Positions 1 to 64,000 of a stretch of 64,000 bases of DNA are shown piece by piece; the stretch's first letter is position 1; each line of letters starts with the position of its first letter. Location: positions 64,001 through 128,000 of the forward strand of contig DAIDJN010000040.1 of the NCBI GenBank assembly GCA_027451365.1, read 5' to 3'. This DNA comes from Phycisphaerales bacterium. GTDB taxonomy: Bacteria > Planctomycetota > Phycisphaerae > WQYP01. The translations under genes and the position numbers were made by a program. Below the pieces are notes generated by a model. The model did no database searches and had not been told where the DNA came from. It saw only the letters and a program-made list of their open reading frames with translations.

Positions 1-1470
1 CAGAAAGCGGAGCAATTGAGCTTGCAGAACCGCGATGCCACTCTCGCGGACATGAATCATCTGCGATCGCGGGCGGTCTGGCTCATAAAGTCTCCGATTG
101 GACAGGTGTATAACCGCCGCCTTCAGTTGTCTTTGCCTCTTGCCTTTCGGGGCGCGGCAGCACCCCAGAATTCCGGAAACGGCCTTCCGGACGCTCCCGT
201 TGTTCCGGGCCAATTTCAACCGGCCGCGGTTGGGAGCGTTGGGGCGTCCTCAACGGGGTCGAATCAGGCCGACCCGAATGTGCCGCCGCATGGTGCGATC
301 CTGGCCGCGACTGTGGGGCAGTCGGGTTTAGATTCCAGCGAAGTTGCGCGGAAATCCGCAGAAAATCTGAAGCTACAGGCGCAGCCTGCTCCGATAGCGG
401 CGGCCATTCTTCATCGGCGGGCCGAAATTGCCGCTGCCAGACTGAAACTGAAGCAGGCCGCAGTCACCTGCAGAAATTCCCTGCTCAAATCCGACCGACA
501 GGAAATGCGTGAGTTGCAGGCGGCGACTCAGGCTGCAATGAAGGCCAGCAATGTCAGCGGCGTGGTCGAAGCCCAGCGCGTTCTCAAGCAGGTGCGGGCC
601 GATTATAAAGTCTGTTTAACCGATGCTGTGATTGCGGATCTGGCTGCCAAAAATTCACTTATTCAGCCAACGGACGCCGCCGTTCAGAAAATCGTTAAGC
701 GGCGGGCCAGGCGAGTGGCTATGGCATTGGATGCAAATAAGCAGGCTGAGGTGAATTATCATTCGGCGATTATTCAGGCCGACAAGGCCGAAGTGTCACA
801 AATTCAAGTCGTTATTCAGAATTCAATGAAATCCAGCAATGTCAAAGGCGTCCTGAGTGGTGCTGACGCGTTAAAGGCTGCCAAAGATCAACTCGCGTCC
901 GATCAATCGGATCTCGGCATTGCTCAAACCGCGACAGGCGGTCAAGCCGTTTCCTTCATGGGCCGTGGGCGCAAGGCTTCGCGCATTGTCTATATTATTG
1001 ATCATGCTGGCGGCATGTTGGATAACTTCGGGTTTGTGGAACGCAAACTGGACGGTTCAATCAGCAGGCTCTGGGTAAATCAGTCCTTCGCCGTCATCAT
1101 TTTCCGCAAACGCTACAAAATTCTTGGCCCGTCGGCTCGAACGGGTCAACTGGAGCCGGCCACCAACGAAGTCAAGCAGGAAGTGCGAACCGCACTCAAA
1201 CGGATTCAGCCGCAGGGGCCTAATGCCTACCGCCTGAATTATTTTCTAGGCCCGTTTCAGGCGGCATTCCGGATGCGCCCACAAATCATTTACTTTCTTA
1301 GCAACGGTTCTTTTGATCCCCGGCTTGTCCCCGCAATCCACCAATTGAATCAAAAGAGCAAAGTCCGCATATTTACGTTCGCGTTTTTCAATCATGATCC
1401 GATATTCAATGCCCAGCTTAAGAAAATTGCCTCGGAAAACGGGGGCCAATACAAGCTGGTGACCCGGTAA
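1..1470 (+). CDS. 5'-partial protein: Ala/Gln/Lys-rich helical/coiled-coil region plus C-terminal vWA-like domain with degenerate MIDAS
   Basis: Frame is open to the window edge (cag aaa gcg gag caa ttg). The C-terminal 162 aa (RIVYIIDHAGGM...YFLSNG...YKLVTR) match the vWA domain at 48277-49380 at 128/162 positions by hand alignment. Confidence 0.8.
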   Translation, partial: QKAEQLSLQNRDATLADMNHLRSRAVWLIKSPIGQVYNRRLQLSLPLAFRGAAAPQNSGNGLPDAPVVPGQFQPAAVGSVGASSTGSNQADPNVPPHGAILAATVGQSGLDSSEVARKSAENLKLQAQPAPIAAAILHRRAEIAAARLKLKQAAVTCRNSLLKSDRQEMRELQAATQAAMKASNVSGVVEAQRVLKQVRADYKVCLTDAVIADLAAKNSLIQPTDAAVQKIVKRRARRVAMALDANKQAEVNYHSAIIQADKAEVSQIQVVIQNSMKSSNVKGVLSGADALKAAKDQLASDQSDLGIAQTATGGQAVSFMGRGRKASRIVYIIDHAGGMLDNFGFVERKLDGSISRLWVNQSFAVIIFRKRYKILGPSARTGQLEPATNEVKQEVRTALKRIQPQGPNAYRLNYFLGPFQAAFRMRPQIIYFLSNGSFDPRLVPAIHQLNQKSKVRIFTFAFFNHDPIFNAQLKKIASENGGQYKLVTR

Positions 1471-2016
1471 GGCGGCTGCCCGGTGATAAGTTTTGCCGCC
1501 GTCTGTCGCGCTGGCTCACGACCATCCGGCATAGGGATTTTATGCGTCTGCCTCACCATACCGCATGATGGCGGCAGGTCGGTTTATGGCCTTAGCTCCG
1601 TTGGTCGGCACCCTTAAACGTCTGCAACTGCTTTGACATGTTTTTGAGAATCTTCATGTGACGGCCAGTCATCGGCAGTTCGATTTAACCGATTGCTGAT
1701 TCCGCCGGTGTCGGTCTGCGGGAAATTGAACGTCCGAACCCAAAATGCGGACGGATATTCCGTTAAGCCGTCGGCCCCCGTCGTGGTTTGCCATTGACCC
1801 GATATTTGCTTCGGGGCGAAAATCGGAAACGGCGCGTGCTAACATTTTCGGCGCTTCGGGTGGTTCAGGCACGTCGGCTTCAGCACACAGCGCCTTTTGG
1901 CGCGATGGCGGTTCCTATGCCGACAATCGGCAACTACCGCTGAATGCACAGGGAAACTTCAGGCGATAGGCGGACGGCTTTATAGCTCAGTGCGGTGCGT
2001 GTATATTCCCCGACAG

Positions 2017-3246
2017 ATGATAGTGAAGCCCTATTTAATTACCGACAGCCTGATTGCATCCTTCTGGACGGCGGAAATTCTGCTGCAAATCTGGGGCGTT
2101 CGCGTGGCCCAGTTTTTTTCCATGCGCATGCCACGTGTGGCCGCAGCGCCCCTTGCGGCGGTACACCCGTCGGTGGCGGTGATTCTGCCGATTAAAGGCG
2201 TGGATTCCTGCACTGAACAGAATATTGCGGCATTATGCCGTCAGCATTATCCCAACTATCGGCTGATATTCAGTGTCGAATCCATTGACGATCCGGTGGT
2301 GAAACTGATCGAAAACATTTCCGCCGGCAGATCCGACGGTCGGGTGGCGCTGGTGGTGGCCGGAGCCGCGACGGATCGCGGACAGAAGGTGCATAATCAA
2401 CTCGCCGCGGTGGCCGCCACCACCGAAGAAGACCAGATTCTGGCGTTTATGGATGCCGATGCCTGTCCGGCATCGGATTGGCTTCATGCGCTGGTAACGC
2501 CGCTGACCTATGGGCCGCATATTGGCGCGACCACCGGCTACCGGTTCTACGTGCCGGCCGGCCCAAGCGGAGCAAATGACACGCTCTGCGTGCTTAACAG
2601 CCTGGTGGGAAGTTTGATGGGGCCGTACCGCCGCACAATGGCATGGGGTGGATCGATGGCGATTCGCCGGGCGGATTTTTTTTCCTACGGAGTCGACGCC
2701 CTCTGGCAGGGGGCGCTGAGTGACGATTACGCACTGTCCTATTGCGTGCGGAGAAAAGCCAGAACGCGGATTCATTTTGTGCCGCAGTGTCTGGTGGCAT
2801 CGGCGGCCTCATTTAACTGGCATTCGTTGAATGAATTCGCCGTGCGGCAATACCGTATTACCCGGATTTGCGCGCCGCGCGTATGGCTGGCGGCAATCAG
2901 CGGGGCTCTGCTGTTTGTTTTTGCGCTGCTTTCTTCCCTGGTGATCACCCTTGAGGCGGTGGATTTTCATCGCACCGATTTCTGGATTCCGCTGGCCGTC
3001 TTTCTGGTGATTTATCTGTTAAGCTGCCTGCGCGGGTATATGTTATTGCGCGGCGGACGGCGGCTGCTGCCCGGTCACGAACCAGAACTCAAAAGGGCGC
3101 GGCATTATTTTATCATTGGATTTCCACTGATGCAGATGGTCAATGCGTTTTTTATCCTGCGGTCGGCAGTGGGAAGCCGGATTGTCTGGCGCGGCACTGA
3201 ATATCAGATGAACGGACTGGGCCGAACGCGGATTGTATCGCGGTGA
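2017..3246 (+). CDS. Glycosyltransferase family 2/21 (ceramide glucosyltransferase/HpnI-like), membrane-bound
   Basis: N-terminal TM, VILPIKG, KVHNQ, MDADA (DxD), WGGSMA, SDDY, C-terminal TM helices and IVWRG..Y. ATG at 2017 preferred over TTG at 1897. Confidence 0.8.
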   Translation: MIVKPYLITDSLIASFWTAEILLQIWGVRVAQFFSMRMPRVAAAPLAAVHPSVAVILPIKGVDSCTEQNIAALCRQHYPNYRLIFSVESIDDPVVKLIENISAGRSDGRVALVVAGAATDRGQKVHNQLAAVAATTEEDQILAFMDADACPASDWLHALVTPLTYGPHIGATTGYRFYVPAGPSGANDTLCVLNSLVGSLMGPYRRTMAWGGSMAIRRADFFSYGVDALWQGALSDDYALSYCVRRKARTRIHFVPQCLVASAASFNWHSLNEFAVRQYRITRICAPRVWLAAISGALLFVFALLSSLVITLEAVDFHRTDFWIPLAVFLVIYLLSCLRGYMLLRGGRRLLPGHEPELKRARHYFIIGFPLMQMVNAFFILRSAVGSRIVWRGTEYQMNGLGRTRIVSR

Positions 3247-3488
3247 AACGTGGGTCGGAGAGTGTGCAGGACGCTCTGCGTAGAAAAAGCATCATGCCCC
3301 CGCGACTATCGGAAAAAAATCACCTTGGTTTCAGCGTCGCGGCCGTGGATCGCCCGTCGGGTATTTTTATCGCGGACGATGAAAATAAAATCAACGATCA
3401 GTCGGCAACCCGCCAGAAAATTGCCGACCAAAGTGATTGGCGGCGTGGCGAAGAATTATAAAACCAGGAAAAGGGTGCCCCGGCGCGT

Positions 3489-3938
3489 CTAGGCGGACGG
3501 CTTCCGCTGGGCGGCCACAAAGGCCATGCGCATCTGGTATAGAGCTCCGCCGATAAGGCTCTCTTCCGCGGCGGAAAGATTGCCTTTGCTTTTTTCCTGA
3601 ATAATTCCGAGCAGGTCAATATAAAGCCGCGCCAGGTCCATATCCCGGGGCCGGGCTTTACCGCTGCCGTCGGGCAACTGACCCAGTGCCATGAGAATCT
3701 GTGTGGCATATTGCTCCACCAGAAGTTCAAAGGATGCCGACGGCAGGCTGCCGCGGGCCGTCGCGCCCGTCGCCGGCCGCGGATTGTCGGCTGATTTTTC
3801 CGTTGTCGCCTTGGCGGCCGGAATATCACCGACTTTTTCCGCAAGCTGTTCTTTTTCTTTTTCAGCCTGCGATTTCCAGTCATCATCGACATGGATTGCC
3901 GGTGCGGTTTTTGGGGACGTATCTGGTTGGTCGTTCAT
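3489..3938 (-). CDS. DUF1844 domain protein
   Basis: IHVDDDWKSQAEKEKE, ALGQ, ARLYIDLLGIIQEKSKGNL pattern. GGAGA RBS before ATG at 3938. Confidence 0.75.
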   Translation of the reverse strand: MNDQPDTSPKTAPAIHVDDDWKSQAEKEKEQLAEKVGDIPAAKATTEKSADNPRPATGATARGSLPSASFELLVEQYATQILMALGQLPDGSGKARPRDMDLARLYIDLLGIIQEKSKGNLSAAEESLIGGALYQMRMAFVAAQRKPSA

Positions 3939-4074
3939 GTGTTTCTCCATTCAAGCCGCGATCGAACCTTTCTCGGTTATGCCATCCATGTTACCATTCA
4001 CAGACGGTTGGTACACGCGCGGCAGTGTCTGCCTGTTGCGGAGCCGATAAAGAACATTTTACCGGGTGTTTGGA

Positions 4075-5514
4075 ATGGAAGAAATATTCTCTCAACTTGT
4101 CTATCAGAGTCCCCTGGTCACGCGGAATGCGTCGGCGGAAATGCTGGAAGTGTTTTCGCCGCAGCGGAAATTTTCAACCTGGCGGCGGATCTGGCTGGCG
4201 CTGGCCGAAGCCCAGCAGCAATTGGGACTGCCGATTGCCGATGAGCAGTTGAATCAGATGCGGGCGCATCTGGATGATGTGGATTTCGCCGAGGCCGCCC
4301 GTCAGGAACAGCGGCTGCGCCATGATGTAATGGCCCACCTGCACACGTTCGCCAAGGTTGCACCCGCGGCCAAGGCGATCATGCACCTTGGCGCGACTTC
4401 CATGGACATTGTGGACAATACGGATGTGCTGCTGTTGCGCGACGCGCTGGAAATAATCGTGCGGAAACTCGCCGCCGTCATTGATCGGCTGGCGGTCTTT
4501 GCGGTAGCCAATCGCGATCTTCCGGTGCTTTCTTACACCCATATTCAACCAGCGCAACCCAGCACGCTGGGCAAGCGGGCGGTGCTCTGGTGTTACGATT
4601 TTGTGCTGACACTGGCGGACCTGGAACTGCGACTGCAAACTCTGATGCTGCGCGGCATCAAGGGAACCACCGGCACACAGGCATCTTTTGTTGAACTTTT
4701 CGGCGGTGACCAGGAAAAAGTGCGGCGGCTGGAATTTGCGGTTGCCGAAAAGCTGGGATTCAAACGGGTTCACCCGGTTTCCGGTCAGACCTATTCACGC
4801 ATTGTGGATGTGCAGATTATCGCGTCGTTGGCGGCGGTGGGCGCGGCGGCCCATAAAATGGCACAGGATGTTCGCCTGCTTTCCGCCTTTAAGGAGGTCG
4901 ATGAACCTTTTGATGAGGAGCAGGTGGGATCTTCGGCCATGGCTTATAAGCGCAACCCGGTTTTATGCGAACGCGTGACCGGTCTGGCACGCTGGTTGAT
5001 GGGCATCGTGACACAGCCGCTTTTTACCGCCGCCCAGCAGATGTTTGAACGCACGCTGGACGATTCCTCAAACAAGCGCCTTTCCGTGCCGGAGGCCTTC
5101 CTGACCACGGACGCAATTCTGGATATTCTGTTTAAGGTTTCCGGAGGACTGGTGGTGAACCGCAGCGTCATTGAACAGCGACTGAATGCGGAACTGCCCT
5201 TTATGGCCACGGAAAATGTGCTCATGGCCGCGGTGAAGGCCGGTGGCGACCGGCAGGATCTGCATGAACGTATTCGCCGACATTCCATGGCCGCAGCGCT
5301 GCAGGTCAAGGAGATGGGCAAGTCGAACGATTTAATGGAGCGATTGCGCGGTGACCCGGCGTTTGCCGGCGTAGAATTAAGCCAGGTCATGGATGCCCGG
5401 CAGTATATTGGCCGATCGGCACAGCAGGTGGATGAATTTGTACATCAGATTGTCGAACCTATTCAGCAGCGGTATCGCGGCAAGCTTGAACGCAAGGTGA
5501 CAATTAAAGTGTAA
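4075..5514 (+). CDS. purB: Adenylosuccinate lyase
   Basis: RHDVMAH, HLGATS, THIQPAQ, GSSAMAYKRNP (fumarase/lyase signature), FERTLDDS. Confidence 0.96.
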   Translation: MEEIFSQLVYQSPLVTRNASAEMLEVFSPQRKFSTWRRIWLALAEAQQQLGLPIADEQLNQMRAHLDDVDFAEAARQEQRLRHDVMAHLHTFAKVAPAAKAIMHLGATSMDIVDNTDVLLLRDALEIIVRKLAAVIDRLAVFAVANRDLPVLSYTHIQPAQPSTLGKRAVLWCYDFVLTLADLELRLQTLMLRGIKGTTGTQASFVELFGGDQEKVRRLEFAVAEKLGFKRVHPVSGQTYSRIVDVQIIASLAAVGAAAHKMAQDVRLLSAFKEVDEPFDEEQVGSSAMAYKRNPVLCERVTGLARWLMGIVTQPLFTAAQQMFERTLDDSSNKRLSVPEAFLTTDAILDILFKVSGGLVVNRSVIEQRLNAELPFMATENVLMAAVKAGGDRQDLHERIRRHSMAAALQVKEMGKSNDLMERLRGDPAFAGVELSQVMDARQYIGRSAQQVDEFVHQIVEPIQQRYRGKLERKVTIKV

Positions 5515-5578
5515 CCACGCCTGTGCCGCGTTCAGTGAAGCGGTCGCCGAATCCTGGCCTTCACCCCGGGACCTTGTG

Positions 5579-6421
5579 TTATGCCAGATCGCCCTCGACA
5601 ACGCGCAAACATTGCAGCGGGACATAAAATTTCAAATAGCGGCCGCCATTGGTATAGAGCGGTCCATTCGGGGAATCCACCAGCACCGTGGCGCGACTGG
5701 TGACACGGTTCACGCGTCCGCGATGAAGCCTTCCCGCGGATTCAAATTCCACAATGCTGCCGACATGAATGGCGTGATGAATTTCCGCACGCTGGCGCGG
5801 CGTGACCAGGTTATGCCGTGATTGCGTGTGACCGAAGATATTGGCAATAAGTGTTTTGAATCGGGGCTTTGCGCAACTGGATTCACCGCAGGCCAGCAAT
5901 TCAAGCAGATGAATCATTTCATGTTCCATAATCCGCTGAAGGGCGCTGATGCGGTCAGGGCAATGCAGCCCGCCAACGCTCACCGATTCAGCAGGATCGC
6001 GGAAATTGCTGAACAGGAGATGTCCGGAAACCGCGATTTCATATTCCGGCCGGGACATGCCCAGCATGTTCCGGCGGCGGCGTGTAATGGTTTTGCCGCC
6101 GGCGCTGGTCATCGTCGGGGAAAGTCGAAAAGCCACGGGCAAGCCCGATTTTTCCGCCACTGTTTGTTGAATCCAGCGATGGAAAAAAATGGCGTCATAC
6201 ATGCCAAAAATAAATCGCAGGTCCTCCGGCGGAAGCGACGTGAAATTGGGATTGGTGTAATGGCTCGAAACGCTGGCAAGCATCTGACGGACCAGTCCGG
6301 TTTTGTCCGCAATTTCCGCCTGTGTAAAACGCAGCAGCAGTGGATTGGTCGGTGGGGCCGCGGGCATATTGACCGATGGCGGGAGTGCCGGGGTGGAAAA
6401 AAGTTCAGATCGGGTGTTCAT
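5579..6421 (-). CDS. SprT-like zinc metalloprotease domain protein
   Basis: HEMIH (HExxH), MTSAGGKT, and a C-terminal GRVNRVTSRATVLV beta module. Confidence 0.7.
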   Translation of the reverse strand: MNTRSELFSTPALPPSVNMPAAPPTNPLLLRFTQAEIADKTGLVRQMLASVSSHYTNPNFTSLPPEDLRFIFGMYDAIFFHRWIQQTVAEKSGLPVAFRLSPTMTSAGGKTITRRRRNMLGMSRPEYEIAVSGHLLFSNFRDPAESVSVGGLHCPDRISALQRIMEHEMIHLLELLACGESSCAKPRFKTLIANIFGHTQSRHNLVTPRQRAEIHHAIHVGSIVEFESAGRLHRGRVNRVTSRATVLVDSPNGPLYTNGGRYLKFYVPLQCLRVVEGDLA

Positions 6422-6461
6422 GCGGCCAATTCCGTTTGGTCAAACTTGTGTTCGTAAGGGA

Positions 6462-6740
6462 TCAGTCATCTGGCTGGGTGGGGGGCGGCTTATCGTCCGT
6501 GTCAGGAGTCTCGGTGCTGCCGATGCGCCGGGCGTCCCGTGCGGTAAAAATGCCGCAGGTTTCTTCGGCCTGGTCAAACATGATCACAACCTTGCCCGCG
6601 CGCAACTGGGTCATGACGTCATGCACCATATCGGGCAGCGGCGTTTCCTGGTGGCCGTGAACCGCTCCCTGGCGGGTGACATAGTCTTCAATGATGGATT
6701 GAAGCGTGTCCGGGCGTAATTCTTCATAAGGAATGATCAT
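6462..6740 (-). CDS. YheU/UPF0270 family protein
   Basis: MIIPYEELRPDTLQSIIEDYVTRQG...QLRAGKVVIMFD matches the family pattern. ATGA overlap with mnmA. Confidence 0.8.
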   Translation of the reverse strand: MIIPYEELRPDTLQSIIEDYVTRQGAVHGHQETPLPDMVHDVMTQLRAGKVVIMFDQAEETCGIFTARDARRIGSTETPDTDDKPPPTQPDD

Positions 6741-7981
6741 GGTGCCTGTATTTCCTGTGCCATCGCAGGCGGGCAGTCAATGGCCGCGCCGGGGCGATTG
6801 GACAACATTTCGGCGTGGGGTACCAGATCGTCGGTGACCGCGTCAATCCATCCGCCACCTAAAAGCCGCTGGTCATCATAGCAGACCACGGCCTGGCCCG
6901 GTGTAATGGCGGCAACCGGAGTATCAAATTCAACCAGCAGTTCATTGGCACCGTTGAGTACGGCGGTGGCCGGGGCAGGAGGCGAGTTATAGCGCACCTT
7001 GGCCGTGACGCGAATGGGGCGTTGCGGCCGGTTTGTCAGCCAGTTCACTTCCTTGGCCAAAAGAGCCCGATGCAACAGGCCTTCGCGCGGGCCTACACGC
7101 ACTGTGTTGGAATTGGCGTCTATTCCGGTTACGTAAATCGGATAGCCGAAGGCCACACCCACGCCGCGCCGCTGGCCGAGCGTGAAATTCTGATGTCCGG
7201 CGTGCTGTCCGACTACTTGTCCGGAGGCATCCACAATGTTGCCGGGCTTAAGCGTCTGCGGAGAACGCTTTTGCAGAAGATTCACATAATTGTTGTCCGG
7301 AACAAAGCAGATTTCCTGAGAGTCGGGTTTGTCATGTACCGGCAGGCCAAGTTCGCGGGCCATGGCGCGCACTTCTGATTTTGGAAAATCGCCAACTGGC
7401 AGCAACATGCGGGGAAGTTCGTCGGGCGGCACGCCAAAAAGAACATAGCTCTGGTCTTTGGCGGTATCCGTGCCGCGCCATAATTCAACTTCGCCACTCG
7501 AATCGCGATGAATGCGGGCATAATGGCCGGTGGCCACATAATCCGCGCCCAGGGCGCGGGCATAACGCGCCAACTTGCCGAATTTCAGGTACTCGTTGCA
7601 GCGGACGCAGGGGTTCGGCGTGCGGCCACGGTTGTATTCACCTACAAAATAATCAATGATGCCACCAAAATCCCGCTGAAAATTCAACGCATAAAATGGA
7701 ATGTCCAATAACCCCGCCACATAGCGTGCATCGGCGGCATCTCCGGTGGAACAACAGCCCTGATGGTGTGCTTTAGGTCCACCACCGGCGCTGGTCATGG
7801 CCGAAGGCTTAAGCGGGGCGCAGGCGACGGGCGTATCGTCATCGGCACCCGCCGGGTCGTTGCCCAGACGCATGAATACGCCCACACAGTTGTATCCTTG
7901 CTTTTTCAGCAGCGCCGCCGCTACGGAGCTATCCACTCCGCCGGACATGGCTATCACCACTGTTTTCCCGTTTGCGGGCAC
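6737..7981 (-). CDS. mnmA: tRNA-specific 2-thiouridylase
   Basis: AMSGGVDSSV PP-loop, TPNPCVRCN, ATGHYA, KDQSY, KPDSQEICF, TPGQA. GTG at 7981 follows a GAGG RBS. Confidence 0.96.
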   Translation of the reverse strand: MPANGKTVVIAMSGGVDSSVAAALLKKQGYNCVGVFMRLGNDPAGADDDTPVACAPLKPSAMTSAGGGPKAHHQGCCSTGDAADARYVAGLLDIPFYALNFQRDFGGIIDYFVGEYNRGRTPNPCVRCNEYLKFGKLARYARALGADYVATGHYARIHRDSSGEVELWRGTDTAKDQSYVLFGVPPDELPRMLLPVGDFPKSEVRAMARELGLPVHDKPDSQEICFVPDNNYVNLLQKRSPQTLKPGNIVDASGQVVGQHAGHQNFTLGQRRGVGVAFGYPIYVTGIDANSNTVRVGPREGLLHRALLAKEVNWLTNRPQRPIRVTAKVRYNSPPAPATAVLNGANELLVEFDTPVAAITPGQAVVCYDDQRLLGGGWIDAVTDDLVPHAEMLSNRPGAAIDCPPAMAQEIQAP

Positions 7982-8196
7982 TTGAAAACCTCTGTACGTT
8001 TTGCGCCAGCGGCCAATGGGCCGTGACCGGCAGAACAATCGGCCGAATTATAGCGGCTTTTCACATTTGTTTCACCGATTCATATTGCGGCTTGCCCAGA
8101 GCCATGCCGGCAAGGTTGCCTCTCTATCGGCCTGGCCGGATATTCAGTGGGCCAACGGCAGATGCCGCACCGGTTGCCGCCGCGGGGAACTATAAT

Positions 8197-8595
8197 TCAA
8201 CTGATTTCCGAGGTAATCTTAGGCGGTTGCTCCAGCGTTTTAAGCACCGGACAGGTGTGGATCGCATTGCGGACACGCGGATGGAGTTCGGGCGGTAATT
8301 GCGACAGTACATTTTTCAGTTTAACGGTCATATCCCCCAGACGGGAAGGATTAGTCACATATGTTTTGTTCACTGCGGCTTCTATGCCTGTCAGCGGATG
8401 ACCGTGCTGCTTTGCGGTCAGCAGGGCGAGCATCATTTCGCAGGCGGCCAGTGCGGCCGGCACAAGATCGGTCGGGCCGGGGCCGGTGGCGGTACCACCA
8501 CTTTTAACAGGCAGGTCGATGCGGAATGTCCAGTCCGGTCCTTTGACGTCTATGGCGAATGGGCCGACTTGGGTCAGGGTAATCTCGGTAGCCAT
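8197..8595 (-). CDS. OsmC family protein
   Basis: GPGPTDLVPAALAAC ... CPVLKTL two-Cys OsmC/YhfA pattern. Confidence 0.85.
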   Translation of the reverse strand: MATEITLTQVGPFAIDVKGPDWTFRIDLPVKSGGTATGPGPTDLVPAALAACEMMLALLTAKQHGHPLTGIEAAVNKTYVTNPSRLGDMTVKLKNVLSQLPPELHPRVRNAIHTCPVLKTLEQPPKITSEIS

Positions 8596-9047
8596 GTCAA
8601 TTCTCCAAATACACGGGCCGTTACAACTTCGGGCACCCGGTGTTCTAATGTTAAGAGTATTGCAATCCTAATACGACCGTCCAAATCTTAATTGTAATTT
8701 AATTCCTATATTGCATTATAACGATAGATAGCTTACAATCAATATATTCGCTAGTACGAATAATATTGTCATCAGATTCGTATTTTGCGCGTTTGTCTGG
8801 CCGTGGAGACCTAATGGGCGGTTGAATCCGACGCTGCGAATTCTAACGGTGTGACATTTTGTCCCGAACGGCCATGCGGACCATTGCTTTGCCGAGTCTG
8901 ATTTCTTATCATAGTCCTCATGAAATGAGAGGAGAGAATTGGCCTTGCGGTTTAGCGGGCAATTGGCCCGGTGCATGGTAGGCGGAGCGGGAGGCACGGG
9001 GATCGTGCTTGCGGAATCCTTATTTGCATGGAAGGCCAGGATAACCT

Positions 9048-9911
9048 ATGACCCAACTGATGACTTCGGTTCAAACCCAGGCGTCTGAACAATCAGCAAT
9101 AACCACGCAGCGAAAGCACGTGGATGTCCCCGCCGGACTTTGGCTGGCATGTCCGGGCTGCGGCGAAATGGTGTATCGCAAGGAAATGGAAGCAAACTTC
9201 CATAGCTGCCCGCGATGCAGTCATCATTTTCGCGTTAGTGCCCGTCAGCGGGTGGACATGCTGGTGGACATCGGCACTTTTGAAGAAATAGACAAGCGGA
9301 TGGTGTCCGCCGATCCCATTTCATTTAATGCTCGCAAGAGTTACAAACAACAACTGCTGGAAGCCCAAAAGGCATCCGGCTCATCAGATGCGGTAATTAC
9401 CGGAAAAGGGTTTGTAAAAGGCCGGCCGATGGTTCTGGCGGCGATGGATTTTTTCTTTCTTGCCGGTTCAATGGGATCAGTGGTGGGGGAAAAAATAACC
9501 CGCGCGATTGAACTGGCAACGGCGGAGCATCTGCCCCTTGTAATCGTGTCCTGCTCGGGCGGTGCCCGCATGCAGGAAAGCACCGCCAGCCTTATGCAGA
9601 TGGCCAAAACATCGGCGGCGCTGGCCCGGCTGCATCGTGCCGGAGGACTGTTTATCAGCCTGCTGGCCGACCCGACTACCGGCGGCACAACGGCAAGTTT
9701 TGCAATGCTCGGCGATATTATTTACGCCGAACCAAAGGCAATGATTGGTTTCGCCGGACCTCGCACGATTGCCAATACAATTAAAGTGGAACTGCCCGAT
9801 GGGTTTCAGCGGGCGGAATTCCTGGTCGAAAAAGGATTCGTGGACCGCATTGTGCCGCGATCCGAACTCCGATCAACGCTGGCACGGGCGTTTGATTTCT
9901 TCGGCAGATAA
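9048..9911 (+). CDS. accD: Acetyl-CoA carboxylase carboxyltransferase subunit beta
   Basis: N-terminal Zn finger (CPGC/CPRC), GSMGSVVGEKI, SGGARMQE, PTTGGTTASFA, IGFAGPR. Confidence 0.96.
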   Translation: MTQLMTSVQTQASEQSAITTQRKHVDVPAGLWLACPGCGEMVYRKEMEANFHSCPRCSHHFRVSARQRVDMLVDIGTFEEIDKRMVSADPISFNARKSYKQQLLEAQKASGSSDAVITGKGFVKGRPMVLAAMDFFFLAGSMGSVVGEKITRAIELATAEHLPLVIVSCSGGARMQESTASLMQMAKTSAALARLHRAGGLFISLLADPTTGGTTASFAMLGDIIYAEPKAMIGFAGPRTIANTIKVELPDGFQRAEFLVEKGFVDRIVPRSELRSTLARAFDFFGR

Positions 9912-10003
9912 CACCGCCCGGCCTTCCCGCGGGGGATTTGGTCACTTGCGTTTCTCACCGCCTGCGTTGCAATTCCCTGTAAAATATTTCTGCAGGACAC
10001 AAT

Positions 10004-10037
10004 AAAAAAGGCGACCGCTGATGGTGCGGTCGCCTTT
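10004..10037 (-). terminator. Rho-independent terminator for the prepilin-like gene (possibly bidirectional with accD)
   Basis: Hairpin aaaggcgaccgc-tgatggt-gcggtcgccttt followed by a U6 run on the minus strand. Confidence 0.75.
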
Positions 10038-10072
10038 GGGTGTTGATATATAAATTTTTCGTATCGCCAATT

Positions 10073-11512
10073 TTACCAGGATGAAGGCACCGTGACCGTA
10101 TGCGGAGTAAAATTCGGCGACCAGCGAAGCTGCCACAGTTGGGCCAGCGGCACCGTGTGGGCGGACCCATCCGTATAGACCACGTTAATCTGATTCAAAT
10201 GCCGGTTCACGCAGAAAATGCCCATTTCATCGTTATTGGAAAGTGTCGAATTGCCAATATTCAGATTGGTTGGCACCGGGTCCAGCGACTGCGGTGCCGC
10301 ATCCACCCAGATGGCATCGGCAAACAATGGTTCATCGGGCAACAGCGCGCCCTGATACGCACGGGGATCAAACATTGGAAGATTACCCTGCACAATTGTG
10401 CCTTTGCCGCGATCCGTGAAAGTGCCGTTTGTGACCACCATGCCATTCAATGTATAGCCGCCATGAAATGAAACGCTTCCTGCTGCATAGATATCTCCAT
10501 TAATGGCGGTTTGGCCATGAAAATCCACATTTCCCAACGCCACAATGTTCATGCTGACCGAACCGCCGGCCTGATTGGATGGAAACTGGCCGGAAATATC
10601 CACATTGCCGCTTACCAGCAATGTGCCGGATCCGATAATGGTGATCTGACCCTTTGGCGAAAAATCGCCGTTGATAATTTGTATCGGATGAATAGAGAAG
10701 TCCAGCGCAGCGCCGCCGGAACCACCCTGTCCACCACCCTGTGAAGAAACCGACCATGGCGAGTCTGAGGCGACCATCTGATCGTATATTTCAGTTACAT
10801 TGGGTGGTTCAAGTCCCTGAACATTCTGTTCAATTGAACCACTGACGCCGGAATTTCCATTGAACGAAACAGATCCCCCCGAAATAACGTTTCCCTGAAC
10901 TGAAGAACCGCCCACGCCCGACACGCTGCTAGCCGAATACACGTTGCCGTAGAACTGATCATTTCCGCCCAACGTGGCGGAACCCAGGGATGATACCGCC
11001 CCCGCGCCGCCGCCCGGGCTGGCGTTTTTGTTTAAGCCATAGCTTGCCACGGTATTTGCCAACCAGGGATAACCCGGTGAATAAGGCGGGCCCGACATGT
11101 TAATCGAACCCCAGGCTAGACTCGCCGTACCCACGCCGCCCGACGGTGTGGCCGCGTCCGGGCAAATCACATTGCCGGCCATATTGGTGTCAAAAGATTT
11201 CAATTCCTGATACCAGGTCCCCGCGGGTGTGAAATAATCGGAGGGCATCGCACTCCGATAGTGCGTTGCATATTCATTGGCAGCCAAGGCAAGCTGATGA
11301 AGGTTGGAAAGGCAATCGGCCGTACGGGCCAATTCTCGGGCGCGCGTCAAACCGCCAATGACAAGGCTGATCAGTATCCCGACAATCGCCACGGCGATCA
11401 ATAACTCTGTCAGGCTGAAGCCTCTGGAATGTCGTCTGGCATCCGGTGGCGTTTGGCGGACCGCCAACCGGTCGCGGAACGCCGGTGCTCGCAATTTTGC
11501 ATCGACCATCAT
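10073..11512 (-). CDS. Prepilin-type N-terminal methylation / H-X9-DG (DUF1559-like) protein with inserted beta-solenoid-like region
   Basis: RGFSLTELLIAVAIVGILISL...ARELARTADCLSNLHQL; C-terminal RHLNQINVVYTDGSA (H-X9-DG). AGGAG RBS before ATG at 11512. Confidence 0.85.
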   Translation of the reverse strand: MMVDAKLRAPAFRDRLAVRQTPPDARRHSRGFSLTELLIAVAIVGILISLVIGGLTRARELARTADCLSNLHQLALAANEYATHYRSAMPSDYFTPAGTWYQELKSFDTNMAGNVICPDAATPSGGVGTASLAWGSINMSGPPYSPGYPWLANTVASYGLNKNASPGGGAGAVSSLGSATLGGNDQFYGNVYSASSVSGVGGSSVQGNVISGGSVSFNGNSGVSGSIEQNVQGLEPPNVTEIYDQMVASDSPWSVSSQGGGQGGSGGAALDFSIHPIQIINGDFSPKGQITIIGSGTLLVSGNVDISGQFPSNQAGGSVSMNIVALGNVDFHGQTAINGDIYAAGSVSFHGGYTLNGMVVTNGTFTDRGKGTIVQGNLPMFDPRAYQGALLPDEPLFADAIWVDAAPQSLDPVPTNLNIGNSTLSNNDEMGIFCVNRHLNQINVVYTDGSAHTVPLAQLWQLRWSPNFTPHTVTVPSSW

Positions 11513-11996
11513 AAAACAACTCCTGCCAGAGACGCGTTCCGGCGGTATGCAAATCCGACCGGGCCTGACAAATTCGGACCGGTTCGGGCGCCTCATCGCG
11601 GCAGCCTGATGCTTCGCCATCGCGGTGAAGAGCGGAGTCTGCGAATTCCACAGTCTCCTTATAATCTCTTTCTTCGGCGATTCTTGTCCGCTAAATCAGC
11701 GTTTTTTTAAGCCAAGTTTGTGGCCGTGAACCCGCCGCCGGATTGCGTCTGAAAATATCGGCACGCTGTTTAAAAGAAGTGGCAATACGCGGTTATATGA
11801 CCTTGTGGAAAAAATAAAAAATTATTTTCAATTGCCCGCAAAGTTCCGGAAAAATCATCCATTTCCAAAGTAGATGTGTGCATGTTATCGGCTGCGGGCG
11901 GGGGCTGGAACTTCACAAGTCCGGTACCGCTGCGGCATTTGAATGGCGCGGAAAATAACGGCGGGTAGGCGAGCGCTCCGCGGGCGCGCGATCGTT

Positions 11997-13979
11997 TCAT
12001 TGTTCAGATTTTATTTCCCACGCGGCCATGGCCTGGGCTAGTTCGCCGCGAAGGCGTTCATATTGGTCCTGTGTGCGCTTAAGTTTCGCCGGTACGCTGG
12101 CAATAGCCGGGTCCGCAAACGATTCCTCGCAGGTTCGCAATTCCGCTTCGTGTCGGGCAATCAGTTTTTCAATTTCCTGCGCCGAAAGTCTGGCTAGATG
12201 CGGGGCAATGCGCGGCGCGGCATTTTTCGTCGCCGCGGCCTTCTTCCGGTCGGAATCCTGCGATTGTTTGCGTTCGTCGCGGCGTTTGTCATTCAGTCTG
12301 GTCTGGCGGGCCTGCTGGGCCAGCGTTTTCTTTTTTTCCGCCAAGTGGGTCATGTAATCGCTGTAGGCGCCTTTCACCATTTCCCATTCAGCGGTGCCGT
12401 TTTCCCCGGGCTGTATGGCCAGAATCTGGTCACAGACCGCATCCAGGAAATAACGGTCATGGGACACGACAATCAGGGTGCCGTCGAAACTTTCCAGGGC
12501 GCCTTCCACCACCTGGCAGGTGTCCATATCCAGGTGGTTGGTCGGTTCATCCAGCAGAATTGTATTGCCCGGCTTAAGCAGCAGTTTGGCCATCGCCACG
12601 CGCGATTTTTCGCCGCCGGAAAGCGTGCTGATTTTCTTTTCAATTGTGTCGCCGCTGAACATGAAAAGTGCGGCCAGATCGCGAATATCCTGCGGGCTGG
12701 CCATCGGACGCGTCGCGTGCAATTCCTCCATGACGTTGTGCGACGGCGTCAGGTCCTGATGTTCCTGCCGGTAATATTGCAGGCTCACGGCGTGGCCCCA
12801 GTGCAGTTCGCCGGCGTCGGGTTTAATCAGGCCGGCGAAAATATTCAGCAGTGTGGTTTTGCCCGACCCGTTGGGCCCTACAATGCCCAATCGCGTGCCG
12901 CGGGGCAGATTGAATTCCAGATTATCCAGCAGAACGCGTGAACCGTAGGCTTTGCACAGTCCTTCCACCCGCAGCACTTCCTGCCCGCTGTGTTTCTGAA
13001 CTTCCAGATTCAGAATCATGCGCGTTTTATCGTTGCGCGGCGCCGCGATTGCGCCATCGGTTTTGAACCGTTCGAGCAGCGTTTTACGCCCGCGCGCCTG
13101 ACGTGCCCGCTGGCCAGCGGAAAAGCGGCGGATGTATTCCTCCTGCTTGGCGATGTACGTCTGCTGCTGATCAAACACGCGGGCCTGTGCCAGCAACCGT
13201 TCCGCCCGCTGGGCCATATAGGAGGAATAGTTGCCGGTATATTCTTCAATTTTATGATGCCGCAGGTCGATAATGCGCGTCGCCACGGAATCCAGAAAAT
13301 ACCGGTCGTGACTGATGATCACCATGGCCGCATCGGACATTTCATTGATGGTCTGTTCCAGCCACGCCAGCATGGGCATGTCCAGGTGGTTGGTCGGTTC
13401 GTCCAGCAGAAGCAGGTCGGGTCCTTCCAGCAGCATGCAGGCGAGTTGGGCGCGGGATTTCTGACCGCCGGAAAGGGCGGAAATTTTTAAGTCCATTTCC
13501 GCTTCACGAAAACCGAGCTGATCAAGCACCGTATCCACACGGCGCTGCATTTCCCAGCCGCCCTTGTGCTGGAAATGCGATTGAAGCGTGTCAAACCGTT
13601 CCAACGCCGCGTCATGTTCCGGGCCGGAGGCGTGCTTGGCCAGCAGTTCGGCGGCGGCCTCCATGTCACGTTCCACGGCGCGCAGATGTTCAAACACCAG
13701 TTCCACCTGATGGCGAAGTGTCTGTTCCGGGTCCAGCCGCGGCTGCTGGGATACATAGCTCATTTCCGCGCTGCGGGCAATGGCGACCCTGCCATGGTCC
13801 GGCTCTTCAATACCGGCAATGATTTTCATGAGCGTGGTTTTACCCGCGCCATTCGGCCCGACCAGACCAATGCGATCCCCTTTCTGCACCTGCAGGGAAA
13901 TGTCATCCAGAATCACCCGCCCGGAATAGGCCTTTTCAATGTTTTCAACCGTCAGTACAGCCACAGTAATCCCTTGCAT
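11997..13979 (-). CDS. ABC-F family ATP-binding protein (Uup/YheS-like, C-terminal coiled coil)
   Basis: Two NBDs (GPNGAGKT / GPNGSGKT, LSGGQK / LSGGEK, LLDEPTNHLD x2, SHDRYFLD x2) and no TM segments. Confidence 0.92.
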   Translation of the reverse strand: MQGITVAVLTVENIEKAYSGRVILDDISLQVQKGDRIGLVGPNGAGKTTLMKIIAGIEEPDHGRVAIARSAEMSYVSQQPRLDPEQTLRHQVELVFEHLRAVERDMEAAAELLAKHASGPEHDAALERFDTLQSHFQHKGGWEMQRRVDTVLDQLGFREAEMDLKISALSGGQKSRAQLACMLLEGPDLLLLDEPTNHLDMPMLAWLEQTINEMSDAAMVIISHDRYFLDSVATRIIDLRHHKIEEYTGNYSSYMAQRAERLLAQARVFDQQQTYIAKQEEYIRRFSAGQRARQARGRKTLLERFKTDGAIAAPRNDKTRMILNLEVQKHSGQEVLRVEGLCKAYGSRVLLDNLEFNLPRGTRLGIVGPNGSGKTTLLNIFAGLIKPDAGELHWGHAVSLQYYRQEHQDLTPSHNVMEELHATRPMASPQDIRDLAALFMFSGDTIEKKISTLSGGEKSRVAMAKLLLKPGNTILLDEPTNHLDMDTCQVVEGALESFDGTLIVVSHDRYFLDAVCDQILAIQPGENGTAEWEMVKGAYSDYMTHLAEKKKTLAQQARQTRLNDKRRDERKQSQDSDRKKAAATKNAAPRIAPHLARLSAQEIEKLIARHEAELRTCEESFADPAIASVPAKLKRTQDQYERLRGELAQAMAAWEIKSEQ

Positions 13980-14421
13980 TCATCGCAAAAACCGTAATTC
14001 AGCATTGTACCATATCCGCCCAAAATGTCGGCGCGCCGTCAAACCGGAAACCCGGAAGTGAAATGATCGCGCCAGTGCCACTACCTGACAAGCCGCATCG
14101 CCGCTTGGGATATTGTGCCGCACGCGGACGGGTGCGGTTACCATACCCGGACCGCCCGGGTGCTGCGTCTGCTTTCGCCAGTGACTGAACGTCTTGCAAT
14201 TAATGTCTTCCCGCCGACAGAGCGGGGCGGCGTTTAAACTGCGTTCCGCATCCCGGGTCAGCGACAACGCCCGGTTGTGTCGTCCGAAGACCTTCCGCTT
14301 TACATTTGCGTTCAATGTCATCATCATGCTCCTTATGCGGGTGATGACAATAGAATCGCTAATTTTCAGGCTTCCGTGAAGACGCGGTTCGCAATGCGGA
14401 CACTTAATAAAAGCGGTCGGC

Positions 14422-14952
14422 GTGGCCCCTTATCCAGAGAAAGAAAAACGATTGAAAGTTGAACATTTGGAATCACCAAGAAACGACAAAAAAAAATCCC
14501 GACCGCCGCTTGGGGTGGTATTGCTGGCATTCCTTTCCTTGGCACTTGTGGTAGTTGTGCTGGCCACCGGCGCACTGCTGCTGGCGGCTCCGCGCAGCCC
14601 GCTGCTGCACTTTAGCCTGCATTGGCTGATTCGCCTTGGGTTTATCCCCATGCACGGAAAAATTGGTACCGGGCAACTGCCCGCCACCGGGATTGTGTTC
14701 ACCGCCCTGATGATTTACGCCGTGGTCTTTTTCCTTGAGGGCGGCGGAATGCTGCTGGGCAAAGCCTGGGCGGAATATCTGGTGCTTGTGGAACTCGCAC
14801 TTCTGCTGCCCCCGGAAATGGTCGAAAACTACCGGCATACCGATTGGCTCCGACTATTGACCCTTGGCTTTAACGTCATCATTTTCATTTACCTGGCCGT
14901 GCGCCGCGCACAGTCACTCCTTCGCAGCAGGCCAGGCACCGCTGGCGTTTAG
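14422..14952 (+). CDS. Membrane protein, DUF2127-like
   Basis: Four hydrophobic segments; YAVVFFLEGGGM..GKAWAEYL...LLPPE...FNVIIFIYL pattern. Start uncertain. Confidence 0.65.
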   Translation: MAPYPEKEKRLKVEHLESPRNDKKKSRPPLGVVLLAFLSLALVVVVLATGALLLAAPRSPLLHFSLHWLIRLGFIPMHGKIGTGQLPATGIVFTALMIYAVVFFLEGGGMLLGKAWAEYLVLVELALLLPPEMVENYRHTDWLRLLTLGFNVIIFIYLAVRRAQSLLRSRPGTAGV

Positions 14953-15107
14953 CCGATTCTCGCTTATCCCCTCATCATCTGTTCTAAACTGGGGCTATCT
15001 CAACTGGCGCAGGGCCACACTGGAGTGCAGGGCCAGAACGGGAATTTATTACAAGCTCGGGGGCGGGCGTCTCGGCTGCATCGTCTGGAAACCCAAGCAT
15101 TGCAAAA

Positions 15108-15713
15108 TCAGTGTTGTACTGGTCGCATCTGATAAGTTTTCAGGAAAAATTCCCGCCGGGCACGCAGCGTCAGGCTGATGGTTTTGGCCTTCGATCGAAT
15201 GGCGTGAAAATCTCCCCTTATGCGCGCCGGTCCCAGCGGGTCATGAAAATATCCGCTGGATGAAACCAGATGCAAATCTCCATCCACAATTGATGCATGC
15301 ATGATACGCGCGTGGCGGCTATTGTGAATTCGTATGAATCCCGCGCCGGAATAAATTCCCGCGCCAGTCGGGGTTATGACGATGTACCGGAACGTCGCAT
15401 TTATCGCCGTTGGCAGTATCGGGGTTACGCCGGGCACCGGTCGCCAGAACACCCGCACCAGGGCAATCTGCCGGATCACCCGACCCGCACGGGCGGGCGA
15501 CGTGGTTTCCAGATAAAAATAATATGTACCGTCGCGGCTTACGCGGTAATACGATGTTGTAAACTCCGGCCGCAGTTCCGCTTTGCCGATCTGCTGCACC
15601 GGTTTGATGCGCAGCGGGCCGAACGACTTACACCCTGTCAAAAGCCCGGCCAGAAGCAAAACCGGTATTAGCAGCCCGGCGCGGTATAGCATTCGGAAGT
15701 TTATCATGACCAT
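15108..15713 (-). CDS. Hypothetical lipoprotein (very basic)
   Basis: Signal peptide with LLTGC lipobox; beta-rich mature part. Confidence 0.65.
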   Translation of the reverse strand: MVMINFRMLYRAGLLIPVLLLAGLLTGCKSFGPLRIKPVQQIGKAELRPEFTTSYYRVSRDGTYYFYLETTSPARAGRVIRQIALVRVFWRPVPGVTPILPTAINATFRYIVITPTGAGIYSGAGFIRIHNSRHARIMHASIVDGDLHLVSSSGYFHDPLGPARIRGDFHAIRSKAKTISLTLRARREFFLKTYQMRPVQH

Positions 15714-16029
15714 AGCATAATCGCTTGCGGCATATGGGCAACGGGTCCGTCAATTTTTCTGGCGGCGCATATTATTTTATTGGGCACCAAGACCGTCACC
15801 CGCCTTTGCTTGGCATTCGATTGTCCGCCGTAACGCTCAATAAGCTGTTCCCCAGGCACCTTGGCAAATCCGACCAAAAGCGCACCGGTCCGGAAAGAAT
15901 AATCTTCCCGCTGCTTTAACTGGAAATGGGCCATTCATAGTATAATCATCCGCCGGTTCGCTCGCCGCCGGCGGCGGGCGAACGATGCGGTCGTGGAAAC
16001 GTCCGTGCCGGAATATCCCTGGAGATGCA

Positions 16030-17241
16030 ATGACCATGCTTGGTTCAAATATTGTTGGTGCCGATACTCAAAACCCGTGGATTCAGCGGCATGAGGCCGC
16101 GCTGGTGGGAAATTACGGCAAGCTGCCGGTGGTGCTGACACGTGGGCGCGGTTCACGACTTTGGGATGACGCAGGCCGGGAATATCTGGATCTTTTCGCC
16201 GGCTTTGGCGGAACAATATTGGGGCATTGCCATCCGGCTCTGGTTTCAGCTCTCACGCAGCAGGCCCAGACACTTTGGGCTGTGGGAAATCAGTTTTACA
16301 GTCAGCCGCAGGTGCAGTTGGCTGAACGGCTGCGCAGCGACGCCTTTGATGGCCGCGTGTTCCTGTGCCACAGCGGTGCGGAAGCAGCGGAGGCCGCCAT
16401 CAAACTTGCGCGGCTTGCCGGCGGTTCCCAGCGGACGCGTGTCATTTCCATGCATAAGGGTTTTCATGGCCGAACACTTGGCGCTCTTTCGGCCACCGCC
16501 GGTCCGGCGCAAAATGGTTTCGCCCCGCTGCTTTCAGGGTTTGTGCATGTCGAATTTAATAATATTTCCGCACTTGAAGGCCAGATGGATGGAACTGTTT
16601 CAGCCGTTATTTTAGAGCCAATTCAGGGCGAAGGTGGTATGAATATGCCAGCGCCGGATTACCTGCCCGCGGTGCGAAAGCTCTGCGACCGGCACGGCGC
16701 GACACTTATTTTTGATGAAGTCTGGACCGGCGTCGGCCGTACCGGCCAGTATTTCGGACATCAGCATTTTGGTGTCTTACCCGATATTATGACCATGGGA
16801 AAGGCACTCGGCGGGGGGGTGCCCATGGGTGGTATTCTGGCCCGACCGGCGAAGGCCGAGTTTTTTACGCCAGGAACCCATGGGTGCACGTTGGGTGGAA
16901 ACCCGATTTGTGCGGCGGTCAGCAACGCTGTGCTTGCGACCATTGAAAAGGACGGCCTGCTGGAACAGGCTCGCGAATCCGGAGAACTTTTACGCAATGG
17001 AATAGCTGCATTTAATTGTGCCGGCCGGTGCATAAAGGAAATTCGTGGATTTGGGCTTTTCCTGGGGGTGGAACTATGCATTCCGGATGCCGCTCCGGTG
17101 GTTCGCCACGCACTTGCCCACGGCCTGATCATTAACGCCACCCAGAAAAATGTGCTGCGAATCTGTCCTTCACTGGTTATATCCCGGACAGAAATTCAGC
17201 GAAGTCTGGAAATTCTTGAAGCGGCCATTGAAAGCGTATAA
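16030..17241 (+). CDS. argD: Acetylornithine aminotransferase (class III PLP)
   Basis: SGAEAAEAAIKLAR, FHGRT, LEPIQGEGG, FDEVWTGVGRTG, MGKALGGG. GGAG RBS before 16030. Confidence 0.9.
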   Translation: MTMLGSNIVGADTQNPWIQRHEAALVGNYGKLPVVLTRGRGSRLWDDAGREYLDLFAGFGGTILGHCHPALVSALTQQAQTLWAVGNQFYSQPQVQLAERLRSDAFDGRVFLCHSGAEAAEAAIKLARLAGGSQRTRVISMHKGFHGRTLGALSATAGPAQNGFAPLLSGFVHVEFNNISALEGQMDGTVSAVILEPIQGEGGMNMPAPDYLPAVRKLCDRHGATLIFDEVWTGVGRTGQYFGHQHFGVLPDIMTMGKALGGGVPMGGILARPAKAEFFTPGTHGCTLGGNPICAAVSNAVLATIEKDGLLEQARESGELLRNGIAAFNCAGRCIKEIRGFGLFLGVELCIPDAAPVVRHALAHGLIINATQKNVLRICPSLVISRTEIQRSLEILEAAIESV

Positions 17242-17359
17242 CTGCGTGTGCCGTGTGGCATTTCATGCCCGCTTTTCATTCGTTTTTCCGATCGCGAAGC
17301 GGTAAAATAGTGTGGCAACGTTGTTGCCGCGAAATTATAGGGAGTTTTTCACTGTGCTC

Positions 17360-18031
17360 ATGGATGTCTCATGCATGAAATGCTCGCGCCCGGCAGTGGT
17401 GCACCTGACGGATATTACCGCCATTCCCGGTGGCAGCCGGGAAATTGTGCAGGTTCACCTGTGTATGAAACATGCCGTATCAGCTGGAATTGTCGGCAGT
17501 CTGCCGGTCGCACCGGACGTCGGCCATAAAAGCGGCCAGGCCACAGATGCCATTGCCAGCAGTGCGGAGGAAGGTTCCTCAGGTGAGGACGAACACGAAG
17601 AACAATTTGAACTTGATGACGCGATCGATGAATTGGCATTTCTGGACGACGACGCTGATGCAGACACCCCGTCGCTAAAAATTGCGGCCGATTCACCCGC
17701 AAAAGCCGCAGCATCCGGAGGCACCTCCGCTCCGGCGTCCCAAATCAAATGCCCATATTGCGGCACCACCTGGGACGACTTCCGCCGCAGCGGTGTGATG
17801 GGGTGTGCCAACGATTACGTCCTGTTTGAAGCCCAGTTAAACGAAGTTCTGGACGGCCTGCATGAAGGGCATGTGACCCATTATGGAAAAATTGCGGTAC
17901 AAGCCCAAATAAGCCAAGCCGTTGTCCACGCGCGGACGCAACGTCTGCAGACGCGTCTGGCCGAAGCGCTGGCCCAGGAAAAATATGAAGAAGCCGCTCG
18001 CCTGCGCGATGAACTTAAACAACAAAGCTGA
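17360..18031 (+). CDS. McsA-like protein (Cys/His Zn motifs + C-terminal UVR domain)
   Basis: CMKC, HLCMKH, CPYC, GCANDY, HYGK, EKYEEAARLRDEL. Confidence 0.8.
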   Translation: MDVSCMKCSRPAVVHLTDITAIPGGSREIVQVHLCMKHAVSAGIVGSLPVAPDVGHKSGQATDAIASSAEEGSSGEDEHEEQFELDDAIDELAFLDDDADADTPSLKIAADSPAKAAASGGTSAPASQIKCPYCGTTWDDFRRSGVMGCANDYVLFEAQLNEVLDGLHEGHVTHYGKIAVQAQISQAVVHARTQRLQTRLAEALAQEKYEEAARLRDELKQQS

Positions 18032-18096
18032 TAGTGAAATAGTCACAGGGCTTTCCCATAGCCCCCGTGCAGTGAGCATTGACCATTGATTTTCAG

Positions 18097-19224
18097 TCAT
18101 GAGTCATTGATGCCGGCCATGTCCAACGCTTCGCCAGCCATATCCAGGGCGGCGTCAATACCCATTTCCGATTGGGCCAGGATGGCCAGCGCCAGCTTGC
18201 CGACGCATTGCCGGATGCAGGGATCGGTCAGGTACTCCACTGGCGACTTGCCCTCCAGGCGCGCCAGCATCAGTGATCCAAGAATTGTTCCGCCGGCCTG
18301 CGTGGACGGCCCGTGGATGGCCGCGGGCGTGTGCGCTACGTAATGGTTCCAGAAGCGGTCTGCCGCGATCATAAATGGCCGCCACTTTTTGCCGCTCAAA
18401 AACGCCTTAAGCAGCAGATGATTGATAAATGTCGCTGTGTCGAAGGCGGGGTTGCCATGAAAGGCCACCTCAAAATCCAGCAGCATCAGCGGCGCGGCGC
18501 CCGGGTCGGAATCGGCTGGCGGAATCAGCAGCATGTTTTTTGGGGAATAATCGCCGTGAATCAGGCAAGTCGGCCGACTTGTCAGCAATTCAATTACCCG
18601 GTGAATCGCCGGTTGTGCGTCGGCGTGCGTTGGCAACAGGTGCCGTAGATAAGGGTCTATTCGCTGCTGGTCAAACAGCCGCCGGTCGGCAAAGCGGGCC
18701 AGCAGGGCCGGTTGGCCGGCGCTTTTTGTGTGAATTTGGGCTAGAAGTTCGGCCGCCGCCGTCGCCGCTCGCGGATCAATTCGTGCCGCCAGTAACTCTG
18801 TTTTAAAATTCAATGAACCAGCTGGCGCGGCGGAAATGGCCAGAACGCAATTCGCCGGGTCGTCCCAAAGCACCTTGGGGACACTGCCCGCAGGCAACAG
18901 GGGGGCCAAGCCATTAAGTGCATCTCTTTCAGCCCATATACGGTCCAGGTCCACGCGCCATTCGGCGGCGGTGGCAAAAAATTCCAGCGGCTGTTTGATC
19001 ACAAAACAGTTTCCCTGCCGCATGCGCGAATCGGGAAAACCACGTTTCTTTTGACTCTCGCTGCGCATGTCCGTGCCGATCGGATCCCCTGCGCCCATGT
19101 CCATCAGCATCAATACGGTATTGGCCACGCCACCGGATAGATTTTTAGCCAGCACCTGGGCGCTGCTTACAGCGTTCCGCTGGCGAAGGTAGGCCGTCAC
19201 ATTGTCCACATTGAGTTTCTGCAC
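18097..19224 (-). CDS. Aminoglycoside-phosphotransferase / methylthioribose-kinase-like protein
   Basis: LSGGVAN, FVIKQ, LIHGDYSPKN, LLDFEVA kinase motifs. Confidence 0.8.
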   Translation of the reverse strand: MQKLNVDNVTAYLRQRNAVSSAQVLAKNLSGGVANTVLMLMDMGAGDPIGTDMRSESQKKRGFPDSRMRQGNCFVIKQPLEFFATAAEWRVDLDRIWAERDALNGLAPLLPAGSVPKVLWDDPANCVLAISAAPAGSLNFKTELLAARIDPRAATAAAELLAQIHTKSAGQPALLARFADRRLFDQQRIDPYLRHLLPTHADAQPAIHRVIELLTSRPTCLIHGDYSPKNMLLIPPADSDPGAAPLMLLDFEVAFHGNPAFDTATFINHLLLKAFLSGKKWRPFMIAADRFWNHYVAHTPAAIHGPSTQAGGTILGSLMLARLEGKSPVEYLTDPCIRQCVGKLALAILAQSEMGIDAALDMAGEALDMAGINDS

Positions 19225-19293
19225 GCATTCCCTTCGTTCAATTGGCCCATACTGTCCAGAATTTTTTTGCCCATCAGTCGGTCAGTGCGGTAA

Positions 19294-19689
19294 CTACCGG
19301 GGCCTGCCAGCCGCACCGGGTAACTGGCGGACTTTTACCCGACCAGCGGTAAGCGTATAAAGCCGTCGTGGGCTTAATCGCGGGTATCGGACAAAAAGGC
19401 GGTCAATCGCCTCGGCGGGGGCCTCGGCTACGTTTGCCACAAGCAGAACAATGGTACGATTAAAATTTATTTTTTCATCATAAACGCGATGAATCAGGTC
19501 TGCGTCATTCGTGATCAGTTCCCATTGGTTTTTCGCCAAAAGGGCGAAAAACTCCGCCCGGCCCTGGGCATCCGCTGTGTCGGGCAATGGCGAATCGTCT
19601 GGATCTGGCCCCACGGCCCGGTGCGAATGACGACCCAGGGCTGCGGAACCTGGTTTAATGGCGATGTTGCCATGGAATAAAAACTGCAT
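19294..19689 (-). CDS. Hypothetical protein, possibly degenerate PIN-like (DUF5615-type) fold
   Basis: MQFLFHGNI...LITNDADL pattern resembles PIN-like proteins but lacks the first Asp. Confidence 0.45.
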   Translation of the reverse strand: MQFLFHGNIAIKPGSAALGRHSHRAVGPDPDDSPLPDTADAQGRAEFFALLAKNQWELITNDADLIHRVYDEKINFNRTIVLLVANVAEAPAEAIDRLFVRYPRLSPRRLYTLTAGRVKVRQLPGAAGRPR

Positions 19690-19831
19690 GGTGTGCCCTT
19701 TGGCTGTCAGGCGCCCGGCGGGCGCGGCGGATGAATTTACTTTGCTCCGCGGCTCAATTCAACCGGTTTGGAATCGAAGGCCGGGGCGGCATGATGCCCC
19801 AAGCGGGCAACCTGTCAGGCGGATGATTGTC

Positions 19832-20734
19832 CTATGGATTGTGTACAGCGGCAAGCGCTGCCAGCGCGCACGCCGCCAGCGAAACGTCATGCACCCGATG
19901 AATGCGCACGCCGCGCTGCGCCGTGAGCAGTGTCGTCAGCGCTGTCACGGTGTCACGTGCCGACCAGCCGGAAGCCGGAATTTCCGTCAACGTGGCATTC
20001 GGCGGCAGCAGCCCGGCCAGGAAGCGCTTGCGCGAAACACCAATAAGCACCGGGAATCGCCGGGCCACCAGGCGGTCAATTCCCGCCAGCAGTTTCCAGT
20101 TGTCCGCGTCGGTTTTTCCAAACCCGATTCCCGGATCCAGAATAATCCGATCCGCCCGGATGCCGGCATCCATCGCCGCATGCGCCCGTTGGACCAGGTA
20201 GTCAAAAACGTGCGTGCAGATGTCCGGATGCCCGCGCGCCGGCTGATCGGGTGTTTCCGGTGCCATGTGCATCAGCACTATCGGACTGCCGAATTCAGCG
20301 GCTACGTCGAGTATGTCCGGGTCAAATTCCCCGGCTGAAATATCGTTGACCATGTCCGCGCCCGCCTGCAACGCGGCCCTCGCCACATGGCTCAGGCGGG
20401 TGTCCACACTTATCGCCGGCCGACGCTGTGGACCGGCACCATAAATTCCCTCAATCACCGGCAGAATTCTGTGCAGTTGCCGGGCGGCATCCACCGGTTC
20501 GATACCGCGCCGGTGGAAGCTGCTGGCCTCTCCGCCAATGTCCACAATCGCCGCCCCCTTGGTGTACAGGCCCATCGCCTCGGCGATGGCTCCGCTGTGG
20601 TCAATTTCCTGATCGCGGCCGAAACGCCCGCCATCGCTGAAACTGTCCGGGGTGACATTCAGCACGCCCATAATCAATGGGCGATCCGAATTCAAAAGTT
20701 GAGACATTGTTGTATCAACGTGTGTAAATATCAT
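19832..20734 (-). CDS. folP: Dihydropteroate synthase
   Basis: IMGVLNVTPDSFSDGG, VDIGGE, ISVDT, NDISA, LDPGIGFGK, GVSRKRF, RVHDV. Confidence 0.95.
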   Translation of the reverse strand: MIFTHVDTTMSQLLNSDRPLIMGVLNVTPDSFSDGGRFGRDQEIDHSGAIAEAMGLYTKGAAIVDIGGEASSFHRRGIEPVDAARQLHRILPVIEGIYGAGPQRRPAISVDTRLSHVARAALQAGADMVNDISAGEFDPDILDVAAEFGSPIVLMHMAPETPDQPARGHPDICTHVFDYLVQRAHAAMDAGIRADRIILDPGIGFGKTDADNWKLLAGIDRLVARRFPVLIGVSRKRFLAGLLPPNATLTEIPASGWSARDTVTALTTLLTAQRGVRIHRVHDVSLAACALAALAAVHNP

Positions 20735-21220
20735 ATATACCTCCGCCGGATGGCATTATAGCCAGACCTGCCGGTGAATAACAGCGGAGCAGGTTGTTGT
20801 ATCGTGTCGTGGCCCGCCGGGCGGCGGGGCTTGCAGACGCCGCCCCGCGCGTTTCTCGAATGTGCCCATGGGGCTGTCGCCCGCCAGCGGTGTGTCGGTT
20901 TTTGCGGCACGGCGATCATAACGATGGAAAAGGACGGCCCGACGGTTATTTCTATGCCGGGTAATGCGATGCGGTACATTGGGGAGGACAATGCGAGCGG
21001 TTCGAGGCATGAAAAATCATATGCCATCATGTGGGGCGGGCAAAAAAAGGGTGAACGTCACCAGATTAAATTGCGCGGATATTTGCCCGCTTCATCGGAA
21101 ACTTAGACCTGTGGCATCATGTGTCACGCACCCCATGACTGCCAAACCGCCATATCCGGGTTGACAAGTCCGCCCAACTGGGCAAGATAGTCAAAGGATT
21201 ATTGTGCCGGAGTAATATAA

Positions 21221-22186
21221 ATGGCGGGTTATAAGGTTGGAATTGCCGTGGTACTCATACTGCTGGCGGTTGTGGTGGGCATTGCTGTATATGCCTTGTG
21301 GCCGGGCGGCCTGGGGCAGGCTTCATCCCATGCCATGCGCAGAGGGTTCCTTCAGGCGATCCGTGTGCATCAGTCCATGGGGGCTTTGGCCCCGGCCACC
21401 ACTGGAACCGGCGCCGGGCATTTATATATGAAGGCGTATAGAAAGCTTGTGGCCCTTGCGCCTGACGCCGATGCCCTGGACAACGCCCGCCACAACACCG
21501 CCCCGGAAAAAGACCCGCAATTAATGAAAATTCTCTCACTCCTGGAACAGGCGGCCACGCGATCTATGGGCCGCAAGCATCTGGTGTTTGGTTCCAGTTT
21601 GCCGATTCCCGCCGTGGATGACCCGGTCGCGGATCGGATTTCCGCACTCGGCGATATCTGTTCGACCGCCGGGGCCGGACTGATGGTGGATGGCAAGCCG
21701 CACGCGGCGGAAAAAGCCCTGCAAGCCTGCGCACTGTTTGGTCAGCGGGTGTGGCGACGGGGACTGCTGGTTTCCGTCCGCGGCAATGCTTTGGGTGCGA
21801 TGGAGTTTGGCGTGCAGGGACTCGAACAGATGTACAAACAAAACGGACCGCTTGCCAATCCGGAAAAATACAGTCTGTGCAAAAAATTGCGCCGGGCGAT
21901 TGCCGTGGCCACAAAAAAATGGTTTGCAAAACTTGGATTCGTCTGCGTGACCGATCCGCGCGCCGCGGATATGGTATACATTGTCAAACATGACAAGGAT
22001 TTATCCTGGCGGATTGCAGCCATCATGGAACTTGGCGTTGCCCGCTGGGCCACAGACTATTCCCCGCGTGCCGATGCCATTAAACACTATTTGAATCAGC
22101 GGACCTTAAGCCAGAATAAATGGATCCGCCGTGCCGCCAAACGCGCGGCCGGAATAACGCTCCAGGATATTCGCATGGCCAGTTAA
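21221..22186 (+). CDS. Hypothetical membrane-anchored, helical, basic protein
   Basis: N-terminal TM; GGAG RBS; TTGACA at 21161 upstream. Confidence 0.7.
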   Translation: MAGYKVGIAVVLILLAVVVGIAVYALWPGGLGQASSHAMRRGFLQAIRVHQSMGALAPATTGTGAGHLYMKAYRKLVALAPDADALDNARHNTAPEKDPQLMKILSLLEQAATRSMGRKHLVFGSSLPIPAVDDPVADRISALGDICSTAGAGLMVDGKPHAAEKALQACALFGQRVWRRGLLVSVRGNALGAMEFGVQGLEQMYKQNGPLANPEKYSLCKKLRRAIAVATKKWFAKLGFVCVTDPRAADMVYIVKHDKDLSWRIAAIMELGVARWATDYSPRADAIKHYLNQRTLSQNKWIRRAAKRAAGITLQDIRMAS

Positions 22187-22826
22187 CCCACGGCAGGCGT
22201 TTTTCGCCCGCCAATCACATGCGCCACATGGCCACCGACTTGTCGGCGGTTAATTTCATTCAAATATACAGACGGTGCCGTGTCTCTTTAAGGGTAGCCA
22301 TATGACCCCTCAACCAAATTGACTCTCTATGATAACGCAACCATACGTTTCGTCCGGGGGCTATTTCAATCCTGATCTGTAAGCGTGCCCGATCGCGGAG
22401 TGGGAATAACCGCGCCCGGCATCAAAATGAAGCAAATCGCCGCTTTCATCTGTTCAGTTTTTCAACGCTAGAAAACTATCTGCTCTGGCCGCGACCGGCG
22501 CCGGGGTGACTGCTTTGTGGTAAGCAAGGTTGTCAAGCGTGCGTACACATTTTCATTTTTGCGGGCCGCGGCCCCAGGCCAGAAAAGTTGACCAGGCGAC
22601 ACGCGATCAGGTGGGCACCGGAAGAAGCTGGAAATTGTCGGGCAATATGCCAAATTGCCAGGGATGGGGTGACGATTTTAACCGCAAAGGGCAATAAGTA
22701 CCCAGGCTTTCTTAATCGCCAAGCCGCGCCGCTCCACGGATTCCGCGACGGACGCTTTTCAGGTGACACACGGCAGGCTATCATTCGCGTGCTTGGACTA
22801 ATGGGACTCAAAATTGGGACGGTGCT

Positions 22827-25800
22827 TTGGCCAGTCAGAAACACAATAAAATTTCCAGGTTCAAACCGCCTGCCCGTGTTGGCGCAAGACGGTTTTGCCC
22901 CAGACGATGTTCGGCGCGTGTCGCCATGCTGGCTCTTTCCGTGGCCGGCATTGCCGCCGTCGGCGGCGCGGCAACGGCGCAGTTCGTGCCAAGTCCTATT
23001 CAGCCGACTGTATTTCCGGTGCTTCAACCGGGTAGCGCGGTGAATATTCCGATGGTCGCCCAGGCGGGCGGTACGGATGTATGGGTATCCGCGGATGGCG
23101 TGCAGCATATATTGTTGACCGGGCAGGTGCTGGTGAGTGTCGGGTATCGAACCTTGCGCGCGGACAATGCGGCGGTCTGGCTGACGCCGATCGCCTTTGG
23201 TGGTTCCAGCATTTACAAAGCCGAGATATATCTGGCTGGCCACGTCAGCATCAGCGAAGGCCGCAAGGGCAACGCGGTCAGCCGTGGCACTGAAATGCTG
23301 GTGACCACGGAAATTTCCGGCGGCGTGCGATTGGGCGCTACCAACCCGGTTGCCGCGAAGGAAAGCGGATCGCCAATTGTACTTCGCGGGGAAAAATTAA
23401 TTCGTGAGCTTTCGGCCCGCCCGGTGGCTTTGAACTATATTCCGACCGTGCAGATTCAACCCACGGAGACCGCGCTTGGGCTGGGATGGATCGCTCGTGG
23501 CTCGCGGAATCAGGTTTCACCACTGATAACCAGCTCGCAGCAGGCGATGAAGAGCACCGCGCATGGCGGAGCTATGCAAAAGCCGGCGCTGGTTTTTGCG
23601 ACGGGTGATAAAATTACCGTTTCCGTTGAAGGCACGCAGCGCGTGACCACCGCGGAAGGAGAATTTATTCTGGTGCGACAGGTTCCCGGACAGGCCGCAC
23701 TGGAACTTCGCGCCAACGATGCCGTGCTGTTCAGTCCAGCCGGGTCGGGCCATCACGTGCGGCCAGTGGGGCCGCGCAATGGCATTACGGAAAAAGTGCA
23801 GGGAGTTTATCTGGATGGCGATGTCACCATAACCCAGGGGAATCAGACAGTTCACGCCAGCCAAGTCTATTATGACTTTACCACCAACCGGGCCATCATG
23901 CTTGACGCGGTGTTAAGCACCTACGATGTCGCGCATCATTCGCCCCTGTATATGCGTGCCACAAAGATTTTGCAGTTGGCCAAGGGAAGTTTCGCCGCCA
24001 AATCGGTCAAGCTTTCCACGGACGATTTTTACGTCCCGCATTATTACATTGGCGCCGGTTCCATGACCGTGCAGTCCATATCCGGGCCTGTGGTGACGCA
24101 GCCCAATGCACATGGCGGCGCGATATATGCGTATACGGGCAAGGATATTACCGGTAATTTCATGGGATTGCCTTTTTTCTACTGGCCCGAAATATCCGGA
24201 ACCACCGCCCAGCCCACCACGCCGCTGCGGTCCTTCGGCGTGGGCTATTCCAACACATTTGGTGCCTCCCTGACCACGGACTGGAATCTGCTGGAACTGC
24301 TCGGTCAGAATCCGATTCCAGGATTTGATATGGGGTTGAATCTGGATGAATATTCCAATCGCGGGCCTGGCATTGGGATCAATTCGCATTTTCGGCTGCC
24401 GGACCAGCCCAACGCCCATGGCTCACTGCAAAGTTTCCTTATGTATGACGACGGGACCGACCAGCTAGGTGCCAATCGCGACAACCTGCCGCTGTCATCC
24501 CACGTTCGCGGCTTTGCCTCTGGCCGCTACCAGCAGGACCTTTCGCGGCAATGGACGCTGGCCGTGCAGGGGTCGTATATTTCCGATGAGAACTTCCTGG
24601 AGCAGTATTTTCAGAATGAATATGCCACCGCCCCCGAACAACAGACCTCCATTGATCTGCGGCAACAGCACGAAACCGAAGGCTTTACCATTATCGGAAA
24701 ATGGAATCTGAACCGCTTTGTGGCCAATGCGGACCTGGAAGACAATGAATTTTCCGTCCAGCGGTACCCCGAAGCCCATTATTGGCGGCAGGGCGACAAA
24801 CTCTTGGGAATCTTCACTTATTATTCCGATACCAGCGGCGGCGTCCTGAACGACAAATTCAGCTCTCTGACGCCGGCCCAGCGTGCGCTGACGCTGAATT
24901 TTCCCGGCATGAACCCGAATGAGAGTTTCAGCAACTACTATCTGGCCAATGGCTGGACGGACAACAGCGTGGCACGCGGTGACACCCGCCAGGAAATAGA
25001 CCTGCCACTGGGTGCCGGGCCGATTGAATTTACGCCCTTTGTCACCGGCCGCCTGACTTACTGGGACACCAGTTTTCCGGTCACCAACAACCAGACCGGT
25101 GGCAATACCACGCGGGCCTGGGGTGCGGGCGGGTTTCGTTCAACGGCGACATTCTGGAAGGTGTATCACGGGTTTAATTCCGATTTTCTGGATGTGCATT
25201 CTCTTCGCCATATTATTCAGCCGGAAGTCAGTCTGTTTGCGTCCGGCTCCAATGTGCAGCGCGGCTATCTTCAGCCGTTTGACCGGAACGTGGAAGGCAT
25301 TACCGACGCCAGCGGCGCCGAATTTGCTTTGCGGCAGATTCTTCAAACCAAGCGTGGCCGACCCGGCGAGCGGCAAATCGTCGACTGGATCACCCTGAAT
25401 GTATCGGCGGATATGTTCTGGAATGTACCGACCACCGGTCCATTCAACGCGGCCAATCCAATGTATGCCGGCGCGCCATTTTCCACCAGCGATTTCGGCC
25501 AGCCAACGATCGGTTATTACGACTTCAGCCGTCCGGAGCTAAGCCAGGTGGCCGACAGTTTAAACGCCAATGCAACCTGGCGGGCCGGTGCCAATGTGCG
25601 GGTTCTGGCGGATGAAAGTTATAATCTGGACGTCAATCAGTTGGAAGAATTTGATACCGGCGTGGTGATTGACCAGTCGCCGGACATATCCTATTTTCTG
25701 GGAAACAGCTATATCCGGGCATTGGAAACCGATCAGTGGACGGCTTCGATGGATTACCGGCTGACCGAGAAATATTCGTTCGCAGTGACGCAAAGTTACG

Positions 25801-25991
25801 ATTTTGCCATTGATCATAATATTCTCTCGCAGTTGACGATCGTGCGGAAACTGCCGCGGTTTTATTCAGGCGTTACGCTTAGCTACAATGCCGACACACG
25901 TTCGGAGGCCGTGTTTTTCAGCATCTGGCCGGCCGGCTATCCGCAGTATGGCGTTACCAATACCTCCGCGCTTCAGGGGGCGCTCCCCTGA
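22827..25991 (+). CDS. lptD: LPS-assembly protein LptD-like outer-membrane beta-barrel
   Basis: Signal peptide; OstA-like N-terminal region (VYLDGDVTITQG..VHASQVYYD), GLPFFYWP, SYISDENFLEQYF, LRHIIQPE, amphipathic beta strands. Start uncertain. Confidence 0.75.
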   Translation: MASQKHNKISRFKPPARVGARRFCPRRCSARVAMLALSVAGIAAVGGAATAQFVPSPIQPTVFPVLQPGSAVNIPMVAQAGGTDVWVSADGVQHILLTGQVLVSVGYRTLRADNAAVWLTPIAFGGSSIYKAEIYLAGHVSISEGRKGNAVSRGTEMLVTTEISGGVRLGATNPVAAKESGSPIVLRGEKLIRELSARPVALNYIPTVQIQPTETALGLGWIARGSRNQVSPLITSSQQAMKSTAHGGAMQKPALVFATGDKITVSVEGTQRVTTAEGEFILVRQVPGQAALELRANDAVLFSPAGSGHHVRPVGPRNGITEKVQGVYLDGDVTITQGNQTVHASQVYYDFTTNRAIMLDAVLSTYDVAHHSPLYMRATKILQLAKGSFAAKSVKLSTDDFYVPHYYIGAGSMTVQSISGPVVTQPNAHGGAIYAYTGKDITGNFMGLPFFYWPEISGTTAQPTTPLRSFGVGYSNTFGASLTTDWNLLELLGQNPIPGFDMGLNLDEYSNRGPGIGINSHFRLPDQPNAHGSLQSFLMYDDGTDQLGANRDNLPLSSHVRGFASGRYQQDLSRQWTLAVQGSYISDENFLEQYFQNEYATAPEQQTSIDLRQQHETEGFTIIGKWNLNRFVANADLEDNEFSVQRYPEAHYWRQGDKLLGIFTYYSDTSGGVLNDKFSSLTPAQRALTLNFPGMNPNESFSNYYLANGWTDNSVARGDTRQEIDLPLGAGPIEFTPFVTGRLTYWDTSFPVTNNQTGGNTTRAWGAGGFRSTATFWKVYHGFNSDFLDVHSLRHIIQPEVSLFASGSNVQRGYLQPFDRNVEGITDASGAEFALRQILQTKRGRPGERQIVDWITLNVSADMFWNVPTTGPFNAANPMYAGAPFSTSDFGQPTIGYYDFSRPELSQVADSLNANATWRAGANVRVLADESYNLDVNQLEEFDTGVVIDQSPDISYFLGNSYIRALETDQWTASMDYRLTEKYSFAVTQSYDFAIDHNILSQLTIVRKLPRFYSGVTLSYNADTRSEAVFFSIWPAGYPQYGVTNTSALQGALP

Positions 25992-26224
25992 TGGCGACCC
26001 GCGATCGGCCAGTGCGCGGGGGATATCACAATGCCCAACTGGTTTACTGTTATTGCAGTTAAATATGGTGACATGTGTATGTATAAGGAATTTCACCTGT
26101 TCGCGAATGTCGCTGATTCTGCGGCTATTTGAAGTCAGACAAAATGCCATCTGCGCCGTTTAATACGGTGGCGTTGGAATAGCGACAAATAAAGCGACAA
26201 TCTCGCATCGCACGCGGAGAACAA

Positions 26225-27940
26225 TTGGCCGGACTATTTGATGACGATCCACCGCCCGCCCGCCCGGCGAAATCCGGTCGTCGACCGATGCGCAAAACTC
26301 CCATGGACGCGATACGGGGCGTCGGGCAACCGGATGCCAATCACGCAAAATCCGGACTTGGCAATCCAACCCAAACCGCCCCAAACCAATCGCCAACAGA
26401 GTTGGCCGCATCACTGCCTGTTGTGAAGCCCGGCGCAGTCATTCGACCGCCTCGATTGCGGCGGTCGGCAGCCGCGATTCTTGAATCCAAAACGGAATCT
26501 CAATCCGAAGCCCAGGCTGAATCAGCCCCAATATACAGCGTGGCGCAGGTGAACAGCCTGATTCAGCGGGCCATTGTCACCCATCTGCCGGCGGCCATTC
26601 TGGTGCAGGCGGAAATTTCCAATTTTTCAGTCTATGGAAAAGGGCACGCGTTTTTTAAGCTGAAAGATGCCAATGCAGAAATTTCCTGCATGATGTGGCG
26701 CGACACGCTGGAGCGCCTGCGTTTTAAGCCGCAGGATGGGTTGGCCGTACTGGCGGAAGGAACTGTCAAGCTTTATGAACCACAGGGGCGGATAAATTTC
26801 TATGTCAGTCGGTTGATCCCACGCGGGGCCGGGGAACTGGAACTGGCGTTTCGGCAGCTTTGTGAAAAGTTGCGCGGCGAAGGCTTGTTTGATCCGGCGC
26901 GGAAACGGCGTCTTCCGCTGCTGCCGCAACGCATCGTCATTGTCACAAGTCCCTCGGGAGACGTGATTCACGATGTGCTGACCACCGCCTGGCGGCGATT
27001 TCCTGGTCTGCAGGTCATGGTGTTTCCGGTCCGGGTGCAGGGGGCCGGGGCGGCCCGGCAGATCGCCGAGGCCATTGAACAGATCAATGCCCACGCGACT
27101 GAACTGGGAGTGGATCTGATTCTGCTGGTCCGCGGCGGTGGTTCGCTGGAAGATTTATGGGCTTTTAATGAGGAAATCGTTGCGCGGGCCATATCTGCCA
27201 GCGGACTGCCGATTGCCACCGGTGTCGGCCACGAACCAGATACCACAATTGCCGACCTTGTGGCGGACCTGCGCGGCCCGACTCCGACCGGTGTAACGGA
27301 ATTGACCATTCCGGATGTCCAGATTTTTTTGCGCCATTGCGGGACCTGCGCCGATACCATGCGCCACGCGCTGGCCAACGCTCTGCTTCATGGAGACAAG
27401 GACCTGCGCGTCGCCGCCGGGAATCTGGCAGGAAAATTTCAAGCGATTATCCATGGTCGTCAGCGGCGGATTGATGACAGGGCAACCCGGATTGCGTCCG
27501 TTGAACCGCGGCACGCCGTTGCCCAGGGCTGGCGCCGACTTGAAGATGCGCAGCGCAGGCTTCGCGCTGCACCCCAGCGGGATTTGCAGCGATCTGCTCA
27601 GCGGCTGGCCACAATGAAGGAAAGGCTGGAACGTCAATCGCCACGACTGTTGCTGGCCCAATGTTATACGCGGCTGTCGCCAGCCCGCCGACAACTTGCC
27701 GCAGGCATGGAACTTGCTCTAAGGGGCCGGCACGCCATATTGGAATCCGCAAGGCAGCGACTGGAACTAATTGGTCCGCAGGCGGTTCTCAAACGCGGCT
27801 TTTCGATTACGACCGATTCGGCCGGACGGGTTCTGTTTTCGGTCAAGCAGATTACGACGGGACAAAGTTTAACGACCCGACTTGCCGATGGCGAAATTCG
27901 AAGCGATAACGCCCGCTTGCATTCGGACACCGGTGCATGA
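26225..27940 (+). CDS. xseA: Exodeoxyribonuclease VII large subunit (with N-terminal extension)
   Basis: YSVAQVN, AEISNF, GHAFFKLKD, EGLFDPARKRRLP, RGGGSLEDLWAFNEE, GVGHEPD, VLKRGFS. Confidence 0.95.
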   Translation: MAGLFDDDPPPARPAKSGRRPMRKTPMDAIRGVGQPDANHAKSGLGNPTQTAPNQSPTELAASLPVVKPGAVIRPPRLRRSAAAILESKTESQSEAQAESAPIYSVAQVNSLIQRAIVTHLPAAILVQAEISNFSVYGKGHAFFKLKDANAEISCMMWRDTLERLRFKPQDGLAVLAEGTVKLYEPQGRINFYVSRLIPRGAGELELAFRQLCEKLRGEGLFDPARKRRLPLLPQRIVIVTSPSGDVIHDVLTTAWRRFPGLQVMVFPVRVQGAGAARQIAEAIEQINAHATELGVDLILLVRGGGSLEDLWAFNEEIVARAISASGLPIATGVGHEPDTTIADLVADLRGPTPTGVTELTIPDVQIFLRHCGTCADTMRHALANALLHGDKDLRVAAGNLAGKFQAIIHGRQRRIDDRATRIASVEPRHAVAQGWRRLEDAQRRLRAAPQRDLQRSAQRLATMKERLERQSPRLLLAQCYTRLSPARRQLAAGMELALRGRHAILESARQRLELIGPQAVLKRGFSITTDSAGRVLFSVKQITTGQSLTTRLADGEIRSDNARLHSDTGA

Positions 27941-28120
27941 ATTGTAAATCGCCACGTTGACGGACAGTTGTTGTCCGATGCAGCTACGCTCCGGGCTGCG
28001 GACGAAGGCCCGTTTCCCGTTATAACCATGAAAAGGATTCGCAAGTCCCTCGCTTTTCTGGGTGCGTTTTGCCCGTCGTTTCCAGCGAACCGGCGGGCCG
28101 GCCGCTTATTCGCGGAGCAA

Positions 28121-29107
28121 TCAGGCTTCAGTCGTCAGTTTCTCCACCAGGCGACGGCCCAGACGCTGGAATTCCCCGGCTCCGTGAAAGCTTATGCGCT
28201 TATAAACCCGCTGAAACAGCGGTGCCGAAATATCACCTTCTACTTGCAACCAGGGGTTGGCGGCAAGAAACGCCGGAAATTCAATTTCATAACGCGCGTA
28301 AAGCGCTGACCATCGATTCTGAAAGGCAGTTTCACTGATCGCGTCATCGGAGCGATCGTGCAACAATCCATACACATCGGCGATGAGCGGAAAATCCTTC
28401 GTCATGCGGGCCAAATCGCCTGGCGCTGTGATCGCATGGGCCAGTGAACGGTCCAGAAAATGTGTTTCGTAAAAGTGCATCTCCCTTTCCATCACTTGCG
28501 ATTCCAAATGGAATCTGGCGGCAACCCGCTGCAATTGTTTTCGCGGATCTGCCAGCAAATTTTCATAGCTGACCGTCACATTTGGACGATTGAGCGTATC
28601 CTGCACGCTCCGCACGGTGCATTCCAGCCACAGAGCCATTCCTGTGATATGCTTAAGCCCCGATGAGGCGCAAAGCGAATCGGCCACGGCGGCTGGATTC
28701 CGCAAGGCAACCAGATAGTTATCCTGGCAGGATATTTCGGCAAATAACGCCTGCCAGAAAAATAATAAGCGGTTCATTCGCGGATCTTTCATCGCCCATA
28801 ATTTGCGGTTGGCGAAGCGCTGGCCAAGGATATTTTTTGCATCTCGGTGGATACGTCCATATTCCGCTGACGATTCAACCCGTGCCCGGGAAAACCCCGG
28901 CCAGCCCAGATGCCTGTCGGCCAGTTTCAGAAGCTTGGTGTTAATGTGCTGAATTGCGGTGTCTTCCCAGAAGCCACGCGGATTATTGGCATTTGGGGGC
29001 ACCATTTCATCGCCCAAGTCGATACCGAATACCGGAAGCAGGCGGGTTAATGCGCTTGTGCCACTGCGCGGCGAACCTAGCACCACGAAAGCAACTTTTT
29101 TTTCCAT
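28121..29107 (-). CDS. Sulfotransferase family protein
   Basis: VLGSPRSGTS (5'-PSB loop), NPRGFWE, KDPR, LRNP..VADS (3'-PB), YENLL.DP. Confidence 0.85.
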   Translation of the reverse strand: MEKKVAFVVLGSPRSGTSALTRLLPVFGIDLGDEMVPPNANNPRGFWEDTAIQHINTKLLKLADRHLGWPGFSRARVESSAEYGRIHRDAKNILGQRFANRKLWAMKDPRMNRLLFFWQALFAEISCQDNYLVALRNPAAVADSLCASSGLKHITGMALWLECTVRSVQDTLNRPNVTVSYENLLADPRKQLQRVAARFHLESQVMEREMHFYETHFLDRSLAHAITAPGDLARMTKDFPLIADVYGLLHDRSDDAISETAFQNRWSALYARYEIEFPAFLAANPWLQVEGDISAPLFQRVYKRISFHGAGEFQRLGRRLVEKLTTEA

Positions 29108-29357
29108 AACCTTCCGGCTCCCGCATATGTCCGACAATTTGCCGTTTTTGTCGGCACGCTGCCACAATTTGCTCGTAAGCCGCGCCTTGGGCGCTCCGGT
29201 TGCCCATCACTCCATCGTCCAGCCAAACGCAGAGAGTTCAAATTCGTTGCAATTACGTCCAGTTTTAAGGTTATCGGGCGGGAAATACCCCGGGCGCGGG
29301 ACCGACCCGATGGGGCAATTCCCTGGTTCGCATACCGGACTGGTTACGCGATTTGCG

Positions 29358-31424
29358 TCACACGCCGACGGGCTGTTTCAGGGGGGCTTTTTCATGGGGC
29401 CATGCCGGTGCTTTGCCCAGCACGTCTTCCCAGCAGCATCGCAATACCTCTGCCACAGACCAAGCCTGAGCAATACAGCCACGTGGCTGGTGCGGTGCGT
29501 CGCCATCGGCAATTTCGCTTATTGAACCAATCCCCGCCATCAGCAAGTGGGATTCAAACGGCTGTATAAAGCCATACGCCTTTTGACGGGCTGCCGCCGA
29601 TCCGCCATTGGCCCGTACATACGCCGACACAAACGGGCCGATCAGCCACGGCCAGGCGGTGCCCTGATGATAGGCATGGTCCCGGCTGTTCTGATCGCCG
29701 CAATAGTGGCCGATATATCGGGCCGAACCGGGTGCCAGCGTCCGCAGCCCCATTGGTGTTAAAAGGTCGCGCTGCACCACGTTGACCACGGCGGCGGCCT
29801 TGTCCGTCGGCAACATGCCAAACGGCAGGCTGGCGGCGATAATCTGATTCGGGCGAATGGAGTCATCTGGTGTGCCATCGGGTGAAATGACATCAAACAG
29901 GCAATTGCGGGCCGGGTTCCAGAATGTTTTAACAAAATTTGCGGCACAAAGCTGTGCTGTGGCGGCAAATGAATCGGCACGCGCGTTGTCTGCGGCGGAA
30001 CGGGCTATAAATTCCATTACTTTTAAGGCATTGAACCAGAGGGCTGAAATTTCCACCGGCTTGCCATACCGCGGCGTGACCACTTCGCCGCCAATTTTTG
30101 CATCCATCCAAGTCAGTTGCACGCCGGGTTCGCCGGCACAAATCAGGCCGTCAACGTCCATATGAATGCCGAAATGGGTTCCGGTGCGGTATTTGTCCAG
30201 AATCTGGCAAAGGGGCGCGTAAAGGTAATCCCGCAGAAGGGCGCCATCTCCGGTGTAACGCCAGTATTGATACGCGGCCTGCACAAACCAGAGTGACGCA
30301 TCCACTGTATTGTAATCCGGCTGGTCGCTTTCATCGGGGAAGCGGTTGGGCGTGAGTCCATCGCGAATATGATCCGCAAATGTAACCAGCACGCCGCGCG
30401 CCGCGGCCTGGCTGCCCGTCACCAGCGCGATGCCTGGCAGACTGATAAACGTGTCACGTCCCCAGTCTTCAAACCACGGATACCCGGCGATGATCGACAT
30501 TTTATTTGGATTCGCCTTGTCCGCACTTCGTGTAACCAGGAATTGTTCAGCGGCTGTGCTTAGTTTGGCCAGCAGATCCGTCATTTCGCCTGCGTTGCCC
30601 AGCCGGGAGCCAAGTTGTTCATGACGCCGCCGACACCCGTCAATCAACCGCTGCTGTTCGGTAATAGCGACAGGATGCGTGGCGGCAATCAGCACAGCCG
30701 GACGACCGATTTTAAGTGTGAATTCCAAGGCGCCGGGGGTCCACAAGTCGTCCATATCCGGGTAGCCGCGGGCACGTTCCTCGCGCAGCACGAAATTGTA
30801 CCACCAGCATTGGCCTTCACTGAAATGATCGGCATTGTGGCTGATAAAAACCTTCAGCGGACATTGCGGTGCCGAAAGCAGCAGCGCTTCGTGGGCACCG
30901 GCACCGGTGTCCACGCTCCAGCCGGCGCGGTTGGAAGCCGTGGTGGTGGCATGAAAATGCCGGCCGGCCATCATCGGTTGAACGTGGAGCAGAACCTCGG
31001 CCTTTCCGGCGGTGCCCTGAACGAGGTCGTAACGAACGATGACGACATCCTTGCCGTGCGGCATGAAAATGGATTTTTCCACGATGGCATCGCCGCAGGC
31101 ATATCGCCAGACCGGCCCGGCCCCGACTTCGCAGGAAATGAGGTTCTGGTAGCCGGCTGGATCCATCAGATCGGGAAATTCATTGGTGGAGAGCGGGTAG
31201 CTTTTCTGGCCGATCCAGACGCGGTCTTCCACACGTGAAACCAGCACAATACGATCGACCGGCGGCCGGTTGGGGGCCACGAGATATCCATGGTATTTAC
31301 GCGTATTGACACCCGCAATTGTGCCCGACGCGTAGGCACCGCGCCCATTGGTGCAGAGCCATTCACGGGTAATGGACGCGTCCAGATTACGACATGTTTT
31401 TTGATCAATACTGATTGGATTCAT
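29358..31424 (-). CDS. Glycogen debranching enzyme (amylo-alpha-1,6-glucosidase, archaeal-type)
   Basis: REWLCTNGRGAYASGT, AGYPWFEDWGRDTFI, YNTVDASLW, LTWMDA, IRPNQ, YHQGTAWPW, QAWSVAE. Confidence 0.92.
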   Translation of the reverse strand: MNPISIDQKTCRNLDASITREWLCTNGRGAYASGTIAGVNTRKYHGYLVAPNRPPVDRIVLVSRVEDRVWIGQKSYPLSTNEFPDLMDPAGYQNLISCEVGAGPVWRYACGDAIVEKSIFMPHGKDVVIVRYDLVQGTAGKAEVLLHVQPMMAGRHFHATTTASNRAGWSVDTGAGAHEALLLSAPQCPLKVFISHNADHFSEGQCWWYNFVLREERARGYPDMDDLWTPGALEFTLKIGRPAVLIAATHPVAITEQQRLIDGCRRRHEQLGSRLGNAGEMTDLLAKLSTAAEQFLVTRSADKANPNKMSIIAGYPWFEDWGRDTFISLPGIALVTGSQAAARGVLVTFADHIRDGLTPNRFPDESDQPDYNTVDASLWFVQAAYQYWRYTGDGALLRDYLYAPLCQILDKYRTGTHFGIHMDVDGLICAGEPGVQLTWMDAKIGGEVVTPRYGKPVEISALWFNALKVMEFIARSAADNARADSFAATAQLCAANFVKTFWNPARNCLFDVISPDGTPDDSIRPNQIIAASLPFGMLPTDKAAAVVNVVQRDLLTPMGLRTLAPGSARYIGHYCGDQNSRDHAYHQGTAWPWLIGPFVSAYVRANGGSAAARQKAYGFIQPFESHLLMAGIGSISEIADGDAPHQPRGCIAQAWSVAEVLRCCWEDVLGKAPAWPHEKAPLKQPVGV

Positions 31425-31462
31425 GGTCAACGGTTCCTTGTTATCGCGCTGTATCGGGTCGG

Positions 31463-32497
31463 TCAGGCGCTTAACCAGGCGGCCAGCAGGTCGCGTGTTG
31501 CGTGCAGATCGTCCTTGTGGGTCATTTCCGTGACGGTGTGAATGTATCGCGTGGGAATACTGAGTGTAATGGTTTTCATGCCCGCGCCGCTGCGCTGCAT
31601 GGCGCCGGCGTCGGTGCCGCCCATGGGCAAAATTTCAAGCTGGTACTTTATTTTTTCATCGCGCGCAACTTTCACGAACTGATCCACAAGTCCATGATCG
31701 CTGATTGACGCGCCATCCATGACTTTAATTCCGACGCCTTCGCCGGCGCGGGTAACCGCCTGGTCGTCCGGTATGCCGGGTGTATCGCAAGCCAAGGTGG
31801 TATCCAGGGCGATGGAAATGTCCGGCTCCAGGCCAAAAGTGGCCGGCCCGGCACCGCGCAGACCGACTTCTTCCTGCACGGTAAATGCAACGGCGATTTG
31901 ATAGCGAGATTTCTTCACCCGCTGCATGGCCCGCACGGCGGCCCAGACGGCCGCACGGTTATCCATTGCCTGCCCGCACACAAAATCGCCTATCTGGCTG
32001 AACGGCTTGACCAGTGTCACCGGGTCGCCGACGCGAACCAGGTCGCGTACTTTTTTTGCGGCCAGACCGGTATCCACAACGAAATCACTTACCAGAAATA
32101 TCTTTTTCCGATCCTCTTCCGTGGCAATATGAATCGGCTTGCCGCCGGGGTTCAGCACGCCGGAAATATCTTTGCGGCCCTGTATCAGGACGGTGTTGGC
32201 CGCCAGATTTCGTGTATCAAACCCGCCCGCGTTGTGCACGCGAATGAAACCTTTGTCATCAATGTGCCGCACATAAAAGCCGATTTGGTCCATGTGGGCG
32301 GCGATCATCACGCGCGGCGGTTTTTCGCCGGCGGTGGCCTTTGTGGCATGACGCAGGCAGATCAGATTGCCCATCGCGTCGACACGGGTTTCATCAAACA
32401 GACCGGCGATTTCGTTCTGTACCACCGCCCGAACACGCTCTTCGCGGCCCGGCACGCCTGGTGTTTCCGTCAACAGTTTGAGAAATTCCACAGCCAT
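31463..32497 (-). CDS. M42 family metallopeptidase
   Basis: AAHMDQIG, MDNR, VQEEVGLRGA, GGTDAG, PTRYIHT. Confidence 0.92.
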   Translation of the reverse strand: MAVEFLKLLTETPGVPGREERVRAVVQNEIAGLFDETRVDAMGNLICLRHATKATAGEKPPRVMIAAHMDQIGFYVRHIDDKGFIRVHNAGGFDTRNLAANTVLIQGRKDISGVLNPGGKPIHIATEEDRKKIFLVSDFVVDTGLAAKKVRDLVRVGDPVTLVKPFSQIGDFVCGQAMDNRAAVWAAVRAMQRVKKSRYQIAVAFTVQEEVGLRGAGPATFGLEPDISIALDTTLACDTPGIPDDQAVTRAGEGVGIKVMDGASISDHGLVDQFVKVARDEKIKYQLEILPMGGTDAGAMQRSGAGMKTITLSIPTRYIHTVTEMTHKDDLHATRDLLAAWLSA

Positions 32498-32631
32498 GAC
32501 TCCTGCGCATTAGACCGCCTCCCCGCCGGCACCAATGCCGGACGGAAAAGACCGTTTGCCACAAGGGCATTATCGGGCCTGACGGGAAATTGGCAAACGG
32601 CTTGCGGCCGTGGTGGCGCTGGCGCGTCGGG

Positions 32632-33567
32632 TTAAAGTTTGACCGCGGCAATCAGATCTCGCACATGCTGCACGGATCCGTCAAACAGTCGCTTCTCATC
32701 AGTTGTGAGTTTGACTTCAAGAATCTGTTCAACGCCGCGGGTGCCGAGTTTCACCGGGACACCAACAAAATAGCCGCCGACGCCATATTCCTTATCGCAA
32801 TACGCGGCACAGGGCAGAACACGTTTTTTGTCGCGGATAATGGCTTCCGCCATTTGTACAGCCGCGGCGGACGGGGCGTAATAGGCCGACCCGGTTTTCA
32901 GGAGATTCATAATTTCGGCACCGCCGGCGCGGGTGCGCTTGACGATTGCCTCAATTTTTTCGGCGGACATAAGTTCCGGCAGCGGAATGCCGCCCACGCT
33001 GGTGTACCGCGGCAGGGGAACCATGTCATCACCGTGGCCGCCCATCAACAGTGCCTGTACATCTTCCACGCTTACGTCCAGTTCCGCCGCAATGAAGCTG
33101 CGGTAGCGGGCGGTATCCAGTACGCCGGCCATTCCGACCACGCGGTGCGCGGGAAAGCCGCTGGCTTTGTGTGCCACATAAACCATCGCATCCAGTGGAT
33201 TGGAAACCACCACCAGCACGCTGTTCGGAGAGGCCGCGGCGACCTGCTGGGCCACTGATTTTACAATTTCCGTGTTTTTCGGGAGCAGGTCGTCGCGGCT
33301 CATTCCCGGTTTGCGGGCCAAACCTGCCGTGATAATGACCACATCGCTGTCACGCGTGGCGTCATAGCTCGTGGCACCGGTAATGCGGGCATCATAATCT
33401 TCAATCGGGGCGGCCTCGGCCAAGTCCAGGGCTTTTCCCTGTGGCACGCCATCAATCTGCGGTATATCCACCAGAACCACATCGCCAAGTTCCTTGGCCG
33501 CGGCCCAGTGTGCGCTGGTTGCACCCACATTGCCGGCCCCAATAATGCTGATCTTCGCTCTTTTCAT
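32632..33567 (-). CDS. mdh: Malate dehydrogenase (LDH-like)
   Basis: [45 protein letters not shown]. Confidence 0.96.
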
Positions 33568-33745
33568 ATTCCGACCTTTCATTGGTTGAATTCGCAGCTT
33601 GTTTCCAGCGGCAAACCAGTGTCACCGCACGGGAATGTTGTAAGCTATCCGCAGCCGGCGTGCAATCCTTCAATCCGGGAATGTCGAATGTCGCCAATCT
33701 GGCGCGGCGATTCATATTTATTGCTTCCGATGGTACATTAACGGA

Positions 33746-34885
33746 ATGATGCGCGGTGCTGAAAAGACAACTCCTGCCTCCGGCCAGCCGGGCGTGCAAG
33801 TCGCGGTACTTCCCGTGGCCCGTCGGCCATGTCGAATCGGCCCATTTGACCTGGCAATTCCGGCCATGCAGGCGGGACTGGCTGGTTATAGCGATATGGC
33901 CATGCGCGTGGTCGCCCGCAGGCGGGGCTGTCCCTATGCGGTCACCGAAGCATTGCTGGACCGCGTCCTGCTCAAGGGCGGTCGTGGTCTGGAAAAAGGG
34001 GCGATTCTCTGCGATGCCGACCACCCGGTCGCGGGCCAGCTTATGGGCAGCGAAGCGGATGAACTGGCCGCGGCGGCCGGAATTCTATTGGACGCGGGCT
34101 TTGACGCTATCGATTTGAATTTCGCCTGCCCAGTCCGCAAGGTAATGGGCCGGTGCCGGGGCGGGTATCTGCTCAGTGACCCGGAACAGGCCATCCAAAT
34201 AATGCGCCGCGTTCGCGATAAAGTGTCCGGTCCGCTGACCATTAAACTGCGGCGGGCATTGGATGAATCCGCGCAGGCGGCGGACTGGTTTGCCATGATT
34301 TTTTCGGAAGCTGTGAAGCTGCAATTCGCAGCCATTGCCGTTCATGGCCGCACGGTGGAACAGAAATATACCGGCAGGGCGAATTGGGAATTCCTGCGAC
34401 AGTTGAAGGCGGGGAATCCCGAAACAGTGATTTTCGGCAGCGGGGATGTGTTTTCGGCCCAGGATGCCCTTGGCATGTATCAGCAGACCGGCCTGGATGG
34501 TATCTGGGTGGCGCGTGGGGCAATCGGCAACCCGTGGATATTTTCCGAATTTGCCGCGCTGGTGCAGGGTAAGCCGCTGCCCGACCCGCCGACCCTTCTG
34601 GCACAAAAAGAGGCGCTCCTGGAGCATTTCGGTCTGGCGGTAGAGATTTACGGCGAGGAATCCGCGTCGCGGCAGATGCGAAAAATCGGCATTAAATATT
34701 CACGGTTGCATCCGGCCGGAGCCGAAGTATGGCGGCGATTCATCGCCGTGCGTTCCCATGCCGACTGGCTGGCGGTGCTGGATGAATTCTACGGCACTGA
34801 CGGCCCGGGCCAGCGGACCGCCAGCGTGGCCGATGCGCAGGATTTATACAAGGATTGCGCAGCCGGCGCGGGGGTTTTGTCTTGA
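33746..34885 (+). CDS. dusB: tRNA-dihydrouridine synthase (DusB-like)
   Basis: IDLNFACP, VHGRT, GSGD, VARGAIGNPWIF, MRK. Confidence 0.85.
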   Translation: MMRGAEKTTPASGQPGVQVAVLPVARRPCRIGPFDLAIPAMQAGLAGYSDMAMRVVARRRGCPYAVTEALLDRVLLKGGRGLEKGAILCDADHPVAGQLMGSEADELAAAAGILLDAGFDAIDLNFACPVRKVMGRCRGGYLLSDPEQAIQIMRRVRDKVSGPLTIKLRRALDESAQAADWFAMIFSEAVKLQFAAIAVHGRTVEQKYTGRANWEFLRQLKAGNPETVIFGSGDVFSAQDALGMYQQTGLDGIWVARGAIGNPWIFSEFAALVQGKPLPDPPTLLAQKEALLEHFGLAVEIYGEESASRQMRKIGIKYSRLHPAGAEVWRRFIAVRSHADWLAVLDEFYGTDGPGQRTASVADAQDLYKDCAAGAGVLS

Positions 34886-35940
34886 ATTCTGAACCTATTG
34901 AGTTAAAAGAGAATGCACATATATTGATTGTAAAACCAAGTTCCCTGGGGGATATTGCCACCGCCCTTCCGCTGCTGTGCGACATCAAGGCCCGGTTTCC
35001 CGAAAGCCGAGTGGACTGGCTGGTTCAGCCGGTGTTTGCGGACCTGGTCCGCGGCCATGATGCCATCAACCGGGTTATTCTTTTTGATCGGGCGAAAATT
35101 TCCCGCTGCTGGCGCTCCGTTGACGGGCACATCGAATTTCGCGGGCTGTATCGCCAGCTTCGCCAGACGCCCTACCAACTGGCGATCGACGCCCAGGGGT
35201 TGTTCCGATCCAGTCTGCTATGCCGGTTAAGCGGTGCCCCCCAGCGCATCGGCTTTGCCGATGCACGCGAAGGGGCGACGCGATTTTACACCCATCGGGT
35301 CGACATATCCCGTGATCGGGAACTTGCCGTGGTGCGAATGCGGCACCTGTTTTCGCCGCTGGGAACACCCCCTGCGCGGGCGGAATTCCGTATGCCGGTG
35401 CGGCCCGCGGCGCGTGATAAAATCAGGTTTCTTCTGCCAGTTGGCCGTCGCATTGCCGTGGTTATTCCCGGCGCGCGGTGGCACGCAAAAAGGTGGTCGG
35501 AATTGGGCTATGTGGAAATTGTCCGCAAGCTGGAAGCCGCCGGCCTTTTTGTGGTGGTGACCGGCAGCCCGACGGAAAAAGACCTCTGTGCGCAGGTTGC
35601 CGCCGGCGGGGCAGCAACTCTGAATCTGGCCGGAGAGTCAAGCCTGGCGGAAATGGTGGCCCTTATCGCTGCGGCAAATATTCTGGTTGGCAACGACAGC
35701 GGGCCACTGCATGTGGCCGCAGCGCTGGGCACACCGCTGGTGGGACTGTATGGTCCGACGGATCCGGCTTCCGTCGGTCCTTATGGCCAGATGGACCATG
35801 TCCTGCGGTTTGATGACATTGGCGACTATCGCGACAACACGCTGGACCGCAGCCAATCATTAAAACGCCTGCCCGTTGAAACCGTGTGGAATCTGGTCTG
35901 GGCATTGCTGACCGCTGGCAATTCGACGGAGCAATTATGA
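34882..35940 (+). CDS. GT9 LPS heptosyltransferase (WaaC/WaaF-like)
   Basis: KPSSLGD, IDAQGLFRS, PGARWHAKRW, GNDSGPLHVAAA, LYGPT. TTGA overlap with dusB. Confidence 0.88.
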   Translation: MNSEPIELKENAHILIVKPSSLGDIATALPLLCDIKARFPESRVDWLVQPVFADLVRGHDAINRVILFDRAKISRCWRSVDGHIEFRGLYRQLRQTPYQLAIDAQGLFRSSLLCRLSGAPQRIGFADAREGATRFYTHRVDISRDRELAVVRMRHLFSPLGTPPARAEFRMPVRPAARDKIRFLLPVGRRIAVVIPGARWHAKRWSELGYVEIVRKLEAAGLFVVVTGSPTEKDLCAQVAAGGAATLNLAGESSLAEMVALIAAANILVGNDSGPLHVAAALGTPLVGLYGPTDPASVGPYGQMDHVLRFDDIGDYRDNTLDRSQSLKRLPVETVWNLVWALLTAGNSTEQL

Positions 35941-36614
35941 AACACCAATCGCAGACGCGGGTCAGTCATCCGGGTGGGGTAACACGTGTGGCGTTGACAT
36001 GCCCATTGGTGCTGGCCAGCGCATCGCCACGACGCGCAGACCTGCTTGAGCGCGCAGGTTATCGTTTTTCTGTGATCGCCAGTCCCGTGTCAGAGCCGGC
36101 GAGGCGACCTTCCAGCGTACCGCTGCGACTGTGGCCGGCCTGCGTGGCCGGTATAAAGGCCCAAGCCGTCGCTGCAAAATTAAAATCGCATACCTTGGTC
36201 ATTGGTGCGGACACCATTGTGACACTCGGCGGGCAGATTATTAACAAGGCCCGGAATCGGCATCACGCCAGGGAAATCCTTTTGCGACTTTCCGGACGGG
36301 AGCATCAGATATTAACCGGATTGGCGCTGTTTTCCGACGGCCATTGCCGCTTCGCGACCGCGGTTTCAATCTGCCGCATGAAAAAACTTTCCCGAACATG
36401 GCTGAATGCCTATCTGGATTCCGGCCTGTGGCGCGGCAAAGCTGGCGCGTATGGCATTCAGGACGATCTTGCCAATGGGGCCGGCGGCAAAGATCCGATC
36501 ATCAGACTTTTGCATGGCGAATGGTCCAATGTAGTCGGCCTTCCCATGAATCTGCTGGCACAGGAAATGGCTCTGATGAAACAGGACATTCAAGACAAGG
36601 ATGCCAAATTATGA
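35937..36614 (+). CDS. maf: Maf family nucleoside triphosphate pyrophosphatase
   Basis: [40 protein letters not shown]. Confidence 0.92.
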
Positions 36615-36925
36615 TTCGCAAAGCATTTATCATGGCGGTTCACCCTGAAGCGCACATGGAGTACCAGCGGCGGCATAATCCGGTCTGGCAGGAGCTTCTG
36701 GACACGCTTAAAAACCATGGCGTGCATAATTATTCCATTTTTCTGGACGCCCGCACCAGCTCGCTCTTCGGCTATGTGGAAATTGAGGATGAAAGCCGCT
36801 GGCGGGCGATTGCCGCCACGCCGGTCTGTCAACGCTGGTGGAAGCAAATGGCGGACATTATGCCGCATCACACCGATAACAGCCCGGTTTCGACCGAGCT
36901 TAAAGAAGTGTTTCATCTGGATTGA
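36611..36925 (+). CDS. rhaM: L-rhamnose mutarotase
   Basis: [41 protein letters not shown]. Confidence 0.93.
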
Positions 36926-36939
36926 TCCGGCAGGCGTCG

Positions 36940-37695
36940 CTATGCCGTGCGCAAATCGTCCATAACGATTCCGGCCAGGCCTTCTTTTCCTTCCGCGGTC
37001 AGCCAGACTCGCGAGACATCCGCATTGGCATCAAGCCAGCTGAGTTGTCGCAAGTAAATCAGGGCGGTTTGCAGGCGAGCTTGATCGCTTTCTATGCTGG
37101 TGATCAGATCTGCCACCAGCGAGCCGCGGCTGCGGCCGGAAAGTTGAATCAGAATATTGGCCGCGGTCAGTTTATCCACCGCCCGGGTTAAATGATCCAG
37201 CAGTTCTTTCTGTGGCCATGCCCGGACAACCATTTTTGGGCCAATCAGCAGGGGCCGCACAAACCATTTGTCCGCGGGAATATCATTCATGTCGCCAAGC
37301 TGCATTCCCAGGAACCCCATGCTGGTCAGATCGGTTGCGGTCTGGCTGACGGATGTAATCTGTTTGCCTTCGTTGTCTGTGCGTATTAATTCCGCTTCCG
37401 GAGTGACATTGTATTTTTCCCGCAGATACATCAGCGGCAGCAGAATCGCGGAAAACAACAGCACAAAAAAAAGCCACCAGATATGGGGCCACCCATGATA
37501 ACCCCAGGTTAGAACATTATTGGCAAAATAAAACAGCGTGCCTAACACCACCGGGCCGAGAAAAGACAAGGGTATTCCCGCGCCCAGAAGAATCATGATC
37601 TGGGTGCGTATCGCCTTGTGGCGGCTTTCCATGGCCGTAAGAACGATCGGTACCGCGGAATGCACGGATGCTGAAACTGGCACATTGTCGGTCAT
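36940..37695 (-). CDS. Hypothetical membrane protein (2 TM + possible C-terminal winged helix)
   Basis: Two hydrophobic segments; C-terminal LIYLRQLSWLD...VWLTAEG. Confidence 0.65.
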   Translation of the reverse strand: MTDNVPVSASVHSAVPIVLTAMESRHKAIRTQIMILLGAGIPLSFLGPVVLGTLFYFANNVLTWGYHGWPHIWWLFFVLLFSAILLPLMYLREKYNVTPEAELIRTDNEGKQITSVSQTATDLTSMGFLGMQLGDMNDIPADKWFVRPLLIGPKMVVRAWPQKELLDHLTRAVDKLTAANILIQLSGRSRGSLVADLITSIESDQARLQTALIYLRQLSWLDANADVSRVWLTAEGKEGLAGIVMDDLRTA

Positions 37696-37739
37696 GAAAT
37701 CACACTATCTGTGGTATCGAGTTCCGTTGAAGCCTTCAG

Positions 37740-38870
37740 TTACAGCTTAGGCCGGGCCGACAGGCGTGCACGTCCCGCGGCTATCAGCACTGCGGCGGTC
37801 ATGAAAATCGCCAGGCTCTCCGGTTCGGGTGTAGGAATGCCGAAAGCATTTAATGTGTCATTGGCGGCTGCGGCGGCCAAATAAGAATCGGCAGCGGTGG
37901 TTGGGTGCAATCCGTCCCAGAACAGATACTGGTCCGGATTGACCGACTTGCCCTGTGCGGGCGCAGTCAAATTCGTAAAGCCATATGCGGCAGGATCGGC
38001 GGTCAAACTTGCAAAAAGTGCGTTGACATCCACCTGAATAATTTTAATTCCCGGCGACGCGGTTTCCAACGTAGAAATATCGGCGGCCTGCTGGGTGTTA
38101 TAGGTGTTTGTGGCACTCGCGATGGCTGCAGAAAGCGGTGATCCCGCGCCTTGCGGCGTGGCGGCCAGCGGCGGCAGGTTAAACCACAGGAAATACTTTC
38201 CGCCGCGACTCGTCAAGTCTGAAATGTAGCCGGCAATATTATTCGCCGCCGTGGTGCCCGCGGTTATAACCGAGGCCGCGGTGGCGCCGGTTGTTGACGC
38301 GGCGTTCAGAATATCATTGGCGCCGCCCCAGAAGGCATATAACGAATTGGCACTGATCGATGTGCCGGGGGAAAATTGTGATTCAAATGCGGAAACTTCC
38401 GTGCTCATTCCAGCCTGAAACTGTCCTGCGGAAGTATTCACGACAGTGTTCCCGGTGACCGCACCGGCTACCGCAAAATTCGTTCCGCCGGGATTAAGCG
38501 AATAGCCGCCGGTGAACAGGTAGTCGGCCAGAAAACCAGTGGACATGGCAGGAACCGGACTTGGTAGCCCCAGGTCGGTGGTGAATTGCTGATCCCATAG
38601 CCCAAGTTTAGTGGTGGATGGTGATGTGTTGGCCCCATCGGTAAATTCGCCCGGCGCATAATTTGGTGGTGCAGGAATATAAGAGCTGTAGCTTGGATAA
38701 TTGGCCAGCAGATTTGCCAGGTTGCCCGTATCGGAAAGGCTGTCGCCGAAGACCACCATCTGATTCACCGGCAAAATCGGAGCGGCCGCAGCCTGTATGG
38801 GCGAGGCAACCGCCGCGCTAACCACCGCGATTGCGGCCAGAGTCATAAGTTTCAGGTGTCGTGGTTTCAT
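37740..38870 (-). CDS. Secreted SGNH/GDSL esterase-lipase with PEP-CTERM-like tail
   Basis: Signal peptide; FGDSLSD, NFAVAGA, GGAND, FWDGLHPT; C-terminal TPEP-hydrophobic-basic tail. Confidence 0.9.
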   Translation of the reverse strand: MKPRHLKLMTLAAIAVVSAAVASPIQAAAAPILPVNQMVVFGDSLSDTGNLANLLANYPSYSSYIPAPPNYAPGEFTDGANTSPSTTKLGLWDQQFTTDLGLPSPVPAMSTGFLADYLFTGGYSLNPGGTNFAVAGAVTGNTVVNTSAGQFQAGMSTEVSAFESQFSPGTSISANSLYAFWGGANDILNAASTTGATAASVITAGTTAANNIAGYISDLTSRGGKYFLWFNLPPLAATPQGAGSPLSAAIASATNTYNTQQAADISTLETASPGIKIIQVDVNALFASLTADPAAYGFTNLTAPAQGKSVNPDQYLFWDGLHPTTAADSYLAAAAANDTLNAFGIPTPEPESLAIFMTAAVLIAAGRARLSARPKL

Positions 38871-39310
38871 ATCGGCATGTCCTCGGGTTGTCTACCGGTT
38901 TTGTATTCAGCTAGGCTATCGTAGCCGTTGCCCCAGCCCCAGACAAGACACCCGCCCCTGAAGAACTGGGCTGGCGCAATCGATTTTTCCGGTGGATTGC
39001 AAATCGCCCAAAGATCGCGGCTGATTTCAATGGATTGCGTTCGACGATTGGCCAGCCACAGTCAATTTCAACGAACCGTTCCGCAGGCTTTTGGCAAATT
39101 TCCACAGAATTTGGAGCAGCGTAATTCTTGCCCGACGAGCCGTAAAATTGAATGCGCCAGCCATAGCAAATATACTCGCCGATGACGGCCTGCAATTGCG
39201 GGCTCTGTGGCAGAATGGGCCGGGTCAATGCCTATCCGCCTGGAGATTAAAAATCCGCAACGGAGAAATCCGATTTGGAACCAGAGCCGCATGGTAGAGT
39301 AGCCGTGGCT

Positions 39311-42300
39311 ATGCAGAACGCCCTGCACCCTTCCCAGGCCGCGCCTGCGCGTCAGGTCGGCTTGCCGATCGCGATTGAATCGCCGGCAACGGTTTCCGAA
39401 CCTGATGCGGTCACGATAGCCGCGGACTTGCTTCGACTACATGCTGGCGAACTGTATGCCGACGCCCATCATCGTATGCTGTATTCCACAGATGCTTCTT
39501 TGTATCAGGTCCAGCCGCTGGGCGTGGTGATGCCAAAGGATACGGCGGCCGTCGAAACCATTGTGGATTACTGCGCGCGGCGGCACATTGCGATTCTGCC
39601 CCGCGGCGGGGGCACCAGTCTGGCCGGCCAGTGTACCAATCGGGCGCTGGTCGTGGATATGACACCCCATTTCCGCAGAATTATGTCTGTCGATGTGGCA
39701 GGACGGACCTGCCTGGTGGAACCGGGCATCGGTATTGATGAACTTAATCAGCAGCTTGAGGCGGGTCGCACGGGACTGTTTTTTGCACCCGATCCGGCCA
39801 CTCTGGCCCAGGCCAGTGTCGGCGGTTGCATTGGCAATAACGCCGCGGGGGCAAGGTCTATTCGCTACGGCCGCACCAGTGAAAACCTGGAAGGTTTGGA
39901 GGTTATTTTGTCCGCCCGTGGACGGATATGGCTGAAGGCCGGTGCGGGCGCCGCATCGGCGATGGCAGCCGATCTTTCCCGTCGTGTGGCGCGGGTGGTA
40001 CGCGACCATGCGCGTGATATTCGCCAGCGGTATCCGAAATTAATCCGCCGCAATGCGGGCTACGCGCTGGACAGTATTCTGGCTCAGCTTGATGCGTGCG
40101 TTCCGGATGACCAGTTGAATCTTGCAGGATTGATCTGCGGAAGTGAAGGCACGCTGGCGATGATTACCGCCGCCCGTCTGAAACTTTGTCCCGTACCGGT
40201 GGCGCGCGGTTTGGCGGTCGCCGCATTTGCCGATGTGGAGGCGGCCATTGCGGCAGTGGAACCGATTTTGGAAACGCAGCCCAGCGCGGTGGAACTGCTG
40301 GATGACGCGGTCATTCTGGCTGCCGCCGGCAACACCACCTGCAAGCCGTATCTGGACCGGCTTCCGCTTGCCGGCAAAGGCATGCCGCACGCTGTTCTTT
40401 ATGTGGAATATGAAGCAATTGAAACCGCCAGCGAACTTGACCGGCGATTTAAGGAACTAACCGGGCTGCTGGGAGCGGCTGGCGTTAAGACGTATACCGG
40501 TGCCCGCGAAATGGCGGATGCGTGGGCACTCCGGCGATCCAGTGAAGCGCTGTTGCATGGCCTGCCGGGAAATCGCAAGCCTGTCACGTTTGTGGAGGAT
40601 AATTCCGTTCCCGTTGGGCGACTTGGTGAATTTGTGCGGGAATTCAAAAATATTGTGAGGCGGCACGGAACCCAGGCCGCGTTTTATGCCCATGCCTCTG
40701 TCGGGGTGTTGCACATCCGTCCCATGCTGGACCTGCACAGCGATCGGGACCGCGAAAAAATGCGGGCAATTGCCATTGAGGCCGCGGCGTTGGCGAAAAA
40801 CTGCGGCGGAGTTATGTCCGGTGAACATGGCGACGGCCGCGCTCGCGGGCCGCTGCTGGAAACGTTTTACGGGCCGGAACTGATACGGGCTTTTAAACAG
40901 ATCAAGGAAATTTTTGATCCTGCTGGCATTTTTAATCCAGGTATGATTGTCGATACGTTACCGTTGGAAGGAATGACTTCGCACTTGCGTGTGGACGCAC
41001 AACCCGGGATGGATAACCTTGCAAAAATTCCGACTTTTTACCGTTATCCGGGCGAACACGGCTTTGCGCAGGCTGTTGAACTCTGCAATGGCGCCGGATT
41101 CTGCCGCAGACGATCGGGTGGAACCATGTGTCCATCCTATCGAGCGACATTGGATGAACGGCATTCCACGCGCGGCAGAGCCAATGCCATTCGCATGGCG
41201 GTCGCCGGTAACGACACGCCTGGCCGGCATCCGAACTGGCATGACTTACCGACACTGGCCACACTCGACCTTTGCCTTGGCTGCAAGGCCTGCCGTACCG
41301 AATGCCCCAGCAGTGTGGATATTGCGCAGTTAAAGGCGGAATATTTGGCGCAGCATTACCGCGGTGGTGACCCATCCGCCGAAGCGCTGTTGCTGGCTAA
41401 TTATCGTCTTTTCGCCCGCATGGGGGCCGCACTGCCGACTGTCGTGAACCGTCTGTCCGCGACCGCGCCAGTGCGCAGATTCCTGACGCGGCGGGGGGGT
41501 ATGGCGCCGCAGCGGACATTACCGCGGTTTTCCCGATCGCTTTTTCAACTTGCAAATCGGCAACGGCGCCGGTTTTCTGACCAGAGTCCGGCGGACGAAC
41601 GCCGCATTGTATTTTTTGGCGACTGCTTCACGGCGTATCACGATTCGGGGCTGGGACTGGCGGCGATTCGGGTCATTGAAAAACTAGGCTATCGGCTGCA
41701 CCTGGCGAATGCCGGCTGTTGCGGCCGGGTCCTGATTTCCAACGGCCTTCTGGAACAGGCTGTGGCGACCATCGGACCGACATTGTCGTTTCTGGCTGCT
41801 ATGGCCGCCGATTCGCGCGTGGAGGCGATTCTGGTTTCCGAACCATCGTGCTTCAGCGCCATGGTCGACGATTGGCGCAAACTGCGTCACATCGGGCCGC
41901 CTGGAACGCTTGATGCGGTTCTGGAAAAACTTATGTGCGTGGAGGATTTTGTACAGCGGAACTGGAATCGGCATCCGAGGCCGCCAGCCTTGCGCGGCCG
42001 CGGCGCGCCGGCGCTGTTCCATGGACATTGCCATCAGAAAGCATTGTGGGGTATTGGAGAAACCGTCGAGTTGCTGACCCGCGTGTGCGGCGACGGACTG
42101 GTGACGCTGCCCACCGGCTGCTGCGGCATGGCCGGTGCCTTCGGCTACCGTCAAGAGCATTATGATGTATCCATGAACATATTTGCACAGTGTGAATTTG
42201 ATCCGATCCGTCAGGCCGGCCCGCAGACGCTGCTTCTGGCCAGTGGAATCAGTTGCCGCGACCAAATTCGCCACGCCACCGGGCGGCAGGCTATTCACCC

Positions 42301-42349
42301 GATTCAACTTCTGGATCAGATGTTGACAGATAATATGCCGGCAAGCTGA
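39311..42349 (+). CDS. FAD-binding / Fe-S oxidoreductase (YdiJ-like GlcD-GlcF fusion)
   Basis: YSTDAS, PRGGGTSLAGQ, GSEGTL, GEHGDG, CNGAGFC..MCPS, CLGCKACRTECP, two CCG motifs. Confidence 0.9.
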   Translation: MQNALHPSQAAPARQVGLPIAIESPATVSEPDAVTIAADLLRLHAGELYADAHHRMLYSTDASLYQVQPLGVVMPKDTAAVETIVDYCARRHIAILPRGGGTSLAGQCTNRALVVDMTPHFRRIMSVDVAGRTCLVEPGIGIDELNQQLEAGRTGLFFAPDPATLAQASVGGCIGNNAAGARSIRYGRTSENLEGLEVILSARGRIWLKAGAGAASAMAADLSRRVARVVRDHARDIRQRYPKLIRRNAGYALDSILAQLDACVPDDQLNLAGLICGSEGTLAMITAARLKLCPVPVARGLAVAAFADVEAAIAAVEPILETQPSAVELLDDAVILAAAGNTTCKPYLDRLPLAGKGMPHAVLYVEYEAIETASELDRRFKELTGLLGAAGVKTYTGAREMADAWALRRSSEALLHGLPGNRKPVTFVEDNSVPVGRLGEFVREFKNIVRRHGTQAAFYAHASVGVLHIRPMLDLHSDRDREKMRAIAIEAAALAKNCGGVMSGEHGDGRARGPLLETFYGPELIRAFKQIKEIFDPAGIFNPGMIVDTLPLEGMTSHLRVDAQPGMDNLAKIPTFYRYPGEHGFAQAVELCNGAGFCRRRSGGTMCPSYRATLDERHSTRGRANAIRMAVAGNDTPGRHPNWHDLPTLATLDLCLGCKACRTECPSSVDIAQLKAEYLAQHYRGGDPSAEALLLANYRLFARMGAALPTVVNRLSATAPVRRFLTRRGGMAPQRTLPRFSRSLFQLANRQRRRFSDQSPADERRIVFFGDCFTAYHDSGLGLAAIRVIEKLGYRLHLANAGCCGRVLISNGLLEQAVATIGPTLSFLAAMAADSRVEAILVSEPSCFSAMVDDWRKLRHIGPPGTLDAVLEKLMCVEDFVQRNWNRHPRPPALRGRGAPALFHGHCHQKALWGIGETVELLTRVCGDGLVTLPTGCCGMAGAFGYRQEHYDVSMNIFAQCEFDPIRQAGPQTLLLASGISCRDQIRHATGRQAIHPIQLLDQMLTDNMPAS

Positions 42350-42558
42350 TGGAAAACAGAGGCGATGATTTGTGGACCTTCCGCGACGGGGCGGTGCCCT
42401 GCAACTGCCTGCCGGCGGGTATTGCGGCGATACTCATTGTAGAAGAAATATTGCGAGCGGTGAGTTGGCCGGAGTCAGCCCAGATGGTATGATAATCTCT
42501 CCAAACCGCGCCAATGCCGCAGCAATTAGGGCATTTGCGGGGAAAAGCGATACTTGCC

Positions 42559-42630
42559 GCCGACGTAGCTCAATGGCAGAGCAACGGTTTTGTAAACCGT
42601 AGGTTGCGCGTTCGACTCGCGCCGTCGGCT
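42559..42630 (+). tRNA. tRNA-Thr(TGT), CCA not encoded
   Basis: Acceptor GCCGACG/CGTCGGC, D arm GCTC/GAGC, anticodon arm ACGGT-TTTGTAA-ACCGT, T arm GCGCG-TTCGACT-CGCGC. Confidence 0.96.
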
Positions 42631-42842
42631 TGTCACCTTTAACCGGTAAAAAGTTATACTTTGCGCTGCCCCTTCCGGAGTGGAATGAATTCGCACTTGG
42701 CGAGGTGGGCGGGCCGCTGCTTTCATTCTGGCTCAAAGCCGGTCAGGATACAACAAATCTGTTGGCCGAATGAAAGGATTGCGATTGCGATTCAGAGTGT
42801 TTTTTAACCAAAGCGTGCGAACCTAAGGAATAGAGAGGTTGA

Positions 42843-44279
42843 ATGGATTCGTTGAATCAAAGTCGCAGGCTCGCGGATCGGGTGGCTTTGCCAATCCGCA
42901 TCGGCTGGGGCACCGGCGGCCTGACTGACAGTTTCATGACCACCTTGCTCTACAGCCTGGCGCTGGTCATTTTTCCATTGTATTGGGGGCTGCCTGCCGC
43001 ATGGGTCGGCCTGGCGCTGGGCTTGCCGCGAATTGTGGATGCCGTTGTGGATCCTTTAGTCGGTTATCTTTCAGATAACACCCGCTCGCGATGGGGGCGG
43101 CGGCGGCCTTATATGCTGGCTGGAATACTTCTTTGTGCATTTTTACTGCCCGCCATTTGGGCACCGCCATTTCAATCGCCGAACCACGTGGTCTGGTGGC
43201 TGGTAATTGGGCTGTTGCTTTATGCCATCGGCTATTCCCTTTATGTGGTTCCCTATACGGCGCTGGGTTATGAACTGACCGAGGATCAGGACGAACGCAG
43301 CCGCGTTCTGGCCTGGCGTATGTACATTGGTCTTCCGGCCAGTTTGCTGGCCGCCTGGTATCTTCCAATCTGTCTGAAACTTGGCCCGGTGTTTGGCAAG
43401 GTCAGCACTGCCGCGATGGCGCTTGCCGCCTGCGCCGGCGTGGCCATTCTGGTGACAGGGGCAATTCCACTTTTTGCGTGTCGCCGGCTGCATGAACTTC
43501 CGCTGCCGGCACAGCGGATTGCCCCCTGGACCGCTTTAACCCGGACCCTGACCAGCGTCCCGTTTGTAATCATGTCCCTGGCGTACATTCCTCTGATTGT
43601 AGTGGCAACAGGTGCTTACAGCATAAATATATATCTAAATTTCTTTTATGTATACGCGGGCAATGTGCACAATCAACAACTGGGCGCAAGGGTGGCCGGA
43701 TGGAGCAGTACGCTGGTCGGGTTGCTGGCGTATGTCAGCCTGCCGCTGCTGACATGGCTGTCTGTGCGCACGTCTAAAAAGGCAGCCTTGCTTGGCGGCA
43801 TGGTACTGGTCACACTGGGGCAGCTTACCCAATGGTTTACCATTACGCCGAAGGCTCCCTATCTGCAGCTTGGTTCGCAGTTTATCGCCGGATTAGGCCT
43901 CGGCGGCTGCTGGCTGATGATTGCCTCCATGATCGGCGACATTTGCGATGATGATGAGCTTAAATGCGGCCAGCGCCGTCAGGGCCTGTTCAGCGCAGTC
44001 AATTCCCTGACCCAGAAAGTTGGGATTGGCCTGGGGGCGATCCTCGCGGGGCAATTAATCTCCTGGTCGGGTCTGGACCCCGAAGCGGCGCGGCGGCTGC
44101 ATTATGCCCCGGCCGCCGCGATCACCAAACTCCGGATATGGTATGCGTTCGGCGGTTCCGCCATTCTGCTGTGCGCTTCTGTTTTTATTCTGTTCTATCC
44201 GATTACGCGTCAGCGGGCGCAAAAAACACGTGAATTGCTGGACGCCCGTCGCGGCGATCTGCCTGCCGCCGGACGATAA
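42843..44279 (+). CDS. MFS glycoside-pentoside-hexuronide (GPH/MelB-like) transporter
   Basis: DAVVDPLVGYLSDNTRSRWGRRRP, VPYTALGYELT, DICDDDE..G.RRQG; about 12 TM. Confidence 0.92.
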   Translation: MDSLNQSRRLADRVALPIRIGWGTGGLTDSFMTTLLYSLALVIFPLYWGLPAAWVGLALGLPRIVDAVVDPLVGYLSDNTRSRWGRRRPYMLAGILLCAFLLPAIWAPPFQSPNHVVWWLVIGLLLYAIGYSLYVVPYTALGYELTEDQDERSRVLAWRMYIGLPASLLAAWYLPICLKLGPVFGKVSTAAMALAACAGVAILVTGAIPLFACRRLHELPLPAQRIAPWTALTRTLTSVPFVIMSLAYIPLIVVATGAYSINIYLNFFYVYAGNVHNQQLGARVAGWSSTLVGLLAYVSLPLLTWLSVRTSKKAALLGGMVLVTLGQLTQWFTITPKAPYLQLGSQFIAGLGLGGCWLMIASMIGDICDDDELKCGQRRQGLFSAVNSLTQKVGIGLGAILAGQLISWSGLDPEAARRLHYAPAAAITKLRIWYAFGGSAILLCASVFILFYPITRQRAQKTRELLDARRGDLPAAGR

Positions 44280-44404
44280 CCTGGCCGGCCATTATTTACC
44301 CCGCGCCGGCACCCATGGCGGAGGTACTCGCGGCTGCCCGCGGTGGCGTTGCTTTAAGGTTCGCTGAAGCTTCGCACTTTGGCACCAGAACCGGCTCCGT
44401 CGCG

Positions 44405-45814
44405 CTATTCCAACAGCTTGACGGCTTCGTCCAGCGTGCGGCACGGGAAAATTGTCATTGTTTTTCCGGCGGTTGCCAAGGCCGATTTATCCGCCGCACT
44501 GCGCTGTACCGGAACAATGACTCGCTTGTAGCCCAATCTGGCCGCTTCATTGAGTCGCTGGGCAAGCTGCCCGATCTGCCGCAGTTCTCCCAGAAGGCCA
44601 AGTTCGCCCATCACCAGAGTATCCGAGGTCAGCCCGCGCTTCAGGTGCGAGCCGGCAATGGCCAGGGCAATCGCCGCGTCGGCGGCCGGGTCCACCACTT
44701 TCAGTCCGCCCACCACGTTTACAAATACATCTTTATCCACCAGCCGCAGGCCGGCGCGTTTTTCCAGCACGGCGATAATCATGGCCACGCGGTTGACATC
44801 GCATCCACTTACTTTCCGCCGCGCCGCACCCAACATGCTGTCCGCCGTCAGGGCTTGTACTTCCACCGCCAGCACGCGCGACCCCTGCATTGCGGCGGTA
44901 ATCACGCTTCCGTTGGCGGACCCTTCATGGGTTTCAATAAGCAGGGCGGAGGCATCCTCCAGCGGTTCCAGGCCGGAATTGCCCATGCGGAAAATGCCGA
45001 CTTCCAGCGTGCTGCCGTGGCGGTTTTTCACGCAGCGGACGATGCGGTGGTCGTGGTGGGTGTCGCCTTCAAAATAAAGCACCGTATCCACGACATGTTC
45101 CAACAGCTTCGGCCCCGCCAGCATCCCTTTTTTTGTAACATGCCCGACCAGACATACAGCCGATCCGCCCGATTTTGCCAGAAACACCAATTCCTGGCAG
45201 CAATCCTTCAACTGGGAAACGCTGCCCGGGGGAGAAGGGTTGGTGGTTTTATAAATCAGTTGAACCGAGTCAATAATGCACAGGTGGGGCCGATGTTTTT
45301 GAATCTGCCGGGAAATTTTTTCCAGATCGCATTCGGCGTAAACCAGAAGCTTTTCATGATTGACACCCAGCCGGCCGGCGCGAAGTTTGGTCTGCTGGGC
45401 GGATTCTTCACTGCTGACGTAAAGAACCTTAAATCCCTGCCGAGCCATGCGGTCGCCAGCCTGGAGCATCAGTGTGGATTTTCCAATACCCGGATCGCCC
45501 CCCAGAAGAATAGCGCTTCCGGGCACCACCCCGCCACCCAGAACGCGGTCAAATTCCGGCAACCCGGTGACAATCCGCGGTACTTGAAAATCAGGAATTT
45601 CCGAAACGCTGCGGGCGGGCACGTCCTGCATGGTTGCGCGCATGCCGGTGGCTGCGTCGCCATCAGAAAGAATGGCCGGTCGATGTGGATCCGCTGCGGA
45701 CTCGGTGATCTGGTCCAGGGAATCCCACGCGTCACAATCTGGGCATTTGCCCATCCATTTGGGCTGCATAGCGCCGCATTGTCGGCAAACAAAATAAGAT
45801 CTGGTTTTAGCCAT
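44405..45814 (-). CDS. radA: DNA repair protein RadA/Sms
   Basis: N-terminal C4 Zn finger, GDPGIGKST, IIDSVQ, KNRHG (KNRFG-like), Lon-like C-terminus. Confidence 0.96.
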   Translation of the reverse strand: MAKTRSYFVCRQCGAMQPKWMGKCPDCDAWDSLDQITESAADPHRPAILSDGDAATGMRATMQDVPARSVSEIPDFQVPRIVTGLPEFDRVLGGGVVPGSAILLGGDPGIGKSTLMLQAGDRMARQGFKVLYVSSEESAQQTKLRAGRLGVNHEKLLVYAECDLEKISRQIQKHRPHLCIIDSVQLIYKTTNPSPPGSVSQLKDCCQELVFLAKSGGSAVCLVGHVTKKGMLAGPKLLEHVVDTVLYFEGDTHHDHRIVRCVKNRHGSTLEVGIFRMGNSGLEPLEDASALLIETHEGSANGSVITAAMQGSRVLAVEVQALTADSMLGAARRKVSGCDVNRVAMIIAVLEKRAGLRLVDKDVFVNVVGGLKVVDPAADAAIALAIAGSHLKRGLTSDTLVMGELGLLGELRQIGQLAQRLNEAARLGYKRVIVPVQRSAADKSALATAGKTMTIFPCRTLDEAVKLLE

Positions 45815-45944
45815 GAAGGCAGTATACCGCACGGGAATTCTTCACGCCTGCGCAGAAAAACCCTTATCGTCTGCTGAAATTTGTAATTTCAACAGACGCT
45901 CTGAACTTTCTGCTTTGATTTTAAGCTTTGCTTGTGGCGAAAGC

Positions 45945-46214
45945 TTAAAGTCCGGCCTTTAATTGCCGTTCGGCTTCCAGCCAGTCCGTTTGCTGATTGC
46001 CCGGACCAAAACCGCGCTTCAGATAAATCTGATACGCACGTTCAGATATCTGCTGATGCGTGATCGAGCGGGCGATTTCCTTGGCCGGACGAACTGCGGT
46101 AGCGGTGCCGCTGCCCTTGGTTTCCGAGCGGCTGACAACCGGGGCCGCGGGGGCCTTTGTGACCACGGCGGCCGGGGCGGTGGTTGGGGCTGCGATTTTC
46201 TTTTTTGGTGGCAT
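45945..46214 (-). CDS. DUF2934 domain protein
   Basis: ISERAYQIYLKRG...DWLEAERQL; AAAGGAG RBS. Confidence 0.85.
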   Translation of the reverse strand: MPPKKKIAAPTTAPAAVVTKAPAAPVVSRSETKGSGTATAVRPAKEIARSITHQQISERAYQIYLKRGFGPGNQQTDWLEAERQLKAGL

Positions 46215-46876
46215 GGGATACTCCTTTTGTAACTGCGGCGGTTCGGTCCCGAACCAATACCGCCAGCGAACCTGAAATTGGCAGGTCGCTGAACCGTTGA
46301 AAGACCAAAATGGCAATCCTGAGCTATGCCGGAAATTTATTCCATTCGGCATCCGTTCAGCGGCAATGCTGCCAGCGGTTTGGCGACCATAAAGGCCGAC
46401 CGATGCGGCAGCATGAGCAAGGATTTAACAGGGCGAATAGCCGGGTTATAAGCCTTGGGCAGGCTTTCATGGAAACGGCCCCTTTTTGTGCGCACATCCC
46501 CCCCAACCAGGCACTGTTTCCACCCCAGCTTCACCCCGCCACGTCGCCGGGACCGACTCCCGGCGATTGCCTTTCCAATCCGTTGTAGTAAGTTATGGGG
46601 CTGGTGTCAAGCCCGCGCCCGTATCAGGCCGATAAGAGATTGTGCCTGATCCCCCTGGTGGTCGGCTGCAATGTGCGCCGACGGCGGACGGGCTGTTCCC
46701 ATCTGCGTTAAGGTGCATCTGGAAGAGGTGTTTTGAGAGAGTGCGTCTGGCGGATTCCGGCATATCAGCCGGGCCGGGCGGCTGAAAATTGCGTTCTTAA
46801 ATTGCGATGGCTGAACTTGGCCCATTGACACACCGCGTTCAAAGGAACGTTTGACTGGCGCGGGATTCCGAGGCGA

Positions 46877-47962
46877 TTGAACATGAGTCTGGTTGTGGCA
46901 CGACGAAAATTCAAACCGCGCCGCCGCAACCGGACGGTCTTTTTTCAGCGGACCGCCTGGACCCCCGTAGTGGCGGTGGCCGTGCCGCGAGGCAAATCAT
47001 CAAGTCTGGCGGGTTGGGGCACTTCCGTGCTCCTTCACGCCGGTGTGATAATTTTAGCGCTTCTGGCCTACCATCTTTTGCATCATCGAATTAAAGCGCC
47101 TTCTCAAGCGTTTGTGGTGCCGGAATCGTTTGGCCCGGTCGCTCCTGTGCATAAGGGTATCACCCAGAATCAGGCGACGTCGGCTGCAAAAATAAATTCG
47201 CTCAAACGGGTACTGGCGACTGCGGAAAAGGAATCCCGAAAAAACCCGACCTCCATTAGTGATCTTTTAAGTGGTGCCGCCGGTCGAAAGAACGCGAGCC
47301 TTATTGGCCTTGGCTCGACTGGTTCAATCGGCGGTGCCATGTGGGGTGCCGGCCCGACAAGTGGAAACGCCGCCGCGTTTGGCATAGCCAGCGGGCAGGC
47401 GGGGCACGGGCCGCCAATATCGTTTTTCGGAGTGAAGAACAAGGCGTCCCGCATCGTGCTGTTGATCGACCACAGTGGATCCATGATCGGCAAGCTTCAT
47501 CTGGTGAAGGCACAGGTCCGCATCACGCTGGATCATCTGCTGCCATTTCAACATTTTGCCGTCATCAGCTTTGCAAATAGGTATAAAATTCTGGGACCTG
47601 ATCGGCTTATTGCCGGGACGGTGCAGAATCGCCGCCGGGTTAAGGAACTGCTGCATTCTGTTCTGGCGGAGGGCCATAATGATGACGAACTTGCGCCGTT
47701 CCTGAACCCATTTATTGTCGCATTCAAGATGAAGCCGCAGGTGATATATTTTCTGACTGATGGCCATTTCGATAAAAGGCTGATCAGTCGGATAGCCCAA
47801 TTGGACCGACATGACCATGTTCAGGTCGATACGTTCGCTTTTCTTGATCGGGACCCGCTGTTTATCCAGCATTTGAAACAAATTTCCAGGCAGACCAACG
47901 GGCGGTTTGTCTACGTATCGCGACATTTGCTTTCGCGAGCGCAGTCCGATGCAGTTCCGTAA
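46877..47962 (+). CDS. Single-TM vWA domain protein (intact MIDAS)
   Basis: SVLLH TM motif, Gly-rich linker, SFFG, IDHSGSM (DxSxS), YFLTDG. Confidence 0.85.
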   Translation: MNMSLVVARRKFKPRRRNRTVFFQRTAWTPVVAVAVPRGKSSSLAGWGTSVLLHAGVIILALLAYHLLHHRIKAPSQAFVVPESFGPVAPVHKGITQNQATSAAKINSLKRVLATAEKESRKNPTSISDLLSGAAGRKNASLIGLGSTGSIGGAMWGAGPTSGNAAAFGIASGQAGHGPPISFFGVKNKASRIVLLIDHSGSMIGKLHLVKAQVRITLDHLLPFQHFAVISFANRYKILGPDRLIAGTVQNRRRVKELLHSVLAEGHNDDELAPFLNPFIVAFKMKPQVIYFLTDGHFDKRLISRIAQLDRHDHVQVDTFAFLDRDPLFIQHLKQISRQTNGRFVYVSRHLLSRAQSDAVP

Positions 47963-48003
47963 CCGCTTGTGGACAAATAACCACCTCCGCGGGCGCTGAA
48001 ATT

Positions 48004-48053
48004 TGTGTCATTACTGACACTGTCGGAAGCCCGTTTGTGACAGAATTGGCACA
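48004..48053. promoter_or_regulatory. Pair of dyad sites, putative enhancer-binding-protein UAS
   Basis: TGTGTCA-ttac-TGACACT (48004-21) and TGTGACA-gaat-TGGCACA (48036-53), 32 bp apart, upstream of a sigma54-like promoter. Confidence 0.55.
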
Positions 48054-48126
48054 ATGCCACGTGGCCTGATCGTGCGGAATGGATAAAAATATCGGGAAAT
48101 ACAGCCTGCGTCCTGAATTACACTTC

Positions 48127-48142
48127 TGGTACGGCGATTGCT
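48127..48142 (+). promoter_or_regulatory. Sigma54 (-24/-12) promoter
   Basis: TGGTACGGCGATTGCT vs consensus TGGCACG-N4-TTGCW: correct GG-N10-GC spacing, one mismatch. Confidence 0.65.
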
Positions 48143-48276
48143 TTATTTAACCATGTTGCATTTGGCGAGTCCCAGGCGGATGGGCTTGTTGAATGCAACA
48201 TGAAGGTGGTCAACGGCGTGCCCCACGGCAACGGTTAGGCCTTTTGTCCGGTTGGCGGAATCAGGAGACGTGGAAT

Positions 48277-49380
48277 ATGAGTCAGGCAACTTCGAACTCC
48301 GGCTTTGGACCCAAGCGGCCTTCGCGGCCGTCAAAACCCGGCGGCAGTACCACGCCGCCACCGCCCGCTCCCCCCACGCGCGGCGAGCCGGCAGGCAAGC
48401 AGCCGGAAGATCACGACGATCAGGCGGAGTTGGCGGTTGCCGAGGGCGGCGAAATACCGGCGTGGCTCGACGCCGCCATCCCCTGGATTTCATCGATTCT
48501 CATTCACCTCGGGATTTTTCTGGTTCTGCTGTTTGCCATTAAAGCCATCAGCACCGTGATTCACAAGAAGGCCCATCCGATTATTATTCCGCAAGCCTGG
48601 AATTCCCGCTTTTCCCTGCATCCTGGCGGCCATCCGCATCCGGGGCATAATAACAATCCATTGCATAGCGCGCGGCAGGATATCAAACGTGCGCTTAGCC
48701 ACAGTGCCAACACCACGACATCCATTAACAAGCTGTTGTCGGACAGTTCACAGCATTCGTTGGCCTTTATTGCCGTTGGCCCGCATGGCGGAACTGCCAG
48801 CGGCGGCGCGCTGGCTTCCTTTGGCGTTCCCGGTGGTGGCATGGGTTCCGGACCGCCTTCGCAGTTCATAGGCCACGGCGGTAATGCCACGCGCATTGTG
48901 TATATCATTGACCATGCTGGCGGCATGTTGGACAACTTTGGGTTTCTGGAGCGCAAGCTTGATAGTTCGATTGATCGGCTGGTGCCGCTTCAGTCTTTCT
49001 CCGTCATTATTTTTCGCAAGCGCTTCCACGTTCTTGGCCCGTCCGCCCGCACCGGCAAGCTGGAGCCAGCCACGGGCAAAATTAAGCAGGAAGTTCGTGC
49101 CGCCATCAAGCGGGTTCAGCCGCAAGGCCCCAACGCGTATCGCCTGAATTACTTCCTTAAGCCGTTTCAGGCTGCATTCCGGATGCGCCCCCAAATCATT
49201 TACTTTCTGACCAACGGTTCATTTGACCCGAAGCTGATTACTGAAATTCAGAAACTCAATAAGGGCAAAAAGGTTATTATTTTTACGTATGCCTTTTTCA
49301 ATCACGATCCGATATTTAATGAACAGCTTAAGAAAATCGCCGCGGAGAACCGCGGGGAATACAAGCTGGTAACCCGCTGA
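48277..49380 (+). CDS. Single-TM vWA domain protein (degenerate MIDAS)
   Basis: AGGAG RBS; WISSILIH TM; His/Gly-rich linker; IDHAGGM and FLTNG instead of DxSxS/TD. Confidence 0.85.
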   Translation: MSQATSNSGFGPKRPSRPSKPGGSTTPPPPAPPTRGEPAGKQPEDHDDQAELAVAEGGEIPAWLDAAIPWISSILIHLGIFLVLLFAIKAISTVIHKKAHPIIIPQAWNSRFSLHPGGHPHPGHNNNPLHSARQDIKRALSHSANTTTSINKLLSDSSQHSLAFIAVGPHGGTASGGALASFGVPGGGMGSGPPSQFIGHGGNATRIVYIIDHAGGMLDNFGFLERKLDSSIDRLVPLQSFSVIIFRKRFHVLGPSARTGKLEPATGKIKQEVRAAIKRVQPQGPNAYRLNYFLKPFQAAFRMRPQIIYFLTNGSFDPKLITEIQKLNKGKKVIIFTYAFFNHDPIFNEQLKKIAAENRGEYKLVTR

Positions 49381-49463
49381 CACCCCTGCCGGGCGAAGCT
49401 GGTTTCGCCCGGTGAACCGTTATCCGCCGGTTGTTCCGGCATCGTTTGCACACAGGAGATACC

Positions 49464-50315
49464 ATGGCAAATTCCTACGCAAGTTCCAAATTTCGCATTG
49501 GCCTGCTGGCAGTTCTGGCGGTTGGGGCGGTTCTGGCCATTGGCCATACCGCCATGGCCGCCACGGGCGGGTCGGGCGGCCACACTGCGTACCATCCGAA
49601 TCCGGTCCTATGGGGCCTGGATATTGCGGTGATCATCGTTCTGGTTGGCGCATCGTTGGCCAGCGTCGCACTGATAATTGACGCGATTATTCATCTGCGC
49701 GAAAGCAAAATCGCACCTGTAGAAACGACGGAACACATCCGTTCCCTGATTGAAGCCCGTCAGTTCAAAGAATTGATGGAATTTACCGCGGTGGACCAAT
49801 CTTTTATCAGCAAAGCACTGTACGCCGGTGTGCGGCGCGCTCACTTGGGTTATGCCGCGATGCGCGAAGGTCTGGAAAATGCCGCTGCGGAACAAAGCTC
49901 CAATCTTTTCCGTCGGATTGAAATGCTCAATGTTATTGGCAACATTGGTCCGCTGATCGGGCTGCTGGGAACGGTCTTAGGCATGATCGAAGCGTTCTAC
50001 GCCCTGCATCATACTGGCGGTCATGCCAAGGTCACCGACCTTTCCGCCGGTATTGCAACCGCGTTGTGGCATACCTTTGGCGGCCTGGCGGTAGCCATTC
50101 CTTCGCTCATTGCCTTCGGCTTCTTCCGCACCCGGCTGGATAAAACCGTGACCCGCGCGTCGCTGCTTTCCGATGAACTCCTGGAAAGCCTGCGTCCGCC
50201 CGAAACGGGCAAGGGCGTTTCGCCTGCCGCTGCGGCCGCCGGCGAAGCCCGCTCCGCCGCCCGGCCTGTTCCCCGCCGCACCCCGGCGGATTCCAATGCC
50301 GGTTCCGAATCGTAA
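49464..50315 (+). CDS. MotA/TolQ/ExbB proton channel family protein
   Basis: IGNIGPLIGLLGTVLGMIEAF, GIATALWHTFGGLAVAIP; AGGAG RBS. Confidence 0.93.
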   Translation: MANSYASSKFRIGLLAVLAVGAVLAIGHTAMAATGGSGGHTAYHPNPVLWGLDIAVIIVLVGASLASVALIIDAIIHLRESKIAPVETTEHIRSLIEARQFKELMEFTAVDQSFISKALYAGVRRAHLGYAAMREGLENAAAEQSSNLFRRIEMLNVIGNIGPLIGLLGTVLGMIEAFYALHHTGGHAKVTDLSAGIATALWHTFGGLAVAIPSLIAFGFFRTRLDKTVTRASLLSDELLESLRPPETGKGVSPAAAAAGEARSAARPVPRRTPADSNAGSES

Positions 50316-50396
50316 CAAGTGTCGCCCGGCCGGGGCGGGAATTTCGCCCCTGCCGGGACGGACTAAAACAATGTTCCCCAATGGAGCTTGTGAAAG

Positions 50397-50837
50397 ATGA
50401 AACTCCAAGGCATTAAACCGATGCAGGACATGCACATCAACGTGACACCGTTGATCGACATCGTCATGTGCCTGATCATTTTCTTCCTGCTGGTTGGTCA
50501 TATTGCCAAGCAGGCATCGATAAAGGGTGTGAAAATTCCCGTCGCGCACAATGGTAAGTCGATAAGCAACCGCAGCAATGAACTGATCCTGAATGTGGTG
50601 CCGCGTCACAGCAGCATCGCCGGTGTGCAGCGGAGACCGCGGATATGGGTATGGGGGCAGGAAGTACCGCAGGCCAACCTTGGGGAAATGTTGCGGGCGT
50701 TTAAGCGGAAAAATCCTAATCTGCGTCTGGTGCTGCGGGCGGACCAGAGTATCCATTACCGCTATATCGCGCCGATTCTGACAGATTGTGCCGCCGCCGG
50801 TATTGACAGCATTCACTTTATGGCACGTCGCCCGTGA
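50397..50837 (+). CDS. ExbD/TolR family protein
   Basis: INVTPLIDIVMCLIIFFL, LRAD...Y. Confidence 0.92.
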   Translation: MKLQGIKPMQDMHINVTPLIDIVMCLIIFFLLVGHIAKQASIKGVKIPVAHNGKSISNRSNELILNVVPRHSSIAGVQRRPRIWVWGQEVPQANLGEMLRAFKRKNPNLRLVLRADQSIHYRYIAPILTDCAAAGIDSIHFMARRP

Positions 50838-50885
50838 AGTCCCGCGGCAGGTCGCCGATTGTTCAACCTTTGAAAGGTTCGCATC

Positions 50886-51347
50886 ATGTCATCCGCACCT
50901 GGTTCCAAACGCAACAAGCTTGTGCCCATGGCGGCGCACGTAGGTCCAAACATGACTCCCATGGTCGATGTGGTCATGGTGATCCTTATATTTTTCATGC
51001 TGGGCAGCTCGTTTGCCAGCCGCAACTGGTATCTGACCAACAACACCCCGGCGATCAAAGGTGGATTGTCCAATATTAAAACGCACGCCATGCCTGCCAC
51101 ACGTATCGATATACGTGTTCAAATGCGCGGCACGCGCGCCATGGTTATGATCGGGGTATTTCAGACGGAAGACCTGAAGGGGCAGCTTTACCGCTTCCTG
51201 GTGAAAAAGAAAAAACTGTTCGGAAAAAAAGTCAAGGTCATTCTGACGCCCGACAACAACGTTCCCTACCAGGATGTCATTACGGTGTACGCCAACTGTG
51301 TAAAGGCGCAGTATCATCAAGTGGCTTTCGGATACCCAAGAGAATGA
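50886..51347 (+). CDS. ExbD/TolR family protein
   Basis: PNMTPMVDVVMVILIFFM, PDNNVPYQDVI. Confidence 0.9.
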   Translation: MSSAPGSKRNKLVPMAAHVGPNMTPMVDVVMVILIFFMLGSSFASRNWYLTNNTPAIKGGLSNIKTHAMPATRIDIRVQMRGTRAMVMIGVFQTEDLKGQLYRFLVKKKKLFGKKVKVILTPDNNVPYQDVITVYANCVKAQYHQVAFGYPRE

Positions 51348-51461
51348 TCGCGGAAGACACGCCGGTGCCATCATCCGGATAGCCATTTCATGGGCCGATG
51401 GATGTGGAATCGCATTTCCGCCATACAGAATTCACGGGTTCAATCACGCTCAGGAGACAGG

Positions 51462-54206
51462 ATGCTTTCCAAAATGCACAATTCGACGGATTTGCGGGTG
51501 CTGGCCTCGGCAAATCGTTTAATCCCGACCCGAATGCGGCTGGTCCATCAGGGGGCGGGCCATCGCCGGCCTGTTGCTTTGGCGGCTGTTGCGATTTGTG
51601 CCGCGGTTGTCGGCCTGGCGGGACCGCACCGAGCGTCGGCCGCCACCGTTGCGGTGGCAAAAAAAGCCGCCGAGGCACCGGTACTTTCACTGGTAGCGCA
51701 GAGGGCGATTGCAAGCCAGACGCAATTGGCTCAAAGTCTGATAGATGCGCACAATATTGCGGGTCTTCAGGCAGCTCTGAAGTTCGCCACCGATGTCCAT
51801 GCCAAAGCACTTTTTTCCTCGGCGTTAATTGCCGCCCGGTGGCCGTCGATTGCGGACAGTCCAACGCTGCGTCAGAAGGATGCGGACGTTTACATCCGCA
51901 ATTTGCAGGCCTATGTGCAATACGCGGGTCCAAGCATTTATCCGCTTTGGGCCCTGCATCAGGCTAAGTTTATTTTGGCGAATCTGACCACCAGCCCGGT
52001 CAATCGAATTGAATATTGGTCCGCACTGCCGCAGGATCGCGCGGAACTTAAGCCGGCGGCGGGCGCGGCGCTGCAATTGCTGCATCTGGCCGATACGCAT
52101 CTGAAAGCGGACCTGGTCCGGCTTAACAATCAGTCGACGTTTTCCAAGTTGGACAAGGCCTATTACATGCTGGCCCTTAACGGCCAGACACAGGCGGCCT
52201 ATTACCGCTGTTTCGCATCTTATTTTTATGGACTTTCGCTGCCTCGCAAGGCCGCGGGACGCGATGCGTATTTTCTGGCGGCGGTCAAAGGTTTAAAGCA
52301 ATGGGCTTCCGGACCGGCATCCAACGGCGTGAAATATCCGGCACTGCTGCTTAGCGGAAAGGCCAATGTGCGGGCGGGCCGATATACCGATGGCGAATCG
52401 GAACTGGTTAAAGCCCAAAGCCCGGATGCGCCACTTTACATCCAATATGCGGCGCGTTACCAGCAGGTTGTGGCGCTGCTTGGTGCCGGGCATTATAAAC
52501 AGGCAAGCGAAATGCTCGCGTCATTCCGCAGTTGGGTGAAATCCAATCCCAAGGCGGACACCGCCAGTGCGACCATGGGCGCGCAATTGCTGGCCTATCG
52601 TATCGCGGCGGCAAAAGCCCGCAGTCTGACCGATCCGCAAGCCCGCAATGCGGGCCTTCTGGCGGCCAGCGGCATTCTGATGCGCGTGGTCGCCACGGCA
52701 CCGCAATACCAGGGGCTTATTTTCTCGCACCTTGCCGCGCGGATTCCAGCCAATCCGAACGTCAGCAGCCTGACGCCGGTGCAAGCACTGGCATTCGCCT
52801 GGACCAAAGCACAAAGCGGCAATTCGGCCAATGCGAAACTGGCACTTGGTGCGGCCAAATCGGTGCTGACGCGCAAAGGCATAAGTACGCCGATCGCGGC
52901 GGAAGCGTCTCTTATTGCCGGCATCAGTTATGGCCGCCTCGGCCGGCTGCAACAGGCTGCCCAGATGAATCTGCGTTTTGTCGCGCTGGTCCCCAATGAT
53001 ACTCGGGCGAAATCCGCGGTGAATCTTGCCCTTTCCCAGCTTCAGCAGTTAAACCAGGTTGCGGATGTTTCCAGCCAGGTGTCCACCCTCACGCAGCAGG
53101 CCTTGAAACTGGCCTATGTGAATTACCATGAAAAGCAATGGGCCTTTGCCTATGCCTTGCAACTGGAAGAGACCGGTGAGTTCGCCGAGGCCGGTCATCT
53201 TCTTTCCGAAGTAAAGCCGGATAATCCCCTGTTTCTGGATGCGCAATATCAATTGGTGCGCATTACCGCGTCGATCATGAATCAGGATATTCAATCCGGC
53301 AAAACCGTGGTCATCCAGCAGGAGGCTGCGCAAAAGCTGCTGAACGCATGCCATCACTACCTGACAATCCTGCAATATCCGCCGACGGGTACTTCGGCCG
53401 CGGCTTTGAAACGCGCACGGGCCAACCGTACCAGTATTCTGTTTCTGCAGGCAGCAACGGCCCTTGATCCGTTACGGGAACCGAACACGGCGGGTCGCAT
53501 TTTAGACTCCCTTGATGCCATTCGTTCCAAACTTTCGCATCGCCTGCAGGGCATTCTGCTTCGCTACCGCATTCGCCAGTATCAATTGAACCACCAGAGC
53601 GCGATGATTATTCCGTTGATAAAGAAGTACACCGCCAATTCCAAGGGTGGCGCGGAACAGTTGATTCGCGGTCTGATAGGCCAGTACGATTCTGAGAGCC
53701 GCGCGCTCCGGGCCACCCAGCCGGTTAAGGCCAAGGATCTGGCCAGCCAGGCGGCCACACTGCTGCGGGCGCTCATTGCATACATGCGATCGCAAAAAGG
53801 GAACCATCGCGATTTGATTTATGCCTACCGCCAGATTCTGGCAGAGGAATATATTCACGCCGGTCGCGGACATGCGGCAATGGATTTGTATAAATCGCTG
53901 GAAAAACAGCGGCCGCCGGACCTGCGGAATTTCATCGGATTCGCCCGCGCAGCCTATGCCGCCGGTCATTATCAGCGCGCCCGCCGGTTGTATGTGCGGA
54001 TCATTCCAAAGCTTGAGCCGGGCAGCGATTTATTCTGGTCGGCGTATCTGTATCTGATTCGTGCCAATGAAAAGCATTTGACTCACCCGAAAGCCACCGT
54101 ACGGAAGCTGCGGGCTTTGCTGGCGATTTACGGCAATACCATCGGCGGCAAGCGCTATCACGCCCAATATGAGGCCCTGCTGCAAAAGTACAATATTACT
54201 GAATAG
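51462..54206 (+). CDS. Large exported alpha-helical (TPR-like) protein
   Basis: Signal-peptide-like LAAVAICAAVVGLAGPHRASA; repeated TPR-like helices (e.g. ARAAYAAGHYQRARRLY). Start could be 51462 (AGGAG RBS) or 51534. Confidence 0.75.
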   Translation: MLSKMHNSTDLRVLASANRLIPTRMRLVHQGAGHRRPVALAAVAICAAVVGLAGPHRASAATVAVAKKAAEAPVLSLVAQRAIASQTQLAQSLIDAHNIAGLQAALKFATDVHAKALFSSALIAARWPSIADSPTLRQKDADVYIRNLQAYVQYAGPSIYPLWALHQAKFILANLTTSPVNRIEYWSALPQDRAELKPAAGAALQLLHLADTHLKADLVRLNNQSTFSKLDKAYYMLALNGQTQAAYYRCFASYFYGLSLPRKAAGRDAYFLAAVKGLKQWASGPASNGVKYPALLLSGKANVRAGRYTDGESELVKAQSPDAPLYIQYAARYQQVVALLGAGHYKQASEMLASFRSWVKSNPKADTASATMGAQLLAYRIAAAKARSLTDPQARNAGLLAASGILMRVVATAPQYQGLIFSHLAARIPANPNVSSLTPVQALAFAWTKAQSGNSANAKLALGAAKSVLTRKGISTPIAAEASLIAGISYGRLGRLQQAAQMNLRFVALVPNDTRAKSAVNLALSQLQQLNQVADVSSQVSTLTQQALKLAYVNYHEKQWAFAYALQLEETGEFAEAGHLLSEVKPDNPLFLDAQYQLVRITASIMNQDIQSGKTVVIQQEAAQKLLNACHHYLTILQYPPTGTSAAALKRARANRTSILFLQAATALDPLREPNTAGRILDSLDAIRSKLSHRLQGILLRYRIRQYQLNHQSAMIIPLIKKYTANSKGGAEQLIRGLIGQYDSESRALRATQPVKAKDLASQAATLLRALIAYMRSQKGNHRDLIYAYRQILAEEYIHAGRGHAAMDLYKSLEKQRPPDLRNFIGFARAAYAAGHYQRARRLYVRIIPKLEPGSDLFWSAYLYLIRANEKHLTHPKATVRKLRALLAIYGNTIGGKRYHAQYEALLQKYNITE

Positions 54207-54318
54207 TCCCCTGCGAACGGACGGCCGCTGTTAACCGCTGATTCTGAATCCAGGCGCGACAGGTGTCCGGCTTTTGTCAGGATGCCGAAATTCCCTTTTG
54301 GCGGTAGCATGATTTGCT

Positions 54319-54981
54319 ATGAGAATCATTGCGGGCAAATTTCGCGGTCGTCCTGTCATTTCCCCCTCCGATGACACCACACGCCCGATAACGGATCGAG
54401 CCAAACAGTCATTGTTCGATGCGCTGGCCGTGGCTGTGGATTTTTCCGCCACGCCGGTGCTGGATTGCTTCTGTGGCACCGGCTCGCTGGGGCTTGAATG
54501 CCTTTCGCGCGGCTCGCCACGGGTGGTCTTTGTGGAAAACGGCCGATCGGCTCTGGAAAATTTACGCAACAACATTGTGGCCTTTGGCGTTAAAGACAGG
54601 AGCGATGTGCTGCGGCTGGATGCCTACCGCACGCCATCGGCACTCGCGGGTCTGCCGACGCCGGATGGTCGGCCGTTGAAATTTCTGCTGGCATTTGTGG
54701 ATCCGCCTTATGCCCAGATGGAATCGCCGGATGAACGGGACGCGGTGGATAACCTGGTGCAGGCTTTGGCCTTGGACTGGGTGCCGACCGGAGGACTGAT
54801 TATTTTACGCCATCCGACCGAAGTAAAACTTACCGGATTGCGGCTGGCACCGCTGGTCATTCGGCAAATGGTATACGGGTCCATGACCATTACCTGGCTG
54901 GAAACGCAAGCCGGCACCGGGAGCCAAGCTGCGAATGTCGTGGCTGATCATGCGCCGGCTGATTCTCCAGGCGATATCTGA
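54319..54981 (+). CDS. rsmD: 16S rRNA m2G966 methyltransferase
   Basis: MRIIAGKFRGR, TRPITDRAKQSLF, LDCFCGTGSLGLECLSRG, FVDPPY. Confidence 0.92.
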   Translation: MRIIAGKFRGRPVISPSDDTTRPITDRAKQSLFDALAVAVDFSATPVLDCFCGTGSLGLECLSRGSPRVVFVENGRSALENLRNNIVAFGVKDRSDVLRLDAYRTPSALAGLPTPDGRPLKFLLAFVDPPYAQMESPDERDAVDNLVQALALDWVPTGGLIILRHPTEVKLTGLRLAPLVIRQMVYGSMTITWLETQAGTGSQAANVVADHAPADSPGDI

Positions 54982-55092
54982 CCGGGGACCGCCGGTCTGC
55001 CGCGACCCGGTCTGGCGGATTCGCCGCCGTCGGGATTGGGCCGCCTCGGTCGGCGGGAATTGGTAAATTTGTAACGCAAAAGAGGCTTTCGT

Positions 55093-56019
55093 ATGCCCGC
55101 ATATCAATACAAATTTTTCAAACCGGCCCAGGCCGCCCAGTTGCGGCGCATGGAACTGACGGTGCGCGGGGTGGTGGAAGGCGTGTATGCCGGTTTGCAT
55201 AAAAGTCCGCACAAAGGCTTCAGTATTGAATTTGCCGAACATCGTGAATATGTCCCCGGTGATGAAATCAAGCACCTTGACTGGACAGTACTGGCTAAGA
55301 CCGACCGGTATTACATAAAACAATACGAACAGGAAACCAATATGCGGGCCACCATATGCCTGGATGCGTCGGCATCCATGCGGTTTGGCACAGCTGCCCA
55401 GGAAGACGCGTCGGTCAAAGGCGTGCGGCAGGTGAGCAAGTTTGATTATTCCGCAGTGCTGGCCGCATCTCTGGCGTATATGCTGTCCAATCAGCAGGAC
55501 ATGGTCGGGCTGGTCGCGTTTGATAATGCCATCCGCCTGGAAATTCCGCAGGGGAATGGGCCATCTCACCTGGACCAGATATTTGTATCTCTGGAAAAGC
55601 TTTCCCCCGGCAGAACCACGGACCTGGCAGCCACGCTGCACCGGGTGGCGGCAAAAATTCCACGACGCGGGCTGGTGATTGTTATCAGCGATCTGTTTGA
55701 TGACCCGGAACGAATCGCCACCTCCCTGCAGCATCTCCGCCACGCCCGTCACCAGTTGGTCATGATTCATGTTCTGGATCGCGGCGAAATGGAACTTAAT
55801 TACAACCGCCCGGTCACTTTTGAAGATATGGAGGATGGCACGCGCCTGCAGATTGATCCTAAAATTATTCGCGATGACTACCGCAAGGAAGTGCAGGCCT
55901 ATCTGGAATTGCTGAAATTCAAGTGCGGCCAGTCGCGGATCGATTATATCACCGCGTTTACCGATATTCCTTGGGACGCACAAATACGCGAAGTGCTGCG
56001 GCGGACCTCGCGCCGCTGA
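55093..56019 (+). CDS. DUF58 domain protein (MoxR-associated vWA-like)
   Basis: GLHKSPHKGFSIEFAEHREYVPGD..LDW, KQYEQET, LDASASM, ISDL. Confidence 0.93.
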   Translation: MPAYQYKFFKPAQAAQLRRMELTVRGVVEGVYAGLHKSPHKGFSIEFAEHREYVPGDEIKHLDWTVLAKTDRYYIKQYEQETNMRATICLDASASMRFGTAAQEDASVKGVRQVSKFDYSAVLAASLAYMLSNQQDMVGLVAFDNAIRLEIPQGNGPSHLDQIFVSLEKLSPGRTTDLAATLHRVAAKIPRRGLVIVISDLFDDPERIATSLQHLRHARHQLVMIHVLDRGEMELNYNRPVTFEDMEDGTRLQIDPKIIRDDYRKEVQAYLELLKFKCGQSRIDYITAFTDIPWDAQIREVLRRTSRR

Positions 56020-56090
56020 ACGGTTTGGACAACCGCCGCGACCTCTGCAATATGCGAATGTCCGGCATGTACGTAAAGGCTGACAGCTTG

Positions 56091-58652
56091 ATGAATGTGT
56101 TCGGGTCTATTGCGGCCCTGAGTTTTGCCAGTCCGGTCATGCTGGTGGGTCTGCTGGCTGCGGGCATTCCCGTGGCGCTGCATCTGCTGAACCGCGTGCG
56201 TTCCCCCATTGTGCAATTCCCCACGTTGCGATTCCTGCGAATCACAGCTCAAAAAACGTCCCGGCGGCGGCAGGTTCAGAACTTTCTTCTTCTGCTGCTC
56301 CGGATGGCGGTCTTCGCCATGATTGCCATGGCGGTTGCCGGGCCGCTGGTGCATGGCGGGCGGCCAATTCTGGCTTATGGCATGGTTCTGCTTTTGCTGG
56401 TGGGGCTTGGTCTGCTGGCGGTCACCGGCACCTTGTTGGGTGGCATGATCGAAAACCGGCAGCGGGCCGCCAGCGCCGCGCTGCCAACCCGGCCGGATGG
56501 TACGCCTGCTCTACAACCCTCCGCCACACCCCGGACGCCGCCGAACGGTCGCACACCAGGTTTTATATTGCCCATCGCTCTGCTGGTTGCGGGTCTACTG
56601 GCTGCCGCTACGGCCGTATTCGGACTGGGAACAGATACGCTGTTTCCAGCGTCCGCGGCGCATTTTGATGGCAGTTCCACCGCGTGCGTCATTATTCTGG
56701 ATAATTCGCAATCTATGCTGGCCCATGCGGGCCTTCAATCGCGGCTTGCGCAGGCCACCGCCCAGGTACAATCATTAATAAGTTCCGTCATCCGGCCGGC
56801 CCAGGTTGCGGTGCTGCTGACCAATCCCGGCAGTTCAGCCGTGACTGACCATTTAAGTGCCAACCGCGTGGCGGTTCTAGGGCGGCTGGGAAGAATTCAA
56901 AGCACTGGCCGCACGCTTCCCATGCAACTTCTGATAGCCCGTTCGGTACGGCTGCTCCGCAATTCCGATGAAGCCAGCCGCCTGCTTGTGATCGTCTCCG
57001 ATTTCGCCGGCCCGGCCGCAGCGGATACAGACATGTTCCGCGCCTTGAAGCGGAACCCGGAAATTCAGGTAGTGCTTATGCCGCAGGCCACTGGCAGTAT
57101 TCCGGACGATGTTGGCATAACCAAGTTAAATATCACCCGTGGCCAGCCGGTAATCGGCAGTAAAATGATCTTCAAAGCCGCGGTGATCAACAATGGCCAG
57201 ACTGCAGTAGTGCCGACTTTTGATCTGCAAATGGATGGTCGAACGATACCTGGCGCGGCTGCCCATATTCAGCTTGGCCCCGCGGGCACCGCATCGGCGC
57301 GCGGGTCGGTCAAACTGTCCTTCACGCTGCCTGCGGCCGGTTACCACCTTTTTGCCGTGCGTCAGGCGGGGGCCTCGGACGCACTGGGCTGGGCGGACCA
57401 GCGCAGCCTGATGTTGCGGGTGGCGCACAAAATTCGGGTCCTGGTGGTGGGCACCCAGGCTTCGCCTTTGCCTGGCAGTACTGGCTTTTTTACCCAGGCG
57501 GCCCTGGCCCCGTTTGCTGGCGCGCAATTTGCCGCGGCCGGGAAGCCCCTTTGGAGCATTGCCCCGACCTATGTATCGGCGGCGGACTTTTCTGGCACAA
57601 ACCTGGACCCATATGCAGCGGTATTTATGTGTGATGTGCCGCGTCTGACTGCGCCAGCGGCCGACAGCTTGTCCCGCTTTGTTCGCGCCGGCGGGCGAGT
57701 CTGCTGGCTCCTGGGGCCGGCGGTGAACAAAGCGAATTATAACAGTCTTTTGGCCGGTACCAGGCAGATGCTGCCCGGCACGCTTACTGGGCCCATGCAG
57801 AATTCCAATGGTAGCCCGGTAAGCTGGGTGGATATCAAAAGTCACATTTTCGCGCACCTTTTTCCCACACAAACGCCGTTTCAGCGGATTGTGGTGGTGG
57901 GGCGGTGGGCTTTGCCGGCCAATTCGCCCGCCATTGGCAAAGCACTTTCCAGGCTTGAAGATCAGTCTCTGCTGCTGGTGGAACACACGCTTGGACAGGG
58001 CAGAGTTTACACCTTTCTAACCGCACCGGGCGGCGGTTGGACCAATATTGCCACTACATCCGCCTTTTTGCCGATGATCGTGCGCATTGCCCTGGGTAGC
58101 GCTGGAACCTTGGCTCACCTTACGAGTTACGAACCACAGCAGGCGGTCTCTATTCCGCTGCCCAACCAAAACGCTCAGGCCAGTCTGAACGTGACTGTTC
58201 CCGGCAGCGATGTCCCGGTGAATGTCAAATCTATTCCCGGACCGGAAGGCCGGCCGGAATGGATTTTTCAGGAAACATATCGGGCGGGCGTATACAAATG
58301 GGAAAGTTTTGACCACCATTTCCATGGGCGTTTTGTGGTAAATAATCCGGGTGCGGAAGTGGATTTACGTGCCACATCAGCCAAAATTATTGCCAAAGAA
58401 GCGCCTGTAAAATCGCCACCACTGATTGCCGCAACCGCACGACAGCTTCAGGCTGTTCTGCAGAAAAATTCACAAGGCAGTTCGCTGATGCCTGGAATTC
58501 TGGCACTTGTGCTTATCCTGGCCGTGCTGGAAGCATTGGCCGCCAACCGCTACAAACCGACTGTTCAAAGACGGGACGATCTCCTGGGCCGCGAGCCAGA
58601 CGTCGTCCAGCGCGGTTCTTTGGCCGCTCTTGAAGGCCGTTCAGTTGCCTGA
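56091..58652 (+). CDS. BatA-domain / vWA membrane protein
   Basis: PVALHLLNR..FPTLRFL..LLLLLRM (BatA N-terminus), LDNSQSM MIDAS, VSDF, Ig-like and GATase-like regions, C-terminal TM (LAVLEALAAN). Start uncertain. Confidence 0.88.
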   Translation: MNVFGSIAALSFASPVMLVGLLAAGIPVALHLLNRVRSPIVQFPTLRFLRITAQKTSRRRQVQNFLLLLLRMAVFAMIAMAVAGPLVHGGRPILAYGMVLLLLVGLGLLAVTGTLLGGMIENRQRAASAALPTRPDGTPALQPSATPRTPPNGRTPGFILPIALLVAGLLAAATAVFGLGTDTLFPASAAHFDGSSTACVIILDNSQSMLAHAGLQSRLAQATAQVQSLISSVIRPAQVAVLLTNPGSSAVTDHLSANRVAVLGRLGRIQSTGRTLPMQLLIARSVRLLRNSDEASRLLVIVSDFAGPAAADTDMFRALKRNPEIQVVLMPQATGSIPDDVGITKLNITRGQPVIGSKMIFKAAVINNGQTAVVPTFDLQMDGRTIPGAAAHIQLGPAGTASARGSVKLSFTLPAAGYHLFAVRQAGASDALGWADQRSLMLRVAHKIRVLVVGTQASPLPGSTGFFTQAALAPFAGAQFAAAGKPLWSIAPTYVSAADFSGTNLDPYAAVFMCDVPRLTAPAADSLSRFVRAGGRVCWLLGPAVNKANYNSLLAGTRQMLPGTLTGPMQNSNGSPVSWVDIKSHIFAHLFPTQTPFQRIVVVGRWALPANSPAIGKALSRLEDQSLLLVEHTLGQGRVYTFLTAPGGGWTNIATTSAFLPMIVRIALGSAGTLAHLTSYEPQQAVSIPLPNQNAQASLNVTVPGSDVPVNVKSIPGPEGRPEWIFQETYRAGVYKWESFDHHFHGRFVVNNPGAEVDLRATSAKIIAKEAPVKSPPLIAATARQLQAVLQKNSQGSSLMPGILALVLILAVLEALAANRYKPTVQRRDDLLGREPDVVQRGSLAALEGRSVA

Positions 58653-58778
58653 CAGACGCATCCTTTACTACAGCAGCAGCAGCGCGAATCGCCATTGGCA
58701 AACGCGCGGAAATAACCTGCACGCACAGATTGGCACGCATCGGCACTCAGCAGTCAATGCGCGCAGCTTGATTCCTTA

Positions 58779-58790
58779 TTGTGTACACAA
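58779..58790. promoter_or_regulatory. Palindromic operator upstream of the Phd-PIN TA pair
   Basis: Perfect 12-bp palindrome TTGTGTACACAA plus a TACACAAA half-site at 58796. Confidence 0.5.
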
Positions 58791-58846
58791 AAAAATACAC
58801 AAAGCCGGGTACGCCTGCAGACGGTCATTGGGCCAGCGAGGTTTTT

Positions 58847-59134
58847 ATGCGATTTGTGACCATTCGCGCTGTAAGAATGATTGCCGCATCCGTTCTGCGC
58901 AAGTTGCCCCGTGAAGGGGAAGTCGTTCTTACCCACCATAGCCACCCGATAGCCATTGTTCCTTCTGCTGATGAAAGCAATCTGGAAGATACGCTGCGAA
59001 CATTGCGACAAATCCGGGCTCTTCAGGCCGTCGACCGCAGGCAGCGCAGCACTGCAAAACGTGGTGCCGCGCGATTGTCGCGCCGCCGTATTGCCGCGGA
59101 AGTTGCCGCCGTTCGACGGGACCGCAAACAGTGA
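58847..59134 (+). CDS. Phd/YefM-like antitoxin (divergent, possibly decaying)
   Basis: MRFVTIR...EVVLTHHSHPIAI...LEDTLRTLRQIRA...IAAEVAAVRR; GTGA overlap with the PIN gene. Confidence 0.7.
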   Translation: MRFVTIRAVRMIAASVLRKLPREGEVVLTHHSHPIAIVPSADESNLEDTLRTLRQIRALQAVDRRQRSTAKRGAARLSRRRIAAEVAAVRRDRKQ

Positions 59135-59532
59135 GAATTGTGGTCGGCACAAACATCCTTGTGTCCGGCCTGCTTTCGCCTTTCGGGCCACCAGGACAGA
59201 TTGCCTCCGGGATCGCCGTTGGCACTTGGAAAGTCTGCTATCCTGCCCGAATAATGACGGAATACGCGGAAGTGCTTTTGCGGCCTGCGTTCGGTTTTGA
59301 CCCGGGCGATGTCGCCACAATAGTGCGCCAGATTCAAATTGAAGGCGAGCTTTGTGCGCCACCACCAACCGCGATGGTGTTACCGGATCCGTATGACTGT
59401 CCATTTCTCGAAGCGGCGCCCGCAACTTCCGCAGATTACCTGAGTACCGGAAACCTTCGGCATTTTCCCGTCAAATCCCGTCAGGGTGTTGCGGTTGTCT
59501 CACCCGCTCAATTTATCAGGCTTATAAGTTAA
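59131..59532 (+). CDS. PIN-domain toxin (TIGR00305-like), probably inactivated
   Basis: MRIVVGTNILVSGLL (family has D at the G), EY.EVL.RP.F, PDPYD..FLE, TGNLRHFP. Confidence 0.75.
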   Translation: MRIVVGTNILVSGLLSPFGPPGQIASGIAVGTWKVCYPARIMTEYAEVLLRPAFGFDPGDVATIVRQIQIEGELCAPPPTAMVLPDPYDCPFLEAAPATSADYLSTGNLRHFPVKSRQGVAVVSPAQFIRLIS

Positions 59533-59827
59533 CCACCGCATTAAAGCCCTTTTCCAGCAATGGAACATCACACTCCAGCCAGGCCGCAAAAGGGCGTGCG
59601 GACGATACATTAGTTGTTACCTGCTTGTGTCTTTTTTTTTGGACAACAAGTGGCCATCCCGGATGTGATAAGAAAAGAGTCGCGACGGGCGAAGATTGGG
59701 CTAAATATGAAGGACGTCCGATTGTTGACAGCCGGGCGGGAATGAGCAACACTTCTGCCGTGGCTGAGCGGCGTTGACGGATGTTCAAAGAGTAATGCGC
59801 AGAAGCAGGGAAGGCGGCGGACGTTTT

Positions 59828-60709
59828 ATGAGTAAACAAAAAAGGGGCCGTATTGACACTCATGAAGTCGAGCGCGTCCAGCAGATCAAGCGGTTGGTGG
59901 TTATCGCATTGTTTTCGGATGACGAACTCATGGAGCGCTTCGTGCTCAAGGGTGGCAATGCCGTTGATCTGGCCTACCAAATCGGTTGGCGTGCGTCAGT
60001 CGACATCGACCTGTCGATGGCGGACGATTTTCGATCGGAGGATATTGAGGCTATTCGGTTACTTATTGAGAATAATCTTCTGGCTACCTTCCGGCCCGCC
60101 GGCTACGAAATATTCGACGTCACGATGGAGGAACGACCGGAAAAAGTCAGTGCGAGCCTGAAGACATTCTGGGGAGGTTATTTCCTGAGCTTCAAGCTGA
60201 TAGAGGCGGCTAAATACGCGGAGAATTCCGGAAACCTGGAAAATCTGCGCCGGAACGCAGTGCAGATCGGAGCCAGGGGAAAAATCGAAATTGACATCAG
60301 CAAATTCGAGTTTTGTGAGGCGAAAATAGCTCGCGATTTGGAGGGCTATCGGATATTCGTATACACGCCGGAGATGATTGTCTGTGAGAAGCTGCGTGCG
60401 ATTTGTCAGCAGATGCGGGAGTATGGCCCAATCGTTGACCGCCATCGCACCGGCAGCGCGCGGGCGAGGGATTTCGTGGATATTTATCAGGTGATGCAGC
60501 ACTTCAACCTGGACTTAACGACACCGGAGAATTGTTTGCTTCTGCGCAATATTTTCGACGCCAAGCGGGTGCCGCTGGCATTACTGAATCAATTGCCGGA
60601 GTATCGGGAGTTCCACCGCCCGGACTTTGCGGCTGTAAAGGCGACCGTGAAGGCGGGCGTGGTGCTCAAGGATTTCGACTTCTACTTTGACTATGTATTG
60701 GACGTCTGA
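59828..60709 (+). CDS. AbiEii/AbiGii nucleotidyltransferase toxin (type IV TA)
   Basis: LKGGNA, RASVDIDL, IDIS, EMIVCEKLRA, RARDFVDI. Confidence 0.9.
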   Translation: MSKQKRGRIDTHEVERVQQIKRLVVIALFSDDELMERFVLKGGNAVDLAYQIGWRASVDIDLSMADDFRSEDIEAIRLLIENNLLATFRPAGYEIFDVTMEERPEKVSASLKTFWGGYFLSFKLIEAAKYAENSGNLENLRRNAVQIGARGKIEIDISKFEFCEAKIARDLEGYRIFVYTPEMIVCEKLRAICQQMREYGPIVDRHRTGSARARDFVDIYQVMQHFNLDLTTPENCLLLRNIFDAKRVPLALLNQLPEYREFHRPDFAAVKATVKAGVVLKDFDFYFDYVLDV

Positions 60710-60715
60710 CTGCGG

Positions 60716-61606
60716 CTAAAAGCCCTTGGGGATGTGTAGCCGCCACTCCTTGATGTATTGGGTCTCCTTCATGCCGTGCGTGAGGTAAAAGTCGAATTCA
60801 GACGGGAATCTGCGCAGCAGGTCCAGTTGAGCAGGCCTGTACCCGGCTCGCTCCAGGTAGAATCCGATGACCTGGTGATAAGGATAAAGGTAGCCCAGCT
60901 TGTCCAGGGTGGCGGCCAAAACATTGACCGACACCCGCTCCTTGGCGAGCTGGTACGCCTTGGCGACCTCGCTGACGCCCCCCGCGTAGATGGGGCGCAC
61001 GGCGATGTCGATTAACGTGCGTTCAAGTTTGGTGAAACGCAAGCGGCCCAAGGGCTTCCCGGCACCCATAACCGGCTCCTCAATGACCGCGTAGTTGTTG
61101 GTATTCTTTCCACTTATGATGCAGATGCGAAAATCGCTGGTCTCGGCCACGTTGCCCGAGACGCGGACAGGACGGCGCATCGCCAAATCGATGCCTTTTT
61201 GTGTCAATGTACCACCAACCGGCCCGGTGCTTTTCTGCTCACTGTTAAGGTACGTGGTCTTGGGCAGTTGCTCCGTAAGGCCATGAAAGGCCATCGCGGT
61301 GTAGTGGGAAAAATAACATCCTGGCCTGAGCATCAGCATGATTTCGTAAATTGAAGCATCGCCCCAGGCGAAGCGAATCTCCTTCTTGTATGGCTGGGGG
61401 AAAGGGAAGACGATCTTCGATAGCCTGGCCGAGTTGATCAAATACCGGATAAAATCCTGAGTGGTGGTACTCTGGGCGAGGCGCCAAAATTCCCGCTGCT
61501 CCGTGAGGAATCGCGAAAGATCCTTCTGCCGGAAGACCTTCTCCGGTAGTTGATCGAAATAACGGACAATGTCCGGCTTGGCGATGCTGATCCGGGTTCT
61601 ATTCAT
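60716..61606 (-). CDS. AbiEi-family antitoxin / transcriptional regulator
   Basis: YFSHYTAMAFHGLTEQLP, RFTKLERTLIDIAVRP.YAGG..EV, WRL; N-terminal wHTH-like region. Confidence 0.85.
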   Translation of the reverse strand: MNRTRISIAKPDIVRYFDQLPEKVFRQKDLSRFLTEQREFWRLAQSTTTQDFIRYLINSARLSKIVFPFPQPYKKEIRFAWGDASIYEIMLMLRPGCYFSHYTAMAFHGLTEQLPKTTYLNSEQKSTGPVGGTLTQKGIDLAMRRPVRVSGNVAETSDFRICIISGKNTNNYAVIEEPVMGAGKPLGRLRFTKLERTLIDIAVRPIYAGGVSEVAKAYQLAKERVSVNVLAATLDKLGYLYPYHQVIGFYLERAGYRPAQLDLLRRFPSEFDFYLTHGMKETQYIKEWRLHIPKGF

Positions 61607-61616
61607 GGGCCGTCCT

Positions 61617-61897
61617 AGTCACTGGGATTATATATAATCCCAGTGACTGGGGTATGTCAAGGCGTATGGAACGCCTATTTGGCCAAATGATGCGACCAAA
61701 CCACTGCATTTCAGTAAATTGTGATCAGAACTGATAGGCTGCATTAGGTATTATATATAATACCTAATGTCGCAATGATTCGCCTATACGAAATTAGCCA
61801 CAGCTCGCGCGAGACGGGCTAGCAGCGGCGGCCCAAGCCGACACGGTCAAGGTAATTTACCAGTGCATAAGCATTATATATAATGCTTATACACTGG
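61617..61897. repeat. Three palindromes with shared ATTATATATAAT core at 123-bp period
   Basis: 61617-48 AGTCACTGGGATTATA|TATAATCCCAGTGACT; 61742-69 CATTAGGTATTATA|TATAATACCTAATG; 61860-97 CCAGTGCATAAGCATTATA|TATAATGCTTATACACTGG. Confidence 0.95.
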
Positions 61898-62281
61898 CTG
61901 TGTAATTTCAATTCGGCAACCTTGGAAACACATCCTGATCACAAAAGTCATGATTGCCGCGAACCGCCGGCACTTACGCATTCAGCGCGGCGGCCCATGG
62001 CCGGCCTGCGTAATATTCGCCCTACTGAATTGCACCAGCATGGTAAATATCCCCCGCATGAATCGCCGCACTCAGCTTTCGGCCATGCCATCGCCGTAGT
62101 TGTTCGCCATGGATTTCGAAGCAGATTCCCAGGGTGATCGCGTGCAAGGCAGCCATGTCGCCGTTCCAAGCACAACCATTTAAAGCTGTCATCCATACCC
62201 CAGCCGCAGAGGATAATTTTGCATACTGCCCCCCTCGCCGCTGGCTTGCCTAAATGCCGCGCTTGGGGGACGATTCCGCCT

Positions 62282-63055
62282 ATAGCGAAGCTTACCGTAC
62301 AAAAGATTCGTGAACTGGCGCTGGATATTGTGGCACAAACCCCGGGTGGCGTACGCTATCAACCCCTTCGCACAAGAATTCTTGAGCAGCATCCCGAAAC
62401 CAACAGCAACACCATATCCGGCGCAATTTGGAACCTTGACGCTATTTTTCCCGATAAGATTACCAAACCAAGCCGCGGGCTATTTAAGGCGGCAGGTACC
62501 GACCTTGAGGGTGATGTCGTTGCTTTCGGAGTCCCGGTGCAGACGGGATCCAAGGGCAAAAAAATCAACGAATCCGATTTTTACGACGGCTTCGCCGACT
62601 GGCTCCGCGATGACCTTGGCGAGGTAACGGTCGCAAAGAGCCTGGGCGGCGCGTCATTGAAATCCAAATGGGGCACGCCCGATGTCGTCGGGGTGTACAA
62701 GCCGCTGGGACGCGACCTTATCAAATTTCCCCTGGAACTGGTCGCAGCGGAAATTAAAATTGACCCGCAGGCTCCAGTGGTTGCATTCGGACAGGCGATC
62801 GCCTATCGCCTTTTCGCCAGCAAAACCTACATCGCAATGCCCAACACGCTAACCGAAGAAGACCAAAGCAGGCTTGAAGCGCTGTGTATGCTTTTCGGCG
62901 TCGGTCTGGCGCTATTTAACCTGGACCCGGAAAAGCCGGAATTTACCGTCCGGGTACGGGCGCAACGGTTCTCACCGGATATGTTCTACGTAAATGAATT
63001 CGCCGACCGATTGAAGAAATCTGATTTAGAACTCTTTGAAAATCTGTTTGGCTAA
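62282..63055 (+). CDS. N-terminal HTH-like + PD-(D/E)xK restriction-endonuclease-fold protein
   Basis: TPDVVG...EIK...FGQAIAY motif. The apparent N-terminus starts at ATA 62282 after a GGGGGA SD; the alternative start is TTG at 62219. Confidence 0.7.
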   Translation: MAKLTVQKIRELALDIVAQTPGGVRYQPLRTRILEQHPETNSNTISGAIWNLDAIFPDKITKPSRGLFKAAGTDLEGDVVAFGVPVQTGSKGKKINESDFYDGFADWLRDDLGEVTVAKSLGGASLKSKWGTPDVVGVYKPLGRDLIKFPLELVAAEIKIDPQAPVVAFGQAIAYRLFASKTYIAMPNTLTEEDQSRLEALCMLFGVGLALFNLDPEKPEFTVRVRAQRFSPDMFYVNEFADRLKKSDLELFENLFG

Positions 63056-63309
63056 TTATCTCGTCCTCAACCCAGCTTGCCAGTTCAGCCAAAATACGCC
63101 GCCCAGACCGGTTCCATGGCCACCTTGGCGTTGAACTGCGACGTAACTAACGACGTTTTACCTGAATAAAATGGACTCCGAAAATTGGAAAAAAACTACC
63201 TTGGCAGCCAGGCCGGATTCTGGGGAGTATTACCCAGTTGCCAAATTCAACGCAATGATGCGATAATGAATCAACTGATTTGGGCAACTGTTCCTGCTGG
63301 AGTTTTCTC

Positions 63310-64000
63310 ATGAAGATGCGCTATATATTGATATTAGCCACTTTATCGGGCTGTCTGGCGCTTTCAAATTTGACCCGTGCCGCTGCGCCCAATCGCGCCA
63401 AATTTCTTGGCACAACCTGGAGCGGATTTAATTCGCCGCTGTTTGGCACATTATTTAATCAGATAACCCCTGAAAATGCGGGTAAATGGGGTAATGTGGA
63501 GCCTCAAAAGGGGGTCTTTCTTTGGCGCAATCTCGACGCTATGTATACCCTGGCCAAGCGCCGTCATCTGATTGTAAAACAGCACAACATGATCTGGGGG
63601 CAGAATCAGCCGCGGTGGGTAAACAAATCCAATGCCAAAGCCGCGGTGCGTCAATGGTTCGCCGCTTTTGCCCGGCGTTATGCATCGCGCACTGCTCTGA
63701 TGGACGTAGTGAATGAGCCGTTGCAGAATCCGCCGGCATATCGCACCGGCCTTCCCGGCGGAAACACGAAATGGGGATGGGTGATCTGGTGTTACCGGTT
63801 GGCCCGGCATGATTTTCCGCACACGAAACTGCTCATCAATGATTACGATATTCTTGATTCCACCCAAAACACACTGCGTTATGCAAGATTGATCGCCCTA
63901 CTGAAAAATCGTGATCTGATAGACGGCATCGGCTGTCAGGCGCATGGGTTGGAACGTGTGAAAACCGCCCTTATTCGGAAAAATCTGGCTGTATTATCCC
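63310..64000 (+). CDS. GH10 endo-1,4-beta-xylanase (3'-partial; absent from ORF track because it has no stop in the window)
   Basis: Own translation: signal peptide MKMRYILILA..., FNQITPENAGKW, HNMIWG, DVVNEP, LLINDY, IDGIGCQAH; GGAG RBS. Confidence 0.92.
   Translation, partial: MKMRYILILATLSGCLALSNLTRAAAPNRAKFLGTTWSGFNSPLFGTLFNQITPENAGKWGNVEPQKGVFLWRNLDAMYTLAKRRHLIVKQHNMIWGQNQPRWVNKSNAKAAVRQWFAAFARRYASRTALMDVVNEPLQNPPAYRTGLPGGNTKWGWVIWCYRLARHDFPHTKLLINDYDILDSTQNTLRYARLIALLKNRDLIDGIGCQAHGLERVKTALIRKNLAVLS

Follow-up and report, generated by a model that had tools for sequence, protein, structure and literature searches.

The window analyzed here, by which we mean the whole stretch of 64,000 nucleotides from a Phycisphaerales contig, carries an abiEi gene and an abiEii gene that face each other and, upstream of abiEi, three long palindromes (P1–P3). 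The features are as follows:

59774–60709, plus strand: abiEii, nucleotidyltransferase toxin gene, convergent with abiEi; product matches Pfam PF08843 at E 4.7e-23; likely start Met19 at 59828
60716–61606, minus strand: abiEi, encoding a 296-aa winged-helix antitoxin/repressor, the predicted binder of the palindromes
61614–61651: P1, the proximal palindrome, 38 bp with one mismatch; perfect over 61617–61648 (32 bp); 28-bp family unit at 61619–61646
61647–61741: spacer 1, 95 bp between 28-bp units, neither conserved nor repeated
61655–61660, minus strand: TTGACA, resembling the −35 element of a predicted abiEi promoter and separated from the 28-bp unit of P1 by 8 bp
61742–61769: P2, a palindrome of 28 bp without mismatches, the very length of the family unit
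61770–61864: spacer 2, 95 bp between 28-bp units, neither conserved nor repeated
61860–61897: P3, 38 bp, its single mismatch being C·A (position 13, counted from the dyad); perfect part 24 bp; unit at 61865–61892

P1–P3 have no spacer between their arms, and their dyad centers fall at 61632.5, 61755.5 and 61878.5, which gives spacings of 123 and 123 bp; recomputing the coordinates thus bore out the initial annotation of this DNA as to the number, sizes, centers and spacing of the palindromes. The 12-base core that it had seen in all three, ATTATATATAAT, has three matches in the window, where none of 100 shuffles contained any, and three in the whole genome (4,055,293 bases in 88 contigs), all at the abiEi locus. 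Among the 14 perfect palindromes of at least 20 bp in this genome, P1–P3 rank 1, 2 and 5. The edge of P1 lies 10 bp from the abiEi ATG (61606) with the minus-strand TTGACA beside it, both as annotated, and its dyad center precedes the ATG by 26.5 bp, a placement shared with relatives. The two spacers had been described as not being repeats, and indeed show no similarity to each other, the alignment score being below the shuffle mean. That they are diverged tandem copies was rejected for want of any residual similarity; an old duplication is not demonstrable in this genome.

The protein encoded by abiEi is matched by the PADLOC AbiEi models (best E 5.7e-18). It has no Pfam match at E 0.01, PF09407 reaching E 0.012, which is under its cut-off, and weak matches to PF09407 were obtained for 33 of 37 members of the AbiEi subfamily. 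PDB sequence searches with the family profile returned nothing relevant. An AlphaFold2 model built on a 37-sequence alignment has a pLDDT of 94.3 and a pTM of 0.90, and the top Foldseek matches of this model are Rv2827c (1zel, E 2.6e-7, TM 0.58–0.61), the best structural match, and the AbiEi of S. agalactiae (6y8q, E 2.8e-6). Judged by the model, the protein has the AbiEi/Rv2827c fold and belongs to the AbiEi family, with a winged HTH and an AbiEi C-terminal domain. Its gene adjoins that of a DUF1814/AbiEii nucleotidyltransferase, which makes the pair an AbiE type IV toxin-antitoxin module, and the two stop codons are 6 bp apart.

Distribution of the Palindromes

A scan of one genome per species returned 486 AbiEi relatives, from which the best 80 loci, with 46–84% identity, were kept; these 80 of 486 come from Planctomycetota, Burkholderiales, Aminicenantes, Ignavibacteriota, Chloroflexota and others. 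Searching other genomes for palindromes near this AbiEi subfamily had been proposed as a check, and 77 of the 80 loci carry at least one site: 4 have one, 30 two, 32 three, 8 four and 3 five. Of the three loci that lack one, two come without any upstream DNA and the other is a truncated match. When palindromes of at least 24 bp with at most one mismatch were counted in the 80 loci, 203 of 212 fell within −600 to 0 of the abiEi start, 4 lay further upstream and 5 anywhere downstream. AbiEi homologues were also present in 6 of 61 genomes searched (the window's own and five relatives), and the four relatives with a full-length AbiEi match have two long palindromes each, just before the gene.

The module with its upstream sites is found in a viral contig as well, at 41% identity, and in RefSeq plasmids, some of them small; in one of these the abiEi gene is annotated as "hypothetical protein". 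A metagenome pattern scan for two cores 107–137 bp apart returned mostly AT-rich noise with arms of 6–9 bp; arms of at least 14 bp were present in 4 of the 80 metagenome loci that it retrieved, three with AbiEi and one a relic (L142). In the complete 5.6-Mb genome of a cultured betaproteobacterium (behind locus L038), the motif occurs only at the abiEi locus, apart from one chance match with a mismatch. Because 77 independent loci share the same architecture, we exclude an assembly artefact. The comparison indicates that P1–P3 belong to an AbiEi subfamily across phyla and not to one genome.

Anatomy and Covariation of the 28-bp Site

For the anatomy of the site, 207 sites were aligned on their dyads. 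Counting outward from the dyad, the arms are complementary in 96–100% of cases at positions 2–14, in 55% at position 15 and in about 40% beyond, and from this drop after position 14 we take the unit to be 28 bp. This is also the modal site length (72 of 207 sites), with a heavy tail up to 62 bp; many sites are longer than 28 bp with unrelated outer arms, and some orthologous sites keep such extra length while the outer arms are unrelated (44, 46 and 46 bp in L066, L068 and L049). The half-site consensus outward from the dyad is T-A-T-A/G-C-T-n-C-n-t-a-g-n-A, in which positions 2–6 and 8 are informative, while positions 7 and 9–13 carry 0.1–0.4 bits. At positions 9–13 the sites of one locus are only 37–48% alike, yet the arms within a site match almost always. 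The arms of P1–P3 had been called unrelated between copies; their sequences do differ, but they fit the weak family consensus.

To avoid circularity, sites were selected again on the inner 12 bp alone. Among the 150 hits, positions 7–14 were complementary at 91–97% and 121 sites were perfect at all eight positions, as against scores of 0–3 out of 8 for 13 chance matches elsewhere in the loci; two further "control" matches turned out to be true sites beyond the 700-bp limit. The pair-count covariation score, 0.653, was reached by none of 500 shuffles (0.176) and fell to 0.08–0.18 when the partners were slid, and all four Watson-Crick pairs are present at each variable position. Sixteen related locus pairs gave 468 symmetric positions, some of the matches perhaps being non-orthologous, of which 415 were unchanged; among the 53 that differed, 47 were compensated double changes, 5 were single-arm changes and 1 was of another kind. 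Complementarity, pair counts and compensated changes thus all confirm, for the family as a whole, the covariation of the arms that had been noted in the window.

Mismatches over the 2484 pairs at positions 3–14 comprise 8 of G·U type in the sense strand, 9 in the antisense strand and 22 others, and G·U or U·G pairs occur in 0–3 of 150 sites per position, fewer than other mismatches. An Rfam search gave only sub-threshold microRNA-hairpin matches; neither G·U tolerance nor an RNA family match, the marks of a structured RNA, was found. Were an RNA stem selected, G·U pairs would be acceptable on the strand that encodes it. As G·U is tolerated on neither strand, the arm constraint points to DNA, acting on both strands equally, and not to RNA.

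One clade of sites has GCATGCATGC or GCGTTAACGC cores instead of the AT center, and the loci with these GCAT cores form a single clade in the protein tree. Their arms covary as strongly as those of the TATA-core sites. At the AbiEi position aligned to Arg78 (codon at about 61373–61375, minus strand), which falls in the strand that follows the wing, 52 of 56 TATA-core loci encode Arg, but none of the 20 GCAT-core loci does, all of these having Leu, Val, Cys or Ala. This association is suggestive; since the GCAT-core loci form one clade, it amounts to a single co-change on one branch of the tree and we do not count it as independent support.

Position Relative to the Predicted abiEi Promoter

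The proximal dyad typically precedes the start codon by 22–45 bp. A TTGACA-like hexamer flanks the 28-mer on its upstream side at a distance of 8–10 nt in the window and closely related loci, which would place the AT core at the position expected of a −10 box; for the Burkholderiales clade this distance is about 19 nt. An exact TTGAC lies 15–50 bp upstream, in the direction of abiEi, at 19 of 58 proximal sites compared with 2 of 58 on the mirror side. At distal sites the counts are 14 of 149 and 17 of 149, with no conserved −35. The repeats are thus located immediately upstream of abiEi and overlap its promoter as predicted from the −35-like hexamers, and the placement of the proximal one appears to be that of an autorepressor's operator.

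We also note a promoter-like TTTACC-17-TATAAT on the plus strand at 61856–61884, with the P3 core as −10 and directed away from abiEi. A divergent transcript might be controlled by P3 in addition.

Spacing and Growth of the Arrays

The site spacings in the family range from 42 to 546 bp, all but one being at most 290 bp, and 110–119 bp is commonest. The "exact 123-bp periodicity" of the initial annotation is therefore true of this genome and only there. The closest relatives of the window have spacings of 119, 120, 121, 120 and 125 bp, and 123/123 is one value in a narrow, clade-specific range and not a family period. That the range is narrow despite unrelated spacers hints at a distance constraint, for example looping or a wrapped complex. 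A helical-phase test on 130 spacings, from loci that are not independent, gave weak values that did not discriminate between the repeat lengths tried.

Upstream of abiEi in the betaproteobacterial locus (L038:1592–2420) there is a 182-bp tandem repeat of 4.6 copies with 96% identity, each copy containing one 28-bp palindrome, and a sixth site lies near the gene. This is a recent expansion of the array, and arrays can grow by tandem duplication.

The relic L142, on a metagenome contig, has lost P1, spacer 1 and the 5′ portion of abiEi by deletion: L142:1082–1685 aligns with window positions 60934–61012 and 61734–62249, the flanks being 80% identical. Both P2 and P3 have counterparts in it that remain without mismatches over 28 bp and stand 125 bp apart, with compensated differences from the window; for P2 the difference is one compensated pair. 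To the right of P3, the segment 61925–62145 is also 80% identical in L142 and has 65–81% matches in two related genomes, one of which contains three of them. The segment resembles a repeat or a conserved element, with overlapping small ORFs on both strands that have no Pfam family.

Gene Neighborhood

An AbiEii homologue adjoins abiEi in 72 of the 80 loci and is convergent in all 72 (among loci L013–L091); in some relatives the stops of the two genes overlap, and the convergent layout is likewise seen in the RefSeq annotation of a plasmid. The bicistronic operon of abiEi and abiEii given for characterized AbiE systems in the part of the literature used here (PMC3985639) is found neither in the window nor in the 72 toxin-bearing loci. 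None of 71 loci carries a half-site of its own upstream of abiEii, only one palindrome of at least 24 bp lies near the upstream region of abiEii in the 80 loci, and in the window no palindrome or half-site precedes this gene. A toxin promoter that shares the operator was rejected on these grounds (0 of 71 loci). Among the flanking ORFs of 61 loci no other cluster is conserved in more than four loci, and the 278-aa ORF and the PIN gene of the window are present in none of the 80 loci. abiEi and the convergent abiEii are the only conserved genes of the module.

The 278-aa ORF (62219–63055) is divergent from abiEi and not part of the AbiE module; as it is absent from all 80 loci, it was rejected as the owner of the palindromes. 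The annotation had named it an HTH-nuclease. It falls into no curated family (Pfam, NCBIfam, PADLOC), and what is left of the name is a language-model lead to clusters auto-named restriction endonuclease, one of them with a HARE-HTH lead. The region directly upstream of abiEii (58781–59532) encodes a Phd/YefM-like antitoxin (weak match, E 3.4e-4) paired with a PIN-domain toxin. The island holds in this pair another toxin-antitoxin module, one that is not conserved with the AbiE module.

Discussion

We suggest that P1–P3, which are copies of a 28-bp site that goes with this AbiEi subfamily, are probably its operators, with two winged-helix AbiEi protomers per site predicted to repress their own promoter. 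The fixed size and the conserved positions are as expected of a protein site. AbiEi operators had been the first of three hypotheses put forward for the palindromes, and the travel of the sites with the subfamily, the promoter overlap and the AbiEi/Rv2827c fold argue for them, binding being predicted; from what is known of the family we infer both the binding of AbiEi and the autoregulation. P1 would be the main operator, which when bound blocks RNA polymerase, while P2 and P3 may be auxiliary operators that serve in cooperative binding, looping or affinity tuning, as suggested by the four repeats of Prv2827c. Because abiEii is convergent and has no sites, it would lie outside the control of the operator. 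The arrays could grow through tandem duplication of a site together with its spacer.

The IR1/IR2 operator of PabiE is reportedly bound by AbiEi also in work of Hampton and colleagues from 2018. According to the parts of the reports that we draw on here, S. agalactiae AbiEi binds two inverted 23-bp repeats, 3 bp apart and with four arm mismatches, that overlap its own promoter (PMC3985639), one winged-helix protomer being placed on each arm of PabiE (IR1 and IR2) in a negative autoregulation (Dy et al., 2014; PMC3985639). S. suis AbiEi likewise binds inverted repeats at its promoter (PMC11062541), and Rv2827c of M. tuberculosis binds four 23-bp repeats, in two inverted pairs between −1 and −131, with graded affinities (Beck et al., 2020; PMC7319586). 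Long inverted-repeat operators, multi-site ones included, have in other words been described for AbiEi-family antitoxins, and the earlier statement that no described element fits was too strong.

The present element resembles PabiE in being a long inverted repeat, AT-rich in the middle, that is placed just before abiEi, overlaps the (here predicted) promoter and goes with the same protein fold. Whereas PabiE has one 23-bp pair with a 3-bp gap in front of a bicistronic operon, we find 2–6 copies of a near-perfect 28-bp palindrome with zero spacer, to which binding is predicted, and a toxin gene that is convergent. Compared by eye, the site sequences are also unlike the S. agalactiae repeats in the published portion that we used. 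With Prv2827c the element shares a multi-site inverted-repeat operator, an AbiEi-family antitoxin and site sequences that differ from each other ("tuning"). The pairs of Prv2827c, however, lie within 131 bp, with gaps of 13 bp and 4 bp, while the sites in the window are about 120 bp apart, with distances reaching 180 bp at other loci, and the parts of its description used here report an operon and no arm covariation, in contrast to the convergent pair and covarying arms of the present loci. We therefore regard the element as probably of the same kind as the known AbiEi operators, what is new being the arm covariation at the DNA level and the conserved convergent toxin. A literature search found no paper on the motif, and among the papers listed none on the convergent layout or on palindrome arrays of this AbiEi subfamily.

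If this is correct, a likely operator has been defined from sequence for a large AbiEi subfamily, with 486 relatives in species-representative genomes that are often annotated as "hypothetical protein". A conserved convergent toxin gene beyond the reach of the operator would change how regulation in this subfamily should be modeled. The arm covariation would furthermore make the site a rare case of a predicted protein-binding site in DNA with the comparative signature that is normally reserved for RNA stems.

A plain operator predicts no match between the arms at the free positions 9–13, and an extra cause is therefore needed for the symmetry. Template switching has been described as converting quasipalindromes to perfect ones (PMC7202029; PMC8604942) and, in the parts of these reports used here, as homogenizing and expanding inverted-repeat arms at promoters (PMC13100816; PMC8604942). 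It predicts copying from arm to arm, few single-arm intermediates and lengthening with unrelated sequence, all of which is seen here. What has been described, unlike the present case, is a source of mutations in E. coli reporters and yeast promoters, and not a mechanism that preserves symmetry over the long term across a family of bacterial operators. We propose, less surely than the operator function itself, that template switching could keep the arms symmetric by copying a change from one arm to the other, and could also lengthen them. The symmetry would be anchored by the selected inner positions 2–8 and by position 14; between these anchors changes would be reverted or copied across, and beyond position 14 the arms would drift, with occasional extension. 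The length tail to 62 bp, the complementarity of 40–55% beyond the unit and the dominance of compensated changes match this proposal. The perfect palindromes of the relic L142 also speak for it, weakly, depending on the age of the deletion and on whether that genome encodes a second AbiEi. Homogenization by template switching is favored over selection for a cruciform, but the sharp edge at 14 bp and the extra length that some orthologous sites keep with unrelated outer arms could equally reflect selection on a stem.

Selection may act on the secondary structure of the DNA, a cruciform or hairpin, which can coexist with AbiEi binding and would be either a supercoiling-sensitive switch of the abiEi promoter or the form that AbiEi recognizes. 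Cruciform-forming palindromes that gate promoters through supercoiling are known from the older literature, and the present sites are like them in being perfect palindromes of about 28–38 bp with an alternating AT center that overlap a promoter. The covariation at free positions is strictly Watson-Crick on both strands and is accompanied by compensated changes between relatives, most sites have an alternating, easily melted AT center, and some orthologous sites retain extra stem length with unrelated sequence. The DNA hairpins predicted for the window have energies of −16.2, −9.9 and −13.7 kcal/mol (z −5.3 to −7.5). Extrusion is hypothetical here, however, and the clade with GCATGCATGC or GCGTTAACGC cores, whose GC-rich centers are poor extrusion nucleators, has the same covariation. 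A unit of fixed size (28 bp) whose inner positions are conserved in sequence is what protein sites in duplex DNA typically show, and the symmetry runs through the central positions 2–3, which a hairpin loop does not need, though these are also conserved in sequence. On balance we consider selection on DNA structure unlikely, and it seems to us slightly less likely still that the 28-bp sites are DNA-structure switches, such that AbiEi binding or promoter activity depends on the extruded or folded state. Should such a switch exist, it would wire an abortive-infection module to the changes in DNA topology that phages cause, and the strict covariation on both strands, seen at about 150 sites across many phyla, would prove by comparison, for the first time, that an operator of bacteria is under selection to form a cruciform. 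With hundreds of sites in which free positions are flanked by fixed ones, the family offers a natural system for the question of template switching versus cruciform selection.

The palindromes could instead be mainly promoter elements, their AT core serving as a −10 box on both strands of bidirectional promoters that have no dedicated repressor. Both strands of the cores do contain TATAAT or TATACT, a TTTACC-17-TATAAT match lies at P3 on the plus strand, and a −35-like TTGAC precedes the proximal site in 19 of 58 loci. The GCAT-core clade, on the other hand, is without a −10-like center, the distal sites have no conserved −35, and a −10 box explains neither the 28-bp symmetry nor the conserved positions 8 and 14. 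We hold this to be improbable.

An array that is transcribed, with hairpins that act in the RNA as processing sites, small RNAs or attenuators for the AbiE genes, was the second of the earlier hypotheses. Whichever strand is transcribed, every site would form a stable stem-loop, and an array upstream of a toxin-antitoxin pair recalls the RNA repeats of type III antitoxins. The lack of G·U tolerance, of an Rfam family at threshold and of spacer conservation between close relatives speaks against it, and the predicted transcription start inside P1 in the window's clade would leave the abiEi mRNA without the whole stem; we give this reading very little credence. Scarcely credible, too, is the third, recombination or telomere-resolvase-like cutting at the sites, and with it parS-like plasmid partition, the acting protein being encoded elsewhere in each case: palindromes that are long, perfect and TA-rich at the center resemble such targets and some carriers are small plasmids, but no recombinase, resolvase or ParB, nor indeed any third gene, is conserved near the module (no flanking ORF cluster in more than 4 of 61 loci), the sites are always placed just ahead of abiEi, the proximal one keeping an almost constant distance to its start, the motif is found nowhere else in the complete genome of L038 bar the mismatched chance match, and neither the spacing nor the cassettes are conserved.

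Returning to the sites as probable AbiEi operators, the auxiliary role of the distal ones, which lack a conserved −35, is presumptive. At the distal sites of four Burkholderiales loci (L040, L043, L044 and L055), two types of 28-bp palindrome with different sequences are mixed in one array, TAATCAG...CTGATTA standing beside TGCTA...TAGCA, which suggests site classes of different affinity or a second binder.
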